Both the position numbers and the translations under genes were made by a program. The notes under the pieces are model-generated. The model was given only the letters and a program-made list of their open reading frames with translations, was not told the DNA's origin and did not search any database. Positions 1 to 64,000 of a stretch of 64,000 bases of DNA are shown piece by piece. The DNA is from an uncultured Planctomycetota bacterium (GTDB lineage: Bacteria > Planctomycetota > Planctomycetia > Isosphaerales > Isosphaeraceae), in the NCBI GenBank assembly GCA_963737655.1, contig CAVTTN010000002.1, positions 6,176,001 to 6,240,000 of the forward strand. Direction: 5' to 3'. Each line of letters starts with the position of its first letter. Within the stretch, counting starts at the first letter, position 1.

Positions 1-1
1 G

Positions 2-2992
2 GACGCCGAAGTCCCCCTGCCCGACCGGCTCCGGCTCCACGAAGTCCTCGCCGCCCTCTGGAAAGACGACGGCCCGTTCGCCCGCCAGTGCCTGCTCGAC
101 ATCATCGCCCGAATCCCCGCGCGATACGGCCCGTGGAAGGCGCTCAAGAGGATCTTCAAGGAGGCCCAGGCGAAGGGGGACGACGAGATGTTCGCCGCCC
201 TGGCCGCCCGGTTCGACTCGGCCTATGCCGAGCACCAGACCGAGGTCGGCAAGCTCACCCTCGCCTACCTCCGCCGGAGGGCCTGGCGGCACCTCCGCCG
301 GACCGCCGAACGCCTCCCGGCCGCCTATGCGGACCTCGCCGCCGACGTCCTGGCCCGATACGACGACGGGACCCAGTGGGCCAAGACGTGGGTCGCCAAC
401 CACATCCTGCTTCATGGCGGCAAGGGCTACGGGCGCGGGGAATTCGGGTACACCGGGGCGATGTCCACCGGCAACTTCACCAAGTTCCGCGCCTATCCCG
501 AGCTCTGGAAGCGGACGCCCCGCCCCCTGTTCGGCCTCCTGGAGCGGTCGCGGAACGAGAGGGCCCGGCGGTTCGCCAGCATGGCGCTGAAGGAGGACTT
601 CCGCGCCTCGCTCCGCGAGGTCGAGCCCGGATGGGTCGCCCGGCTCGTGGCCGTCCGCAGCCAGTCGGTCGATCAGTTCGTGGTCTGGGTCCTGTCGAAT
701 GTCCCGAGGTTCGAGCAGGCCGCGTTCCGCGCGCTGGGGCTCCATGAGGCGGTCCTCCGCCTGTTCGATTCGCCGTCGGACGAGGCCCGGACCTATGCGG
801 CCGGCTACGCGCGGACCCACTCGCGAGACTTGCCCGTCTCCCGCCTGATCGAGCTCGCCGACAACGACAACGACGACGTCCGCCGGCTCGCGGCCGACCT
901 CCTCGGCGACCTCGACCCCCGGAAAGATGTGGGCCTGGACGCCTGGGGCCGGCTCCTGGAGACCGAGAACGGCTCGAAGCTCGCCGCCGACGCCATCCGC
1001 AAGAATTTCGGCCCCAAGGAGCTGACGCCCGAGTGGTTCCGCACCCACCTCTTCACGCCCCACGACGACGCCTTCCGCTTCCTCTCGGGCCTCCTGGCGC
1101 AGGTCCACCCCGCCGAGAAGCTCGGCCCGGACTTCTTCCGGGGGCTGATCGAAGCGGCGCCCGAGGACGTGGATGAGGACGCCTGGGGTCACGTCGCCCC
1201 GTTCGCCCTGAAGCAACTGGAGAGGTTCGACCTCAACGCCCTGCCCTCCGCGTTCCTCCGCCGATTGGTCCTGGATTCGAGGACGCGCGATACCGTGGCC
1301 TCCTGGATCGACTCGGGGCGGCTGAAGCCCTCGTCGATCGGGATCGACTTCCTCAAGGCGATGGCGTCCTCGGCGGATTTCGAGGCCCATCCCGCCGTGG
1401 TCGAGGCCCGCCGGCTCGGGCCGAAGTGGGCGAAATCGCTGGCCTATGACGAGAGGTTCGCCGACCGCGTGCTGGCGATCCTCGGCGACGTCCGCAAGGT
1501 CCTGCCCGCCGACCTCGGGTTCGAGTGGCTCCTGTCCCTGGCCTCGCGGAGCGAGCCCCGGTATCACGATTTCGCCGTGGGAGTGCTGACCAAGGGGTTC
1601 GTCCCGGCCGACTTCGCCCCGGGCGATCCGGCGACGGCCTCGGCCTCGACATCGGGGCCGATCGACCTCGGCGGCGCGTCCTTCCTGTTCACCGGCAAGA
1701 TGGCCACGATGAAGAGGAACGACGCCGAGGCCCAGGTGAAGGCCTCGGCCGGCTCGGTGGCCTCGGGCGTGTCGGCGAAGCTCCATTACCTCGTGATCGG
1801 CGACGAGGGCTCGCCGCTCTTCGGCCACGGCAAGAAGGGGGACAAGCAGACCAAGGCCGAGTCCCTGAACGCCTCCGGGGCGAACATCAAGATCATCTCC
1901 GAGACCGCATTCCTGAAGATGCTCGCCGGGGGCGTGAAGGAGGTCTCGGCCGACGCCTCGCTCGCCGGCTCCGAACGGCTCTGGGACATGGCCACCGCCC
2001 CCGGTCCGGCCGACGCGCCCAGGGCCCGATTCGCGATCGAATACCTCCTGAAACATCACCCCGAGATCGGCCCGGCCCGGACCGAGAAGCCCGTCGATCC
2101 CGGGGCCGAGGTGCCCTCGGAGTTCTTCGATTTTCGGCGGATCGAGCCGCTGTTCCAGGAGACGAGGAAGCCGCTCCGCGACTTCGCCCTGACGCTCGCC
2201 CGCTGGGAGTTCGCCCGCTGGTCGCCCCCGCCGGAGAGCCTCGTCAAGCTGGCCGAGAGCCCTCATCTCGACGTCCGCCGGTTCGTCGCGGAAGCCCTTT
2301 TGGCCGACGACCTGCCCGAGAACCGCCGGTTCCGGATCGACCCGGAGACGCTCAGCCCGTCCGCCGTGTACAGCTTCTGCGAGTCCGCCGATGCCTCGAC
2401 GAGAGACCTCGGGATGCAGCTCATCGGCCGGTCGCCCCGGCTCCGCGAACCCGAGGAGCTGTTCCGATTGACCGATAGCCCGGATCGCCAGATGAGGGCG
2501 TTCGTCGTCCGGGCGTTGTGGTCGCTCTATCGGGATCGCGGGATCACCGAGGGCTGGAAGCCGTCGCTCCCCCCGGCGCCCACGGTCGGCGCCGGGGCGA
2601 GGAAGGCGGCGGCCGTGGCCGCGGAGACCCGCGGGACCGGCCCTCCGGCGAGGCCCGAGAATCCCCCGGCCGAGCCCCGGTCGATGTGGGGCCTCCTCCG
2701 CCGGTCGTTGTTCGAGCTGCCGCCCCCCCGGCCCGAGAAGGGGGAGGCCGTCGAGGCCCAGGGGCGATTGAAGCCCCTCCCGGCGCGGATGGCCAAGCTC
2801 GCGATGATCGAGGTCACGCGCGACCTGGCGATCGAGGACCAGGCGTTTGCCCGGGGGGTGTTGCCCCTGCTCGAAGAGTTCCTGCCGTCCCGCGGGATCA
2901 GCGAGAAATCGGCCTGCCTCGTGGCGATCTCGCGGATTCGCCAGGCGTGGCCGTCCTTGCTGCGGCCGATCGGCGAGGGGGTGGCGTCGTGA
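2..2992 (+). CDS. Large helical-repeat protein with internal BRCT domain; first visible gene of the retron-associated operon (5' end lies upstream of window)
   Basis: Frame is open from position 2 (DAEVPLPDRL...) into ORF 188..2992. BRCT-like segment SFLFTGKMATMKRNDAEAQVKASAGSVASGVSAKLHYLVIG...IISETAFLKML at ~1675-1925. Stop overlaps next start (GTGA 2989-2992). Confidence 0.8.
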   Translation, partial: DAEVPLPDRLRLHEVLAALWKDDGPFARQCLLDIIARIPARYGPWKALKRIFKEAQAKGDDEMFAALAARFDSAYAEHQTEVGKLTLAYLRRRAWRHLRRTAERLPAAYADLAADVLARYDDGTQWAKTWVANHILLHGGKGYGRGEFGYTGAMSTGNFTKFRAYPELWKRTPRPLFGLLERSRNERARRFASMALKEDFRASLREVEPGWVARLVAVRSQSVDQFVVWVLSNVPRFEQAAFRALGLHEAVLRLFDSPSDEARTYAAGYARTHSRDLPVSRLIELADNDNDDVRRLAADLLGDLDPRKDVGLDAWGRLLETENGSKLAADAIRKNFGPKELTPEWFRTHLFTPHDDAFRFLSGLLAQVHPAEKLGPDFFRGLIEAAPEDVDEDAWGHVAPFALKQLERFDLNALPSAFLRRLVLDSRTRDTVASWIDSGRLKPSSIGIDFLKAMASSADFEAHPAVVEARRLGPKWAKSLAYDERFADRVLAILGDVRKVLPADLGFEWLLSLASRSEPRYHDFAVGVLTKGFVPADFAPGDPATASASTSGPIDLGGASFLFTGKMATMKRNDAEAQVKASAGSVASGVSAKLHYLVIGDEGSPLFGHGKKGDKQTKAESLNASGANIKIISETAFLKMLAGGVKEVSADASLAGSERLWDMATAPGPADAPRARFAIEYLLKHHPEIGPARTEKPVDPGAEVPSEFFDFRRIEPLFQETRKPLRDFALTLARWEFARWSPPPESLVKLAESPHLDVRRFVAEALLADDLPENRRFRIDPETLSPSAVYSFCESADASTRDLGMQLIGRSPRLREPEELFRLTDSPDRQMRAFVVRALWSLYRDRGITEGWKPSLPPAPTVGAGARKAAAVAAETRGTGPPARPENPPAEPRSMWGLLRRSLFELPPPRPEKGEAVEAQGRLKPLPARMAKLAMIEVTRDLAIEDQAFARGVLPLLEEFLPSRGISEKSACLVAISRIRQAWPSLLRPIGEGVAS

Positions 2993-5900
2993 GCGAACCT
3001 CTGGACTACGACATCCCGTTCCGGGGCGACCTGAAGGCGGCCGTCGGCGTCGGCTCGGCGGTCCTGTTCGTCACCCATCACCCCGAAGGCCGGCCGGCGG
3101 GCCTCGTCTGGAACGACCTGGGCGAGGAGCGGCCGAAGTCGCAAGTCTTCGTCCTGCCGGGGGGCGGCTCGGCCCTCGTCGCCGACGGCGATTCGGTCTG
3201 GGTCGGCGGAGGGGACGGCCAGCTCTATCGAGGCCCCGTCGGCGACGCCCCGAAGCCGATCGGCCCGAAGCTCCCGGGGCCTCCGAAGGGCCTGGCGATC
3301 CTGTCGGACGACCGCCTCGGCGCGATCGTCGGCTCCGAATTGCTGATCCTTTCGCGCCAGGATGGCAGGACGAAACAATCGCTGCCCTTGCCGGCGGTCC
3401 GTTCGGCGATCGCGGCCGACCCGGCGGGCAAGTGGGTGGCGGTGGGGTCGGTCGACGGCTCGATCTCGGTCTTCGAGGGCGAGGGCGCGGCGGAGTTCGT
3501 CCCGAGCGACTCGCGGAAGGTCCACGAAGCCGCCGTCACGGCCCTGCTGTTCGAGCGCGACGACCTCCGTTTCTTCTCCGCCGGGGCCGATCAAAGGCTG
3601 TTCACCACCCACGCCCGGGGCAAGCTCGAACCCGAGGACAAGGGACGCGGGAACACTCATGCCGACGTCGTCCCGTCGATGATCTGGGGCCCGGCCGACC
3701 GCCTCCTGACCGGCGGCCGGGACGGCGCCGTGAAATCCTGGCCCCGGGTCGGCGGGGTGAAGCCCTCGACCCAGAAGGACGGCGTGGCGAAGGTCGTCGC
3801 GATGGCCCTGGTGACCCGCCTGGGCCGCGAGCACCTGGCCGTCGCCTGCGAGGACAACACGGTCCGGACGTTCTCGCTGGACGCCTCCGGCAAGATCGGC
3901 GACCTCGTGACCCGGGGGCACGACGCCCTGGCGTCGGCGCGTCGGGAGCTCGGCGGCAACGACCATCGAGGCCGGGAAGTCGCCCTGCATCGCCTGGCCG
4001 AGTACGACGACTCCGCCGGGCTCGGGCTGGTGGCCGAGCAGGTCGGCAAGGACCCCGACCACGCCCTCCGCGTGAAGGCGGCCGAGCTCCTCGGGAAGTC
4101 GGACAACCCCCAGGCCGCCACCTTGCTGGAGCCGATGCTCAAGCATCCCGAGGCGGCCGTCCGCTCGGCGGTCCTCGCCGGGCTGAGGAGGCAGAGGGGG
4201 GCGGCCGACCTGCGGACGCTCGACCTCGCGCTCAGGGCCGAGAAGCCCGAGATCGGCAAGGCGGCCGTGGAGGCGCTCGCCGAGATCGCCCCGAAGGACG
4301 ATCGCGCGCTCGCCCGGCTCACGGCCGCCCTGTCGGCCAGGACGCCCGAGACCCGCCAGGCCGCGCTGATCGGCCTCGAATCGGCCTATGCGAAGGATTC
4401 GCCCGAGGCCGACCTGATCGCCCTGGGCACCGAGTTCGCGGACGTCCGCCAGGCCGCCCTGTTGCGGCTCTTCCGCCGGGGGTTCCTCGAAGACCCGGCC
4501 GTGAGGACCGCGTTGAGGCTCCGGGCCGAGGACGCCGATGCGGAGGTCCGCCGGGTCGCCTTCCTGCTCGCGCTCCACGCCCGACCGTCCTTGCTGGCGA
4601 GCCTCCGGGCCCGGGACCCCGAGCTCGAACGCCAGGTCGCCGACCTCGAAGGCACCGCCGAGCCGGCGAAGGCGCCGAAAAAGGCCACGACCAAAGAGGC
4701 AGCCCTCGCGAGCGACGACCTCGAGCCGCTCCTCCAGGCGTCGGCCAGCCGGTCGCTGGATACGAGCCTTCGAGGGGCCCGGGGGCTGGCCGTCCTGGGC
4801 GATCCCCGGGCGTTCGGGCTGCTCCTGCAACTCAGTCGCGAGGACGAGGCGACGGCCCGGGTCGAGGTCTGCCGGGCGATGGCGGCCCTGGACGACCCCC
4901 GGGCCGTCGAGAGGCTGCGATCGCTCCTGGCGGACGCCGACGCGGCGGTCCGCGACGCGGCGTTCTCGGCCCTGGCCCGGCTCCACCAGGCCGACCCGTG
5001 GAAGGCGGCGGAAGCCGGCCTGACGGCCCCGTCCGAGGACGTCCGCCGCCGGGGGCTCGGCGTCCTGATCGCCTCCGCGAGGAAGGCCCCGCCGAAGGGG
5101 CCCGACGACCGCGCGTGGAACCTCCTGGCCGACGCCCTGAATGACGCCTTCGCCTCGATCCACTCCGAGGCGTTCAAGGCCGTCCTGAACCTGGGGATCG
5201 GCGGAGGGGGCCCGGCGTCCCTGCGGTTCGCCATGAAGAGCCTTCGCGCGGAGGTCCGCTCCGAGGCGTTGAAAGAGGCCGAGGCCCTGGTCGGCCAGCC
5301 GGGCGGCTGGGACGTCCTCCTGGAGTTCTTCAACGACCCCGATTCGGCCCTCCGAGGCCGCGCCTTCGAGTTCGCCACGAAGAAGACCAAGGGGCTGGAG
5401 ATCCTCGACGCGGCGCTCGGCTCGCGCTATCCCGAGATGCGCAAGGCGGCCGTCGAGGGGCTGGTCAAGAAGCACACCGCCGCCGCTCAGAAGCTGCTGG
5501 TCCGGGCCCTGGAGGACGAGGCTCGCGCGGTCCGGCTCGCGGCCCTGGAATCGCTCGTCGCCGAGGACGCCGTCCCCGTCTTGCTGGAAGCCCTGGACGG
5601 CCCTCATGCCGACGTCCGCCTCCGGGCGGCGAAGGCCCTCGCCCGCCACGGCCGGGCCGAGGCGCTCGCCCCCCTGCTCTCCCTGGTCACGACCCCCGAA
5701 CCCCTCGAAAACGAGCGGAAGAAGGACTGGCTCGGCCTCGCCGAATCGGCCCTCGACGGCCTGGGCGAGCTCGGCGACCCGGCGGCCGTCCCGGCGCTGA
5801 TCCCCCTGATCGACAGCCCGCATCCGGCCCTGAGATGGCGGGCCACTCAGGCCCTGGCCTGGTCGTGCCCGCCCGGGGCGACGGCGCCGCTGCGCGACGC

Positions 5901-8900
5901 GCTCCGACATCAAGACGTCCAGGTCCGTTCCGCCTCGGCGGTGGGCCTGGCGTACTCGGGCGACCCGTCGGCCGTCCCGTTGATGCTCTCCAAGGAGGCC
6001 GCGAAGAGCCTGAGCGCCGGCGAGATCCTCGGGGCGGCGCTGGCCCTCAGCGAATCGGCCAGCGGCGAGGGGCACCTGCTCGCGACGCTCGACGACTCCG
6101 GCGTGAAGGCCCGGGACCGGGCCCTGCGGATGCTCGTGATCCTCGAATGGAAGGCCCCGAGGGCGATGGCCGGTCGGCTCCTGGCCGCCCTCGCCGCCCG
6201 GGACGCGAGGACCCGCCTGGTCGCCGCCGAGGCGCTCGAGGCCCTCGCCGAACCGGCCGGGCTCGCCCCGTTCGTCGGCCGCCTGATCAACGAAGCCGAC
6301 CGCAAGACGCCGTGGAAGATCGCCGCCGCGACGCTCGACGACCTCGGCGAGCTCCTCGCCCACGCCGACCCCCGCCTCCGCGCCGGACCGCCCGGCTCCT
6401 CCGCCACCTCGACGCCGACGAGTCGGCCGAGTTCGACCAGGTCTGGGCCGTCCACTCGGCCCGGTTCGCGGCGGAAATCCAGGCGCTCCGAGCCGCCTCG
6501 AAGACCCGCAAGCCGCCGAAGGACCGGCCGTCGGCCGAGGGCCTCCGCGACCTGGCGTTCGGCGCCTATGTGGGCCTGGTCCGGGAGCACGGAGGACGGC
6601 CGAACGACCCGTCGAAGACCGTGGCCGTCCGGCTCTCGGCCCTGAATCACCTCGTGGCGATGGCCCGCTCCGACCCGAAGTTCGCCTCCGGGGCCCGGCC
6701 GGTCCTGGTCCAGGCGATGGGCGACCCGAACGCGGCGGTCAGGCTGCCCGCCTTCGAGGCGCTGCCCGGGCTCGGCCTGCCCTCGGGCGATCTCGCCGCC
6801 GAGGCCCTGGGCGTGGGCCACGTCGATCTCGGCATCAAGGGGTTGGAGGCTCCTGTCCGGCTCGGGGACGTCCGCCGAGGGCCGACGGGTGCTCGACTCC
6901 GCCATGCTCTCGCGACGGGACGACCTCGCCACCGAGGCCGCCAAGCTCCTGATCGCCCGGGAAGGCCCGGCGCCCGTGGCCGCTCGCGCCCTGGACGCCG
7001 CCCACGAGCCGTTGCGGCGGCTCGCCGTCTCGTGGCTGATCGACGAGTTCGACAAGGCCCCCGAGGCGAAGGATTCGCTGCGAAAGGCCCTGAAATCGCG
7101 ATACCCCGAGGTCCGCGAGGCCGCGGCGTTCGGCCTGGCCGGCAAGAAAGACCTGGCCGCGTTCGACGCGCTGGTCGGCCTGCTGAAGGACGCCCCGAAG
7201 TCCGACGCCGCCCGCCCCTACGTCCGCGCCCTGACCTCGCTCGGGGACCCGCGAACGGCCTCCGCGTTCGTCGATCGCGTCGAGGATGACCCGGCCGGGA
7301 CGGCGCCCGTCGAGGACCTCCTCAAGGCCGCCGGCTCGTCCCGCAACCCGGAGGTCTTCGACCGCCTGTTCGCCCTCCTCGACAAGCCCGGCCGGCGATC
7401 CCCCGCGCTCGTGCCGGCCCTCCTGGCGATCTCCGGCCACGACCAGCCGATCGAGGATTTCGAGGACGAGCGCGACGACCGCAAGTGGGAAGCCTCGCAG
7501 TTCCCCCGGCAGGATGAGCTGCTCGCCCGCCTCCTCGGCCGGTTGACCGCCCCCGGAGAGACCGGCGCCTCGGACCTGATCCGCCCCGCTCGATGGTCGC
7601 GATCCGGGGCCGTCGATCCGGTCCTCGCGACCCTGATCGCGCACCCCGACGAATCGACCCGCCGGGCCGCGATCGAGGCCATCGGCTGGCGAGCCCGCAA
7701 GCGAAAGGGCGATTTCGCCCCGCTGGTCAAGGCGCTCGGCTCGAAGGACCCGGTCGCGCAACTGCTCGCGGCCGAGGGGCTGGCGAGGGCCGGGAGGCCC
7801 GAGGGGCTGTCGGTCCTGCTCGCGAGCGTCGAGTTCGTGACCGACCTGAACCTCCGCCGCCGCGCCGTCTCGGCCCTGGGCGAGCTGGGCGACGAGAGGT
7901 CCGCCGACGTGCTCGTGAAGCTCGCCGGGGAGGACGGCCACGCGCTCCAGGACGAGGCCGCCGAAGCGATCGGCCACCTCGGCCAGTCCAAACATGCCGA
8001 GGCGATCACTCGGCTCCTCGAACGTCACGCCCGGGGCAACGGCAGCGTCGTCCAGCACGCGATCCAGGGGCTTCGCTGGCTGAATACGGCCTCCGGCTGG
8101 GGGCTGATCCGCGACCGGGCCGTGGACCCGTCGTTCTTCGATCGCGAGATCGCCGTCGAGCAGCTCGCCCACGACCGCGACCCCGCCACGAAGGACCTCC
8201 TCCTTCGTTTGCTGGCCGAGGACGACGATTTCAGCGTCCTCGAAGCGGCCGTGAACTCGGCCAGGAAGGTGTTCGGGCCGGATTCGCTGGAGCCGGACGA
8301 GGCGATCGTCCAGAACGAGAACGCCACCGGCTCGGACGACTTCGAGGCCGCCGAGGAGCGCGTCTGCGAGCGGTCCAGCCCGGCGCGGATCTTCGCGATC
8401 CTGGAGAAATCGCCGCCCGAGGAGGTCCGCACGTCCCTGTGCCGGGCGTTGCTGAACCGGCCGTCGCCGCCGCTGGCCGAGGCGGAGGCCGGGCTCGGCA
8501 GCCCGTCGCCGATCGTCGCGGCCCTGGCGGCGAGCCTCCTGGGCCGGGCCGGCTCGCCGAAGGCCGGGGCCTCGGTGAAGAAGGCGCTCGAAGCCCGATG
8601 GTCGGCCTGGAAGGCCCGCCGCGAGACCTCGCGCGACGAGGCCGACGGCGGCCCCCGAGCCGAAGAGGCCCTCGCCCTCGCCCGGCTGATCTGGGCATCC
8701 GGGAGGCTCGGAGCCGCCCTCGATCTCCTCGCCGAGATCGCCCGGACCCCGGCCGACGACCGATTCGCGGCGACGGTCCGAAAGGCGGCCGTCCAGGCCC
8801 TCGCCGCCTCTCCGAACCCCTCGAAAAATGCGATCGAGGCCCTCGAATCGGCCGCCGAAGCGGGGAATCCCGACCTCCGCGCCGAGGCGGCGCAGGCCCT

Positions 8901-9309
8901 CGCCGAGAACGCCCCGAAGGCCGCCGCCAAACTCGCCGAAACGCTCCTCTCCGACCGCTCCGCGTTCGACCGCCTGGCCCGGGCCGACGGCCTCGGCGCC
9001 GTCCTTCGCAGCAACGCGGGCGTCGCTCATTATCAAGGCGTGGTCTTGCCCTATCTTGTCGAAGAACAAGACGTGAAGACGCTGGCCGCCGTCGCCGAGG
9101 ACCGCTCCCGGCCCGAATTCGCCCGGCTCGGCGCGATCGAGGCGCTCGCCGCGACGGCCCTCGGGCCGGCCGAGGACGTCCTGAAGCGGATCGGCGCCAA
9201 CTCCGGCGACGACGAGGAGATCCGCAAGGCCGCCTGGCGGGCCGTCCGACGATCGCGGAGGCTCCGACTCAAGGCCAATCCCCCGAAGAAGGCCGAGGTG
9301 GCGAGATGA
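2989..9309 (+). CDS. Giant WD40 beta-propeller plus HEAT/ARM-repeat protein (~2100 aa reconstructed across two compensating indels)
   Basis: GTG at 2989. WD40-like repeats (VHEAAVTALLF..FFSAGADQRL, LLTGGRDGAVKSW), then many HEAT/PBS-lyase-like repeats (ALEDEARAVRLAALESL). Coding frame switches at ~6384 (into ORF 5835..7289) and ~6849 (into ORF 6889..9309). Confidence 0.8.
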
Positions 9310-11174
9310 GCGACGCCCCCGATCCCGAGGTCGCCGAACCGGCCGGGCCCGAGCGGACCGAGGTCCACCTGACCTACGCCGGGGCCAGCCGCCTCGTCTC
9401 GGACGAGGGATCGGCCCGCCTCGCCCTGGCCGGCGACCTCCGCCGCGACCCCGTCCGGTTCGATGGCGTGATCAACGATCCCTTGCGGTTCCGCGAGGCG
9501 ATGTCGGCCCTCTACGCCGTCGTCGCCAGCGACATGCGCTATCAGCCCAAGGACCGCACCGCCTACCTCGCCTACACGAGGATGCGCCGCGAATCCTCGG
9601 GCCTGGACGCCCTCCACGCCCAGCGAGAATACTTCTCCTGGCTCCTCCAGAACGACCCGCTCGCCTTCGTGATCCTCGACCCGGTGGTGACGGTCCACCC
9701 CGACCAGGTCTTCTTCGAGGTCTTCAGCAAGGACGAGGGCGCCTATGCGAAGCTCGGCATCGATCATGACGCCTTCACGAGCGAATCCGAGCCGTCGTTC
9801 GGCACGACGAACGTCGATTTCAGCCAGGGCCTGTTCCGGGGCATCCAGCAGATGCGGTCGTACCGCGAGACCCGCCTGAGCATCGGCCGGGAGGGCGTGG
9901 CTCTGGCCACGGCGACGGCCGGCGAAGTCCTGGAGAAGACGATCCAGGTGCCCGATTCCTGGCTCCGGGGCTTCCTCCAGGTCCAGTCCGCCGCCGCCCT
10001 CCCGCGCGACACGTTCTCGCTCAAGCCGATCGACCTGTATAACGCGCTGCGATATCTGCGACTGCACGCGGACAAGAAAGGCCAGCGCCGGGGGCTGAGG
10101 GTCGAGCTGATGCCCGGGCAGCCGCCCCGGCTCGTCCTGGAGCCGTGGAACGAGGTGATCCCGGCGACGGCCGGGCCGTACAGGGGCAAGTCCTCGCGGG
10201 TGGCGCGGGTCTGGGGCCGCCGCCGATTGATGCTCATGCAACGCTTCCTGCCGTTCGTGGAAGATGTCGATGTCCACCTCCTGGGCAGCGGCCTGCCGAG
10301 CTTCTGGGTCCTCCGGGGGCGGGGGATGTCCTTGACCCTCGGATTGACCGGCTTCACGGCCGCGAACTGGTCCCAGGCGCTGAACTTCGACCTCCTCCTG
10401 CCGCGAAAGGCCGAGCCGGGCGGGAAGGACCTGGAGGCGGTCCTCGCCCACCTCGCCCCCCGGTGGTCGGCCGGGGCCGGCGAGCTGGCGAAGGCCACGA
10501 AATTGCCCTGGCCGAAGCTGGTCGAGGCGCTGCAACTGGGCTGCCAGCAAGGCCGGATCATGTACGACATCGCGGCCGACGTCTATCGGTTGCGCCCTCT
10601 GACCGACGCCCCGCTCGACCTCTCCCGGCTGGAGTTCCGCGACCCCCGCGAGAAGGTCGCGCATGACCTGCTCGTCCGCCGGGGCGCGGTGACGATCACC
10701 GGGGAGAACCGCATCCCGGGCTCGGGGCTGGAAATCACCGGGAAGGTCGTGGTGGACGAGGACCGCCGCGAATATCGGCCGCAGATGCTCCTGGCCGACG
10801 AGGGGCAGGTCGCGAAGGCCGAATGCACGTGCTCGACGTTCCGCAAGCAGGGCCTGAAGGGCGGCCCGTGCGTCCACCTCGTCGCCCTCCGGCTCGCCCT
10901 GGCCGCCCGGGAAGCCCGGAGGGCGTCGGGCTCCGAGCCGGCCGACGCGATCACCGCCGAGACCCGGCTGTTCAGCCGCCGCGACCCGTCCGGCGAGGAC
11001 GTGGTGCAGATCACCCTCGACCGCCGCCGGGTGAAGTCGCGATGGGGCCGCGCCGACGGCCCTTCGCGGCTCCAGACGCTCACGTTCGACTCGACCGAGG
11101 ACGTGCGCGGGGCGTACCTCGCCCGGATCGCCGACCTCGACGCCCGCGGATTCCTCGACGCCTCGGCCGGATGA
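9306..11174 (+). CDS. SWIM zinc-finger protein with C-terminal WGR-like domain
   Basis: ATG overlaps upstream stop (ATGA 9306-9309). CxC-x12-CxH motif AECTCSTFRKQGLKGGPCVHLVAL. C-terminal RVKSRWGRADG...LDARGFLD. Confidence 0.85.
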   Translation: MSDAPDPEVAEPAGPERTEVHLTYAGASRLVSDEGSARLALAGDLRRDPVRFDGVINDPLRFREAMSALYAVVASDMRYQPKDRTAYLAYTRMRRESSGLDALHAQREYFSWLLQNDPLAFVILDPVVTVHPDQVFFEVFSKDEGAYAKLGIDHDAFTSESEPSFGTTNVDFSQGLFRGIQQMRSYRETRLSIGREGVALATATAGEVLEKTIQVPDSWLRGFLQVQSAAALPRDTFSLKPIDLYNALRYLRLHADKKGQRRGLRVELMPGQPPRLVLEPWNEVIPATAGPYRGKSSRVARVWGRRRLMLMQRFLPFVEDVDVHLLGSGLPSFWVLRGRGMSLTLGLTGFTAANWSQALNFDLLLPRKAEPGGKDLEAVLAHLAPRWSAGAGELAKATKLPWPKLVEALQLGCQQGRIMYDIAADVYRLRPLTDAPLDLSRLEFRDPREKVAHDLLVRRGAVTITGENRIPGSGLEITGKVVVDEDRREYRPQMLLADEGQVAKAECTCSTFRKQGLKGGPCVHLVALRLALAAREARRASGSEPADAITAETRLFSRRDPSGEDVVQITLDRRRVKSRWGRADGPSRLQTLTFDSTEDVRGAYLARIADLDARGFLDASAG

Positions 11175-11181
11175 GACCCTC

Positions 11182-12506
11182 ATGGCCACTCAACGCACCA
11201 CCGACCCGCTGACCCTCTGGCGAGCGATCGTCCAGGCCGGCGGCATCCCGTCTTATATCGATGCGCAACTCGCCGAGCGCGGCTTCCTCGTCGCCCGGCG
11301 AGAGACCGACGGGATGTCCGAGCGCGAGCTGGCCGAGTACAAGAAGTCGCTGAAGGCGGAGGCCGCCGAGAAGGTCCGCCTCCGGCGCGAGGCCTGGGCC
11401 GCGTATCGGGCCGAGCACATCGTCTACCTCGGCGACGGCATCTACTGGAAGGACGACCCCGGGCCCGACAAGTGGGACCACCCGAAGGCCGAGGAGCGGG
11501 CCGCCGAGAACGAGCTGCCGCCGCTCGACTCCCCCCGCCAGCTCGCCGAGGCGCTCGGGCTGACCGTCGCGCAGCTCCGCTGGCTGGCCTTCCACCGCGA
11601 CGCCGCCCGGTCGATCCACTACCGGCGGTTCACCATCCCCAAGCGAGACGGCTCCGAGCGCGCCATCTGGGCCCCGATGCCCCGGCTGAAGGCCGCCCAG
11701 CGCTGGATCTTGTGGAACATCGCCGAGAAGCTGCCGGTCCACGGGGCGGCCCACGGCTTCCTCCCGGGCCGCTCGATCCTCTCGAACGCCGCGATCCACC
11801 GGGCGCCGGACCTCGTGGTCAAGATCGATCTCAAGAACTTCTTCCCGACGGTCTCATGGAGACGCGTCAAGGGCCTGTTCCGGAGCGCCGGCTACCGCGA
11901 GCACGTCGCCACCTTGCTCGCCCTGCTCTGCACCGAGGCCCCTCGCGAGATCGTCGAGGACGAGGGGAAGACGTATTTCGTGGCCCTCGGCCCGCGATGC
12001 CTGCCCCAGGGCGCGCCCACCAGCCCCGCGCTCACGAACACGCTCTGCCTCCGGCTCGACCAAAGGCTCTCGGGCCTCGCGAGGAATCGGGGCTGGCGCT
12101 ACACCCGCTACGCCGACGACCTCACCTTCAGCCGCCCGGGCGATGCGAAGGGCCCGCCCGGGATCGGCCGTTTGCTCGGCTCGGTCCGGAGGATCGTCGA
12201 GGGGGAAGGGTTCGCCGTCCACCCGGGCAAGACCACGGTGGGCCGCACGGGGGGCCGGCAACGGATCACCGGCCTGGTCGTCAACGGCGACCGCTCGCCC
12301 CGGCCCACCCGCGAATTCAAGAGGAACCTGAGGGCGGCGATCCACAACCTCGCCGCCGGGAAGGACGCCGAGGGCGGCGAATCCCCGGCGGTGCTCGCCG
12401 GCCGCGCCGCGTTCGTCGCCATGACCGAGCCCGAGCTCGGCCGCGCCCTGCTCGATCGATTGAACCGGGCGCTCGAAGCCCGGGCGCCGGGGCTTCGAAC
12501 CCCTAG
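11182..12506 (+). CDS. Retron-type reverse transcriptase, Mx162-like (~441 aa; true stop inferred at TAG 12504-12506 after a 1-nt indel)
   Basis: Motifs IPKRDG, AAHGF, region X NAAIH, KIDLKNFFP, LPQGAPTSP, catalytic YTRYADDLTFS, region Y QRITGLVVN. Long N-terminal extension (AIVQAGG..KAEAAEK..HIVYLGDGIYW) recalled as resembling myxobacterial retron RTs. One extra G in the G run at 12489-12492 gives ...RAPGASNP*. Confidence 0.92.
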
Positions 12507-12513
12507 CTCGACC

Positions 12514-15144
12514 TCATCGGCCCGGGGCGACGGCCTTCTGGAGGCCGGTGACGACCTCGGCCCCCGGGGGCTCGCAGATCCTCGGGACCGCCAGGCGGAC
12601 GCCGTGGTCCCGGAACTTGACCAGGGGGGACTCGGGGAAGCTCACCGCCACGTCCGGGTTGCCGGGTCGGAAGCCGTGGTCCAGGGCCCTTTCCTGGACC
12701 GCCTGGGTCATCAGGAACTCGAGGAACCGCCGCGCCTCCTTCCTCTGCGCCTCCGAGCTCCAGGGGACGTCCAGGACGTAGTAGGGGTGGTCGTTCCACA
12801 CGTTGGGATCGGCGTAGATGACCTGGAGGGAGCCGGCCTCGCCCCACTTCGAGAGGGCCTTGTCGATCGAGTCGATCGCGAGGTTCTCGTACACCAGGAC
12901 GCAATCGAATTGCGAGGGGCCCTTGTTGACCATCTCCTTCATGAGCGTCCCGGTGCTCGCCGTGAGCGAGCCCGAGGGCCGGGTCAGCCGGGATTCGAAC
13001 GTCGCGAGCCAGGAGACGAAGTCCTCGCCGCGGACGTCCTCGACGGTCAGGTGACGAAGCTTGGCCCGGAACTCGTACGCCATGAGGACCAGGGCGAGGA
13101 ACCCGCTGTTGGACGTCTCCGGGTCGGTGTGGGCGAACTTGAACAGGCCCCACTCGGGCTTCTCGGCGATCGATCTCCAGCCGTCGGGCTCGGCCATCGC
13201 CCGGCCGATCGTCTTGAAGGAGACCTCGCCGTACTTCTTGACGAAGGCGTCGTGGCGGTCTTTCCACATGACGAAGACCATCGGCGTGACGGCCAGCTCG
13301 CGCGCCTCCAGGATCGCGGGCCGGTCGTGCTTCGCCTTCCAGCGCTCCTCGAAGAGCTTCCGGTAGGCGCTGCTGGCGGGGCTCCAGACGTGGATCGGCC
13401 GGTCCCCCGGGCCGTCCAAAACGAGGTTGGCGCCTTCGAGCGATCCGAGGCCCCTCAGGGTGATGTGGGACCGCTTGCCCTCGGGGGTGGCCTCGTAGTC
13501 CTTCAGGGCCGCCTTGAGCCACGCCTCCTTCTCGGTCCCGTAGGCGATCACGACCTCGGGCAAGTCGCCCGGGACGGTCGGGATCCCCGAGGCCGAGCCC
13601 GCCGACCCGCCCGGCTTGGCCGAGGACCGGCGGACCTCCTCCGGACCGACTCCCCAGAACCCCCGGATCGACGGCCACATCGCCGCGATCAGGAGGCCGG
13701 CGACGACCAACGCCGAGGCCGCCGCGATCAGGCCCCGGGCGCCCTTCTTCCTCGGAGGCCCCGCCGGCTTCGGCGCCGAGGCCGAGGGAGCCGCCGGGGC
13801 GCCGGTCAGGCCCGTCCGATCGGCGAACGAGAACTCGGTGAACGAGACCTGCGAGGGATGCCTCGGCGGGGGGGCGCCGGTTGCTTCATCGGCGAGGTCC
13901 GGCCTCGGCCTCTCGGCGAACGAGAACTCGGTGAACGAGACGTTCGAGGACGGGTCTCTCGGCGGGGGCGTGGGCGCCTCGATCGTGCCGGGGTCGGGCC
14001 TCTCGGCGAACGAGAACTCGGTGAACGAGACGTTCGAGGGATGGGCCGGGAACGGCCCGGTGGCGTCGGTCGGCCCGACCACCGCCCGGAGCTGGACGGT
14101 CTGATCCTGGGGGAGGACCCGGGAGATCGTCCCGCAGTGAATGCAACGGACCTCCTCGCCCACGAACCGGGTGTCGGCGCCGATCAGGGCCCGGCACGAC
14201 GGGCAGGGGACGAGGCCGACGGGCACTCGTTCCGGGGCGGCCTCGCGAACCGAGGGCGCCTCGGGCAGTTCGGCCAGGGCCTCCTGGGCCATCATCGCGC
14301 AGGAGGCGAAGCGGTCGTTGGGCTCCTTGGACATCCCCCGGCGGATCGCCCGGGAGAGCCTCGCCGGGATGCCCGGCAGGAGCTCGTCCAGGGGCGGCGG
14401 GTCGATGTTCGTCTGGTTCACGATCGTGGCCGAAGGCGACGGCCCGACGAGGTAGTTCTTGCCGGTGAGGACCTCGTGGACGGTCAGGGCGAGCGAGTAC
14501 TGGTCGGCCCGGCCGTCGGTCCGGGCCCCGATGACGATCTCGGGGGCCACGTAGCTGGGCGTCCCCAGGAGGAAGCCCGGGGCCGTCAGCGAGTTCTCCT
14601 CGGCGGTCCGGGCCTCGTCCCGGGAGAGGGCCTTGATGATCCCGAAGTCGCCGATGAACGCGTTGCCGTGGGCGTCGAAGAGGATGTTCGCCGGCTTCAC
14701 GTCGCGGTGGATGTGCCCCTGGGAGTGGATGAAGTCCAGGGCCCGGGCCACGTCCAGCAGCCAGTCGCGGAGGGAGGCCGGGTCCATCGGCCGGGCCTCG
14801 CCCTCGGGCCCGCCCTGCATCCGCTCCTTCAGGCTGCCGCCGGTCAGGTACTGCATGACCACGAACGGGCGGTCGCTCATCACCCCCACGTCGATGATCC
14901 GGACGATGTGGGGGTGGCCCAGCTTCACCAGAGACCGCGTCTCCCGGCTGAACCGCTCGATCAGGTTCGGCATCGGCATCCCCTGCTCGGGGCCGATCGG
15001 GAACTTGATCACGACCTCGGTCTGGAGGTTGTTGTCGAACGCCCGGAAGACCTGCCCCATGCTCCCCGAGCCGATCCGGCCGAGGACCCGGTAGCGGCCC
15101 CCGCCCAGGGCCCGGCCGATCCAATCTTCAGTCGCGCCGACCAC
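12514..15144 (-). CDS. Membrane Ser/Thr protein kinase with Zn-ribbon, triple peptide repeat and extracytoplasmic substrate-binding-like domain
   Basis: GSGSMG, VVIKF, HRDVKPANIL, DFG, GTPSYVAPE; CPSC..CIHC; TM segment LIAAASALVVAGLLIAAMW; C-terminal SBP-like region (IAYGTEKEAWL, VWSPASS, HTDPETSNSG). Confidence 0.88.
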   Translation of the reverse strand: MVGATEDWIGRALGGGRYRVLGRIGSGSMGQVFRAFDNNLQTEVVIKFPIGPEQGMPMPNLIERFSRETRSLVKLGHPHIVRIIDVGVMSDRPFVVMQYLTGGSLKERMQGGPEGEARPMDPASLRDWLLDVARALDFIHSQGHIHRDVKPANILFDAHGNAFIGDFGIIKALSRDEARTAEENSLTAPGFLLGTPSYVAPEIVIGARTDGRADQYSLALTVHEVLTGKNYLVGPSPSATIVNQTNIDPPPLDELLPGIPARLSRAIRRGMSKEPNDRFASCAMMAQEALAELPEAPSVREAAPERVPVGLVPCPSCRALIGADTRFVGEEVRCIHCGTISRVLPQDQTVQLRAVVGPTDATGPFPAHPSNVSFTEFSFAERPDPGTIEAPTPPPRDPSSNVSFTEFSFAERPRPDLADEATGAPPPRHPSQVSFTEFSFADRTGLTGAPAAPSASAPKPAGPPRKKGARGLIAAASALVVAGLLIAAMWPSIRGFWGVGPEEVRRSSAKPGGSAGSASGIPTVPGDLPEVVIAYGTEKEAWLKAALKDYEATPEGKRSHITLRGLGSLEGANLVLDGPGDRPIHVWSPASSAYRKLFEERWKAKHDRPAILEARELAVTPMVFVMWKDRHDAFVKKYGEVSFKTIGRAMAEPDGWRSIAEKPEWGLFKFAHTDPETSNSGFLALVLMAYEFRAKLRHLTVEDVRGEDFVSWLATFESRLTRPSGSLTASTGTLMKEMVNKGPSQFDCVLVYENLAIDSIDKALSKWGEAGSLQVIYADPNVWNDHPYYVLDVPWSSEAQRKEARRFLEFLMTQAVQERALDHGFRPGNPDVAVSFPESPLVKFRDHGVRLAVPRICEPPGAEVVTGLQKAVAPGR
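13820..14031. repeat. Three exact 29-bp intragenic direct repeats (13820, 13913, 14003) encoding VSFTEFSFA
   Basis: tcggcgaacgagaactcggtgaacgagac x3 with periods of 93 and 90 nt, in frame in the kinase linker. Confidence 0.9.
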
Positions 15145-15196
15145 GGAAGACCTCCTTCGAGACGGGAGAGGATGGGCCGGGGCCGAGGCCGGGGTC

Positions 15197-15799
15197 TCAG
15201 GACCCGGCGACGGCCCGGGCTCCCGGGCCGATCGGCAGGGCGATTCGGAACGTGGTGCCGACCCCGGGTTCGCTCGCCACGTCGATCGTCCCGCCGTGCT
15301 CGACGATCGTCGAATGAGCCAGGCTGAGCCCCAGGCCGGTGCCCCGACCCACGGCCTTGGTGGTGAAGAACGGGTCGAAGATCCGGGGGAGGCTCTCCGG
15401 CGCGATCCCGCAGCCGTCGTCGCCGATCTCCACGATCGCCCGGTCCCCTTCGGACCGGGTGGACACGACGATCCGGCCTCGGCCTCGGCCCGAGTCCTCG
15501 ATCGCCTGTTCCGCGTTCATCAGCAAATTGAGGACGGCGTCCCGCAGCGCCCCGTCCCTCGACTCGTCCGGCCCCAGGCCCAGGAGTTCGGCGAGGGGAG
15601 CCGTGGCCGAGATCAGCCGATACGTCCCCGGTTCGAGCCGGGCGATCATCTCCCCGGACCGGCCCGCCCGCGAGTTCGGCAAGGGCATCAGCATCGACCG
15701 GCTGACCGTCTGATCCCCGCCCGCCGCCGACACCCCCGCCCCGCCCGCCGGAGCGGGCAGGGACTGGCCGCAAACAGAGCACTCGCGGTTGGGAGGCAT
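15197..15799 (-). CDS. Stand-alone HATPase_c (histidine-kinase ATPase domain) protein lacking an evident H-box
   Basis: N box NLLMNAEQAI, G1 DDGCGI, F box IFDPFFTTK, G2 GTGLGL; N-terminal CSVC. Confidence 0.75.
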   Translation of the reverse strand: MPPNRECSVCGQSLPAPAGGAGVSAAGGDQTVSRSMLMPLPNSRAGRSGEMIARLEPGTYRLISATAPLAELLGLGPDESRDGALRDAVLNLLMNAEQAIEDSGRGRGRIVVSTRSEGDRAIVEIGDDGCGIAPESLPRIFDPFFTTKAVGRGTGLGLSLAHSTIVEHGGTIDVASEPGVGTTFRIALPIGPGARAVAGS

Positions 15800-16153
15800 C
15801 GCGGCTCATCAACGGGGCATCGATCGACCGAGAGGCCGGGGACCCGGGTCGCCCCATTCTGACCGATTGGTGTGAAGAAGAGATGAAAACCGCCGGAATT
15901 AACGGATTGAGGGCGGAGACGACCCGGATCGCCGAAAGCATCCTCGGAGGCTCGGCGATCCGTCAAGGGCCCGCCGACGTCCAGGCCGGGAGGGCTTGGC
16001 CCGCCCTCGGGGCGATCGCCGAGATCCGCCTCCGGCACGACCTGCCGGGGCCCCGGTGACGTGCGGGGTCGATGTCCTCCGCGTCCGCTCGGCCGGCGAG
16101 CGGCCGGTGGGTCCGGGCGATCTTTCCGATTCCGGCGAGGCCCCGCGAGGCCC

Positions 16154-17020
16154 TCATCCTTCGGGCTTGCCGGCCGCCGGCAGGCCGTCGAGGAATTGAT
16201 CCAGGGCGTCGAGGTACTCGCGGGAGGGATCGTCGTTGTGGCCCCCTCCGGGCACGACCACGAGCGTCTTGGGCTCGTTCGCCTTGCGGAAGAGGCGGCG
16301 GCCGAGCTCGATGGGCACCACGCGGTCGGCGTCTCCGTGGGTCTGCAGGAGAGGGCCGTGGTACTGGCCGATCTTGGACTCGGAATCCAGGCGTGTGGAC
16401 ATCAGCAGGCGGACGGGCATGAACCGGGGCAGGTGGTGGGCCGCGACGTCGGGCAGCGAGCTGAACGTGTTCTCCAGGATCAGCCCCCGGGCCCCGTCCC
16501 GGGCCGCGAGATCGACCATCACGCCCCCTCCGAGCGATTCCCCGGCCAGGACGATGTCGCCCTCGGCGACCCCCGTCCGCTCGGCCAGCCACCGACGAGC
16601 CGCCCGGGCGTCGGCGAGGATCCCGGGCTCGCTGGGCCGGCCCTCGCTCCGGCCGTAGCCCCGATAATCGAAGATCATCACCGAGGCCCCGAGCTCGTCC
16701 CGGAACCGCGAGAGGACCGATCGCCGGCTCGTCAGGTTCCCGGCGTTCCCCTCGGCGAACAAAACGACCGCCCGGGGATGCTTCGCCTCGGCGAACCAGC
16801 CGTTGAGGCGGACGCGGTCGGGCGTCTCGAACCAGACGTCCTCGATGCCCGGGTCGCCCGTCTTCCAGTCGCCCTGGGGGAAGGGGCGAGGGTGGAAGAT
16901 GGCCGACTCTTCCAGGCTCATCCGCGACGCTCGCGACCTCGGCAGCGTCCCGCACCCGGCCGCCCCGAGGGGGAGCAGCACGGCCGCGACGACCGCCCAT
17001 CTCGCCAGGGATCGGCTCAA
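16154..17020 (-). CDS. Alpha/beta hydrolase (ABHD13/Bem46-like), probable lipoprotein
   Basis: FDYRGYGRSEG, GESLGG nucleophile elbow, HGDADRVVP, GGGHND; lipobox-like AAGC. Confidence 0.85.
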   Translation of the reverse strand: MSRSLARWAVVAAVLLPLGAAGCGTLPRSRASRMSLEESAIFHPRPFPQGDWKTGDPGIEDVWFETPDRVRLNGWFAEAKHPRAVVLFAEGNAGNLTSRRSVLSRFRDELGASVMIFDYRGYGRSEGRPSEPGILADARAARRWLAERTGVAEGDIVLAGESLGGGVMVDLAARDGARGLILENTFSSLPDVAAHHLPRFMPVRLLMSTRLDSESKIGQYHGPLLQTHGDADRVVPIELGRRLFRKANEPKTLVVVPGGGHNDDPSREYLDALDQFLDGLPAAGKPEG

Positions 17021-17204
17021 GGCGCACCCCCTTCGTCCGGGTCGGGACCGCCCGCTCCGCCGCGAATCGCGGGACTCTAGGCCGGTGGCCGGGGCCCGTC
17101 AAGGCGAGAACGCGCCTCTCCGGTGGCCCCGTAGCTGGCTCAAGGCTAGAATCGACCGTCCGAACCCGGGAGACCCGATCGTTCCCTGAAGAGGTGGATG
17201 AATC

Positions 17205-18176
17205 ATGCGATGGGCCCCGCCCCTCCTCGCCGGCCTGCTCCTGACGGCCTCGGGCCTGCCTGCCCCGGTCGAGGCCGAGGACGCCCCGACCCCCGAGCAG
17301 AGGGCCGAGGCGCTCCGCCGTCACGGGCTCGACCCGGCGTCTCCCCTGGGCTCTCGGGTGAAGGAAACCCCCGAGGCGGTCCTCAAGATGTTCCGGGAGG
17401 CCGGGTTGGCCGTGCCCACGCCCCACGCCCTGACCGACGACGAACGGCGGAAGCTCTCGGCCGCGTTCGAGGCCCTGCCGCCCCTGCATCGCCGGGTCCT
17501 GGCCGAGCGGCTGAGGAGCGTGAGCTTCCTCGACGGCATGCCCAACACCGCGCTGACCTCGACGATCAACCCGGACGAACCCTACCGGCTCTTCGACATC
17601 ACCATCCGCGCCGGCATCCTCCGCGAGGACGTCTCCGAATGGTTCACGTGGAAGGAGGGGACCTGCTTCGACGCCTCCGGCTCGAAGCGGGGCCTCTCGG
17701 TCGAGGCCGGCAAGCTCGACGCGATCCTCTACCTGCTCCTCCACGAGGGGACGCACGTCGTCGATGCCTCGCTGAGGCTCACGCCGCCCCCGAGGCCCGC
17801 GACGGGCCCGACGGCCACCGCGTTCACCCAGGGCGTCTGGGCCGACCGCACGGTCGCCGTCCCCCGCTATCGCGACCCGCTCCTGGAGCGCGTCAAGTAC
17901 CGGGCCGGGGGCCAGGTTCTCCCCATCGACCGGGCCGAGGCGGTCTACGAGGCCCTCGGCCGGACGCCGTTCCCCTCGCTCTACGGCAGCAGCAACTGGC
18001 ACGACGACCTGGCCGAGTCCCTCGCCCTGTACCACCTGACCCAGAAGCTCAACCAACCCTACCGGATCGTGATCCGGCAGGACGGCCGCGAGGTCTTCGC
18101 CTCCGAGCCCATGAACTCGAAGCTCGTCCGCTCCCGGTTCGACCTCATGAAGCGATTCTATGAGGACGGCCAATGA
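17205..18176 (+). CDS. Secreted hypothetical protein with zincin-like HExxH motif
   Basis: Signal peptide; LLLHEGTHVVD and YGSSNWHDDLAE. Confidence 0.65.
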   Translation: MRWAPPLLAGLLLTASGLPAPVEAEDAPTPEQRAEALRRHGLDPASPLGSRVKETPEAVLKMFREAGLAVPTPHALTDDERRKLSAAFEALPPLHRRVLAERLRSVSFLDGMPNTALTSTINPDEPYRLFDITIRAGILREDVSEWFTWKEGTCFDASGSKRGLSVEAGKLDAILYLLLHEGTHVVDASLRLTPPPRPATGPTATAFTQGVWADRTVAVPRYRDPLLERVKYRAGGQVLPIDRAEAVYEALGRTPFPSLYGSSNWHDDLAESLALYHLTQKLNQPYRIVIRQDGREVFASEPMNSKLVRSRFDLMKRFYEDGQ

Positions 18177-18459
18177 TCCGGGGAGGGCGGCCGGCCCCGA
18201 TCGGAACCCGTGCCAACCAAGACCCTTCCACAGGGCACTCCCGAAGGATCTTCCACCGAGGGGGAAACGGCCCCGGCCCGATCCTCGCCGCTCTTCCCTC
18301 CCGGCCGCCTTCCGCGTAAGCTCTTAGGGCGACTCCGACCGCGGGGCGAGCTTGGGTAGCACCGGGGCGACGGTCGGGATCGAGTCGAATCGGATCGAGT
18401 CGATCATCCCGGCGGGCCGCCCTTCCAGGCGAGGCCCGCCCCTCCAGGAGACGCGAGCG

Positions 18460-19752
18460 ATGGCCCACGACCAGAACCAGACCACCGACCGCCGCACGTT
18501 CCTCCAGGCCGGCGCCGTCGCCGCCTCCGCCCTGGCCCTGCCCTCGGGCCTGAGGGCCCAGGACGACCCCGCCAAGGACAAGGACAAGGCCGCCGCGCCG
18601 GCCCAGGCCCCCGCCGAACCCATCCCGACCCGACCCCTGGGCAAGACCGGCGTCCAGGTCACTCTGCTCGACCAGGGCGCCGTCCGCGGCTCCGCCTACG
18701 ACAACGTCCTGCGGCTCTCCTTCGCCCGCGGCGTCCGCATGTTCGACACCGCCAAGGTCTACGGCACCGAGCCCAACCTCAAAAAATGGTTTCAGCAGGT
18801 CCCCGACGTCCGCAAGCAGATCTTCCTCGTCACCAAGGACTCCCCCAAGCGGCCCACCCAGATGCCCGGCATGGTCGACGACCGCCTCAAGGCCCTGGGC
18901 ACCGACTGGATCGACCTCTTCTTCATCCACGGGCTCGGGGATGAACACAAGCTCCAGGACGCCGTGGACATGGTCTCCGGCAAGGGGGAGATCGGCGCCG
19001 AGTTCAAGAAGGCCGCCGACGACATCCGCAAGTCCGGCAAGGCCAAGTTCATCGGGTTCTCCTCCCACCACAAGCAACGCGCCGCCATCATCCAGGCCGC
19101 GGCCGAGGGCGGGATCGTCGATGCCGTGATGCTCCAGTACGCCCCCTGGCTCGACAAGGATTCCGCCCTGAACAAGGCCCTGGACTCCGCCCACAAGGCC
19201 GGCATCGGCCTGATCTCCATGAAGCAGGTCGCCGGCAAAGGCGGATTCGGCGACGCCCCCAACTTCGACGTCCTCGAAGAGGTCAAGAAGCGCGCCCCCA
19301 TGCTCATGGAGAAGGGCCTGAGCGCCCACCAGGGCCTCCTCCACGCCATCTGGACCGACGAACGCATCAGCGCCGTCTGCGTGTCCATGAGGAACACCGA
19401 CCAGGTCCGCCAGAACACCGACGCCGCCCGGTCGTTCGAGCCCCTGAAGGCCGCCGAGCTCTTCCAGCTCCGCGACGCCGTCCTGACCCACGGCCGACCC
19501 ACCCTCTGCACCGACTGCGACGGCCGATGCTCCGCCGCCGCCGGCACCACCGCCGAGCTCGGCAACCTCACCCGGTTCCTGACCTATCACCAGCACCTGG
19601 GCGACCGCTCCGAGGCCCGCCGCCTCTTCGCCGCCATGGACCCCCAGGCCCGAGACTGGTCGGGAGCCGACCTCAAGGCCGCCTCCCGCGCCTGCCCCGG
19701 CGGACTCGACTTCTGCACCCTCATGCCCCAGGTCCAGAAGCACCTCGCTTGA
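18460..19752 (+). CDS. Tat-exported aldo/keto reductase with C-terminal Cys cluster
   Basis: DRRTFLQAG Tat motif; RPLGKTG, FDTAKVYG, LGTDWIDLFFIHG; CTDCDGRC...ACP. Confidence 0.88.
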   Translation: MAHDQNQTTDRRTFLQAGAVAASALALPSGLRAQDDPAKDKDKAAAPAQAPAEPIPTRPLGKTGVQVTLLDQGAVRGSAYDNVLRLSFARGVRMFDTAKVYGTEPNLKKWFQQVPDVRKQIFLVTKDSPKRPTQMPGMVDDRLKALGTDWIDLFFIHGLGDEHKLQDAVDMVSGKGEIGAEFKKAADDIRKSGKAKFIGFSSHHKQRAAIIQAAAEGGIVDAVMLQYAPWLDKDSALNKALDSAHKAGIGLISMKQVAGKGGFGDAPNFDVLEEVKKRAPMLMEKGLSAHQGLLHAIWTDERISAVCVSMRNTDQVRQNTDAARSFEPLKAAELFQLRDAVLTHGRPTLCTDCDGRCSAAAGTTAELGNLTRFLTYHQHLGDRSEARRLFAAMDPQARDWSGADLKAASRACPGGLDFCTLMPQVQKHLA

Positions 19753-19858
19753 CCAGTTTCTCAGGTCAAACCAGGCCCCCCGGATGACGCAGCTCACCCA
19801 GGGGGCTAAATTCCCCGCGATCCCGTAGTTCGCCGAGACCGACGCGTCGAACGTTGGA

Positions 19859-19942
19859 TGGCATGCCCACGTCTTCGTGGTCATGGCTTCGGGCTCGGTT
19901 TGCCCAAACCGAAGGCATGCCTAAGAAGACGTGGGCATGCCA
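19859..19942. repeat. Palindromic intergenic element, family B copy 1 (tggcatgcccacgtcttcgtgg ... gaagacgtgggcatgcca)
   Basis: Inverted arms visible; near-identical element at 39237-39326. Confidence 0.85.
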
Positions 19943-20311
19943 CTCAAATTCTCACTTGATGAGAACGCAAGGGCCTGGAATCATCAATTTTTCCAAAGTT
20001 GACTACACTTGGCGATCCAAAGCGGCACCAACCGCCGAAAAAACCGCCGAATGCTCGCGCGCAGTCACTCGTGCGCGCCGACGCCAGCTTGTCTTTGGAT
20101 GAATGGATCGCTCGCGCGCAATAAGCAACCTCTCCAGGATTTGCGCCGAACGCTTTTTCGAGCGACCCTCCCCGAAAAATGGCCGAACGGGCGCATTCGG
20201 CGCCCGGTTCGCGCCCGCGAGTGCGCCGCGTCCCGTTCCCGGCGGCCGCCGATTCGGTGATCGCGCCCGGGGGCCTCTCGCGATGATCCCCTTCGGGGCG
20301 GGGTCTCGCCG

Positions 20312-21042
20312 TCAGGGAAGCTCGCGAATCCGGAGGTCCCGGAAGTCCACCGGCGCGCCCTCGGATTCGAGGCACAGGTATCCCTTGCTCGGTCGGCACC
20401 CCGACCCGCCGGAGACCTCCTCGCCGTTGACCCAGAGCCGGATCTCGCCGTTGATCCCCCGCACATAATAATCATTCCACTCGTTCACGCCCTTGCTCAG
20501 CCGCTTCGAGGGGAAGCTCCGCGAGCCGTCGGGCGAGACCGGCGGGAACGGCGTCATCTTCGACGAGCCGACCGGGAACACGTCGCCGTGGGTCGTGAAC
20601 CAGTCGGGCTTCTTGCCCGTCTGCGCCTCGTACTGCTCGGCGTAACCGTGGTCGAGCACCTGGACCTCGATCCCCCCTCGGGGCAGGTTCCCGGGCTTCA
20701 GGTCCTTCAACGCCTCCTCGGCGCCCACACGAAAATCCCCGAATTCCCGCCCGACTGGAGGTGCCGCCACCGGGCCACCAGCTCGAAGTTGCCGTACTCC
20801 TTCGCCGTGCGGAGCACGCCCACCGGCTGGCCCGAGCAATGGACCATCCCCTCGGTCCAGGTCCACGTCTCCCTGGAGCAGTTCACCGGAGCGAAGTCCT
20901 TCTCTCCCAGAGACTTCCAGCCCGGCCCCGTCCCGTCGATCACGGCCCGAGGAGGCCCCGTCGGCCCCTCCGCCACGTCCATCGACATCCCCAGGGCGAC
21001 CAGAATCCCAGCGACCCACGGGCCCGTCGTCGCGATACTCAT
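20312..21042 (-). CDS. DUF1080 / 3-keto-disaccharide hydrolase-like protein (1-nt indel at ~20720)
   Basis: KEYGNFELVARWR, GGNSGIFVW in one frame; IEVQVLD, EWNDYYV, WVNGEEV, GYLCLESEG..FRDLRIREL in the other. Confidence 0.82.
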
Positions 21043-21160
21043 GGAAGGCTCTCCCCGATCGATCCGACCCCAAGACCCGGCGGTTATACCGGCCCCGATC
21101 CCGAGAAACCACCAACCTCTCACCCCCAAGGCCCGCAAACCATGCGAATTGGGCGGAAAA

Positions 21161-21231
21161 CATCGAAACGCAGATGACGCAGCTCAAGAATGTATGAAAT
21201 CTGCGTAATCTGCGTAATCTGCGTTTCGATG
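21161..21231. repeat. Palindromic intergenic element, family C (catcgaaacgcagatgacgcag ... ctgcgtaatctgcgtttcgatg)
   Basis: Inverted arms with an internal 9-mer aatctgcgt x3; same core at 32462-32526. Confidence 0.8.
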
Positions 21232-21362
21232 CTTCCTCTTCTGCGTTTCGATCCTTCGCGTTTTGCGTTCCGAAAAGCCACCCATGGCGGGTCGTCGTCC
21301 GCCTCGCTATCATTCGACGCGAATTCGCATCAGAAAGCCTCGATCCTCACCGAGAACCGACC

Positions 21363-22565
21363 ATGAGCCGCCCCTTCGTCCTCCTCGTCATCCTGGCCTC
21401 CGCCGCGCTCGGCCCGAGGGCGTCGGTCCGCGCGGCCGAGGGGGACGTGATCGCGACGATGGACGAGCTCAAGTTCCAGCCCCCGAAGGAGAAGGGGAAA
21501 ATCGAACTGGTCCGGGGAAAATTCGGCCAGGCGATCCACTTCCGGTTCGACGAGGGGTCCGCCGGGGCGTTTGCCACGAGCAACCTCCACGGCTCGCCCG
21601 CCTGGGACCAGGCCGACGGGTTCTCGTTCTGGGTCAAGGGGGACGGCCCCGACGGCTTCGGCGGCCTTGAGTTCATTTACGATGAAGATTATGCGGTTCG
21701 GTACGATTTCGTGTTCCCGATCAAGGGGACAGAATGGACGAAAGTGAGCGTCCGCTGGTCCGACCTGATCCCGGTCCTCCCCGGCCCGAGGGCAAAACCC
21801 CTCGGTGGGCCGGAGGGCAACCCGCCCTCGAAGATCACCGGCATCTGGGTCGGCCGCTGGTGGTACTGGGGAAACTATCCGGCGATTTCGTTCGCTCTCG
21901 ATGAGTTTCGGTTGGAGCCAACCATTGCCAGGGCCACGAAACCGAGCCCGCCGCAGGGACCTCCGCTGGCCCGGACCCGGGCGAAGCTCAAAGCCGGTCG
22001 GCCGATCACCGTGGTGACGATGGGCGACTCGCTGACCGACACCCGCCACTGGGCCAATCGCGAGGTCAACTGGCCGGCACTCCTCAAAAGCAAGCTCAAG
22101 AAGGACTTCGGGTCCGACGTCACGATCGTGAACCCGGCAATCGGCGGCACCCAGCTCCGCCAGAACTTGATCCTGATGCCCCGATGGCTGGAATTGACCC
22201 CGACGCCCGACCTCGTGACGGTCTTTTTTGGCGGAAACGACTGGGATGCCGGCATGCGAGGCCCCGAGTTCGAGAAGGCCGTGGCCGACGCCATCGACCG
22301 TATCCGAACGGCCACGAACAACAAGGCGGACGTCCTGATCGTGACCACCAACCCCGCCGCCTCGCGATGGACCGAGACCGCCGAGCTCGCCGAAGCCTGC
22401 CGAAAGGCTGCCCACGACCGAAACGCCGGCCTCGCCGACACTTATGGCGGGTTTCACGCCGCCGGGAACGACGATCCCAACCGCCTGTTCGTCCACGACC
22501 GGGTCCACCTCGGCCCGGTCGGCCACGAAGTCGTCGCCGAAACGATCGTCAAGGCCCTCAAGTAG
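21363..22565 (+). CDS. Secreted SGNH/GDSL hydrolase with N-terminal carbohydrate-binding-like domain
   Basis: Signal peptide; MGDSLT, FFGGND, DRVHLGPVGH; N-terminal FSFWVKGDG beta-sandwich-like segment. Confidence 0.85.
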   Translation: MSRPFVLLVILASAALGPRASVRAAEGDVIATMDELKFQPPKEKGKIELVRGKFGQAIHFRFDEGSAGAFATSNLHGSPAWDQADGFSFWVKGDGPDGFGGLEFIYDEDYAVRYDFVFPIKGTEWTKVSVRWSDLIPVLPGPRAKPLGGPEGNPPSKITGIWVGRWWYWGNYPAISFALDEFRLEPTIARATKPSPPQGPPLARTRAKLKAGRPITVVTMGDSLTDTRHWANREVNWPALLKSKLKKDFGSDVTIVNPAIGGTQLRQNLILMPRWLELTPTPDLVTVFFGGNDWDAGMRGPEFEKAVADAIDRIRTATNNKADVLIVTTNPAASRWTETAELAEACRKAAHDRNAGLADTYGGFHAAGNDDPNRLFVHDRVHLGPVGHEVVAETIVKALK

Positions 22566-22697
22566 GGTGCATGCAATGCACCAACCCGTGGCGGCCATCG
22601 GCCGCCCACCATCTTCCAGCCATTAAGGCGTGGGCGAGTCCAACGAACGATGGCGACTTCCGGTCGTGCAATGGATGGTGCATTTCATGCACCCGAC
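22562..22697. repeat. GTAG-type REP doublet (family A, REPIN-like) between convergent genes
   Basis: gtagggtgcatgcaatgcacc at 22562-22582 and inverted ggtgcatttcatgcacccgac at 22677-22697. Confidence 0.88.
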
Positions 22698-23398
22698 ATG
22701 TCCTTCCATGTCCCATCAACGCCCAGGACCTGGTTCGGCCGGAATCGGGCCTTGTATTGCATCGATCGGCAGCCCTCGACGTAGTAACCCAGATAGACGT
22801 AACGTTTTCCCCACGCCCGGGCTCGGTCGATCACGCTCAGGACATTGAACGTCCCGAGCGAGCGGTCCCGATGGGCCGGGTCGTGGAAAAAATAGATCGC
22901 CGACAGGGCGGCCGGGACGTCGTCCACGAATCCCACGCCGACCAGCTCCGTCCCCAGCCGATATCGCCAGCAGAGGGTCGGAAACGGGTTGTCCACGAAG
23001 CTGGCCACGAACGACCCGCTATCCTCCTCATGCTCGGGCCAGTCCTTGGCCTCGGTTTGCGCCTCGTGATAACGCCTGGACAGGTCAAGACTTTCATCGT
23101 CCACCCCAGGCGGACCGATCTCCAGGAGGACCTCCCCGGAATTCGCCTTCCACGCCCTCCTCTGGCTCCGGTCGGGTCGGAACCGATCGACATCGACCCG
23201 CAATGGCTGGCAAGCTCGACAAGCTGGGCAACGAGGGCGAAACAGGGTCCGACCGAACCGCCGCCAGCCCTCGTTCATCCGGTCGAGGTACTCGGCCGAG
23301 GTCAGCCGGTCGGCCCACTCATACTCCATCCGGGCGGGGCGATCGGGCAAGTAGGAGCACGGGCGGGGCCGTTCCAGGAATCGGCGACCGATGGCCAT
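22685..23398 (-). CDS. ate: Arginyl-tRNA-protein transferase family (Ate/Bpt; Asp/Glu leucyltransferase)
   Basis: CSYLPDR, GWRRFG..FRPRCPACRACQPLRV, LSAIYFFHDP, SLGTFNVL, YLGYYVEGCRSMQYKARFRP. Confidence 0.92.
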   Translation of the reverse strand: MAIGRRFLERPRPCSYLPDRPARMEYEWADRLTSAEYLDRMNEGWRRFGRTLFRPRCPACRACQPLRVDVDRFRPDRSQRRAWKANSGEVLLEIGPPGVDDESLDLSRRYHEAQTEAKDWPEHEEDSGSFVASFVDNPFPTLCWRYRLGTELVGVGFVDDVPAALSAIYFFHDPAHRDRSLGTFNVLSVIDRARAWGKRYVYLGYYVEGCRSMQYKARFRPNQVLGVDGTWKDMSGA

Positions 23399-23435
23399 GC
23401 ACCCCCCTCATGCCGCGCGATCGGCCCGGATCGAA

Positions 23436-24584
23436 TCAGGGTTGATCGATGCGGATCTGGTGGTTCGACAGCGTCTCAAACCCTTCGTCCGTCACGAGAT
23501 AGTTCCTCTCGAACCGCATCCCGCCAACCCCCTCGACGTACAGGCCGGGCTCGATCGCGACCACATCCCCAGCCTGCAACGTCTCGTCGCTGTCGGGGAC
23601 GAAGTACGGCGGCTCGGGATGCCCGAGGCCCAGCCCATGGCCCGAATGGGTCACGAAGAACCGATCGAGGCCCAGCGAGGCAAAATGCCCCCGAACCGCC
23701 CGATCGACCCCATTTGCCGGCGCCCCCGCCTTCAAGGCGGACTCGCCTGCCTTCATCGCGCCGACGCAGGCGTCGAACAACTCGATTTGGCGAGGGGTCG
23801 GCCCTGCGCCGACGGCGAATGTATTGGTAAAATCGCCGCGATAGCCGTCCACGACCACCGAAAAATCGAGGAGGAGCAGGTCCCCAGCCTGGATGACCCG
23901 CGACGAGGGCGGTCCGCCCTTCTCGGTGGCGAGCCTCGGGCCCGAAGCGAAGTCCCCGTAAACGGTTGCGGCCTCGCCCAGCGATTGCACGGCCGCATCG
24001 AGGACGATCCGATACGCGTCCACCTCGGTCATCCCCGGCCGGACCCTGGCCAGGGCCGCGGCATGGGCCGCCTCGCCGGCCTTCATGGACCGGCTCAAAA
24101 CGGCCAATTCATCTGCATGTTTCGACCTTCGCAGCGGCCGGATTGCCCGGGAGACATCGACGATCTCGACCCCCGGCCGGGCCGCTCGCAACCCCTCGAC
24201 GACGCCCGCAGGAACGGCCGAAAGCTCGACACCGACCCGGGTTCCGGCGATCGAGGCAAGCCGGCCGAGGGTGGAATCCACCAGAAGGGCCTTGCGGTGG
24301 GGGGCCGCGTGCTGGCCGTCATACCACGTCGGGGCGACGACGTCATCCACGTGGGCCCGGTCCAAAAAAGGCCGGACCATCGAATCGGCCACCAGGACCG
24401 ACCGATCCGGCCCCATCACGAGGACGGCCGCCGATTCGACGGTCCGAAAAACGAACGGGGATGGCCAATAATTGGCGAAATAGATCAGGCTCGACGGGTC
24501 GCCCACGATCAGGAGATCGCAGGGGGCCGGGAGGGCGTCCCAAAGCCTCTCCCGGCGGATCTTGCAGCCTTCGGCGGTCAGCAT
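23436..24584 (-). CDS. Xaa-Pro peptidase, family M24
   Basis: DGYRGDFTNT, HSGHGLGL..PEPP, AIEPGLY, GMRFERNYLVT. Confidence 0.92.
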   Translation of the reverse strand: MLTAEGCKIRRERLWDALPAPCDLLIVGDPSSLIYFANYWPSPFVFRTVESAAVLVMGPDRSVLVADSMVRPFLDRAHVDDVVAPTWYDGQHAAPHRKALLVDSTLGRLASIAGTRVGVELSAVPAGVVEGLRAARPGVEIVDVSRAIRPLRRSKHADELAVLSRSMKAGEAAHAAALARVRPGMTEVDAYRIVLDAAVQSLGEAATVYGDFASGPRLATEKGGPPSSRVIQAGDLLLLDFSVVVDGYRGDFTNTFAVGAGPTPRQIELFDACVGAMKAGESALKAGAPANGVDRAVRGHFASLGLDRFFVTHSGHGLGLGHPEPPYFVPDSDETLQAGDVVAIEPGLYVEGVGGMRFERNYLVTDEGFETLSNHQIRIDQP

Positions 24585-24603
24585 CCGTCAAAATCTCCGA
24601 AGA

Positions 24604-25689
24604 TTACCTCTGGACCCGGGCCGACCCACCCTTCGCAAACGCCTCCACTTCCTCCAGCTTCGCCATCGTGACATCGCCGGGGAAGGTGGTGAGCAGGGCA
24701 CCGTGGGCCCAGCCGAGGCGGAGGGCCTCCTCGGGCGACCGACCGGCGATCAGGCCGTAGATCAGGCCGGCGGCGAAGCCGTCGCCACCGCCGATGCGGT
24801 CGATCACGTCGAGCTGGCAAGTCGGGCTGACGTAACGCTTTCCGTCGAGCCAGAGGACGGCCGCCCAGTCGTGGCGGTTCGTGGAATGGACCTCTCGGAG
24901 GGTGGTCGCCACGAGCTTGATGTTGGGGAACTGCTCGACGACCCGCTCGATCAGGGTGAAGAAGGTGTCGGGGTCGAGCTTCGATTTCCCCTCGACGGGG
25001 TCCGGGCCGGCGATGCCGAGGCCCTTCTGGAGGTCCTCCTCGTTGCCGATCAGGGCGTCGAGCTTGCCGGCGATCCCCCGGATGACCTGCTGGCCGCGCT
25101 CGGCCCCGCCGACCGACGCCCAGAGCTTGGCCCGGTAGTTCAAATCGAAGGAAGTGATGGCCCCGGCGGCCTTTGCGGCCTCGATCCCCTCGACGATGAG
25201 CGGTGCGGTCGTCTCGGACAGCGAGGCGAAGATGCCTCCCGAGTGGAACCAGCGGACGCCCTTGCCAAAGATGGCCGACCAGTCGAAATCCCCCGGCTTG
25301 AGCAGGGCGCCGGCCTCGTTCGCGCGGTTGTAGAAGACCACCGGGGGCCGGACGCCGAGGCCGCGGTCGCTGTAAACCGTGGCGATGTTAGGACCTCGGA
25401 CGCCGTCGTGGTCGAACCACTTGTAGAAGGGGGTCACGCCGGTCTCGCGGACCCGGGCCTGGACGAGCTCGCCGATCGGGTACCTGACCATCGCGGTGGC
25501 CACGCCCGTCTTGAGGCCGAAGCAGTCGGACAGGTTGGCCGCGACGTTGTACTCGCCGCCCGAGACGTGGATCTCCAGCGACCGGGCCTTGCGGAACGGG
25601 ATGATCCCGGGGTCGAGCCGGTGGACCAGCGCCCCGAGGGACAGGAAATCGAGCTCGGCCGCGTCTTTCCGCACGTTCAGACCGCTCAT
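24604..25689 (-). CDS. kdgK: PfkB-family sugar kinase, probable 2-keto-3-deoxygluconate kinase
   Basis: GGEYNVAANL, WFHSGGIF, SFDLNYRAKLW, DRIGGGDGFAAG; ATG at 25689. Confidence 0.8.
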   Translation of the reverse strand: MSGLNVRKDAAELDFLSLGALVHRLDPGIIPFRKARSLEIHVSGGEYNVAANLSDCFGLKTGVATAMVRYPIGELVQARVRETGVTPFYKWFDHDGVRGPNIATVYSDRGLGVRPPVVFYNRANEAGALLKPGDFDWSAIFGKGVRWFHSGGIFASLSETTAPLIVEGIEAAKAAGAITSFDLNYRAKLWASVGGAERGQQVIRGIAGKLDALIGNEEDLQKGLGIAGPDPVEGKSKLDPDTFFTLIERVVEQFPNIKLVATTLREVHSTNRHDWAAVLWLDGKRYVSPTCQLDVIDRIGGGDGFAAGLIYGLIAGRSPEEALRLGWAHGALLTTFPGDVTMAKLEEVEAFAKGGSARVQR

Positions 25690-25832
25690 GGACTCTCCCG
25701 GGAAAAAAATCGAGGCCTCGGCCCGGTTCCGCCGATCGCTCGGGGTCGCGGGCCCGATTGTAGCTCTTGCAGGGCGAGGTGGCTCCCCGGAATCGGGGCG
25801 GTCGGCGGCCTTTCGGCGGGTCGTCCCGGCCC

Positions 25833-26954
25833 TTACGGGGCGACCTCCACGAACACCTTCAGCGCCTCCTTGTCCTCCAGCCTCTTCATGACCTCGTCGA
25901 ACCGATCGAGCCCGGCCACCGGGTCGGTCAGGATTTGGGCGGTGACGCCGGGATAGGTCAGCTCGCCGTGGGAGAGGGCCTGCAAACCCATCTCGAAGTG
26001 CTTGCGATTGCCATTGACGCTGGCGACGAGCAATTTGTTGCCCAGGACCCATTCGAGGTTGATCCTGGCGCCATCGACGGTGACCTCGCGGCTGCCTCCG
26101 GTGATGCTGGTCCAGACCAGGGCGCCGTTGATCGCCAGGGCCTCCATCGCCTGGAAGCAGACCTCGGCGTTGCCGGTGGCCTCGAAGATCAGGTCGGGCT
26201 TGCCGACCCTCTTCGCCAGGTCGCGCATGGATTCCTGCTTCGTGCTGATGTAAGTGGCCCCGTAGGCCTCGGCGATCTGAGACTTGAGGTGGGGGCCCGG
26301 GCGGGTGGCCAGGGTGAAGACCTCCAGCCCCCGGAGCCGCAGCATCATCGTCGCCAGCAGGCCGATCTGGCCGGCGCCGAGGACGAACGCCCGCCTCGGC
26401 TCCCAGACCTGGAGCCTCCTCTGGGCCAGGTCCGCCTGCTCGATCGCCTTGGCGCAGACGCTCGCCGGCTCGGCCAGGACGCCCAGGTGCTTCAGCCCCT
26501 GGGGGACCTTCACCATGTACTCGGCGTCATCGACGAACATTTCGGACATGTAGCCGTGACAGAGATTGATCCCGCGCTCGTAATAGGTCTCGTCCGAGGT
26601 GATGTCGTTCCGGCCGATGTCGTCGAAGAGGGACTTGCCGGGCCGGCGGACGGTGCAGGAGACGAAGTCGCCGGGCTCGACCTCGGCGACCTTCTCGCCC
26701 ACTTCGAGGACCTGCCCGAAGCACTCGTGGCCGATGATCAGGAAGTCGCCCCCGGGAGGGGCGTTGCCGTACTGGGCCTCGTTGATCTCGCGGTCGGTGG
26801 CGTCCACGCCCACCCGCAAGGTCTTGACCAGGACCGACCGCCCCTCGGGGACGAGGCAGACGTGGGGATGGGGCTGGTCGCCCAGCTTCGGCTCCGGGAC
26901 GTCGCGGAGGTGGACGCTGTGGGGCTGGCCCGGGGTGACCGCAACGGCTTTCAT
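25833..26954 (-). CDS. gdh: Zn-dependent (MDR family) glucose 1-dehydrogenase, archaeal-like type
   Basis: GVDATDREI (Asp at the usual Cys ligand position), IIGHE, VRRP, ERGI, GAGQIG, VLGNK..SVNGN. Confidence 0.8.
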
Positions 26955-27208
26955 CGGCAGGTCGATCCGTCGAGGAGGAATCGTCAGGCCGGGCCGACCC
27001 GCCGCAAGAGGGCCGATCGCGTCCGGCGATGGTCGCGATTCTAACCGAAGGGGCGGGGCGATGTCACGGACCGAGGCCGGAACGACGACGACTCGACCGC
27101 CCCGATTCCCTCCCCGCCTTCCTGCTTGACATGCGTATGGGATTGTTGTCTCTATGGGCGTTCATGGGACCCGGTCGCCGGAAGGCCCAACCTCGGAGAT
27201 GTATCATC

Positions 27209-27670
27209 ATGAGAAGCCGTGTGTTGGTATTATTGCTCGCCCTCGTCGCCGGGGACGATCCGAAGGCGACCGAGGAGTTGGAGGGGCAGTGGAGGCAGAA
27301 GCAGCTCGGATTCCTGGAGCCGCCGGCCGGGATCTGGAAGCTCATCTATGGGCATGAGCTGTCCCTTGACGATCCGTCGGCCCTGATCCGGGACCGATCC
27401 GCCCTCTCGATCCGGGGAGAGAAGGTCACGTTCAAGAACGGCGAGCACGAGGAGGAGGTGAAGTTCCGGCTCGACCCGACGAAGACCCCCAAGACCGTGG
27501 ATATTCTCATCGATAATAAGCCCAAATACCTGGGTGTTTATGAAGTGAAGGACGGCGAACTCCGCCTCGGCTTCGGGGACGGGAAGACACGCCCCAAGAA
27601 GCCCGAGATCGAGGAGGGAGAGACGGGGAGGGTCTTCCTCGTCCTCGACCTCGTGAAGCCGAAGGGGTGA
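27209..27670 (+). CDS. Planctomycete TIGR03067-type domain protein
   Basis: ELEGQW, FRLDPTKTPKTVDI, LGVYEVKDGELRL, TRPK. Confidence 0.8.
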   Translation: MRSRVLVLLLALVAGDDPKATEELEGQWRQKQLGFLEPPAGIWKLIYGHELSLDDPSALIRDRSALSIRGEKVTFKNGEHEEEVKFRLDPTKTPKTVDILIDNKPKYLGVYEVKDGELRLGFGDGKTRPKKPEIEEGETGRVFLVLDLVKPKG

Positions 27671-27845
27671 CTTCCGGTCGGCCCGGGCCCGGGCCCGGGC
27701 ATCCCGACGGCGGAGGGATTTCGCCCGGCCGGTGCGAGTCTGGCGCTGGCATCCGGCCTCGAGGATGGTACATTGAGGGCCTCCGAAGACACGACTCGCC
27801 CGCCCGACGCCCCGCCCCGGACACCCCGCCCGCCCCGGTGATCTC

Positions 27846-30767
27846 ATGATGCGACCCGGCCTTTATCCGGCCCTTGCCCTCCTCGTGACCGGCCTCGGGT
27901 CCGCCGTTGCCGAGGATCGCCCTCCCACGGACGAGGAGGCCCGGTTCTTCGAGACCAACGTCCGGCCGGTCCTGGTCGATCAGTGCTTCAAGTGCCACGG
28001 GCCGGCGAAGCAGAAGTCGAACCTCAGGCTGGATTCGAGGGCCGCGATCCTGGCCGGGGGCGACCTCGGCCCGGCCGTGGTCCCCGGGAAGCCCGAGGAG
28101 AGCCCGCTGGTGGCGGCGGTGAAGTACGAGGAAGACGGCCCCAAGATGCCGCCCTCGGGCAAGCTGCCGCCGAACCAGGTCGAGGCGCTCTCGCGATGGG
28201 TCAAGATGGGCGCGCCCTGGCCGGGCGAGGCCGGGGATGCCGCGAACCCGCCTCCCGCGAAGAAGGCCGGCTTCTCCATCACCGACAAGGACCGCTCCCA
28301 CTGGGCGTTCCGGCCCGTCCGCCGGCCCGATGCCCCGGCCGTGAAAGAGTCTTCATGGGTAGCTTCGCCGATCGATGCGTTCGTGCTCGCCGGTCTGGAG
28401 AAGAAGGGCCTGAGGCCCAACCCCCCGGCGTCGAAGGCCGAGCTACTCCGGCGGGTCACCTATGATTTGACGGGCTTGCCGCCGACTCCGGCCGAGGTCG
28501 AGGCGTACCTCAAGGACGAGGCGCCCGACGCCTACGAGAAGGTCGTCGATCGCCTCCTCGCCTCCCCCCGATACGGCGAGGCGTGGGGCCGTCGCTGGCT
28601 GGACCTCGTCCGGTTCGCCGAGACCAACAGCTACGAACGTGATGGCGTGAAGCCCTCGGCATGGCGATTCCGCGATTATGTGATCCGGTCCTTGAATGCG
28701 GACAAGCCCTACGATCGATTCGTCCGCGAGCAGCTCGCAGGCGACGAATTGCCGGGTCGCGACGTCGAATCCGTGACCGCCACCGGGTTCTACCGCCTGG
28801 GGATCTGGGACGACGAGCCGGTCGATCGCGAGCAGGCCCGGTTCGACGGCTACGACGACGTCGTGGCCACCACCGGGCAGGTCTTCCTCGGGCTGACGAT
28901 CGATTGTGCTCGTTGTCATGATCATAAGCTGGACCCGATCGCACAAAAGGATTATTATCGCTTCGTCTCGTTCTTCCGCAACGTGAACCACTACCGCAAC
29001 GGCGGGCCGACCGACGAGATGCCGATCGTCGAGCCGGGCCATGAGGAGGAGGCCGCCCGGATCGCCCGCGAGCAGGACGAGCGGCGGGCGAAGGCCGAGG
29101 CGACCGTGGCGGGGATCGAGGAGGAATACCGCAGGAGGTCCGAGGCGATCGCGGCGGTCCGCGGGATCGACGTCGAGGACCTCCGCTACCGGTTCTATCG
29201 CGACACCTGGGACCGCCTGCCCGACTTCGACGCGATCAAGCCCGAGGACTCCGGCGAGCTCCCCTCGGGCCTGTTCGACCTTTCGCCCCGGACCCGCGAC
29301 GAGGCGTTCGGCTTCGTCTTCGAGGGGTTCTTGAACGTCCCGAATGAAGGCGTTTACACGTTCTCGCTCGACTCGGACGACGGCTCCCGGCTGAAGGTCG
29401 ACGGGAAGGCCGTGGCCGAGCACGACGGCATCCACGGCGAGGGCAGCCCTCGGGTCGGCTCGGTCGCCTTGAAGAAGGGTCGCGTGCCGATCCGCCTGGA
29501 GTACTTCCAGAACGGCCACGGCCTGGGGCTCACGGTCGCGTGGTCGGGGCCCGGCGTGGAGCGGCGGCCCCTCTCGGCGGGGATGAAGAAGGCGGAGGTC
29601 GTCGACGTCCGCGCCGCGATCCGCAAGGACGGGGCGAAGGTGCTCGGCCCCGAGCGGGTGGACCGCTACCAGCAGGCCCGGCGCGTCCTGGCCGAGCTCC
29701 GGACGAAGACGGCGGCGACCGGCACGGTCCTCTGCGTGACCGAGGCCGGCCCCGTCGCCCCCGAGACGTTCGTCCTGGCCCGCGGGAACCCGCACGCCCC
29801 GGGCGAGAAGGTCGAGCCGGCGTTCCTCGAAGTCCTGGGCGGGACGCCCGCGAACGTCCCCTCGCCGCCCCCCGGCGCGAAGACGACCGGCCGTCGGCTC
29901 GCCCTGGCCGACTGGATCGCCTCGCCCTCCAACCCGTTGACGGCCCGGGTCATGGCCAACCGCGTCTTCCAGGGGCATTTCGGCCGGGGGATCGTCCGCT
30001 CGCCCTCGAACTTCGGCCTCCAGGGCGACCCGCCGACCCACCCCGAGCTGCTCGACTGGCTGGCCTCCGAGCTCGTCGCCGGGGGATGGCGGCTCAAGCC
30101 GCTCCACAAGACCATCGTCATGTCGAACGCTTATCAAATGTCTTCGAGGGCGAATCCCGACGCCCTGGCGAAGGACCCGACCAACGACTCGCTCTGGCGG
30201 ATGGACATGAGGAGGCTGTCGGCCGAGGAGGTCCGCGACTCGATCCTCTCCGCCTCCGGGACGCTCAACCTGGCGATGTTCGGCCCCGGCGTCTACCCCG
30301 AGATCCCCCGGGAAGTGCTCGCCGGGCAGTCCGTGCCGGGCAGCGGCTGGGGCAAGTCGTCGCCCGAGGAGCAGGCCCGGCGCAGTATTTATGTCCACGT
30401 GAAAAGGTCGTTGCTCCTGCCGATCCTGGAATCGTTCGACCTGGCCGAGACCGACCGCTCCACGCCGTCGAGGTTCAGCACCACCCAGCCGACCCAGGCG
30501 CTGGGGATGCTCAATGGGGACTTCCTGAACCGGCAGGCGGACCTCCTGGCCGTCCGGCTCCGGCGAGAGGCCGGCGACCGGGTCGAGGACCGGGTCCGGC
30601 TGGCCCTGAGGCTGGTCTCGGCCCGGGAGCCTTCCGAAGCGGACGTCCGCCGGGGTGCCAACCTGATCGCCGGCCTGGAGGCGAAGGACGGGCTCGGGCC
30701 CGACGCGGCCCTGAAGGCGTTCTGCCTGGTCGCGCTCAATCTGAATGAATTCTTGTATTTGGATTAA
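27846..30767 (+). CDS. Planctomycete cytochrome c / DUF1549 / DUF1553 (PSD1) protein with inserted PA14 domain
   Basis: CFKCHG heme motif; HWAF, PIDAF, YGEAWGRRWLD, CARCHDHK; FSLDSDDGSRL (PA14); PTHPELLDWLA, RRSIY, NEFLYLD. Confidence 0.93.
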   Translation: MMRPGLYPALALLVTGLGSAVAEDRPPTDEEARFFETNVRPVLVDQCFKCHGPAKQKSNLRLDSRAAILAGGDLGPAVVPGKPEESPLVAAVKYEEDGPKMPPSGKLPPNQVEALSRWVKMGAPWPGEAGDAANPPPAKKAGFSITDKDRSHWAFRPVRRPDAPAVKESSWVASPIDAFVLAGLEKKGLRPNPPASKAELLRRVTYDLTGLPPTPAEVEAYLKDEAPDAYEKVVDRLLASPRYGEAWGRRWLDLVRFAETNSYERDGVKPSAWRFRDYVIRSLNADKPYDRFVREQLAGDELPGRDVESVTATGFYRLGIWDDEPVDREQARFDGYDDVVATTGQVFLGLTIDCARCHDHKLDPIAQKDYYRFVSFFRNVNHYRNGGPTDEMPIVEPGHEEEAARIAREQDERRAKAEATVAGIEEEYRRRSEAIAAVRGIDVEDLRYRFYRDTWDRLPDFDAIKPEDSGELPSGLFDLSPRTRDEAFGFVFEGFLNVPNEGVYTFSLDSDDGSRLKVDGKAVAEHDGIHGEGSPRVGSVALKKGRVPIRLEYFQNGHGLGLTVAWSGPGVERRPLSAGMKKAEVVDVRAAIRKDGAKVLGPERVDRYQQARRVLAELRTKTAATGTVLCVTEAGPVAPETFVLARGNPHAPGEKVEPAFLEVLGGTPANVPSPPPGAKTTGRRLALADWIASPSNPLTARVMANRVFQGHFGRGIVRSPSNFGLQGDPPTHPELLDWLASELVAGGWRLKPLHKTIVMSNAYQMSSRANPDALAKDPTNDSLWRMDMRRLSAEEVRDSILSASGTLNLAMFGPGVYPEIPREVLAGQSVPGSGWGKSSPEEQARRSIYVHVKRSLLLPILESFDLAETDRSTPSRFSTTQPTQALGMLNGDFLNRQADLLAVRLRREAGDRVEDRVRLALRLVSAREPSEADVRRGANLIAGLEAKDGLGPDAALKAFCLVALNLNEFLYLD

Positions 30768-30793
30768 TCTGAGTTGCTGGCCGCCCAGGTCAC

Positions 30794-30867
30794 GAGTCGG
30801 TCCGACTTCCGTCGGGCCTACGAATCCTCAAACCTCTTTGTAGGCCCGACTGAAGTCGGACCGACTC
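30794..30867. repeat. Inverted GTAG-type REP pair, family D (gtaggcccgactgaagtcggaccgactc)
   Basis: Arms 30794-30821 and 30840-30867 are near-perfect reverse complements; each begins GTAG and has its own internal hairpin. Confidence 0.82.
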
Positions 30868-30892
30868 AGGCCCCAATCGCCGGAGAGACCCC

Positions 30893-32368
30893 ATGAGCGA
30901 CCAGGCCCGACGCCCCTCCGGCACGTTCTGCGGCCGGACCCGCCGCGAGTTCCTCTGGCAGGCCGGCGCCGGGTTCACCGGCCTGGGCCTGGTCGACCTG
31001 CTGTCGAGAGACGGCTTCTTCGCCGGCAAGGCCCGGGGCGACGAGGTCTCGCGGGCGGCGAACCCGCTGGCGCCGAGGCCCGCGCACTTCGCCCCGAAGG
31101 CGAAATCGGTCATCTTCCTGTTCATGTATGGCGGCCCCAGCCACATGGACACGTTCGACTACAAGCCGAAGCTCTACGACCTCGACGGCAAGACGATCGC
31201 CGTGAAGACGTTCGGCCGGGGCGGGAAGAAGAACGAGGGTCGAGTCGTCGGCCCGAAGTGGAAATTCCAGCAGTACGGCCAGTCGGGCAAGTGGGTCAGC
31301 GACCTGTTCCCGAACCTGGCCGGGTGCGTGGACGACATCGCGTTCCTGCACTCGATGACGGCCGACTCGCCGATCCACGGCTCGGCGATGCTCCAGATGA
31401 ACACGGGCAAGATCCTCTCCGGGAGCCCGTGCCTGGGTTCGTGGGTCGGCTACGGGCTGGGCAGCGAGAACGAGGATTTGCCCGGCTTCGTGGTGATGCT
31501 CGACCCGACCGGCGGGCCGATCAGCGGCTCGAAGAACTGGTCGAGCGGCTACATGCCGGCGTCGTTCCAGGGGACGATCCTCCGCTCGGCGGGCGTGCCG
31601 GTGCTCGACCTGAAGAGGCCCGAAGGGCTGCCCGAATCGGCCCAGAGGCGGCTCCTCGACACCCTCCACGACTACAACGCCGACCACCTCGCCCCCCGCG
31701 CCGACAACTCGAACCTGGCCGCCCGGATCGCCAGCTACGAGATGGCGTTCTCGATGCAGAGCCACGCGCCGGAGGCCGTGGACCTCGACCGCGAGACCGA
31801 GGAAACCAAGGCCCTCTACGGGATCGACCAGGACAAGACCCGCGACTTCGGCCGCCGCTGCCTGCTCGCCCGTCGCCTGGTCGAGCGCGGCGTGAGGTTC
31901 ATCCAGCTCTACGCCGGAGGGGCGCACAACGACAGCAACTGGGACGCCCACGGCGACCTCGAGAAGAACCACAACTACCACGCCGGCCGGACCGACCGGC
32001 CCATCGCCGGCCTGTTGAAGGACCTGAAGCGCCGCGGCCTCCTGGACGAGACGCTCGTCGTCTGGGGGGGCGAGTTCGGCCGCCAGCCCACGGCCGAGTA
32101 CGCCAAGGGCACCGGCCGCGACCACAACGCCTACGGCTTCACGATGTGGATGGCCGGCGGGGGGATCAAGGGCGGGATCTCCGTGGGAGAGACCGACGAG
32201 ATCGGCGGCGCCGCCGTCTCCGACCGGCTCCACGTCAAGAACCTCCACGCCACCGTCCTCCACCAGCTCGGCCTCGACCCCGACCGCCTGACCTACTTCT
32301 ACAACGGCCTGGACCAGAAGCTCGTCGGCGTCGAGGGTGCGGAATTGATCAAGCAGGTGATCGCGTAG
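30893..32368 (+). CDS. DUF1501 domain protein (Tat signal)
   Basis: TRREFL; VIFLFMYGGPSHMDTFDYKP; LLARRLVERGVRF; WGGEFGRQP; GRDHN. Confidence 0.95.
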   Translation: MSDQARRPSGTFCGRTRREFLWQAGAGFTGLGLVDLLSRDGFFAGKARGDEVSRAANPLAPRPAHFAPKAKSVIFLFMYGGPSHMDTFDYKPKLYDLDGKTIAVKTFGRGGKKNEGRVVGPKWKFQQYGQSGKWVSDLFPNLAGCVDDIAFLHSMTADSPIHGSAMLQMNTGKILSGSPCLGSWVGYGLGSENEDLPGFVVMLDPTGGPISGSKNWSSGYMPASFQGTILRSAGVPVLDLKRPEGLPESAQRRLLDTLHDYNADHLAPRADNSNLAARIASYEMAFSMQSHAPEAVDLDRETEETKALYGIDQDKTRDFGRRCLLARRLVERGVRFIQLYAGGAHNDSNWDAHGDLEKNHNYHAGRTDRPIAGLLKDLKRRGLLDETLVVWGGEFGRQPTAEYAKGTGRDHNAYGFTMWMAGGGIKGGISVGETDEIGGAAVSDRLHVKNLHATVLHQLGLDPDRLTYFYNGLDQKLVGVEGAELIKQVIA

Positions 32369-32393
32369 AAATCCATGAAATACTGGAGGAAGA

Positions 32394-32604
32394 GGGAGAT
32401 GAACCGCCAAGACGCCAAGGGCGCCAGGGGCAGAGGAGAGGAAGAGGAGGAAGAGGGAGTTCGAAACGCAGATGACGCAGATTTGAAATAGAATTGAATT
32501 CTTAAATCTGCGTCATCTGCGTTTCGGTCCTCTTCCTCTCCGACCTTTCCTCCTCTTCCTCTCCTCTGCCCTTGGCGCCCTCGCGTCTTGGCGGTTCATC
32601 TCCC
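32394..32604. repeat. ~210-bp nested palindrome: family E arms (aaccgccaagacgccaag) with purine/pyrimidine tracts, enclosing a family C element
   Basis: gggagatgaaccgccaagacgc...gcgtcttggcggttcatctccc; inner cgaaacgcagatgacgcagattt...aaatctgcgtcatctgcgtttcg at 32462-32526. Confidence 0.88.
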
Positions 32605-32631
32605 CCCTCTCCACCAATCGGATCGGAAAAG

Positions 32632-33567
32632 ATGTCCATCGCCAAATTCACCATCGCGGCCCTGATCGCCGCCGGTTTCGCCTCCTCGGCCATCGCCGCC
32701 GATGGCCCGTCGTATCGCGTCCTCGGGGGCGATCGCGGCCATGTCGCGCTGGTCGAGCCGGATGGCCGCGTCTCGTGGGAAGTGCCGGTGAAGGTGGACG
32801 TCCACGATTTGCAGGTGCTCGAAGGCGGCAACGTCCTCCTGCCGACGACCCCGACCACGATCGTCGAGATGACTCCGACGAAGGAAGTCGTGTGGACGTA
32901 CGAATCGAAGCCGACCGAGAAGAACAAGGGCCGGGTCGAGGTCCACGCCTTCCAGCGCCTGCCGGACGGCCTGACGATGATCGCCGAGAGCGGGAACGGC
33001 CGGATCATCGAGGTCGATCGATCCGGCAAGATCGTCCATGAAATCGCGCTGACGATCGACCATCCCGACCCCCACCGCGACACGAGGATGGCCCGGAAGC
33101 TCGCCAACGGCCACTACCTGGTCTGCCACGAGGGGGACGGCAAGGTCCGCGAATATGACGAGTCGGGCAAGGTCGTCTGGACGTACGCCCTGGACCTCGC
33201 CGGCCGCCCCCGATCGCCGGGCCACGGGCCCGAGGGGCACGGCACCGAGGTTTTTGGTGCATTGAGGCTCCCGAGCGGGAATACCTTGATCGCGGCGGGC
33301 AACGGCAACCGGGTGATCGAGGTCTCGCCCGAGGGCACGACGGTCTGGAGCGTCGGGCACGACGAATTGCCGGGAATCCGCCTCGCGTGGGTCACCTCGC
33401 TGGACGTCCGCCCCAACGGCAACGTCGTCTTCGGCAACTGCCACGCCGGCCCGGAGAACCCGCAGGTCGTCGAGGTCACGCGCGACAAGAAGGTCGTGTG
33501 GACGTTCAAGGACTTCAAGACGTTCGGGAACGGCCTGGCCATCACCCGGCTGTTGCCGGTGGAGTGA
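32632..33567 (+). CDS. Secreted beta-propeller (PQQ-like/NHL) repeat protein
   Basis: Signal peptide; repeated RLPDGLTMIA / KLANGHYLV / RLPSGNTLIA..RVIEV..VVW units. Confidence 0.8.
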   Translation: MSIAKFTIAALIAAGFASSAIAADGPSYRVLGGDRGHVALVEPDGRVSWEVPVKVDVHDLQVLEGGNVLLPTTPTTIVEMTPTKEVVWTYESKPTEKNKGRVEVHAFQRLPDGLTMIAESGNGRIIEVDRSGKIVHEIALTIDHPDPHRDTRMARKLANGHYLVCHEGDGKVREYDESGKVVWTYALDLAGRPRSPGHGPEGHGTEVFGALRLPSGNTLIAAGNGNRVIEVSPEGTTVWSVGHDELPGIRLAWVTSLDVRPNGNVVFGNCHAGPENPQVVEVTRDKKVVWTFKDFKTFGNGLAITRLLPVE

Positions 33568-33623
33568 GTGGGCAGTGGGCGGTGGGCAGATTGAAGGTAT
33601 GGTCCTTGTCCCGAGGCTCGATC

Positions 33624-34908
33624 ATGCGTCCATCCGAGTTCCGCCCGGGGTTGTCTGCCCTGGCCGTTCTCCTTCTTCCCGGTGTCGCGATGGCTCAACC
33701 CCCGGGTTTCAACTACGACGAGGCGAAGGTTCCGGCGTACACGCTGCCCGATCCCCTCGTCCTGGCGAGTGGCGAGCGGGTGAAGGATGCCGCGGAATGG
33801 GCGGCGAAGCGACGGCCCGAGATCGTCGCGCTGTTCGAGACGCAGATGTACGGCAAGGCCCCCGGCCGGCCGGAGAAGCTGGCATTCGAGGTCACCCGCG
33901 TGGTGAAGGACGCCCTCGGAGGCCGGGCGACCCGCAAGGAGGTGGCAATTTACTTCGCCGGCTCGCCCGACGGCCCGAGGATGGACCTGATCGTCTACCT
34001 GCCCAACCACAAGGGCGACGGCCCCCATCCCGCGTTCCTCGGCCTGAATTTCGACGGCAATCATGGAGTCGATCCCGATCCGTCGGTCCCCCTGGCCCGA
34101 GGGTGGATGGCGAACGATCGGCAGCACGGGATCGAGGCGAACCGAGCGACCGAGAAATCGCGAGGGTCCGAGGCGTCGCGATGGCCGCTCGCAAAGGTCA
34201 TCGATCGCGGATATGCCGTCGCGACCGCCTATTACGGCGATGTCGACCCGGATTATGATGATGGGTTCAAGAACGGCGTTCATTCGCTCGACACGACGAC
34301 CCGGACGGCCGAATCCTGGGGGTCGGTCGCGGCCTGGGCGTGGGGCCTGAGCCGGGCCCTGGACTACCTCGAAACCGATCGCGACATCGACGCGAAGCGG
34401 GTGGCCGTGATGGGCCACTCCCGGCTGGGCAAGGCGGCCCTGTGGGCCGGGGCCCGCGACGAACGGTTCGCCCTGGTGATCTCCAACGACTCGGGCGAGG
34501 GCGGGGCGGCGCTCGAGCAAGAGGCGGTTCGGCGAGACGGTCGCGCGGATCAACACCGCCTTCCCCCACTGGTTCTGCGGCAACTACAAGGCGTACAACG
34601 ATCGAGAGGCCGACATGCCGTTCGATCAGCACATGCTGCTTTCGCTGGTCGCGCCCCGGCCCCTGCTCGTGTGCAGCGCCCAGGACGATTCGTGGGCCGA
34701 CCCGCGGGGGGAGTTCCTGTCGGCGAAGGGTGCGGACCCGGCCTATCGGCTCCTGGGCACGGACGGCCTGGCGGCCCGCGACATGCCCGGGGTGAACGTG
34801 CTGATCTGGAGCCGCGAGGGGTATCACATCCGGCCCGGCGCCCACGACGTGACGGACGTCGATTGGGACGCCTTCATGGACTTCTTCGCCCGCCAGGCCC
34901 CAAGATGA
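33624..34908 (+). CDS. CE15 glucuronoyl-esterase-like protein (extra base at ~34515)
   Basis: [77 protein letters not shown]. Confidence 0.88.
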
Positions 34909-34971
34909 TATCCTCTCGGGATGGCGAGGGCAGACGGCCCTCGGCCGCCACCCGACTTCGGAGCGACGACG

Positions 34972-36244
34972 TTGACGGCCACGACCGACGGCGGATCACC
35001 CGGGGCCGCCCCCGATCCTGTGCGACTTCTGCGGACGGCCCGGCTCGGAGGCCGGGCCGATGATCGAGGGCAAGGCGCTGGCCGCCCTGAACCTCCGCCC
35101 CCACGTCGCCCACATCTGCGCCGAGTGCGCCGACGCCTGCGAAGGCATCTTCGCCCAGCACGAGCGCAAGGCGATGACCCTCGACGGCGTCCCCACCCCT
35201 CGCGAGCTGGTCAAGCACCTGGATGATTATATCATCGGCCAGGAGCGCGTGAAGCGGACGCTGTCCGTGGCCGTGGTGAACCACTACAAGCGGGTGATGG
35301 GCGGCGACATCGACGACCCGGACCTGGCCGAGGTCGAGGTCTCCAAGAGCAACGTCCTCCTGATCGGCCCGACCGGCTGCGGCAAGACGGCCCTGGCGCA
35401 GACCCTCGCCCGCCGGCTCCACGTCCCGTTCGCCATCGGCGACGCCACCACGTTGACCGAGGCCGGGTACGTCGGCGAGGACGTCGAGAACCTGATCCTC
35501 AAGCTCGTGATGGCCGCCGACTACGACATCGCCGCCGCCGAGCGCGGGATCATCTACATCGACGAGATCGACAAGATCGGCAAGACCAGCCAGAACGTCT
35601 CGATCACCCGGGACGTCAGCGGCGAGGGCGTCCAGCAGGCCCTCTTGAAGCTCCTGGAGGGGACCGTCGCCAACGTCCCCCCGGCCGGCGGGCGCAAGCA
35701 CCCCGAGCAGCAGTACCTGCGGGTGGACACGACCGACATCCTGTTCATCTGCGGGGGGACGTTCGTCGGCCTCGACGAGATCATCGCCAAGAGGCTCGGG
35801 CGCAAGGGGATCGGCTTCGGCAAGGCGGTCTCTCGCGACAAGGAGCGCGAGCGCGACGAGCTGGTGGCGCAGGTCACGCCCGAGGACCTCGAACGGTTCG
35901 GGATGATCCCCGAGCTGATCGGCCGATTGCCGATCCTCTGCTCGCTGAACCAGCTCTCCGAGGACGACCTCGCCCGCATCCTGACCGAACCCCGCGACGC
36001 GCTCACCAAGCAGTATCAGGTCCTGTTCCATTACGACCAGGCGAAATTGACGTTCACCGACGGCGCGATCCGCGAGGTCGCCAGGAGGGCCAAGGCCCGA
36101 GGGACCGGCGCCCGGGCGCTGAGGTCGATCATGGAGAACCTGATGCTCGACATCATGTTCGACCTGCCCGAGAGCGGCCGGGGTCGGTCGTTCACGATCG
36201 ACGAGGCGGTCGTCCGGGGCGAGCACGCCGCGATCGGCGCCTGA
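34972..36244 (+). CDS. clpX: ATP-dependent Clp protease ATP-binding subunit ClpX (annotated ORF starts 35060; probable true TTG start at 34972 via a 1-nt indel)
   Basis: KSNVLLIGPTGCGKT, DATTLTEAGYVGEDVEN, DEIDK, GGRKHP, IGF loop, GARALR; in-frame upstream CDFCGR pairs with ICAEC to complete the Zn finger. Confidence 0.93.
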
Positions 36245-36381
36245 TCGCACCGCCTTCTCTCCGCCCCTCGTCCCCTGCCCCGGGGGCCGAGGGGCCGCCC
36301 GCCGACGTTCCCGGTCGTCCCGCGATCTGCTACGATCGGCGGGCCTCGACCCCTCACGAACCTCGCCAGGAGGCCGCCGCG

Positions 36382-36948
36382 ATGGCCACCGTCACCCGCC
36401 CGATGCCCGGCGCGATCGAATCCCCGCCGGATGAGGTCCTGTTCGAGGTGATCGACGGGCGAATCGAGGAAACACCGCCGATGGGTGCTTATGAAGGTCG
36501 AGTGGCGTCGAGCCTCCAGACGAAGCTGGATTCCTTCGTCGAGGACCATCAGCTCGGACAGGTCGTCACCGAGGTCCTGTTCGACCTCCGCCCGGTGATC
36601 GCTCGGTCTCGGAGGCCCGACGTGGCGTTCGTAGGGGTCGAGAAATGGCCGTTGGAGAGGCCGATCCCCGACGAGGAGGGCTGGCCGGTCGTCCCGGATC
36701 TGGCCGTCGAGGTCGTCAGCCCGACGAACCGGCCGACGGAGGTCCTCGACAAGATCCTGGAGTATTTCCGGGCCGGTTCTCGGCGGGTCTGGATCGTGTA
36801 TCCCCGGAACGGGCAGCTTTATGCGTATGACTCGCCGAAATCGGTCCGCATCCTGTTCCGCGAGGACGAGCTGGCCGAAGAGGGGCTGTTTCCCGGGTTC
36901 CGTCTCCCCCTGGCGGAGCTCTTCGGGCCGGAAAGGCCCCGGGATTGA
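36382..36948 (+). CDS. Uma2 (DUF820) family putative endonuclease
   Basis: EVIDGRI, RRPDVAFV, PDLAVEVVSP, YFRAG..VWIVYP, FPGFRLPLAELF. Confidence 0.92.
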   Translation: MATVTRPMPGAIESPPDEVLFEVIDGRIEETPPMGAYEGRVASSLQTKLDSFVEDHQLGQVVTEVLFDLRPVIARSRRPDVAFVGVEKWPLERPIPDEEGWPVVPDLAVEVVSPTNRPTEVLDKILEYFRAGSRRVWIVYPRNGQLYAYDSPKSVRILFREDELAEEGLFPGFRLPLAELFGPERPRD

Positions 36949-37048
36949 CGTTGACGGCCGGGGTGACTGGCCCTAGACTTCGCGCTGGCGATCGTCGCAA
37001 TGGGACCCGCCGTTGGTCCGTTCCCGCGTCGCGGAAAGGATTCCGCCG

Positions 37049-37947
37049 ATGAAGTCCCTGCTCGCGGGCGTGGCCGTGGCCTCTGGGCTGGCCCTGACGG
37101 TGGGTTGCTCGCTCACCGGGTCGTCGAGGACGGAACGGATGGAGGCCGCCCGGGTCGGCGGCTCGGGCAGCGTCCTGGCCCCGAAGATGTGCCTGTTCCG
37201 GATCGCCGTGGCGTCCCGGCCCGAGGACGATCCGGCGCTGAACGAGGCGCTCTGGCGGGTCGCCGACGAGCAGGTCGGGGACGCCGAGGTCCGCCGGGCG
37301 TTGCAAAGCAACGGCCTCCGCGTCGGGGTGATCTCCGGCGACCTGCCGATGGAGGTCCAGGCCGTCCTGAACGCGCCCCTCCTCGCAAGCTGGAGGTGCA
37401 GACGGTCGTCCTGCCCGAGGGGGACGTCACGCTCGTCGATCCGAACACGCCGCCGGCCCCGTCGCTGAGCCTGTTCCTCGGCCAGAAGGATAAGGCCGTG
37501 GGCAAGGTGTACCAGGACGCCCGGGGCTTCCTGAGGATGTCCGCGACGTTCGACGGCCCCGAGAACCTCGCGCTGAAGCTCGCCCCGGAGATCCACCACG
37601 GCCCGTCCAGCCGGGGCTGGGGCGTGGCCGAAGGGGCGACCCCGCAGGCCCCCCGCCAGTTCATCATCAAGAACGGCCAGCAGGAAGAGACCTTCCGCGA
37701 CGTGGCCTGCACCCTGGCGATCAAGCCCGGCCAGGTCGTCGCCATCAGCGCCCGGTCGGACCGTCGGGGGTCGCTCGGCGACTTCCTGTTCTCCGAGTCC
37801 GAGGGGAACAGCGATCGGCCGATGCGGAAGGTCGTGTTCGTCTGGCTCGCACGGTCCGAGGCCCCGCCGAACACCCCGTCGGGCCTCGTCCCGATCGAGC
37901 CCTCGGCCGACCTCAGCGGGGCCCCTCAGAGCAAATCCACCCCGTAG
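37049..37947 (+). CDS. Hypothetical lipoprotein (1-nt indel at ~37378)
   Basis: Lipobox LTVGC; LWRVADEQ..LQSNGLRVGVI continues as PPRKLEVQ.. in the adjacent frame. Confidence 0.65.
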
Positions 37948-38182
37948 GGTGCGCGACAGGCACCCGAGCGGACCGGCCTCGAACCTCTTCGCACCAGGAG
38001 TGTCTTCCATGGATGGAGGCCCGGCCCCTCGGGGTTTCGGATTCGGGATCGGATCGGGGCCGGGCGCCTCCCGGCGGTGGGTCGCCCACGGCCGGCACGA
38101 CGTCCTGTCCCGCCCCCGCCGATCGGTCGGCGAGGGGCCGAGCCCGGAGCTTCGCCTCGTGTCGACGTCTTCCTCGGGCCGG

Positions 38183-39211
38183 ATGATCGAGCTGGACGGC
38201 TCCCGGGGCGAGGGGGGCGGGCAGATCCTCCGCACCGCGTTGAGCCTGTCCTTGATCACCGGCAAGCCGTTCCGGATCACCAGGATTCGCGCCAATCGGG
38301 ACGTCCCGGGCCTCCGACCCCAGCACGCGGCGGCCGTGGAGGCGGCGGCGAAGCTCGGTTCGGCCGAGGTCCGGGGCGGTGCGATCGGCTCCAAAGAGCT
38401 GACGTTCCGGCCCGGCGAGGTCTCCGCCGCGGACTTCACCCACGACATCGGCACTGCCGGATCGACGGCCCTGGTCCTCCAGACCATCGCCCTGCCGATC
38501 GCCCTGAAGGCCGTGAAGGCCGTCCGGGTGAGCCTCAAGGGGGGCACGTTCAACCTGGCCGCCCCGTCGTTCCCGTTCCTGGAGACCTGCTGGCGGGCCC
38601 ATCTGGCGGGACTCGGCGTCTCGATCGGCCTGACGATGCCGGCCGCCGGGTTCTATCCCCAGGGAGGCGGGCGCGTGGAGGCGTGGATCGAGCCGGCGAG
38701 GCCGAAATCCCGGACGATCCGGGATCGCGGCCCCCTGCAGGCCGTCCGGGGCGAGGCCGGCGTCTGCCGCCTCGGTCGCGGCGCGGTGGCCGAGAGGATG
38801 CGCGACCGGGCCGTCGCCCTGCTCGCCGATCGCGGGATCGAGGCCGAGGTCCGCCTGGTCGAATGGGACGGCCCGGCCCCGGGCGCGGCGCTCTCGCTGA
38901 CGGCCGACCACGAGCACACCCGGGCCTCGTTCGTCGGCCTCGGGGCCCGGGGCAAGCCGGCCGAGGCCGTCGCCGCCGAGGCCGTCGCCCAGCTCCTCGC
39001 GTTCGAGGACGCCCAGGGCGCCGTCGATCCCCACTCGGCCGACCAGCTCCTCCTGCCCCTCGCCCTGGCCGAAGGCCCGAGCGAATACACGGTGACCGAG
39101 GTCACCGAGCACCTCCGCACCAATGTCCACACGATCCGCGCGTTCCTCGATCGCGAGATCCGGGTCGTCGAGGACGACGGCGGGGGCGGCCGGGTGGTCA
39201 TCCGCGACTGA
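38183..39211 (+). CDS. rtcA: RNA 3'-terminal phosphate cyclase
   Basis: IELDGSRGEGGGQILRTALSLS, PGLRPQH, GTAGS, GFYPQGGG, DPHSADQ, TEHLRTN. Confidence 0.95.
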   Translation: MIELDGSRGEGGGQILRTALSLSLITGKPFRITRIRANRDVPGLRPQHAAAVEAAAKLGSAEVRGGAIGSKELTFRPGEVSAADFTHDIGTAGSTALVLQTIALPIALKAVKAVRVSLKGGTFNLAAPSFPFLETCWRAHLAGLGVSIGLTMPAAGFYPQGGGRVEAWIEPARPKSRTIRDRGPLQAVRGEAGVCRLGRGAVAERMRDRAVALLADRGIEAEVRLVEWDGPAPGAALSLTADHEHTRASFVGLGARGKPAEAVAAEAVAQLLAFEDAQGAVDPHSADQLLLPLALAEGPSEYTVTEVTEHLRTNVHTIRAFLDREIRVVEDDGGGGRVVIRD

Positions 39212-39236
39212 ATGAACTCGCGGCTGGGGTCATTCC

Positions 39237-39326
39237 CGGGTGGCATGCCCACGTGTTCGTGGGCATGTCTTCTTTCGTCACGCATGAATCGAAGACATGC
39301 CCACGAAGACGTGGGCATGCCACCCG
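39237..39326. repeat. Palindromic intergenic element, family B copy 2, between convergent genes
   Basis: cgggtggcatgcccacgtgttcgtgggcatgtcttc...gaagacatgcccacgaagacgtgggcatgccacccg. Confidence 0.88.
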
Positions 39327-39348
39327 AGATGGGTTCCCGGATTGTCGT

Positions 39349-41180
39349 TTACCGCCTCGCCTCGCGGCCTCCGTCGCTCCTCGTGGCGAAGGCTTCCATC
39401 ACTCCGGACCGGCCGGGGTTGATGGATTCGAGGTTCAGGCGGGACTGGGTGGCGTAGTCGAGCCGGCCTCCGACCCCGGAGAGGACCACCAGGCGCTGGC
39501 CCGCCGGGAGGGTCCGGAGGTCCTCGACCCGGGTCAGGTCGACCTGCGAGACCCGGGGCAGGGAGGCGCGGAGGAGGAAGCGGAGGCGGCCGGCGGGGCG
39601 GAATTCGAGGCCCTCTCCGCCCAGGGCCGGGCCGATCACGGCGAGGACCTCGAACGGCTTGGCGGCCTCCCGGCGGAGGATCGCGTCGCGGAGGGCCAGC
39701 AAGTCCGTGGTCTCCCGGTGGCGGAACCGGACTTCTCGGAGGCCCGAGGCCACCGTCGCCGCCAGGACCGCGCCGAGGAACCCGGCCAGGACGATCAATC
39801 GGCGGTCGTCCCGGCGGCGGGCCCAGCGGTCCAGCCCCCTCACGGCGATCACCAGGACGACGACGAGGTCCAGGGCCAGGTGCATGCCCAGGGCCGAGTC
39901 GGGCGCGGGGGACCGGAGCTCGAGCAGGTCGGAGGCGGCCTGGCGGAGGTGGGTGCTGGACCACCAGGCCAGCGTCGTGGCGGTGGCCGGGGCGAGCCAG
40001 CACAGGGCCCGGGCGGGGATTCGGCGTCCCGAGAGGTCCACCATCGCCGAGGCCGCGAACAGGTTCAGGGGGAACAGCAGGAACAGGTTCAACGCCGGTC
40101 GAGGCCCCCGGGCCAGGACCGCCGGGGCCAGGGCGGCGACGGCCAGCCAGGCCAGGCACAGGGCCCCGCCGACGGTCATCCGGTCGTCGCTCTCGGCCGT
40201 CAGGAGTCTCCGCAGCGCCCGGGCCGCGGCGAACAGGCCCAGGGGCAGGATCGCCGGGGCGAGGTCGATCATCCGGGCCGTCAGCCCCAGGGTCGGGCCG
40301 GTCGCCTGGGGGGGCGCCATCAGGGCCGCGAGGAACCCCCGGCCGTACCGGGCGACCATCATCGCGTGCCACGGGCCGGCGATCGCCAGGCCGATGGCCA
40401 GCGCCAGGGCGCCATCGACGAGAGTGGGATGGTCTCGCCACCACTTCCACGGGGTCGCCCGGCCCTTGCCGCCGAGCGGATCGGCCGTGGCGAGGCTGGC
40501 CCGGTGCAGGAGGATGATCGGCATGACGAGCAGGCCGAACGCGCCGACCGACAGCAGGGACAGCCCCAGGCCCAGCCCGCCGGTCACGGCCCAGGCCACC
40601 CTCTTGCCGTCGATCGCCTGGAGCGACCGGCCGTAGGCGAGGATCGCGAGCAAGGCGCCGGCGAGGCCCAGGGTCGTCGGCGTGGCCTGCTGCATCTGGA
40701 CGAGCAAGGCCCGGTTGAACCCGGTCAAGATCGCCGCCGCGAGCCCGACGCCGGGGCCCCTCCACAATTTCCCGAGGAAGAACACCAGGACGACCACGGC
40801 GGCCCCGGCGAAGTAGCTGGGCAAGACCGTCGCCACCGGGGCCCGACCGGGCCGAGGCCCAGGGCGACCGCCTCCAGCCAGGCATAAAGCGGAGGCTGGA
40901 GCGCCACGGCCCGGTACGATCGCGCCTCGGCCCCGGGGGGCAGGCCCGTCGGCCCGGTCTGGTCGAGCCAGTGCCCTTCCAGGGCGATCAGCCCCCGGAG
41001 GCCCCACCACGGCCCCGGCGGGTTCAGGTCCCAGTTCCTCAGCGCGTAGAGTCCCGGCAAGATCGCCACCAGGACCACCACCGGGAAGAACATCGTGGAT
41101 CGGGGCGCGGGCCGGACCAGGGGACGGGCCGGCGAGGCGATCGCCTCGGCCCATCGCCGTGTCCCCGATCCCTTCGGCAT
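39349..41180 (-). CDS. Polytopic membrane protein, ArnT/PMT (GT39/GT83)-like glycosyltransferase (1-nt indel at ~40850; start uncertain)
   Basis: QPPLYAWL motif followed by multiple TM helices and AGPWHAMM; split across ORFs 40725..41468 and 39349..41283. Confidence 0.65.
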
Positions 41181-41344
41181 CGCGCCGGCGCGGGCCCGCC
41201 ACTCCATTGGCCGCCTCCGCCTCTCGTTCGCTCGGCTGGGCTCGCCTCGCCTCGGGAGGACTCCCCCGGGCGGACCGCCGCACCTTACCATAGATCGGCC
41301 GATCGGGGAGGGCCGATTCGGGGAGGATCGAAAGAACCGAAGAT

Positions 41345-41590
41345 CAACCGCCAAGCCGCCAAGGACGCCAAGGGCAGAGGAGAGGAGAGGAGAAAGCGAG
41401 AGGTGGAAGAGAGTCGAGAAGGAAGTGAGGAAGCGAAGGAGGACAAAAGCCGAGAAGATCGGACCCAAACGCGGTCTTTCCGAAGATCCGCCTCCCTGGG
41501 TTTTTCTCGCGTCTCTCCTTCTCTCTTTCTCCTCTCCTCTCCTCTCCTCTTGCCCTTGGCGTCCTTGGCGGCTTGGCGGCTTGGCGGTTG
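41345..41590. repeat. ~245-bp palindromic element, family E copy 2, with (gagga)n / (tcctc)n arms
   Basis: caaccgccaagccgccaaggacgccaagggcagaggagagg...cttgcccttggcgtccttggcggcttggcggcttggcggttg. Confidence 0.88.
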
Positions 41591-41677
41591 GTCTCTCTCC
41601 GTCCTTGACCTCCGACCAGGACGAAAGTTACAGTATCTCCGAAATCGTTAGTCTAGCCCGTCGCGAGGCCCTCGATC

Positions 41678-42700
41678 ATGTCCCGCAAGTCGTTCGGACG
41701 CTTGGCCCTGGCCTTCTCGATGGTCCTGGCCGGCTGCGGAGGCGGCGGGGGGCCTCGGGTGGTGGTCTATTCGGCCCTGGATCGCGAGTTCGCCGAGCCG
41801 ATCCTGAAGCAATACGCGGCGAAGGCCGGCGTGACCGTCCTGCCGAAGTTCGACGCCGAGAGCACCAAGACCGTCGGGCTGACCCAGGAGATCCTGGCCG
41901 AGGCGTCTCGGCCTCGCTGCGACCTGTTCTGGAACAACGAGATCCTCAACACGTTGCGGCTGAAGGAAAAAGGGCTGCTCGCGCCGTTCAAGCCGGCCAA
42001 CGCGGCCGATTATCCCGAGGCGTTCCGCGACAAGGACGGCACCTGGTACGGCTTCGCCGCGAGGGCGCGGGTCTTGCTCGTCAATACGCAGGTCGTCCCC
42101 GAGGGGGAGCGGCCGACGTCGATCCTGGACCTGACCGACCCGAAATGGATGGGCAAGATCGGGATGGCCAAGCCGCTCTTCGGCACCACGGCCACCCACG
42201 CCGCCTGCCTGTTCGCCGCCTGGGGCGAGGAGAAGGCGAAGGCCTATTATCGCGACCTCAAGGCCAACGGGATCCAGGTCCTCTCGGGCAACAAGCAGGT
42301 GGCGCAGGCCGTCGGTTCCGGCTCGATCGCCGTCGGGATGACCGACACCGACGACGCCATGGAGGAGATCGCCGCCGGCCGGCCCGTGGCGATCATCTAT
42401 CCCGATCGCCGGCCCGAGCAGATCGGCACTCTGTTCCTCCCGAACACGCTGGCGATCCTCAAGGGCTGCCCGAACCCCGGAGACGCCGAGGCCCTGGCCA
42501 ATCATTTGCTGAGCCCGGAGGTCGAAGGGGCGCTGGCCAACGGCCCGTCGGCCCAGATCCCTTTGAACCGCAAGACCGAGACGCCCGCGAGGGTCGAGAC
42601 GCCGAAAACCGTCCACGCGATGGCCGCCGACTTCGAGAAGGCGGCCAAACTCTGGGACGGCGTGGCCGCGTTCCTCGCCCAGGAGTTCGCCGGCGGTTGA
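41678..42700 (+). CDS. ABC transporter substrate-binding lipoprotein (Fe3+/AfuA-like)
   Basis: Lipobox LAGC; VVVYSALD, RARVLLVN, MAKPLFGTT, TDTDDA. Confidence 0.85.
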   Translation: MSRKSFGRLALAFSMVLAGCGGGGGPRVVVYSALDREFAEPILKQYAAKAGVTVLPKFDAESTKTVGLTQEILAEASRPRCDLFWNNEILNTLRLKEKGLLAPFKPANAADYPEAFRDKDGTWYGFAARARVLLVNTQVVPEGERPTSILDLTDPKWMGKIGMAKPLFGTTATHAACLFAAWGEEKAKAYYRDLKANGIQVLSGNKQVAQAVGSGSIAVGMTDTDDAMEEIAAGRPVAIIYPDRRPEQIGTLFLPNTLAILKGCPNPGDAEALANHLLSPEVEGALANGPSAQIPLNRKTETPARVETPKTVHAMAADFEKAAKLWDGVAAFLAQEFAGG

Positions 42701-42741
42701 TCGGAGTCGAAGTACCCGCCATCGCGATCGGAGGAGCCCCG

Positions 42742-43347
42742 ATGTCCTTCCCCAACGCCTCGTCCTGGCTCGCCCTGCTGCTCGTCGCGACGGCCGCCGA
42801 CCGCTCGTGGGATTTCGAGTCCGACCCCCCCGGCGCGATCCCGAAAGGGTTCCGCGCCGAGGCCGGCTCGTGGGCCGTCGCGCAGGACGGATCGACCCGC
42901 GTCCTCTCCCAGACCGCCAAGAGCGATGATGACACGTTCAACCTCGCCCTCGTCCCCGACGCGAGCTTCGGAAACCTCGACCTGTCGGTGAAACTCAAGG
43001 CGATCTCGGGAGACGTCGATCGCGGAGGGGGGCTGGTCTGGCGGGCCAGGGACGCGAAGAATTATTATCTGTGCCGCTATAACCCCCTGGAAGAGAACCT
43101 GCGCGTTTACAAGGTGGTGAACGGCAAACGGACGATGTTCCGGGGGGTGAAGGTCGAGGAGGAAAGCCCGGGCTGGCACTCCCTGAGGATCGTCATGAGC
43201 GGCCCGACGATGGAATGCTCGCTCGACGGCCGGAAGCTCCTGGAAGTCCAGGACGCCACGTTCCCCGATCCCGGGATGATCGGCGTATGGTCCAAGGCCG
43301 ACGCCATCACCGAGTTCGACGACCTCCGGGCGGCGGAAAAACCGTAG
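42742..43347 (+). CDS. Secreted DUF1080-like beta-jelly-roll protein
   Basis: RBS ggagg then ATG 42742; DRGGGLVWRARDAKNYY..RYNPLEEN, WHSLRI, GMIGVWSKADA..FDDL. Confidence 0.75.
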   Translation: MSFPNASSWLALLLVATAADRSWDFESDPPGAIPKGFRAEAGSWAVAQDGSTRVLSQTAKSDDDTFNLALVPDASFGNLDLSVKLKAISGDVDRGGGLVWRARDAKNYYLCRYNPLEENLRVYKVVNGKRTMFRGVKVEEESPGWHSLRIVMSGPTMECSLDGRKLLEVQDATFPDPGMIGVWSKADAITEFDDLRAAEKP

Positions 43348-43502
43348 GGTGCATGCAATGCACCGTCATGTCGGGTGCATGAAATGCACCAACCCGCGGC
43401 GGCCAACGGCCGCCCTCCTTTTCTCGGTTCCTGGGCGATGAAATCGGCAGATGGCGGGCGGCCCCTGGGCCGCCGCGGGTTGGTGCATTGCATGCACCCT
43501 AC
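43344..43502. repeat. Family A REP cluster (43344-43364, 43370-43390, inverted 43482-43502) between convergent genes
   Basis: gtagggtgcatgcaatgcacc, gtcgggtgcatgaaatgcacc, ggtgcattgcatgcaccctac; extended arms aacccgcggcggcc / ggccgccgcgggtt. Confidence 0.9.
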
Positions 43503-46500
43503 AGGCCGTCCAACCCGTTCCGGATGGCGGGGACGTCCCAGAGCGTGACGATCCCGTCGGCCGCCCCGGAGAGGAGGGTTTGGCCGTCGGGGTGGAACTT
43601 CAGGGCGGTCACGGCGGCGGTGTGCGCTTCCCATCCGGCCAGCTCTTGGCCGGAAGACAGCTCCCAGAGCTTGACGATCCCGTCCTCGCCTCCCGAGGCG
43701 GCCGTCCGTCCATCCGGGGCGATGGCCAGGGCCAGGATCGGGCCGTCGTGCGCCTTCCAGGCGGCCGACGGATGACCCTCGTAACCCATCTCGACGAACT
43801 CCTCGGTCCCGTCGGGTTTCTTGAACCGAAGGGGCGGGAGCTTCGTCGCCTCGGGCACTCCCTCGACGGCCCCGACGCTCAGCCTCCCTTCCGAATCGCC
43901 GTAAACCAGCGTCCGGCCGTCGGGCCCGAGGGCGAAGGCTCGGATCGGAAAGCTCTGCCGGGTACTGGGCCCGAGCCAGACCGTGCTGGAGAACCGCCTC
44001 CGAGGGCGGCCCTCGGGTACCGTCGCGATCGCCAGGTCGCTCCCGGCGAGGAAAACGACGCGTTTGCCTCCGGGCGAGAAGGCGATCGGCCCCGAGAGGT
44101 TCGGGAACGCCTGGGGACGGCCGAGCGGGTCGCTCCGGGACGATGCCGAGCCTTTGGAGAACGTGACGATCTGGTCCGCCCGGGAAATCATCGTCGCCAG
44201 CCGTCCCGAGGCGAGGTCCCAGAGGGCGAGCCGTTCCCCCTTGCCGATGACTTGCTGGCCGTCGGTGGCCATCTCCTGCCAGAGGACCGCGGCGAGCGAG
44301 CCGTCGGGGGAGATCGCCGCGGCCCGGGCCCAGCCGTCCAGGCGGAGGCCGACGGTCCTCCCCGGCTCGGGCGCGACCCGGCGGAACTCGGTCGTCTCGA
44401 AGGTCTCCTTGACGGCCGCTCCCCGGAGGGCGAACCGGGCCGTCCAGACCTCGCCCGAGGGCAGCAGCGCCGCGAACTCGGCGTCATCCAGCCGGGAGAC
44501 GGGCCGGAGCGTCCTGGGGGCCGATCGGGGCTCGTCGGCCCAGAGCTCGTCACGGATCAGCCATCGGCCGCTCGCGGCGGTCTCCAGGGTCTTGACCGGC
44601 CCGTCGCTCCGGAAGGACGGCGCAGGGTCGGCGACCTCCCAGAGCTTCACCACGGCAATCTCCGAGCCGGTCGTCCGAACGGACCCGTCCGGCTCGGTCT
44701 CCGAATACGAGCCGGGGCCGATCGTGGCGAGCCTCCGGCCGTCTCCGCTCCAGGCCGGCATCTTCTGGTCGCGGAGGGTCGCGAGCTTCCGGCCGGTCGC
44801 GACTTCCCAGACGACCACGGCGTTCTGAACCCGGTCGCGATTCATCCGGGCATAAACGGCCAGGAAACGGCCGTCGGGCGACAGGGCGCCCCTCTGCTGG
44901 GTGTTGAAGTTCCCCTGGGGGGCCATCACGCCGCCGAGCCGGGCCAGGAGCGAGTTCCTCGCCGTGTCCCAGACCTGGACCTCGCCGGGGCCCGAGCCCG
45001 GGTCGAAGGCCAGGACCGGCCCCTCGGGCGCGAGGCTGATCCCGTAGGCGTAGGGCGTGACGTCATGCGTCTCGAACACCTGGCGGCCGGTCCGGGCATC
45101 GATCGAGAGGAGGTGCATCCCTTCCTGGAACCACTGATACAGCATCACGTTCGGGCCGATCGGCCGATCGCGGAGCACATGATATCCGGTGGGCATCGGG
45201 GTCGTGAACGTGTCCCGGCCGGTGGCGAGGTCCCAGCCCTTCAGGTCGCGGTCCTCGACGATCAGGGCCTCCTCGGCCCGAGGAAGCCGACGAAATCGCC
45301 CGACGGCCGGACCTGGTCGGCTCGGTCCTTCTTGACCCGGACGGCCCGGAGGCCGTGGAAGTTGTTCTCCGTGGTCAGGACCAGCCACGAGCCATCCGGG
45401 CCGAACTTCGGGCGGTCGAACCCGGGGTATTCGCCCAGGTTCCGGCCGGAAACGACGTCCCGGACCCGGATCGTCCGGCCTTCGGCGACGGCCTCGTAGG
45501 CGACGATCGAGGTGCCGGGGGCCAGGGCAGGCTCCTGGGCCGTCATCGCCGAGGCCGCGTCGAGGAACTGCCCGACCTCCTGGCCGTCCTCCGCCCGGAA
45601 GACGGCGAGAGTGTGCGCGTCCCTCGCCGGGTTGCCGACGCGCCAGCCCTCGACCAGCACGGACTTCTCGGGGAATCGTAACCGATAGACGTTGCCGAAG
45701 ACGATCTCGCGGACCAGCCGCACGCCGGGCGTCACCAGCGATTGCGCCGCCTCTCGCCGCAAGTCCATGCCCGGACGGATCTTGGCCGCTTCGATGACCG
45801 ATGCCCTCGCCGCCCACGGGTCGCCCAGGAGCCGGGCCGATTTCGCCCCGCTCAGGAGCGAATCGCGGAGCCTCTCGCGGGCCGCCGCCTTCTCGGTCTT
45901 CACCTCGCCCAGGGCCTTCGTGGTCAGGACGTAGCCGGTCGTCGAGGCCGCCGCCGTGGCGATCAGCAGCGAGGCGGCCGTCGCCCCGAGCGCGGCCATC
46001 GCCGGATTGCGCCGGCACCAGCGGACCGCCCGGCCCATCCGGCCCACCGGTCGCGCCAGGACCGGCCTGCCCTCGATCCATCGGGCCAGGTCGTCGGCCA
46101 GGCTTCGGGCCGAGGCGTATCGGCGTGTCGGGATCTTTTCCAGGCACTTCAGCGCGACGGTTTCCAGGTCTTTCGGCACGCTCGGGTTGAGCTGGCGAGG
46201 CGGGACGGCCTCGCGCTCCATGACCTGGAGGAGCGTCTCCATCGGCCCGGCGGCGTGGAACGGCGGGCGGCCGGTCAGCAGTTGATAGAGGATCGCCCCG
46301 AGGGAGTACACGTCGGCCGGAGGGCCGACGGGCTTGCCCGCGGCCTGTTCCGGGGGCATGAAGCTGGGCGTGCCCATGACCTGGCCGGTCGCCGTGAGGC
46401 CCGAGTCCTGACGGACGGTCTTGGCCAGGCCGAAGTCGGTCACTCGGGGGCGCCCCCGGGCGTCGATCAGGACGTTCGCGGGCTTCAAATCGCGGTGGAT

Positions 46501-47022
46501 CACGCCCCGATCGTGGGCGAACTGGACCGCCTCGGCGATCCTCCAGACGATCTCGGCGGCGCGTCCAGGCGGCAAGGGTCCGGCGGCGACCTCGTGGGCG
46601 AGGCTGGGGCCCTCGATGAAGGCCATGCTGAAATAATGCTGATTTTGATGCTCGCCGACCTCGAAGATCGGCACGATCCCGGGATGATCGAGCCCGGCGG
46701 CGGCCTCGGCCTCGCGGCGGAACCGGCGGACGTCCTCCTCGCCGGCCAGGGCCCCGCTGAGGATCATCTTGAGTGCGACCGGGCGGTTCAGGGAGGTCTG
46801 GCGGGCCTCGTAGACGATCCCCATCCCCCCTCGGGCGACCTCGCGGACGATCTCGTAATCGCCGAAATAGCGGATCGGGCCGAAGTTCGGCGACTCCGAG
46901 ACGTTCGGGGCCGGCCCGGCCGTCGTTTCCAGGGCCATCCTCATCAGGCACGCCGGGCAGAGGGCGTCGTCGCCGAGGGCGGAGCCGCAATCGGGACAGT
47001 CGGGACGGGTCGGGTCGGTCAT
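43499..47022 (-). CDS. WD40-repeat Ser/Thr protein kinase (1-nt indel at ~45275)
   Basis: CPDC..CPAC, ARGGMGIVY, VALKMI, HRDLKPAN, DFGLAK, GTPSFMPPEQ; C-terminal WD40 repeats (AHDGPILALAIAPDG..GIVKLW). Confidence 0.9.
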
Positions 47023-47109
47023 GTTCGGCAGGCTCCGCGAGGAGGGTTCGACACCTCTCAGACGGAAACCGATCCGGAGCTTACCGAGTTTTCCCGATCC
47101 AGACGCCCG

Positions 47110-47670
47110 TCATCCGAACAGGGAGTCCACCGCGACCCGCCAGCCCGGGACGGCCGGCTCGGCGTGGGCCTGGTCGCCTCGATGGAAGACCTCGGGCGAA
47201 TCCGGCGAGTCGGCCCGATACGAGCGGATCGTCTCGGATTCGGGGTCCACGTCCCAGACGACGAGCGTCCCGGCCTCGAAGTAGTCGGCCCTCTTGGCAG
47301 CCATCGCCCGATCGGCGGCGGGGCCGTAATCCCCTTCGCTGCGGACCTCGGCGGCGAAGTCCAGGGCGCCTTCGACGAACCGCATCGGGTTCGAGGGCGG
47401 CGGGCCGGAGAAGAAGGCGGCATCCGGCGCGAAGGACTGCCGACCGGAGGACAACCGCGGCACGGCGAAGCCCATGTTGTCGGTATAGGCCGTCCCCTGT
47501 CCGACGGCGCGGGCGTGCAGCTTCAAGGAAAAAAAGATCTCACCGGCCACGAGGTTCGGTCGATGTCCGGTCGGCATGAAAGGGACGATCCTGCCGTCGA
47601 TCAGCTCGGCCTTGCCCGGGACCCGCAACAGGTCGTCCAGGGTCATTTCCTTCGAGGGGGCGAGGCTCAT
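47110..47670 (-). CDS. Uma2 (DUF820) family putative endonuclease
   Basis: AELIDGRIV, FAPDAAF, FAAEVRSE, KRADYFEAGTLVVWDVDP, VPGWRVAV. Confidence 0.9.
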   Translation of the reverse strand: MSLAPSKEMTLDDLLRVPGKAELIDGRIVPFMPTGHRPNLVAGEIFFSLKLHARAVGQGTAYTDNMGFAVPRLSSGRQSFAPDAAFFSGPPPSNPMRFVEGALDFAAEVRSEGDYGPAADRAMAAKRADYFEAGTLVVWDVDPESETIRSYRADSPDSPEVFHRGDQAHAEPAVPGWRVAVDSLFG

Positions 47671-47686
47671 CGGCTCGGTCCTCCGC

Positions 47687-49207
47687 TCAGCGACGCTCGG
47701 GCACGTTCACGCCATCCTTCGCCATGCCTCGTCGTATGGTCTCGGCGACCTGGGCGGGGCCGTAGCCGTGTTCGACCATCAGGCAGGGGACCTCGAATTG
47801 CTCGCATAAGGGGCGGAGCCGTTCGGGGACGTGGTGCCCGATGAAGCTCTTGAGGATCAGGACCAGGTCCATCCCCCGGTTGCGGACCCGCTGTTCCAGC
47901 GATTCGAGGAACGCCGGTCGGGTGCCCTCGTAGCTCTCCCAGTCGAGTTCGTCGAACTGGAAGACCCGTTCGAGGGTCCGCCTCATGTCCTCTCGGGCCG
48001 ATCCGCCGATCATGAGGACTTTCTTCCCCTTGGTCGTGGCGATCAGGTCGGCGAACTGCTCCTGGAGCGATTCGTCGGACTTGTCCTCCTCCTGCCTGGC
48101 GCGGTCCAGGTGCTTGCGGATGGCGCGGAACTCGGCGCCGGTCAGGAGGTCGGAATAGGGGCGGACCAGCTCGATCAGGCCGAGGTCCGAGGCGCCGAGG
48201 CTGGCGATGACCCGGGCCAGGGCGGCCTGGAATTCCTCGGCGCCCTCCTCCGGGAGGTGATAGCGGGCGATCACGGCCCGGAGTTCCTCCAGGGCGGACT
48301 GGCCGGTCTCCTTGGCGAGCTTCTGCTTCTCATAGTCGCGAGCTTGCTGCTCCCGCCGGCGTTGCTCGACGTCCTTGTTCCTCCGGGCGAGTTCGGCGGC
48401 CTGGCGGAGCTGGTCCTCGGCGTCGGCGACGTAGGCGTCCCAGTCGGTGTTGAATCCCTGGCGGAACGCCTCGATATAGCCCGGCTCATACTGCTTGGAG
48501 ATGCCCACCAGGCGGGGGAAGAGGCGGGTCAGCAAGGCCCGGTCTTCCTCGGAGACATCGGGTAATTCCTGGGCCTGGAGCCGGCGATAGCGGCCGATCC
48601 AGATCGTTAACTGGGCGAGCTGCTCGCGGTTATCGAGCATGCCGAAATGGTTGGTGGCGTCGTCGATCTCGCGGGCCAGGGCATGGATCTGGCCGGCGGG
48701 CAGGAGCATCTCGGCGGAGCGGGCCAGGCGGTCGTCGGCGGAGAAGTCGCCGGCGAGCTGGGGCTGCAAGCGGTCGAGTTCCTTGCGGACGTTCTGATAG
48801 TGCTCCATCGCCGCCTGCAAGCCCCGGCGGGCCTCGGCAGCCTGTCGGGTGATGGTTTCGAGCTCGGCGAGGGAGGTGCGGCGCTTGAGGTCGATCTCGG
48901 CGCGGCTGGCGGCGATCTCGGCCTCGAACTTGCGGGCGTCGTCCGGGCTCACGCCCGAGGCGGAAATCAGCTGGGCTACCTTCCGGGTCAGCTCCTTGAG
49001 GTTCTTCTCATCGACGTCGGCCTCGTCCAGGGCTTTTTGGCGGACGGGCCGTTCGTCGTGGAGCCGCTTCTCAGCGACCCGGGCGCGCTCCTCGGCGGCG
49101 CGGAGGGTCTCCGCGGCCTGGCGGGTCTCGACGCCGAGCTTTTGGGCCCGCGTCTTCGCCTCGGCCTGGCGGACCATCTCGGAAAGGCGTTCGAGTGAAG
49201 GGGTCAT
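47687..49207 (-). CDS. Coiled-coil protein with C-terminal DUF2325-like domain
   Basis: Long E/K/R/Q/A-rich helices; KVLMIGG...DLVLILKSFIGHH..EVPCLMVEHGYG. Confidence 0.7.
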   Translation of the reverse strand: MTPSLERLSEMVRQAEAKTRAQKLGVETRQAAETLRAAEERARVAEKRLHDERPVRQKALDEADVDEKNLKELTRKVAQLISASGVSPDDARKFEAEIAASRAEIDLKRRTSLAELETITRQAAEARRGLQAAMEHYQNVRKELDRLQPQLAGDFSADDRLARSAEMLLPAGQIHALAREIDDATNHFGMLDNREQLAQLTIWIGRYRRLQAQELPDVSEEDRALLTRLFPRLVGISKQYEPGYIEAFRQGFNTDWDAYVADAEDQLRQAAELARRNKDVEQRRREQQARDYEKQKLAKETGQSALEELRAVIARYHLPEEGAEEFQAALARVIASLGASDLGLIELVRPYSDLLTGAEFRAIRKHLDRARQEEDKSDESLQEQFADLIATTKGKKVLMIGGSAREDMRRTLERVFQFDELDWESYEGTRPAFLESLEQRVRNRGMDLVLILKSFIGHHVPERLRPLCEQFEVPCLMVEHGYGPAQVAETIRRGMAKDGVNVPERR

Positions 49208-49607
49208 GACGGGTCTCGTTCACGGTCACAAGGCGCGGGGACTCGGGGCGCGAAGACGCCGGTGTGGGCTCGTCGTGGCGGGCCGCCGGAGCGGGCGCGG
49301 CCCGCGGGGCGGGTCGCGCGACCCCTCGACTTTAGCCCGATCGCCGCCACGAAGCAACCCGGACCCATCGGTCCGGCGCCGGGACGAGCCGAACGGCGCA
49401 TCCGGTCATCATCGAGCCCCGGCGGGCCGTAATCCAGCGTCTGGTGGGCCCTTAGGTTCGCCGGATGAACACATCGAAGCCCCTTCGCCCGCGGACCCCG
49501 CCGGCCCCTTGCGAAGGCCCGACCGCCCGGCTACCGTTCGGGGGTGGCGGCCAGGGCCGCCCGGCCCTCCTTCCCGCCCCGCTCCCTTTCCCGGAGAGAA
49601 TGACGCG

Positions 49608-50165
49608 ATGAGAACCAAGAGCGTTTCGATCGCCGCGGCCCTCGGGGTCGTCGCCCTGGCCGCCGCCGTCTCCTCGGCCCAGAAACCGGCCGAACACGCC
49701 GAGGCCGCCCCCATCACCCGCGCCATCGCCGTCCTCCACGCCACCAAGTCCGGCGGCGACGCCTCGGGCACCGTCACCTTCACCAAGGTCGAGGGCGGCG
49801 TCCGGGTCGAGGCCAAGATCACCGGACTGACCCCCGGCCCTCACGGCTTCCACATCCACGAGTTCGGCGACTGCTCCTCCCCCGACGCCATGAGCACCGG
49901 CGGGCACTTCAACCCCAAGGGCAACCCCCACGGCGCCCTCGGCGCCAAGAGGCACGTCGGCGACCTCGGCAACATCGAGGCCGACGCCAAGGGCGTCGCC
50001 ACCTACGACAAGATCGACAGCGAACTCATGTTCCACGGCGAGAGCTCGATCCTCGGCCGGGGCCTGATCGTCCACGAGAAGGCCGACGACCTCAAAACCC
50101 AGCCCACCGGCAACGCCGGAGGCCGCGTCGCCTGCGGAGTCATCGGCGTGGCCAAGGCCAAGTGA
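49608..50165 (+). CDS. sodC: Cu/Zn superoxide dismutase, secreted
   Basis: HGFHIHEFGDC, GGHFNP, RHVGDLGN, GRGLIVHEKADD, GNAGGRVACGVI. Confidence 0.96.
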   Translation: MRTKSVSIAAALGVVALAAAVSSAQKPAEHAEAAPITRAIAVLHATKSGGDASGTVTFTKVEGGVRVEAKITGLTPGPHGFHIHEFGDCSSPDAMSTGGHFNPKGNPHGALGAKRHVGDLGNIEADAKGVATYDKIDSELMFHGESSILGRGLIVHEKADDLKTQPTGNAGGRVACGVIGVAKAK

Positions 50166-50275
50166 TCGCCCTCGCCTCACCGCCCGGCTCATCAGTGCTG
50201 AGTGCTGAGCGGATGGCACGTTGGACCATCGACCCTCTGTGAAGGGGCGCTGTCTCCAGAACAGAGGGTCGTCGC

Positions 50276-50357
50276 CTGCCCACTGCCCACTGCCCACTGC
50301 CCACTGCCCACTGCCCACTGCCCACTGCCCACTGCCCACTGCCCACTGCCCACTGCC
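50276..50357. repeat. Heptamer tandem repeat (CTGCCCA)11 plus partial unit
   Basis: Direct reading; about three units of the reverse complement also occur at 33568-33589. Confidence 0.97.
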
Positions 50358-50438
50358 GCCGTTGACATCTCCCGAACGGCTTGCATACGATGAAGGCGAG
50401 TCCTGCCGAATCCTTATGCACTGTTCGGAGATGCAGCG

Positions 50439-51833
50439 GTGGCCGGCAAGCCGTGGGCTGGGCGATTCTCGGGTGGGACCGACCGCCGGGTCGAGCAATT
50501 CACCGAATCGATCTCCTTTGATCGTCGTCTTTTCGAGAACGACATCCGGGGGTCCATCGCCCATGCGCGGATGCTCCGGCACGTCGGTCTCCTCTCGGCC
50601 GATGAGTGCGAGCGAATCGAGCAGGGACTGATCGAAATCCGGGCCGAGATCGAGGCCGGCTCCTTCCCCTTCGTCCTGGAGCGGGAAGATATCCACATGC
50701 ACGTCGAGGCCGCCCTGATCGACCGCCTCGGCGACGTCGGCCGGAAGCTCCACACCGCCCGCAGCCGCAACGATCAGGTCGCGCTCGATTCGCGATTGTG
50801 GATTCGCGACGGCCTCGACCGGATCAGCAGCCTTCTGAAGGACTTGCAACGGGCCTTCGTCGCCGCGGCCGAGCGTCATGACGAGCTGATCCTCCCCGGC
50901 TACACCCATCTTCAACGGGCCCAGCCGGTCCTCGCCCCCCATTATTTCCTCGCCTATGTCGAGAAGCTCCAGAGGGACCGCTCGCGGGTCGCCGACTGCC
51001 GGAAGCGGCTGAACGTCCTGCCCCTGGGGGCCGCCGCCCTGGCCGGGACGACCCTGCCCATCGATCGGGCATTCGTGGCCCGCGAGCTCGGGTTCGACGG
51101 CGTGGCCGCCAACAGCATGGACGTTTCCAGCGACCGCGATTTCGCCATTGAAAGCGTCTTCGTCCTCGCGATGATCGCCGAGCACCTCTCCGGGTGGGCC
51201 GAGGAGTGGGTCCTCTGGAGCACCCAGGAATTCTCGTTCCTGAGCCTGCCCGACTCGGTTTGTACCGGGTCGAGCATCATGCCCCAGAAGAAGAACCCCG
51301 ACGTCTGCGAGCTGATCCGGGGGCGGTGCGCCCGGGTCGTCGGCTCGCTCATGACCTTGCTCGTGCTCGTCAAGGGCCTGCCCCTGGCCTATAATCGCGA
51401 TTTGCAGGAAGACAAGGAACCCGTCTTCGACGCCTTCGACACCGTCTCGGCCTCCCTGGAGCTGGCGGCGGTGGTCGTCTCGGGGGCGACGCTCCGGGCC
51501 GACCGGATCGGGAGCCGGCTCGACGAGGGCTTCCTGGATGCCACGACGTTGATGGAATACCTGATCGCCAAGGGGGTTCCGCAGCGGACGGGGCACGAGG
51601 TCGTCGGCAAGCTCGTGGCCTTCTGCGAGAAAAACGGGGCCCGGTTGGCCGACCTGACGACCGAGGACTTCGCGGCGGCCTCCCCGGCGATCGGCCCCGA
51701 CGTGAGCGAGTGGCTCGGGGTCGCCAACGCGGTCCGCGCCTTCCGCTCCGAGGGTTCGACCGCCCCGAGCGAGGTCGCCCACCAACTCCAAGCCTGGAAA
51801 ACCCGGCTGATGGGCGAGGAGGAAGCGCCATGA
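50439..51833 (+). CDS. argH: Argininosuccinate lyase
   Basis: [55 protein letters not shown]. Confidence 0.97.
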
Positions 51834-52936
51834 ACCGTCGCGATTGGATGCGATCCGGCCTGATCGCCCCCGGAATCGCGGCCCTCGGCCCGATCGGGGG
51901 GCGTGCGGCCGACGATCCGCCTCCGTCGAAGGCCCGCCGCCGAGGAGTCACGCTCGCCGGAGCCGAGTTCGGGGTCCGCGAGGATTTTTCCAACGAATCC
52001 CCCGGCGTCTTCGGCCGTGATTACACCTATTTTGGCGAAAAAACGGTCGAGTATTTCGTCTCCAGGGGGATCAGGGACTTCCGCATCCCGTTCCGCTGGG
52101 AGCGCATCCAGCCGAAGCTGAATGAGCCGCTGGACGGGGCGGAACTCGGGCGGCTGACGGAGGCGGTGGCCCGGATCAAGAAGGCCGGAGGGTCCGCGAT
52201 CCTCGACCCCCACAACTTCGCTCGCTACCGGACGGTGATCGGCGGGAAGCCGACCGACGTGGTGATCGATGAGAAAGTGGGCGACGCGGTGCCGGTGCCT
52301 CGCGAGCGGTTCGCGGACCTCTGGAGGAGGCTGGCCGAGGCGTTTTCGGGAGAGCCGGCGGTCCGGGCGTTCGCCCTGATGAACGAGACCCACGACCTGA
52401 AAGGCTCGGACTGGAAGGGGATCTCGCAAGCGGCCGTCGATGCGATCCGCCGGTCCGGGGACCGCCGGGCGGTGATCGTCCCGGGCGAGAGCTGGTCGTC
52501 GGCCCGCCGGTTTCTTGAGTCCAACGGCCCGACGGCGTGGATCAAGGACCCGGCCGACAATGTCTTCTACGAGGCCCACTCCTACTGGGACTCCGACGAG
52601 AGCGGCACCTACAAGCTGAGCTATGACGAGGAGTTGCGTCGCGACAAAAGCCTCGAAAACCGGGGGGTTCGGCACCTGATGGCGTTCGCCGGCTGGTGCG
52701 CCGTGAACGGGGTCCGCGGCTTCGTCGGCGAGTTCGGCGTCCCCAACGACGACCCGCGATGGCTCGCGGTGATGGCCCGGTTCCTCGAAGGTCTCGACCG
52801 CACCGGGATGGAAGGCTGCTACTGGGCGGCCGGCGAATGGTGGGGAAAGGACCGGCTCTCGATCCAGCCCCGCGACGGGTTCCGAACCGATGCGGTGCAG
52901 CTTGGCGTCTTGACCGGAGTGAAGGGACGAGCGTGA
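51830..52936 (+). CDS. Glycoside hydrolase family 5 (endoglucanase-like), Tat signal
   Basis: [39 protein letters not shown] (acid/base), YEAHSY, GEFG (nucleophile), YWAAG; ATGA overlap with argH. Confidence 0.9.
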
Positions 52937-53143
52937 GCCCTCGCGGGGAGATGTCGTCCCGCGAAACGATCCCGGAGACTTCATGATGCCCCCGACCGAC
53001 CGCCCGACGCCCCGGACTGGCGAGCCGCCCTGAGGGGAGGGCAAGGCCCGTGGAAGGATCGGACCGACCTGCCCTCCCGGGACGAGCTGCGCGAGGAGTC
53101 CAACCGTTTACCGAGACCCGAGGAACCGTCCGGAGTCCCAGCC

Positions 53144-53377
53144 ATGGTCACGACCTCCATCCAACGGACCGAGAGCGAAGACGCGGCGCTCCGATCGCTC
53201 GCTCAGAGCATGGGGAAATCGCCCGAGGACCTGCTTCGCCAAGGATTGGAGATGCTGGCCGAGAAGCATCGGCTCGAAGAGGGGCGGCAGGCGATGCTGA
53301 GCGCCTTCGGAGGCTGGCAGGACCGTGAAGACGTCTCCGAGTTCGCGGAGATCCGGGCGGAACTGGATCGCGATTGA
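53144..53377 (+). CDS. Putative antitoxin (CopG/RHH-like, VapB)
   Basis: 77 aa; LRSLAQSMGKSPEDLLRQGL, AFGGWQDR, IRAELDR; directly upstream of a PIN gene. Confidence 0.72.
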   Translation: MVTTSIQRTESEDAALRSLAQSMGKSPEDLLRQGLEMLAEKHRLEEGRQAMLSAFGGWQDREDVSEFAEIRAELDRD

Positions 53378-53393
53378 GCCGGGAGAGGCCATC

Positions 53394-53777
53394 ATGCGGG
53401 GTCCGTATGTTGTGGATACCGATGTCGCGATCGATTACCTCCGCGGTCATCCCCAGGCCGGCGCGTTCTTCCGGGGGATTGGCCCATTCTTGATGAGCGT
53501 GGTCACGGTGGCGGAACTCGATGGAGGGGTCCGGGAAGGGCGGGAGCGTGTGGTTCTCGAGGGTTTCTTGAAGGGCGTCACGGTCGTGCCCCTGGATCTG
53601 GTCATCGCGATCCGAGGGGGGTTGATTCGTCGCGATTATCGGAAGAGCCACGGCGTTGGGCTGTCCGATGCCCTGGTCGCCGCGACCGCGGAAACCCTCT
53701 CGGCGACCGTGGTTACCCTGAATCGGAAGCACTTCCCGGCAACCTCGCTCTTGTTGGTTCCCTACACGAAACCTTGA
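53394..53777 (+). CDS. vapC: VapC-family PIN-domain toxin
   Basis: VVDTDVAIDYLRG, SVVTVAEL, DALVAATA, VTLNRKHF. Confidence 0.9.
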   Translation: MRGPYVVDTDVAIDYLRGHPQAGAFFRGIGPFLMSVVTVAELDGGVREGRERVVLEGFLKGVTVVPLDLVIAIRGGLIRRDYRKSHGVGLSDALVAATAETLSATVVTLNRKHFPATSLLLVPYTKP

Positions 53778-53887
53778 CTGATCGAGTTTCGTTTCCTTGA
53801 TGGCGCCCCCCGGCGGCCCCGCAATCGCCGAGGGAATGCCCGTCGGGCCCGGCTTCTCGGCCCTCGCCTCGTGGATGGAATCGCTTC

Positions 53888-54703
53888 ATGGTCACCGAAC
53901 GCATCCGGGCGATGCTGGAGTCTTGCGAGGCGGGGCGGTCTCCGTTCCCCCCGACGGAGCTTTTCAATGAGAACTGGCTGCTTCGGCTGATTTTGGACTG
54001 GTTCGCGACGAGTCGCGAGGAACCCCATCCTCTGGCCCCCCTGGAGGGGGCGTCGTGGTTCTCGGAGGCCCTCTTGCCCTCGGCGTTCTTGCCCCGATAT
54101 CGCGGCGACCGCTTGGCCGAGTCTCGCACCCATGCCGATGGCCTGATCGGTCATCTGAACGTGGGCCGACGCGCCGCCACCGACCTGGCGCTCCGTCCCG
54201 ACGCCCGCCAGTTCGTCGTGGTCGAGGCCAAGATCGCCGGGAGACTCTCGCCGGGGGTCAAGAATGCCCCGAATTTTGACCAGGCGGCGCGAACCGTCGC
54301 GTGCATGGCCGAGGTCCTCCGCCGGGCCGATTGCCCGCCGACGAGCCTCGACCGCCTCGGGTTTGTGGTGACCGCGCCCCGATCGCGGATCGAGGAGGCG
54401 GCGTTCGAGGAGGAATTCTCGGCCAAGTCGATCCGAAGGAAGGTCCAGCATCGGCTGGAAGGGTATGCCGGGACGCTCGACCCTTGGTTCGAGTCGTGGT
54501 TCGATCCGACGTTGAAGCGATTGGACCTGTCGCTGGTCTCGTGGGAAGATCTGATCGAGGACATCGCGATGGACGACATGGCGTCGGGCCAGGTCATCGA
54601 CAGCTTTTATGGGCAATGCTTGAGCTTCAGCCGCAAGAAGCGGGGCGACGCCCCCGAGAGGTGGACCGTCCCGGCGTGGGCCTGCCCGCCGAGCCGGTCG
54701 TGA
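53888..54703 (+). CDS. Hypothetical protein with PD-(D/E)XK-like motif
   Basis: E..THADGLI..FVVVEAK..DQAAR spacing resembles the restriction-endonuclease fold; clean 271-aa ORF. Confidence 0.55.
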   Translation: MVTERIRAMLESCEAGRSPFPPTELFNENWLLRLILDWFATSREEPHPLAPLEGASWFSEALLPSAFLPRYRGDRLAESRTHADGLIGHLNVGRRAATDLALRPDARQFVVVEAKIAGRLSPGVKNAPNFDQAARTVACMAEVLRRADCPPTSLDRLGFVVTAPRSRIEEAAFEEEFSAKSIRRKVQHRLEGYAGTLDPWFESWFDPTLKRLDLSLVSWEDLIEDIAMDDMASGQVIDSFYGQCLSFSRKKRGDAPERWTVPAWACPPSRS

Positions 54704-54740
54704 TTGCGACGTGACGAGGTGAGGTGAGACGGTATCGGAT

Positions 54741-54787
54741 GGTGCATTTCATGCACCCTACACAATGGTGCATTTCATGCACCCTAC
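54741..54787. repeat. Family A REP tandem pair (54741-54761, 54767-54787) upstream of lysA
   Basis: ggtgcatttcatgcaccctac x2. Confidence 0.9.
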
Positions 54788-54796
54788 GAGAGGATC

Positions 54797-56083
54797 ATGG
54801 ACCCCTTCCACTACCGAGACGGCCGATTGTTCTGCGAGGAGACCGCCGTGGCCGACCTGGCCGAGCGGTTCGGCACCCCCCTTTACGTCTACAGCCAGGC
54901 GGCGATCCTGGGGCAGTTGAAGGCCCTCCAGGAGGCGTTCGCCGAGGTCGATCCGCTGGTCTGCTACTCCGTGAAGGCGAACTCGAACCTGGGCATCCTC
55001 AAGGTCATGGCGGCCCACGGCAGCGGGTTCGACGTGGTCTCCGGCGGCGAGCTCTACCGCGTGGGGCTCGCGGGCGGCGACGCCTCGAAGACCGTGTTCG
55101 CCGGCGTCGGCAAGACCGATGGGGAGATCTCCGAGGGTTTGAAGGCCGGCGTCCTGATGTTCAACGTCGAGAGCGAGGCGGAGCTCGAAGCGATCTCGCG
55201 GGTGGCCCTGTCGCTCGGCAAGGTCGCGCCGATCGCCCTCCGGGTGAATCCGGACGTCGATCCGAAGACGCATCGGTACATCTCGACGGGCAAGAAGGAG
55301 TCGAAGTTCGGGATGGACATCGCCCGCTCGCTCGCCCTGGCCTCGGCGATCGTGGGGCGATCCGAGCTGTCGATGATCGGCATGCACATGCACATTGGTT
55401 CGCAGATCACCACGGTCGAGCCCTACGCCGGGGCGGTGGCCAAGGGCGTCGAGATCATCGCGAAGCTGAAGGAGATGGGCCACCCGATCCGGTGGTACAA
55501 CATGGGAGGAGGCTACGGGATCGCCTATCGAGGCCCGGAGGCGAGGCCGGTGGCGGAGTTCGCCCGCGCGATCGTGCCGGGTTTGCGGGCGAGCGGATGC
55601 CGGATGGCGATGGAGCCGGGCCGGGTGATCGCGGGGAACGCGGGCGTGCTGGTCAGTCGTGTGTTATATACGAAGAGGTCGGGCGAGAAGCGGTTCCTGA
55701 TCCAGGACGCCGCGATGAACGACCTGATCCGCCCGGCCCTGTACGAGAGCTTCCACCGGATCTGGCCGGTGGACGTCCCGGACGGCCTGCCCGCACCTCC
55801 CGTCGATTACGAGGCCGAGATCCCCGGGACCGAGCCGTGGGACGTGGTCGGCCCGGTCTGCGAATCGGGGGATTTCCTGGCGAAGGACCGGGCGCTTCCC
55901 GCCCTGGATTCGGGCGACCTGCTGGCGATCTTCTCGGCCGGGGCGTATGGGATGGTCATGGCCTCGAACTACAACACCCGCCCCCGGGCCGCCGAGATCC
56001 TGGTCGAGGGGGCGGAGGCCAGGGTGGTCCGGCGTCGGGAGACTTACGAGGACCTGGTCCGGGCGGAGATGGGCGGAGGGTGA
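54797..56083 (+). CDS. lysA: Diaminopimelate decarboxylase
   Basis: FGTPLYVYS, YSVKANSN, DVVSGGEL, RVNPDV, HIGSQI, EPGR, GPVCESGD, GAYG..SNYN. Confidence 0.97.
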   Translation: MDPFHYRDGRLFCEETAVADLAERFGTPLYVYSQAAILGQLKALQEAFAEVDPLVCYSVKANSNLGILKVMAAHGSGFDVVSGGELYRVGLAGGDASKTVFAGVGKTDGEISEGLKAGVLMFNVESEAELEAISRVALSLGKVAPIALRVNPDVDPKTHRYISTGKKESKFGMDIARSLALASAIVGRSELSMIGMHMHIGSQITTVEPYAGAVAKGVEIIAKLKEMGHPIRWYNMGGGYGIAYRGPEARPVAEFARAIVPGLRASGCRMAMEPGRVIAGNAGVLVSRVLYTKRSGEKRFLIQDAAMNDLIRPALYESFHRIWPVDVPDGLPAPPVDYEAEIPGTEPWDVVGPVCESGDFLAKDRALPALDSGDLLAIFSAGAYGMVMASNYNTRPRAAEILVEGAEARVVRRRETYEDLVRAEMGGG

Positions 56084-56155
56084 GGGACGACGGACCTTGG
56101 TGAGTGGGTGGGACCGCCGATGGGGATGGATGGCGGCCGTCGGCCGCCGCTTGTC

Positions 56156-56202
56156 GGTGCATTTCATGCACCCTACACGACGGTGCATCGCATGCACCCT
56201 AC
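56156..56202. repeat. Family A REP tandem pair (56156-56176, 56182-56202) downstream of lysA
   Basis: ggtgcatttcatgcaccctac and ggtgcatcgcatgcaccctac. Confidence 0.9.
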
Positions 56203-56213
56203 GGGACCTTGAT

Positions 56214-58522
56214 ATGATCGCCTTTGATCGACGCTCGGTTCCGAGGCGGCTGGCGGTCGCCCTGGTCATGGTGGTTGGGGCGTCGTCGGCATTCGGCCAG
56301 AACGCGCCGGGGCCGGAGACGTTCGCCCGGCCTCCGAAGACGCCCCTGGAGTTCTGGGAGGCGGCCGATTACCTCGTCCGCTCGGGCCAGGCGCCCCTGG
56401 CCGCCCCGTATTTGCGGGCCTTCCTCAAGGCGAATCCCGATGACGCGGTCTATCTGACGATCCGGGACCGCTACGGGCCCGGGTCGGTCCTGAACCTCGA
56501 CCGCGACCCGGCCACCGCGCCGATGGCCGCGCCGATCCTCCAGAACATGCAGGCGGCGATCCGCCGCAACGCGACCGACCCGACTCGCCTGGCCCGGTTC
56601 GTCCAGATGCTCACCAAGGGTTCGGCCGAGAGGGATTACGCCGTCGATCGGCTCCGAGAGGCCGGCTCGTTCGCGGTCCCGGCGCTGGTCCAGGCGCTGG
56701 GCGACCCGTCCGTGACGCCGGAATCCCGGGCGGCGATCGTCACGGGGATGGGCCGGCTCGATCGCTCGGCCGTCCCGGGCCTGATCGGCGTCCTGGGTTC
56801 CCCGGATTTGAGGCTCGGCGCCGACGCGGCCGAGGCGTTGGGGAGGATCGGCGACGTCCGGGCGGTGCCGTTCCTGACGTACCCGGCGGCGTGGAAGGAG
56901 GCCTCGGGCCTTCGCGACTCGGCCCGGAAGGCGATCGAGGCGCTGACCGGCAGGCCGTTCGAGTTCCAACCCCAGGCCGCGGTGCGGGTCCTGGCCGATC
57001 AGGCGTGGGATTACCACCGCCACAAGGGGGCGATGGCCGCCGAGCCGACCGAACTCTGGCTCTGGGAAGGCGAGACCCCGCCGACGATGCGGGTCGTCCC
57101 GAAGACGGCGGCCGAATCGATCCTCGGAGGCCGGTTCGCCCGCGAGGCCCTGTCGCTCGACCCGTCCGACCGTTCGGCGCAGGTGGCCCTGGTCAGCCTG
57201 GCCCTGGAAAAGGCCGCCGAACGGGACGGAGTGGGCGTGGTGGCCGAGCGCGACCCCTCGGGCGCGTTCGCCGCGGCCGTGGCCGCGGGGCCCGAGGTGC
57301 TCTCGTCCGTCCTTCGGGCCGCGATGGCCGACGGTCACGGCACCCTGGCCGCCGAGGCGTGCCTGGCGTTGGGGAAGGTCGCCGATCGCGACGCCCGGGG
57401 GACTCCCGAGCGGTTCAGCCCCCTGGTCGAGGCCCTCAGCGACCCCGATCGGCGGGTCCAGTACGCGGCGGCGTCGGCCCTGGTGGACATGAACCCGACC
57501 CGTCCGTTCCCCGGTTCCAGTCGCGTGGTCCCGATGCTCGCCCGGTTCGTGACCAACCGCGCGATCCGGGCCCTGGTCATCGACGGCAACGCGATCCGGG
57601 GGAACACGACGGTCCAGGTCCTCCAGCAGATCGGCTACGATACCACGTTGGCGGAGTCCGGGCCCGAGGCATTCCGCGAGGCCGTGAGCAACGCCGACGT
57701 CGAGCTGATCTTGCTCGAGCCCTCCCAGCTCCAGGGGGCGTGGACCGCCAACGACACGATGACCAACCTCCGGGCCGACGCCCGGACGGCCGGCATCCCG
57801 ATCTTCCTGTACGGCCCCCTGCGGTCTCAGGACCGGATTGACGGGCTGTTGAAGCGATTCCCGAGGGTGGCGTTCGTGGTCAGCCCGGTCGAGCCGAACC
57901 TGTCGAGGGAGCAGATCGGCCGGGGCTCTCGGCGATGGGCACCCGTCCGCTCTCGACCGAGGAGAGGATCGGGTTCGCCCAGGGCGCGGCGGCGATGCTG
58001 GCCCAGGTCGCCTCCCGGCCCAACAGCCCGTTCGCCGGCCAGATCCCGGCGATCGAGCCGTACCTCGCGCAGGCGCTCTCGGCCCCGGCGGCGCCCTATG
58101 CGGTGGCCGCGCTGGGGGACGTTCCGGGCGTCGACGCGCAACGCAGCCTGGCCGATGTCCTGCTCGATGCTTCCCGTCCGCCGGCCCTCCGCCTGGGGGC
58201 GGCCCGGTCCCTGGCCAGGAGCGTCCAGAGGTTCGGCCCGTTGTTGAGCGACCTCCAGGAACGCAAGCTGGTGGCCGACCTGGGCGTGGAGGCCGACCCG
58301 TCGCTCAAGGCGGCGATCGCCTCGGTCATCGGGGCCCTCAAACCCGCTCCTCCGGCCGCCGGCCAGAGGCTCCGGGCTTATCAACCGCCGGCCCGGGCCG
58401 CCGCCTCGGCGACGCCTCCGCCCCCGCCCCCGCCGGCCCAGGCGCCTCCTCCGGCCGGAGGAGACGTCCCCCCCGCCGAAAACGCGCCCGCCCCGGAGGA
58501 GGCCGCCAAGCCCGGATCCTGA
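56214..58522 (+). CDS. HEAT-repeat protein with signal-peptide-like N-terminus, receiver-like domain and Pro-rich tail (1-nt indel at ~57923)
   Basis: LVEALSDPDRRVQYAAASAL; RALVIDGN..IGYDTT..VELILL..DARTAGIPIFL (REC-like); continues in ORF 57935..58522. Confidence 0.7.
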
Positions 58523-58711
58523 ACCCCGCTCACCTCGCTTGCAAGTCGATGGACCGTTCTCGTCCGGATCGTGATTGACCCCCGTCTTCGACGGCTCTCC
58601 CCCGTCGGCGATGCCCCAGCACCCAGGAATCGGTCTTCTTCGACCGGGAGGGGCCGGAACCTCGCCCCGAGTCGTTGCGAGGCCCGGCCCCGGGAAGGAC
58701 GCGCCGAATCG

Positions 58712-59839
58712 ATGGCCAGCCCCTACGACCGGACACCTCCTCCAAGATTCGCCGCCTCGGCCGCCCCGACCGGCCCCGACATGGCCCTCCCCGGGGTGAT
58801 CGGCGCGGGCTCGGCCATGCGCGAGGTCGCCCGGGTGACCCGCAAGGTCGCCCCCAGCCGCGCCTGCGTCCTGATCGTCGGCGAGACCGGCACCGGCAAG
58901 GAGCTGATCGCCCGCGCGATCCACGACCTCAGCCCCCGTCAATCCGGCCCGTATATCCGCGTGAACTGCGGGGCCCTGACCGAAAGCCTCCTGGAGAGCG
59001 AGCTGTTCGGCCACGTCAAGGGGTCGTTCACCGGGGCCGTCGATAACCGCACCGGGCGGTTCGAGGCCGCCCACACCGGCAGCATCTTCCTCGACGAGAT
59101 CAACAGCACCAGCCCGAAGTTCCAGGTCAAGCTCCTGAGGGTCCTTCAGGAGGGGGAGTTCGAGCGAGTCGGCGACACCCGGACGTTCAAGGTCGATACC
59201 CGGTTCATCGCCGCCACCAACCGCGACCTCCTCGACGAGATCGACGCCGGGCGGTTCCGCGAGGATTTGTACTACCGCCTGAACGTCGTGCCGATCTACT
59301 TGCCCCCTCTCCGCGAGCGCCGGGACGACATCCCGTTACTCGTGGCCTTCTTCCTGAAGAAATATGGCGAGCAGAACCGGAGGGACGTGAAGAGCGTCCA
59401 CCGGGAGGCGATGCGCCTCCTGATCGACCACGACTGGCCGGGGAACGTCCGCGAGTTGCAGACGAACATCGAGCAAGCGGTGGTCCTGGGCGACGGCCCC
59501 GAGCTCCTGCCCGAGCACCTGCCTCCGCAGCTCCGGGGCGAGGCCCCGCCCCGGCCGATCCGGGCCCAGAGGGGGGACATGGCCACCCTCTGCGCCGAGC
59601 TCGTCCGCCAGGGGATCGTCGCCGCCGGCCCTCTGGCCGACGACCTTCACGGGCGGATCGTCGGCCAGGTCGAGCGCGAGCTGATCCAGCAGGTCTTGAC
59701 CCAGTGCGACCGGGTCCAGATCAAGGCGGCGGCCCGCCTGGGGATCAACCGGAACACGCTCCACAAGAAGATCAGCGAGTTCAAGATCGAGTCCAACGGC
59801 GAGGCGACCCCGGCCACCCCGTCGGGGGACGAGGAGTAA
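58712..59839 (+). CDS. Sigma-54-dependent AAA+ transcriptional activator with Fis-type HTH and no N-terminal sensor domain
   Basis: GETGTGKELIA, ESELFGHVKGSFTGA, FLDEI, FREDLYYRLNV, WPGNVREL, AARLGINRNTLHKK. Confidence 0.92.
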   Translation: MASPYDRTPPPRFAASAAPTGPDMALPGVIGAGSAMREVARVTRKVAPSRACVLIVGETGTGKELIARAIHDLSPRQSGPYIRVNCGALTESLLESELFGHVKGSFTGAVDNRTGRFEAAHTGSIFLDEINSTSPKFQVKLLRVLQEGEFERVGDTRTFKVDTRFIAATNRDLLDEIDAGRFREDLYYRLNVVPIYLPPLRERRDDIPLLVAFFLKKYGEQNRRDVKSVHREAMRLLIDHDWPGNVRELQTNIEQAVVLGDGPELLPEHLPPQLRGEAPPRPIRAQRGDMATLCAELVRQGIVAAGPLADDLHGRIVGQVERELIQQVLTQCDRVQIKAAARLGINRNTLHKKISEFKIESNGEATPATPSGDEE

Positions 59840-59842
59840 CCC

Positions 59843-60682
59843 TCACCGACCGGCCGCAAGCAGCCCGGAGGCCCATTCGGCGTCCTCGTCCGAGAGCGGA
59901 GGGACCGGAGGCCGGGAGTAATCGACGGCACCTCGGTGGTAGGGGCCTGCGTCGTAAACCATGTCGAAGACGCTCTGCAAATCCAAAAGCATCTCCGGCT
60001 CCGACTCCTTCAGGGGCACGACGATGCAGGGCAGAGGCTCCCGGACTCGGATCGGGAAGGCGATGGAGCCGGGATCGTCGCCCCGTCGCCTCCACGATCG
60101 GCTGACCAGGACGAGGTAATCGGGCCGGGGCGAGAGGACGCGGACCGCCTCTTCCAGATACGCGTCGGGCAGAGGGCGACGCCCCCGACGAACCAGGTCG
60201 ATCTCGACGAGGCTGGCATCGCTCTTCAAGATCTCTCGCTGCTTCTTGCGATAAGCCTGACGCCCCGCGCCAGCCTTCTTGTTCCAGGGGCTGACGATCT
60301 CCATCAGGGTGATCAGCTTGTGCCCCTGGGCCGGGTCGCGGATCTCCAGGTAATAATGACGGACGGCTTCCGTTTCGGGTCGAGGGAACTCGACCCAGGG
60401 GGAGGCGGTCGTCCGGCCCTGGGCCGGGTCGGTCGTCGCGATGGCCGAGGACGGCGAAGCTCGGCCCTGGAGGACCAGGACATCGGGGACGATCGTCTTG
60501 CCGGGGCCGTCGGCCTCGTCGGCGATCCCGACCTCGGTCCGGAGCTCGACCCGGGCGTAATACGGCGACGGGAGCCTGCGATTCAAGGCCCCGCGAAGCG
60601 CCGAGGCCAGGGAGGCGTGGAAATCCGGCCAGGTCCGCGGGTCTTCCAGGTACGGGTCCATCCCCGGGAACGGCGACGGCAT
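59843..60682 (-). CDS. DUF4058 family protein
   Basis: MPSPFPGMDPYLE, WPDFH, VPDVLV, EIVSPWNK, LVEIDLVRRG, VDYSRPPVPPL. Confidence 0.9.
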   Translation of the reverse strand: MPSPFPGMDPYLEDPRTWPDFHASLASALRGALNRRLPSPYYARVELRTEVGIADEADGPGKTIVPDVLVLQGRASPSSAIATTDPAQGRTTASPWVEFPRPETEAVRHYYLEIRDPAQGHKLITLMEIVSPWNKKAGAGRQAYRKKQREILKSDASLVEIDLVRRGRRPLPDAYLEEAVRVLSPRPDYLVLVSRSWRRRGDDPGSIAFPIRVREPLPCIVVPLKESEPEMLLDLQSVFDMVYDAGPYHRGAVDYSRPPVPPLSDEDAEWASGLLAAGR

Positions 60683-60741
60683 GGGTACTTCCTCCGGTCG
60701 TCTTTCCGACGATCTTACCGCGCCCGGCCTCTCCTCGGAAA

Positions 60742-61629
<888 letters not shown>

Positions 61630-61708
61630 GAGAGGGTCAATCAAGGTGGGGGGCGATACCAGCCTGTCCGCTCCAGTGTATCCCGCGGATCGTCGGGGCG
61701 CGGCGGGG

Positions 61709-62761
61709 TCACCGGAACAGCGCCGCCTCGATCGCCAGGCCGGGTCCGAAGGCCATCGCCACGCAGGGGCGGGGGGCGTCCTTTCGCTTCAGGCGGTCGA
61801 GGATGAACAGGATCGTCGGCGAGGACATGTTCCCGCACGAGGCGAGGACCTCTCGGGACTCCTTCAGGGCGTCCGAGGCGAGCCCGAGAGCCTCGTCCAC
61901 GGCGTCCAGGACCCTCGGGCCTCCCGGGTGGACGGCCCACGAGCCGATCTCCTCGATCGTCAGCCCGTGTTTTCCGAGCCAGGAGCCGAGCCAGGGGCGC
62001 AGATGCTCGCCGATCAGGCCGGCGACCCGGGGCGAGAGGGTCATCTCGAAGCCGAGGTCGCCGATCGTCCAGGACATCGCGTCCTCGGTCCCCGGGACGA
62101 GGCACGAGCCGCTCGCCCCGAGCGACCAGCCGCCCCCCGTCCCGGAACCCACGCCGACCAACGCCGCCGAGCCGTCGGAGAACAGGGCGTTGGAGACGGC
62201 GATCTCCGATTCGGTGGCATCGCGGAAATGCAGGCTGCACAACTCGGCCGCGCAGAGGAGGACTCGGGCCGATTCGTCGCTCTCGGCCAGGGCGCGGGCG
62301 ACCCTCAGGCCGTTCAGGGCGCCATGGCAGCCCATGAAGCCGACGTGGGTCCTCTGGACCATGGGCGACAGCCCGAGGTCGCGGATCAGCCCGAGGTCGA
62401 AGCCCGGGGCCGAGAACCCGGTGCAGGAGACCGTCACGAGATGAGAGATCGAGAGCGGATCGGCCCCGGAATACTCCAGCGCGCGGCTCGCGGCCTTCCT
62501 CGCCAGGGGGCGGACGCGCTCGTCATAATGCCTCATCCGCCATCGGGTTGAGGCGGCCATCGCCTGGGCCGGGTCGATGGCCGGGGCGTCGAGGACCGTC
62601 ACGAACCGCTTGCGGATGCCGGTCCGGCGATACAGGGCGGCCAGCCGTCGGCCTTCGGGCTCGGAATGGCCGGCGATCCGGCTGGTCCACGCCGCGGCGT
62701 CGGCCTGGGAGATGGCCGTCTCCGGCAGGGCGGTCCCCAGCCCCTCGATTTGGAAGCTCAT
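61709..62761 (-). CDS. Type III polyketide synthase
   Basis: VSCTG, FMGCHG (Cys), ELCSLH, ALFSDG, VHPGG (His), GNMSS (Asn), AFGPGL. Confidence 0.94.
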
Positions 62762-63654
62762 CGGCGGGCCGACTCCTCTCCCGCCAGCGCGAGCGATTCC
62801 GAGGCCTCGATCGGCCGGGTCGCGGTCATCAGGCCGTAGCGCATCGAGCCGGTCTCGTAGGCCATCCAGATCCGGAACAGGGTCAGGGCAAAGATCCGGT
62901 CCGGATTCTCGGGCGAGAGCAGGAACCGTCGATAGGACCGATCTCGGGCCAGGCCCTTGATCGTCCTCCAGGCGCAGAGGGGCCAGGTCTTCTTGACCTG
63001 TTGGCTCAGATCCTCGACGCCCGAGGGTTCCAGCCCCGCCTCTCGGGCCAGTTCGAGGTACTCGTCGGCCGAGCCCATCCCCGGCAGGCGGCCTTCCCGG
63101 CAGATCGGTTCCAGCAAATGGCGGACCTCCCACTTCCGAGGGCGAGGCGTCGCCAGCCAGGCGCAGACCACCAGCCGGCCTCCCGGCTTCAGCACTCGCC
63201 GGGCCTGGGCGAAGAACCCCGCCTTGTCCGCCATGTGCTCCGAGCTCTCGATGGCGATGGCCGCGTCGAACGAGGCGTCGGGCAGGTCGTTGGCGAGCCA
63301 GTCCCCCAGGACATACTCGGGGTTCTCGGCCGACGGATCAACCCCCCGAGCATGATTCAGTTGGACGGGGGAGACCGAAAGGGCCGTGACGGTCGCGCCG
63401 AAGTCCCGGGCCAGGAGCCGGGCGGTTCCCCCGTAGCCGCAACCGATGTCGCAGACCGAGTTCCCCGGGGCGATCCCGGCGCGGTCGGCCACCAGGGCGG
63501 TCAGGGCGCGGACGGCCTCCTCGGGACTCTCCTGGCCGGTGGTCCAGAGGCCGTGGTGGACGTGCTCGCCCCAGATCTCTCGATAGAAGCGGTCGAGCTG
63601 ATCATAATGGGCGGCCACGGCGTCGCGATCGACTTCCGTCCGTGGGACGATCAT
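62758..63654 (-). CDS. Class I SAM-dependent methyltransferase (tocopherol/sterol-MT-like)
   Basis: IWGEHVHHGLW, CDIGCGYGG, IESSEHM, VLKPGG; 4-nt overlap with PKS start. Confidence 0.9.
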   Translation of the reverse strand: MIVPRTEVDRDAVAAHYDQLDRFYREIWGEHVHHGLWTTGQESPEEAVRALTALVADRAGIAPGNSVCDIGCGYGGTARLLARDFGATVTALSVSPVQLNHARGVDPSAENPEYVLGDWLANDLPDASFDAAIAIESSEHMADKAGFFAQARRVLKPGGRLVVCAWLATPRPRKWEVRHLLEPICREGRLPGMGSADEYLELAREAGLEPSGVEDLSQQVKKTWPLCAWRTIKGLARDRSYRRFLLSPENPDRIFALTLFRIWMAYETGSMRYGLMTATRPIEASESLALAGEESARR

Positions 63655-63728
63655 GGATGAGGGGTCTCAACGATTCGGGGGCCGACGACGGCCCGTCGGC
63701 GAAGGCGGGCGGAGGGAGGGGACGTCGG

Positions 63729-63748
63729 GTTCTGTTATATAACGGAAC
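63729..63748. promoter_or_regulatory. AT-rich palindromic operator candidate upstream of the MT-PKS operon
   Basis: gttctgttatataacggaac: 20-bp inverted repeat with one mismatch, 75 bp upstream of the MT start. Confidence 0.45.
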
Positions 63749-64000
63749 GCGGCCGACCGACAGGGCCCGGGAATTCCGGGGCGGCCGATCGGGGCCGGTT
63801 GCGACAATTCCGCCTGTTCCCCCGGCCGGATTTCCGATAAGATATTCGGTGAGATCGACCGAAAGCGTGGGACCGCCCGGGATGCGGGCTTCGAGGGGGA
63901 AGCCGTCCATGGCTAATCGAAGGAGGCGACCGAAGGCGGGACGGATCGGGGTGGACCCCCTGGAAGGGCGCCACCTGCTCAGCGGATTCGGGGCGTCCTG

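Follow-up and report, generated by a model that had tools for sequence, protein, structure and literature searches.

A Type XIII Retron of an Isosphaeraceae Bacterium with Two Predicted Template RNAs about 12 kb Upstream of Its Reverse Transcriptase

Where is the template of a retron whose reverse transcriptase (RT) gene leaves no room for one beside it? The non-coding RNA (msr-msd) and the RT gene are not contiguous at the locus described here, contiguity being the usual layout of a retron and not a mechanistic requirement. The original prediction, made for a 64-kb stretch of the genome (the window, G000:C2:6176001-6240000; upstream positions are negative and equal the C2 position minus 6176000), offered several answers: an RNA in the operon leader, over 11 kb off and outside the window, an RNA embedded in a coding sequence, an RNA acting in trans, no template RNA at all, or an RT that primes differently.

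Results

A Type XIII Operon with Tight Junctions

The genes concerned are, in window positions:

Gene A: 1 to 2992, + strand, starting 241 nt before the window (L001:15759); 1077-aa HEAT/ARM-repeat protein
Gene B: 2989 to 9309, + strand; protein of about 2100 aa with WD40 and HEAT repeats (Pfam)
SWIM protein gene: 9306 to 11174, + strand; 622 aa (PADLOC SWIM_XIII, E 1e-197)
SWIM-RT gap: 11175 to 11181, + strand; 7 nt, without an RNA gene
Type XIII retron RT gene: 11182 to 12506, 3' end inferred, + strand (PADLOC RT_XIII, E 1.5e-159)
Ser/Thr kinase gene: 12514 to 15144, - strand, convergent with the RT gene; kinase fused to an extracellular solute-binding-type domain

All four operon genes are assigned to retron type XIII in PADLOC, the models including SWIM_XIII and two of HEAT-ARM_XIII. 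Gene A matches HEAT-ARM_XIII PDLC02921 (E 1.8e-291), and its relatives are named 'BRCT domain-containing', with PF00533 present in relatives; PDLC02919 matches both halves of gene B. The RT has the NAXXH/YADD/VTG-like motifs of retrons (NAAIH at 202, YADD at 310, ITG at 362), and its best PADLOC model is RT_XIII with 530 bits, the runner-up reaching 320 bits, its assignment to clade 10 or type XIII being by profile match alone. By these matches the locus is an Mx162-group retron (type XIII), and its named relatives assign the host to the Isosphaeraceae. No toxic domain was recognized in the operon proteins by Pfam or PADLOC.

The close packing of the operon is as originally described. Between the SWIM stop (TGA, 11172-11174) and the RT ATG at 11182 lie 7 nt; gene A overlaps gene B by GTGA (2989-2992), and gene B overlaps the SWIM gene by ATGA (9306-9309). 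The tight SWIM-RT gap is not a chance feature, because 12 of 24 relatives have a spacing of 5-39 nt, the others having 64-305 nt (seven) or about 1 kb (five), and the covariance model used below finds no RNA match in the gaps of these 24 relatives. A MraW-family methylase gene lies between SWIM and RT at L024:15531-16421, the one gap of about 1 kb that was checked; similar gaps are present in L027-L029 and L031.

The 3' junction is a different matter. About 7 nt had been proposed between the RT stop and the kinase stop (12514), and this fails in the assembly as it stands: the TAG at 12504-12506 is out of the RT frame, which remains open to 15327 (1381 aa). Because the RT ends in all 24 relatives examined (at 429-453 aa in 23 and 497 aa in one), and because frame breaks in gene B near 6385 and 6850 are absent in three relatives, where gene B is a single ORF of 2114-2146 aa, the open frame is a likely, if unproven, assembly indel; the 7-nt junction would hold only in that case. 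An inverted repeat seen by eye across the RT 3' end (about 12472-12500) may mark either the place where the frame breaks or a shared terminator. The adjoining kinase gene is not conserved as an operon neighbor.

Two Predicted msr-msd Units in the Operon Leader

The leader before gene A is 840 nt long and holds two tandem units, 89% identical overall:

msr-msd unit 1: G000:C2:6174979-6175260 (L001:14979-15260; window -1021 to -740), + strand; upstream of and outside the window
msr-msd unit 2: G000:C2:6175387-6175668 (L001:15387-15668; window -613 to -332), + strand; upstream of and outside the window

In both units a promoter-like TTGCAT-17-TAGAAG is followed by an a2 arm whose last bases are TCTA-G-C, by two short hairpins and a long one (a perfect 29-bp stem closed by a 28-nt loop), by an a1 arm that begins with TAGA and by a GC-rich hairpin. 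For unit 1, the promoter-like site starts at L001:14946, the predicted branch G within TAGC is L001:15020 (window -980, 12.2 kb before the RT start), the stem pairs L001:15109-15137 with 15166-15194, the a1 arm starts at 15232, and the GC-rich hairpin spans 15262-15296 without a U run. The corresponding elements of unit 2 are the promoter-like site from L001:15354, the predicted branch G at L001:15428 (window -572, 11.8 kb before the RT start), the stem of L001:15517-15545 with 15574-15602 and the GC-rich hairpin from about 15670; the unit ends about 100 nt before gene A and runs in the same direction. The two stems differ at 11 of 25 core positions, every change being compensated, and the scaffolds at about 3 of 161. 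GATC is present in the stem of unit 2 and absent from that of unit 1.

The fold z scores are -9.0 for unit 1 and -10.0 for unit 2. From the a1 edge to the hairpin base, the predicted cDNA would measure about 150-165 nt, and a 162-nt version, its end point chosen by us, has a z score of -12.1 when folded as DNA. The covariance model matches unit 1, which is itself among the training sequences, and gives no match at E ≤ 1 over the 64-kb window, including in or beside the RT and SWIM genes; the genome holds no msr-msd copies beyond the two leader units. Rfam returned merely generic hairpin matches, none reaching the gathering score, and a standard scan of the leader for promoters and terminators found 0 of each.

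Thus the leader location had been correctly anticipated, the two branch G residues lying 11.8 and 12.2 kb upstream of the RT. An RNA embedded in a coding sequence, an absent template and a different mode of priming gain no support, as the canonical TAGC branch motif and the a1/a2 arms are present.

Two other features of this genome may be recorded. An extra copy serving the second retron RT was considered and rejected, as that RT (C2:719256) is of the outgroup type with no model match nearby; its best PADLOC models are RT_other/RT_outgroup (G000:C2:719256-720260, L050), and a structured non-coding stretch, judged by eye, lies directly upstream of it. A short tandem palindromic repeat at L001 about 13550-13600, 2.4 kb before the window, is likely a host intergenic repeat and is preceded by a gene that we take to be amidohydrolase-like.

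Features of a Retron Template in the Leader RNA

The units have complementary a1/a2 ends with a branching G, and short msr hairpins followed by a long covarying msd hairpin, as retron templates do. With six weak, duplicate or other-lineage units removed beforehand, 66 of 73 units have TAGC where it is expected, and of the 62 units scored, 48 have a cognate a2/a1 duplex that falls among the top 10% of all pairings; the branch G is 209-219 nt from a1. The promoter-like motif, a pattern composed after viewing the data, is found upstream of 46 of 66 units compared with 0.33 in shuffles.

In an alignment of 23 units 98% of the cells pair, compared with 33-48% in slid controls; because these units are related by descent, the shuffle counts for the alignment are not to be read as probabilities. 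Within the 29-bp stem 25 of the 29 pairs change on both sides with 99.4% paired, and several msr pairs also change on both sides. Across 104 units the non-standard cells of the stem are 12 A-C and two G-U, and those of msr hairpin 2 are 65 G-U and one A-C. Because an A-C cell of the RNA becomes a G-T wobble in the cDNA, the stem is maintained for its DNA copy, whereas the msr is maintained for the RNA itself; the types of mismatch show the stem to function as the strand made by reverse transcription. In 4 of 11 loci of another type XIII lineage the same model weakly matches an RNA adjacent to the RT (E values from 3e-8 to 3e-6), and this RNA, lying directly before its RT, links the detached RNA to the canonical layout. 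That the leader units are the template of the type XIII RT is well supported by these sequence features.

The msd loop may form a pseudoknot with a segment by a1 (alignment columns 167-174 and 244-251; 91% paired, with one of eight pairs covarying). The CAGGT motif recurs in the a2 arm as well, so that the RNA 5' tail could pair with the start of the msDNA.

Distribution and Position among Relatives

An RNA match is present in 29 of 121 genomes of the family Isosphaeraceae; of these, 16 have one leader copy, nine have two, one has a copy and a cut copy, one has three, and two have copies cut by contig ends. Two fragmented Isosphaeraceae genomes with the RT gave no RNA match. Among the 151 genomes of a second family (f106) the RNA occurs in 29, the RT in 28 and never more than once, both in 25 and neither in 119, and the seven discordant genomes are assemblies of 390-1670 contigs. 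The RNA co-occurs with this RT across the two families.

All 20 operons fetched from families f106 and f2 have a leader copy, one of them cut by a contig end and one deleted for the stem. The position is not invariant: in G128 and G296 a single copy directly follows the RT, and in G246 the RNA is one gene further upstream, the ORF between it and gene A (L051, about 1700-2700) being, by eye, presumably ParB-like. Of 80 metagenome operons, some of them duplicating genomes already counted, 43 have a match upstream of gene A and five have too little flank, while 32 with at least 700 nt upstream have no leader RNA. In a quick gene A tree, whose deep forks are weakly supported, most of the operons without an RNA in the leader fall outside the leader-type group, and these metagenome loci end before the RT. 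At L083:1811-1878 and L084:8160-8227 there is a leader remnant, a 28-bp hairpin with a 12-nt loop, apparently without the msr part.

Scattered Copies of the RNA Gene

Twelve genomes of genus g342 have 8-35 matches each, and genomes of eight further genera have at least six among the matches listed. G594, a genome in one contig, has 35 separate RNA places and one RT of this group; it and similar genomes also have another type XIII RT, which belongs to the second lineage. We examined 30 of the 35 places in G594 and all 14 in G536. Among the matches listed, most copies in both genomes carry the branch motif and have 27-29 of the 29 stem positions paired, and the mean stem identity is 0.28 in G594, with one identical pair, and 0.31 in G536.

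The scattered units have signals of their own: a promoter-like site in 25 of 42 (0.9 in shuffled sequence), a stable downstream hairpin in 35 of 42 and, in 27 of 42, arms that pair best with their own partner. Some copies lie beside the same genes in two species, with unrelated stems (L161 and L193; L164 and L190). In G630 the leader copy (L148:2805-2980) has its 29-bp stem and loop deleted, and ten strong scattered copies and an open RT remain. Because of these individual signals, the conserved sites and the loss of the leader stem in G630, we favor free-standing RNA genes used in trans. Action in trans, one of the options first put forward, is also the most likely for the present locus.

Some scattered copies are decayed. 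Many G594 copies have near-identical flanks and adjoin an expanded gene family of about 250 aa that recurs beside eight of 30 G594 loci (L167, L172, L174, L177, L178, L182, L183 and L187); its C-terminal 85 residues are conserved, and the one member scanned is without a Pfam match. A fixed neighbor of the scattered copies was discarded as an idea, none being found and the expanded family standing at just these eight loci.

A Stem Fixed in Length and Free in Sequence

The stem has a constant length of 29 bp, and its middle is near maximal entropy. Tandem copies differ at 8-18 of 25 core stem positions compared with 3-9 of about 161 scaffold positions. Faster-than-neutral change of the stem was nevertheless rejected: between tandem copies the arms diverge at 92 of 175 positions (0.53) and the promoter spacers at 67 of 119 (0.56). 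As the arms diverge no faster than the spacers, there is no sign of diversifying selection, and by this comparison the stem sequence is free rather than demonstrably driven.

The arms are rich in internal inverted repeats (arms of at least 5). Among scattered stems, after removal of four misfit copies and one duplicate, 32 of 39 have such a repeat, compared with 14.1 ± 2.6 when shuffled; among leader representatives 24 of 46 have one, compared with 13.4 ± 2.8. Palindromes of 6 bp are enriched in the scattered arms (41 versus 24.7 shuffled) and not clearly so in the leader arms (35 versus 28.4 ± 4.8 in dinucleotide shuffles), and neither the centers nor the spacers of the palindromes have a fixed position. 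Template switching in a hairpin can by itself produce internal palindromes as well as changes that are compensated; the excess seen in the stems is expected under such mutation and equally under selection for binding sites.

We also considered whether the stems are acquired spacers. This was rejected: the two arms of the present locus have no match over 16 nt at E < 0.1 in their own genome, the best exact match of 16 nt being at chance level, and the stems of close relatives differ by substitutions. The msr core pattern gave 0 matches in viral contigs.

A Clamp-like Fold Predicted for the SWIM Protein

In an AlphaFold2 model of the SWIM protein (pLDDT 77), residues about 50-355 superpose on PCNA with a Z score of 15.8 and an r.m.s.d. 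of 2.8 over 214 of 245 residues at 8% identity, a likeness also returned by Foldseek. The protein is thus predicted to carry a PCNA-like two-domain clamp subunit fold, along with a winged helix (369-432), a SWIM finger (498-528) and a C-terminal domain (552-622) that we take to be WGR-like. PCNA and the beta clamps grip duplex DNA without reading its sequence, and because clamps hold duplex in this way, a stem fixed in length and free in sequence fits a clamp. For the SWIM protein, the accessible text of Mestre et al. (PMC7736814) proposes a transposase-like DEDE motif and does not mention PCNA or a clamp.

Discussion

Taken as a whole, we consider it reasonably probable that this is a type XIII retron with two trans-acting templates some 12 kb upstream, whose branched DNAs of about 160 nt would present a 29-bp duplex as bait in a clamp-like complex. 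The parts of this proposal differ in strength. The RT would very probably prime at the G of TAGC, its copying starting at the a1 edge and ending where the msd hairpin begins, and each RNA copy would probably be its own transcription unit, with a single RT serving all. It is an even question whether the clamp-fold SWIM protein and the HEAT proteins would hold the duplex by its length and not its sequence. Possible, rather than probable, is that different palindrome-rich stems would let a broader range of invader proteins (methylases, nucleases or DNA-binding proteins) set off a defense response of the complex. The trigger would then be an invader protein that modifies, cuts or binds the msDNA duplex in the clamp/HEAT complex; we infer both the bait and the defense role of the msDNA. 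According to the accessible text of PMC12548924, a phage adenine methyltransferase triggers two other retrons with GATC in their ncRNAs, and in one of the two the GATC is within the reverse-transcribed part.

Several points weigh on the other side, among them the empty promoter and terminator scan of the leader, arms that diverge no faster than promoter spacers, leader arms without a clear excess of 6-bp palindromes, the metagenome operons without a leader RNA, the lack of a recognized toxic domain and the broken frames of the RT end and gene B in this assembly. Type XIII tracks the host phylogeny (PMC7736814, accessible text), which is unusual for defense and counts against a defense reading, and the second type XIII RT in G594-like genomes could read some of the copies, which counts against the reading with one RT. 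More tentatively still, and without calling it probable, we suggest that the family is a natural multiplexed retron, in which one RT and a clamp complex would carry a genome-wide set of up to about 35 different msDNAs, whose self-mutating, palindrome-rich 29-bp duplexes would sample the sites recognized by invader methylases, nucleases and repressors, a programmable bait repertoire without spacer acquisition.

The RNA could instead be the RT template and nothing beyond that, the extra copies and different stems reflecting msDNA dose or neutral drift and the palindromes arising as a by-product of template switching. We hold this to be rather unlikely. It accords with an arm divergence equal to that of the promoter spacers, with the single copy in 16 of 29 RNA-positive Isosphaeraceae genomes, with the lack of a fixed position for palindrome centers and spacers, and with the decay of some copies; yet dozens of copies keep the promoter-like site, the arms, the branch motif and exactly 29 bp, nearly all stems differ (mean identity of 0.28 in G594, among the matches listed), and in two species some copies have kept their neighboring genes although the stems have been replaced. 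The near-identical flanks of many G594 copies beside an expanded gene family, and the precedent of Ne160 (PMC6868368, accessible text), would also suit selfish repeats or retrotransposed msDNA, as proposed for Nannocystis, but the scattered copies include the msr, both arms and the upstream promoter-like site, none of which is in msDNA, and their arms differ yet stay paired, with several copies at conserved positions in two species. Such an origin of the scattered copies is very improbable.

That the system is a domesticated machine outside defense, its msDNAs being decoy operators or repair or replication signals read by a clamp/BRCT/winged-helix complex, seems to us improbable. The predicted PCNA-like fold and winged helix, the BRCT names in relatives, the operator-like interrupted palindromes in the arms and the vertical inheritance of type XIII (PMC7736814, accessible text) are in keeping with it; its scattered occurrence, in 29 of 121 genomes of one family and 28-29 of 151 of the other, is not, and the two arms of the present locus have no match over 16 nt (E < 0.1) elsewhere in the genome, nor are the stems of orthologous copies conserved, as true operators should be. 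Finally, the RNA may be simply the 5' end of a single 13.5-kb RNA-effectors-RT transcript acting in cis. Unit 2 has the orientation of gene A and stops some 100 nt short of it, a U run is missing from its hairpin, some read-through from it into the operon is possible, and genes between msr-msd and RT are known (PMC6868368, accessible text). This leaves unexplained unit 1 with its own promoter-like site and hairpin, as well as the downstream position in G128/G296 and the scattered copies, and we regard it as quite improbable. The original prediction held that a canonical msr-msd directly 5' of the first gene would make the layout an ordinary one; such an RNA is literally there, but the layout is still not ordinary, because two self-contained copies are present here and the copies of relatives lie downstream of the RT or are scattered by dozens.

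For the partner proteins of the Mx162 group, the accessible text of Mestre et al. (PMC7736814) gives only predicted domains. With a single RT, an unchanging scaffold, dozens of templates that differ only in a 29-bp stem and a partner protein predicted to fold like a DNA clamp, this family amounts to a natural experiment, in which the purpose of the msDNA, and whether its sequence determines specificity, become directly testable. Because one such retron would naturally serve many unlinked templates, each with a free insert of 29 bp, it would also be of interest for multiplex editing tools.

The operon has RT_XIII, the SWIM protein and two HEAT/ARM genes in common with type XIII (RT clade 10: Mx162, Mx65, Ne144 and Sa163), in which two HEAT/ARM genes precede that for the SWIM protein 'in some cases' (PMC7736814, accessible text). 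TAGC is the commonest branch context of retrons, and the predicted msDNA is close in length to that of Mx162, which is 162 nt (PMC6868368, accessible text). Retrons in the accessible text of Mestre et al. (PMC7736814) are contiguous ncRNA-RT cassettes, whereas here the RNA is about 12 kb away and duplicated and, in relatives, downstream or scattered. Retrons with an RNA-accessory gene-RT order likewise have genes between RNA and RT but, as described in the accessible text of PMC6868368, one RNA per cassette, in contrast to the 11.4 kb of coding sequence and the multiple self-contained RNA genes found here. Retron-Nex1 (Ne160) of Nannocystis exedens, with duplicated msr-msd lacking a nearby RT, was read as retrotransposed copies; that account, compared here by its description only, mentions no cognate RT, copy-specific stems or accessory operon in its accessible text (PMC6868368).

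Surveys can miss such RNAs because they lie 11.5-12.2 kb from the RT or elsewhere in the genome. In accessible text, the search of the SPIRE survey extended 10 kb from each RT in both directions (PMC13712802), and a census lists 17 type XIII rows, none of them from a planctomycete (PMC10849725). We found no description of a natural multi-template retron in the open literature, although subscription papers and the Mestre supplement may list some of the RNAs. By analogy only, CRISPR arrays share the constant scaffold, the fixed-length variable insert and the many copies, but the present stems are related by substitutions, form no array and accompany retron genes as defined by PADLOC. Another parallel is the engineered retron array, in which, to judge from the title of the work, several template RNAs are used in a synthetic editor (bioRxiv 10.1101/2023.07.17.549397) and of which the present RNAs would be a natural counterpart. 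The architecture of the operon is thus that of the already catalogued type XIII, and the detached and multiplied templates are the trait of a new variant.
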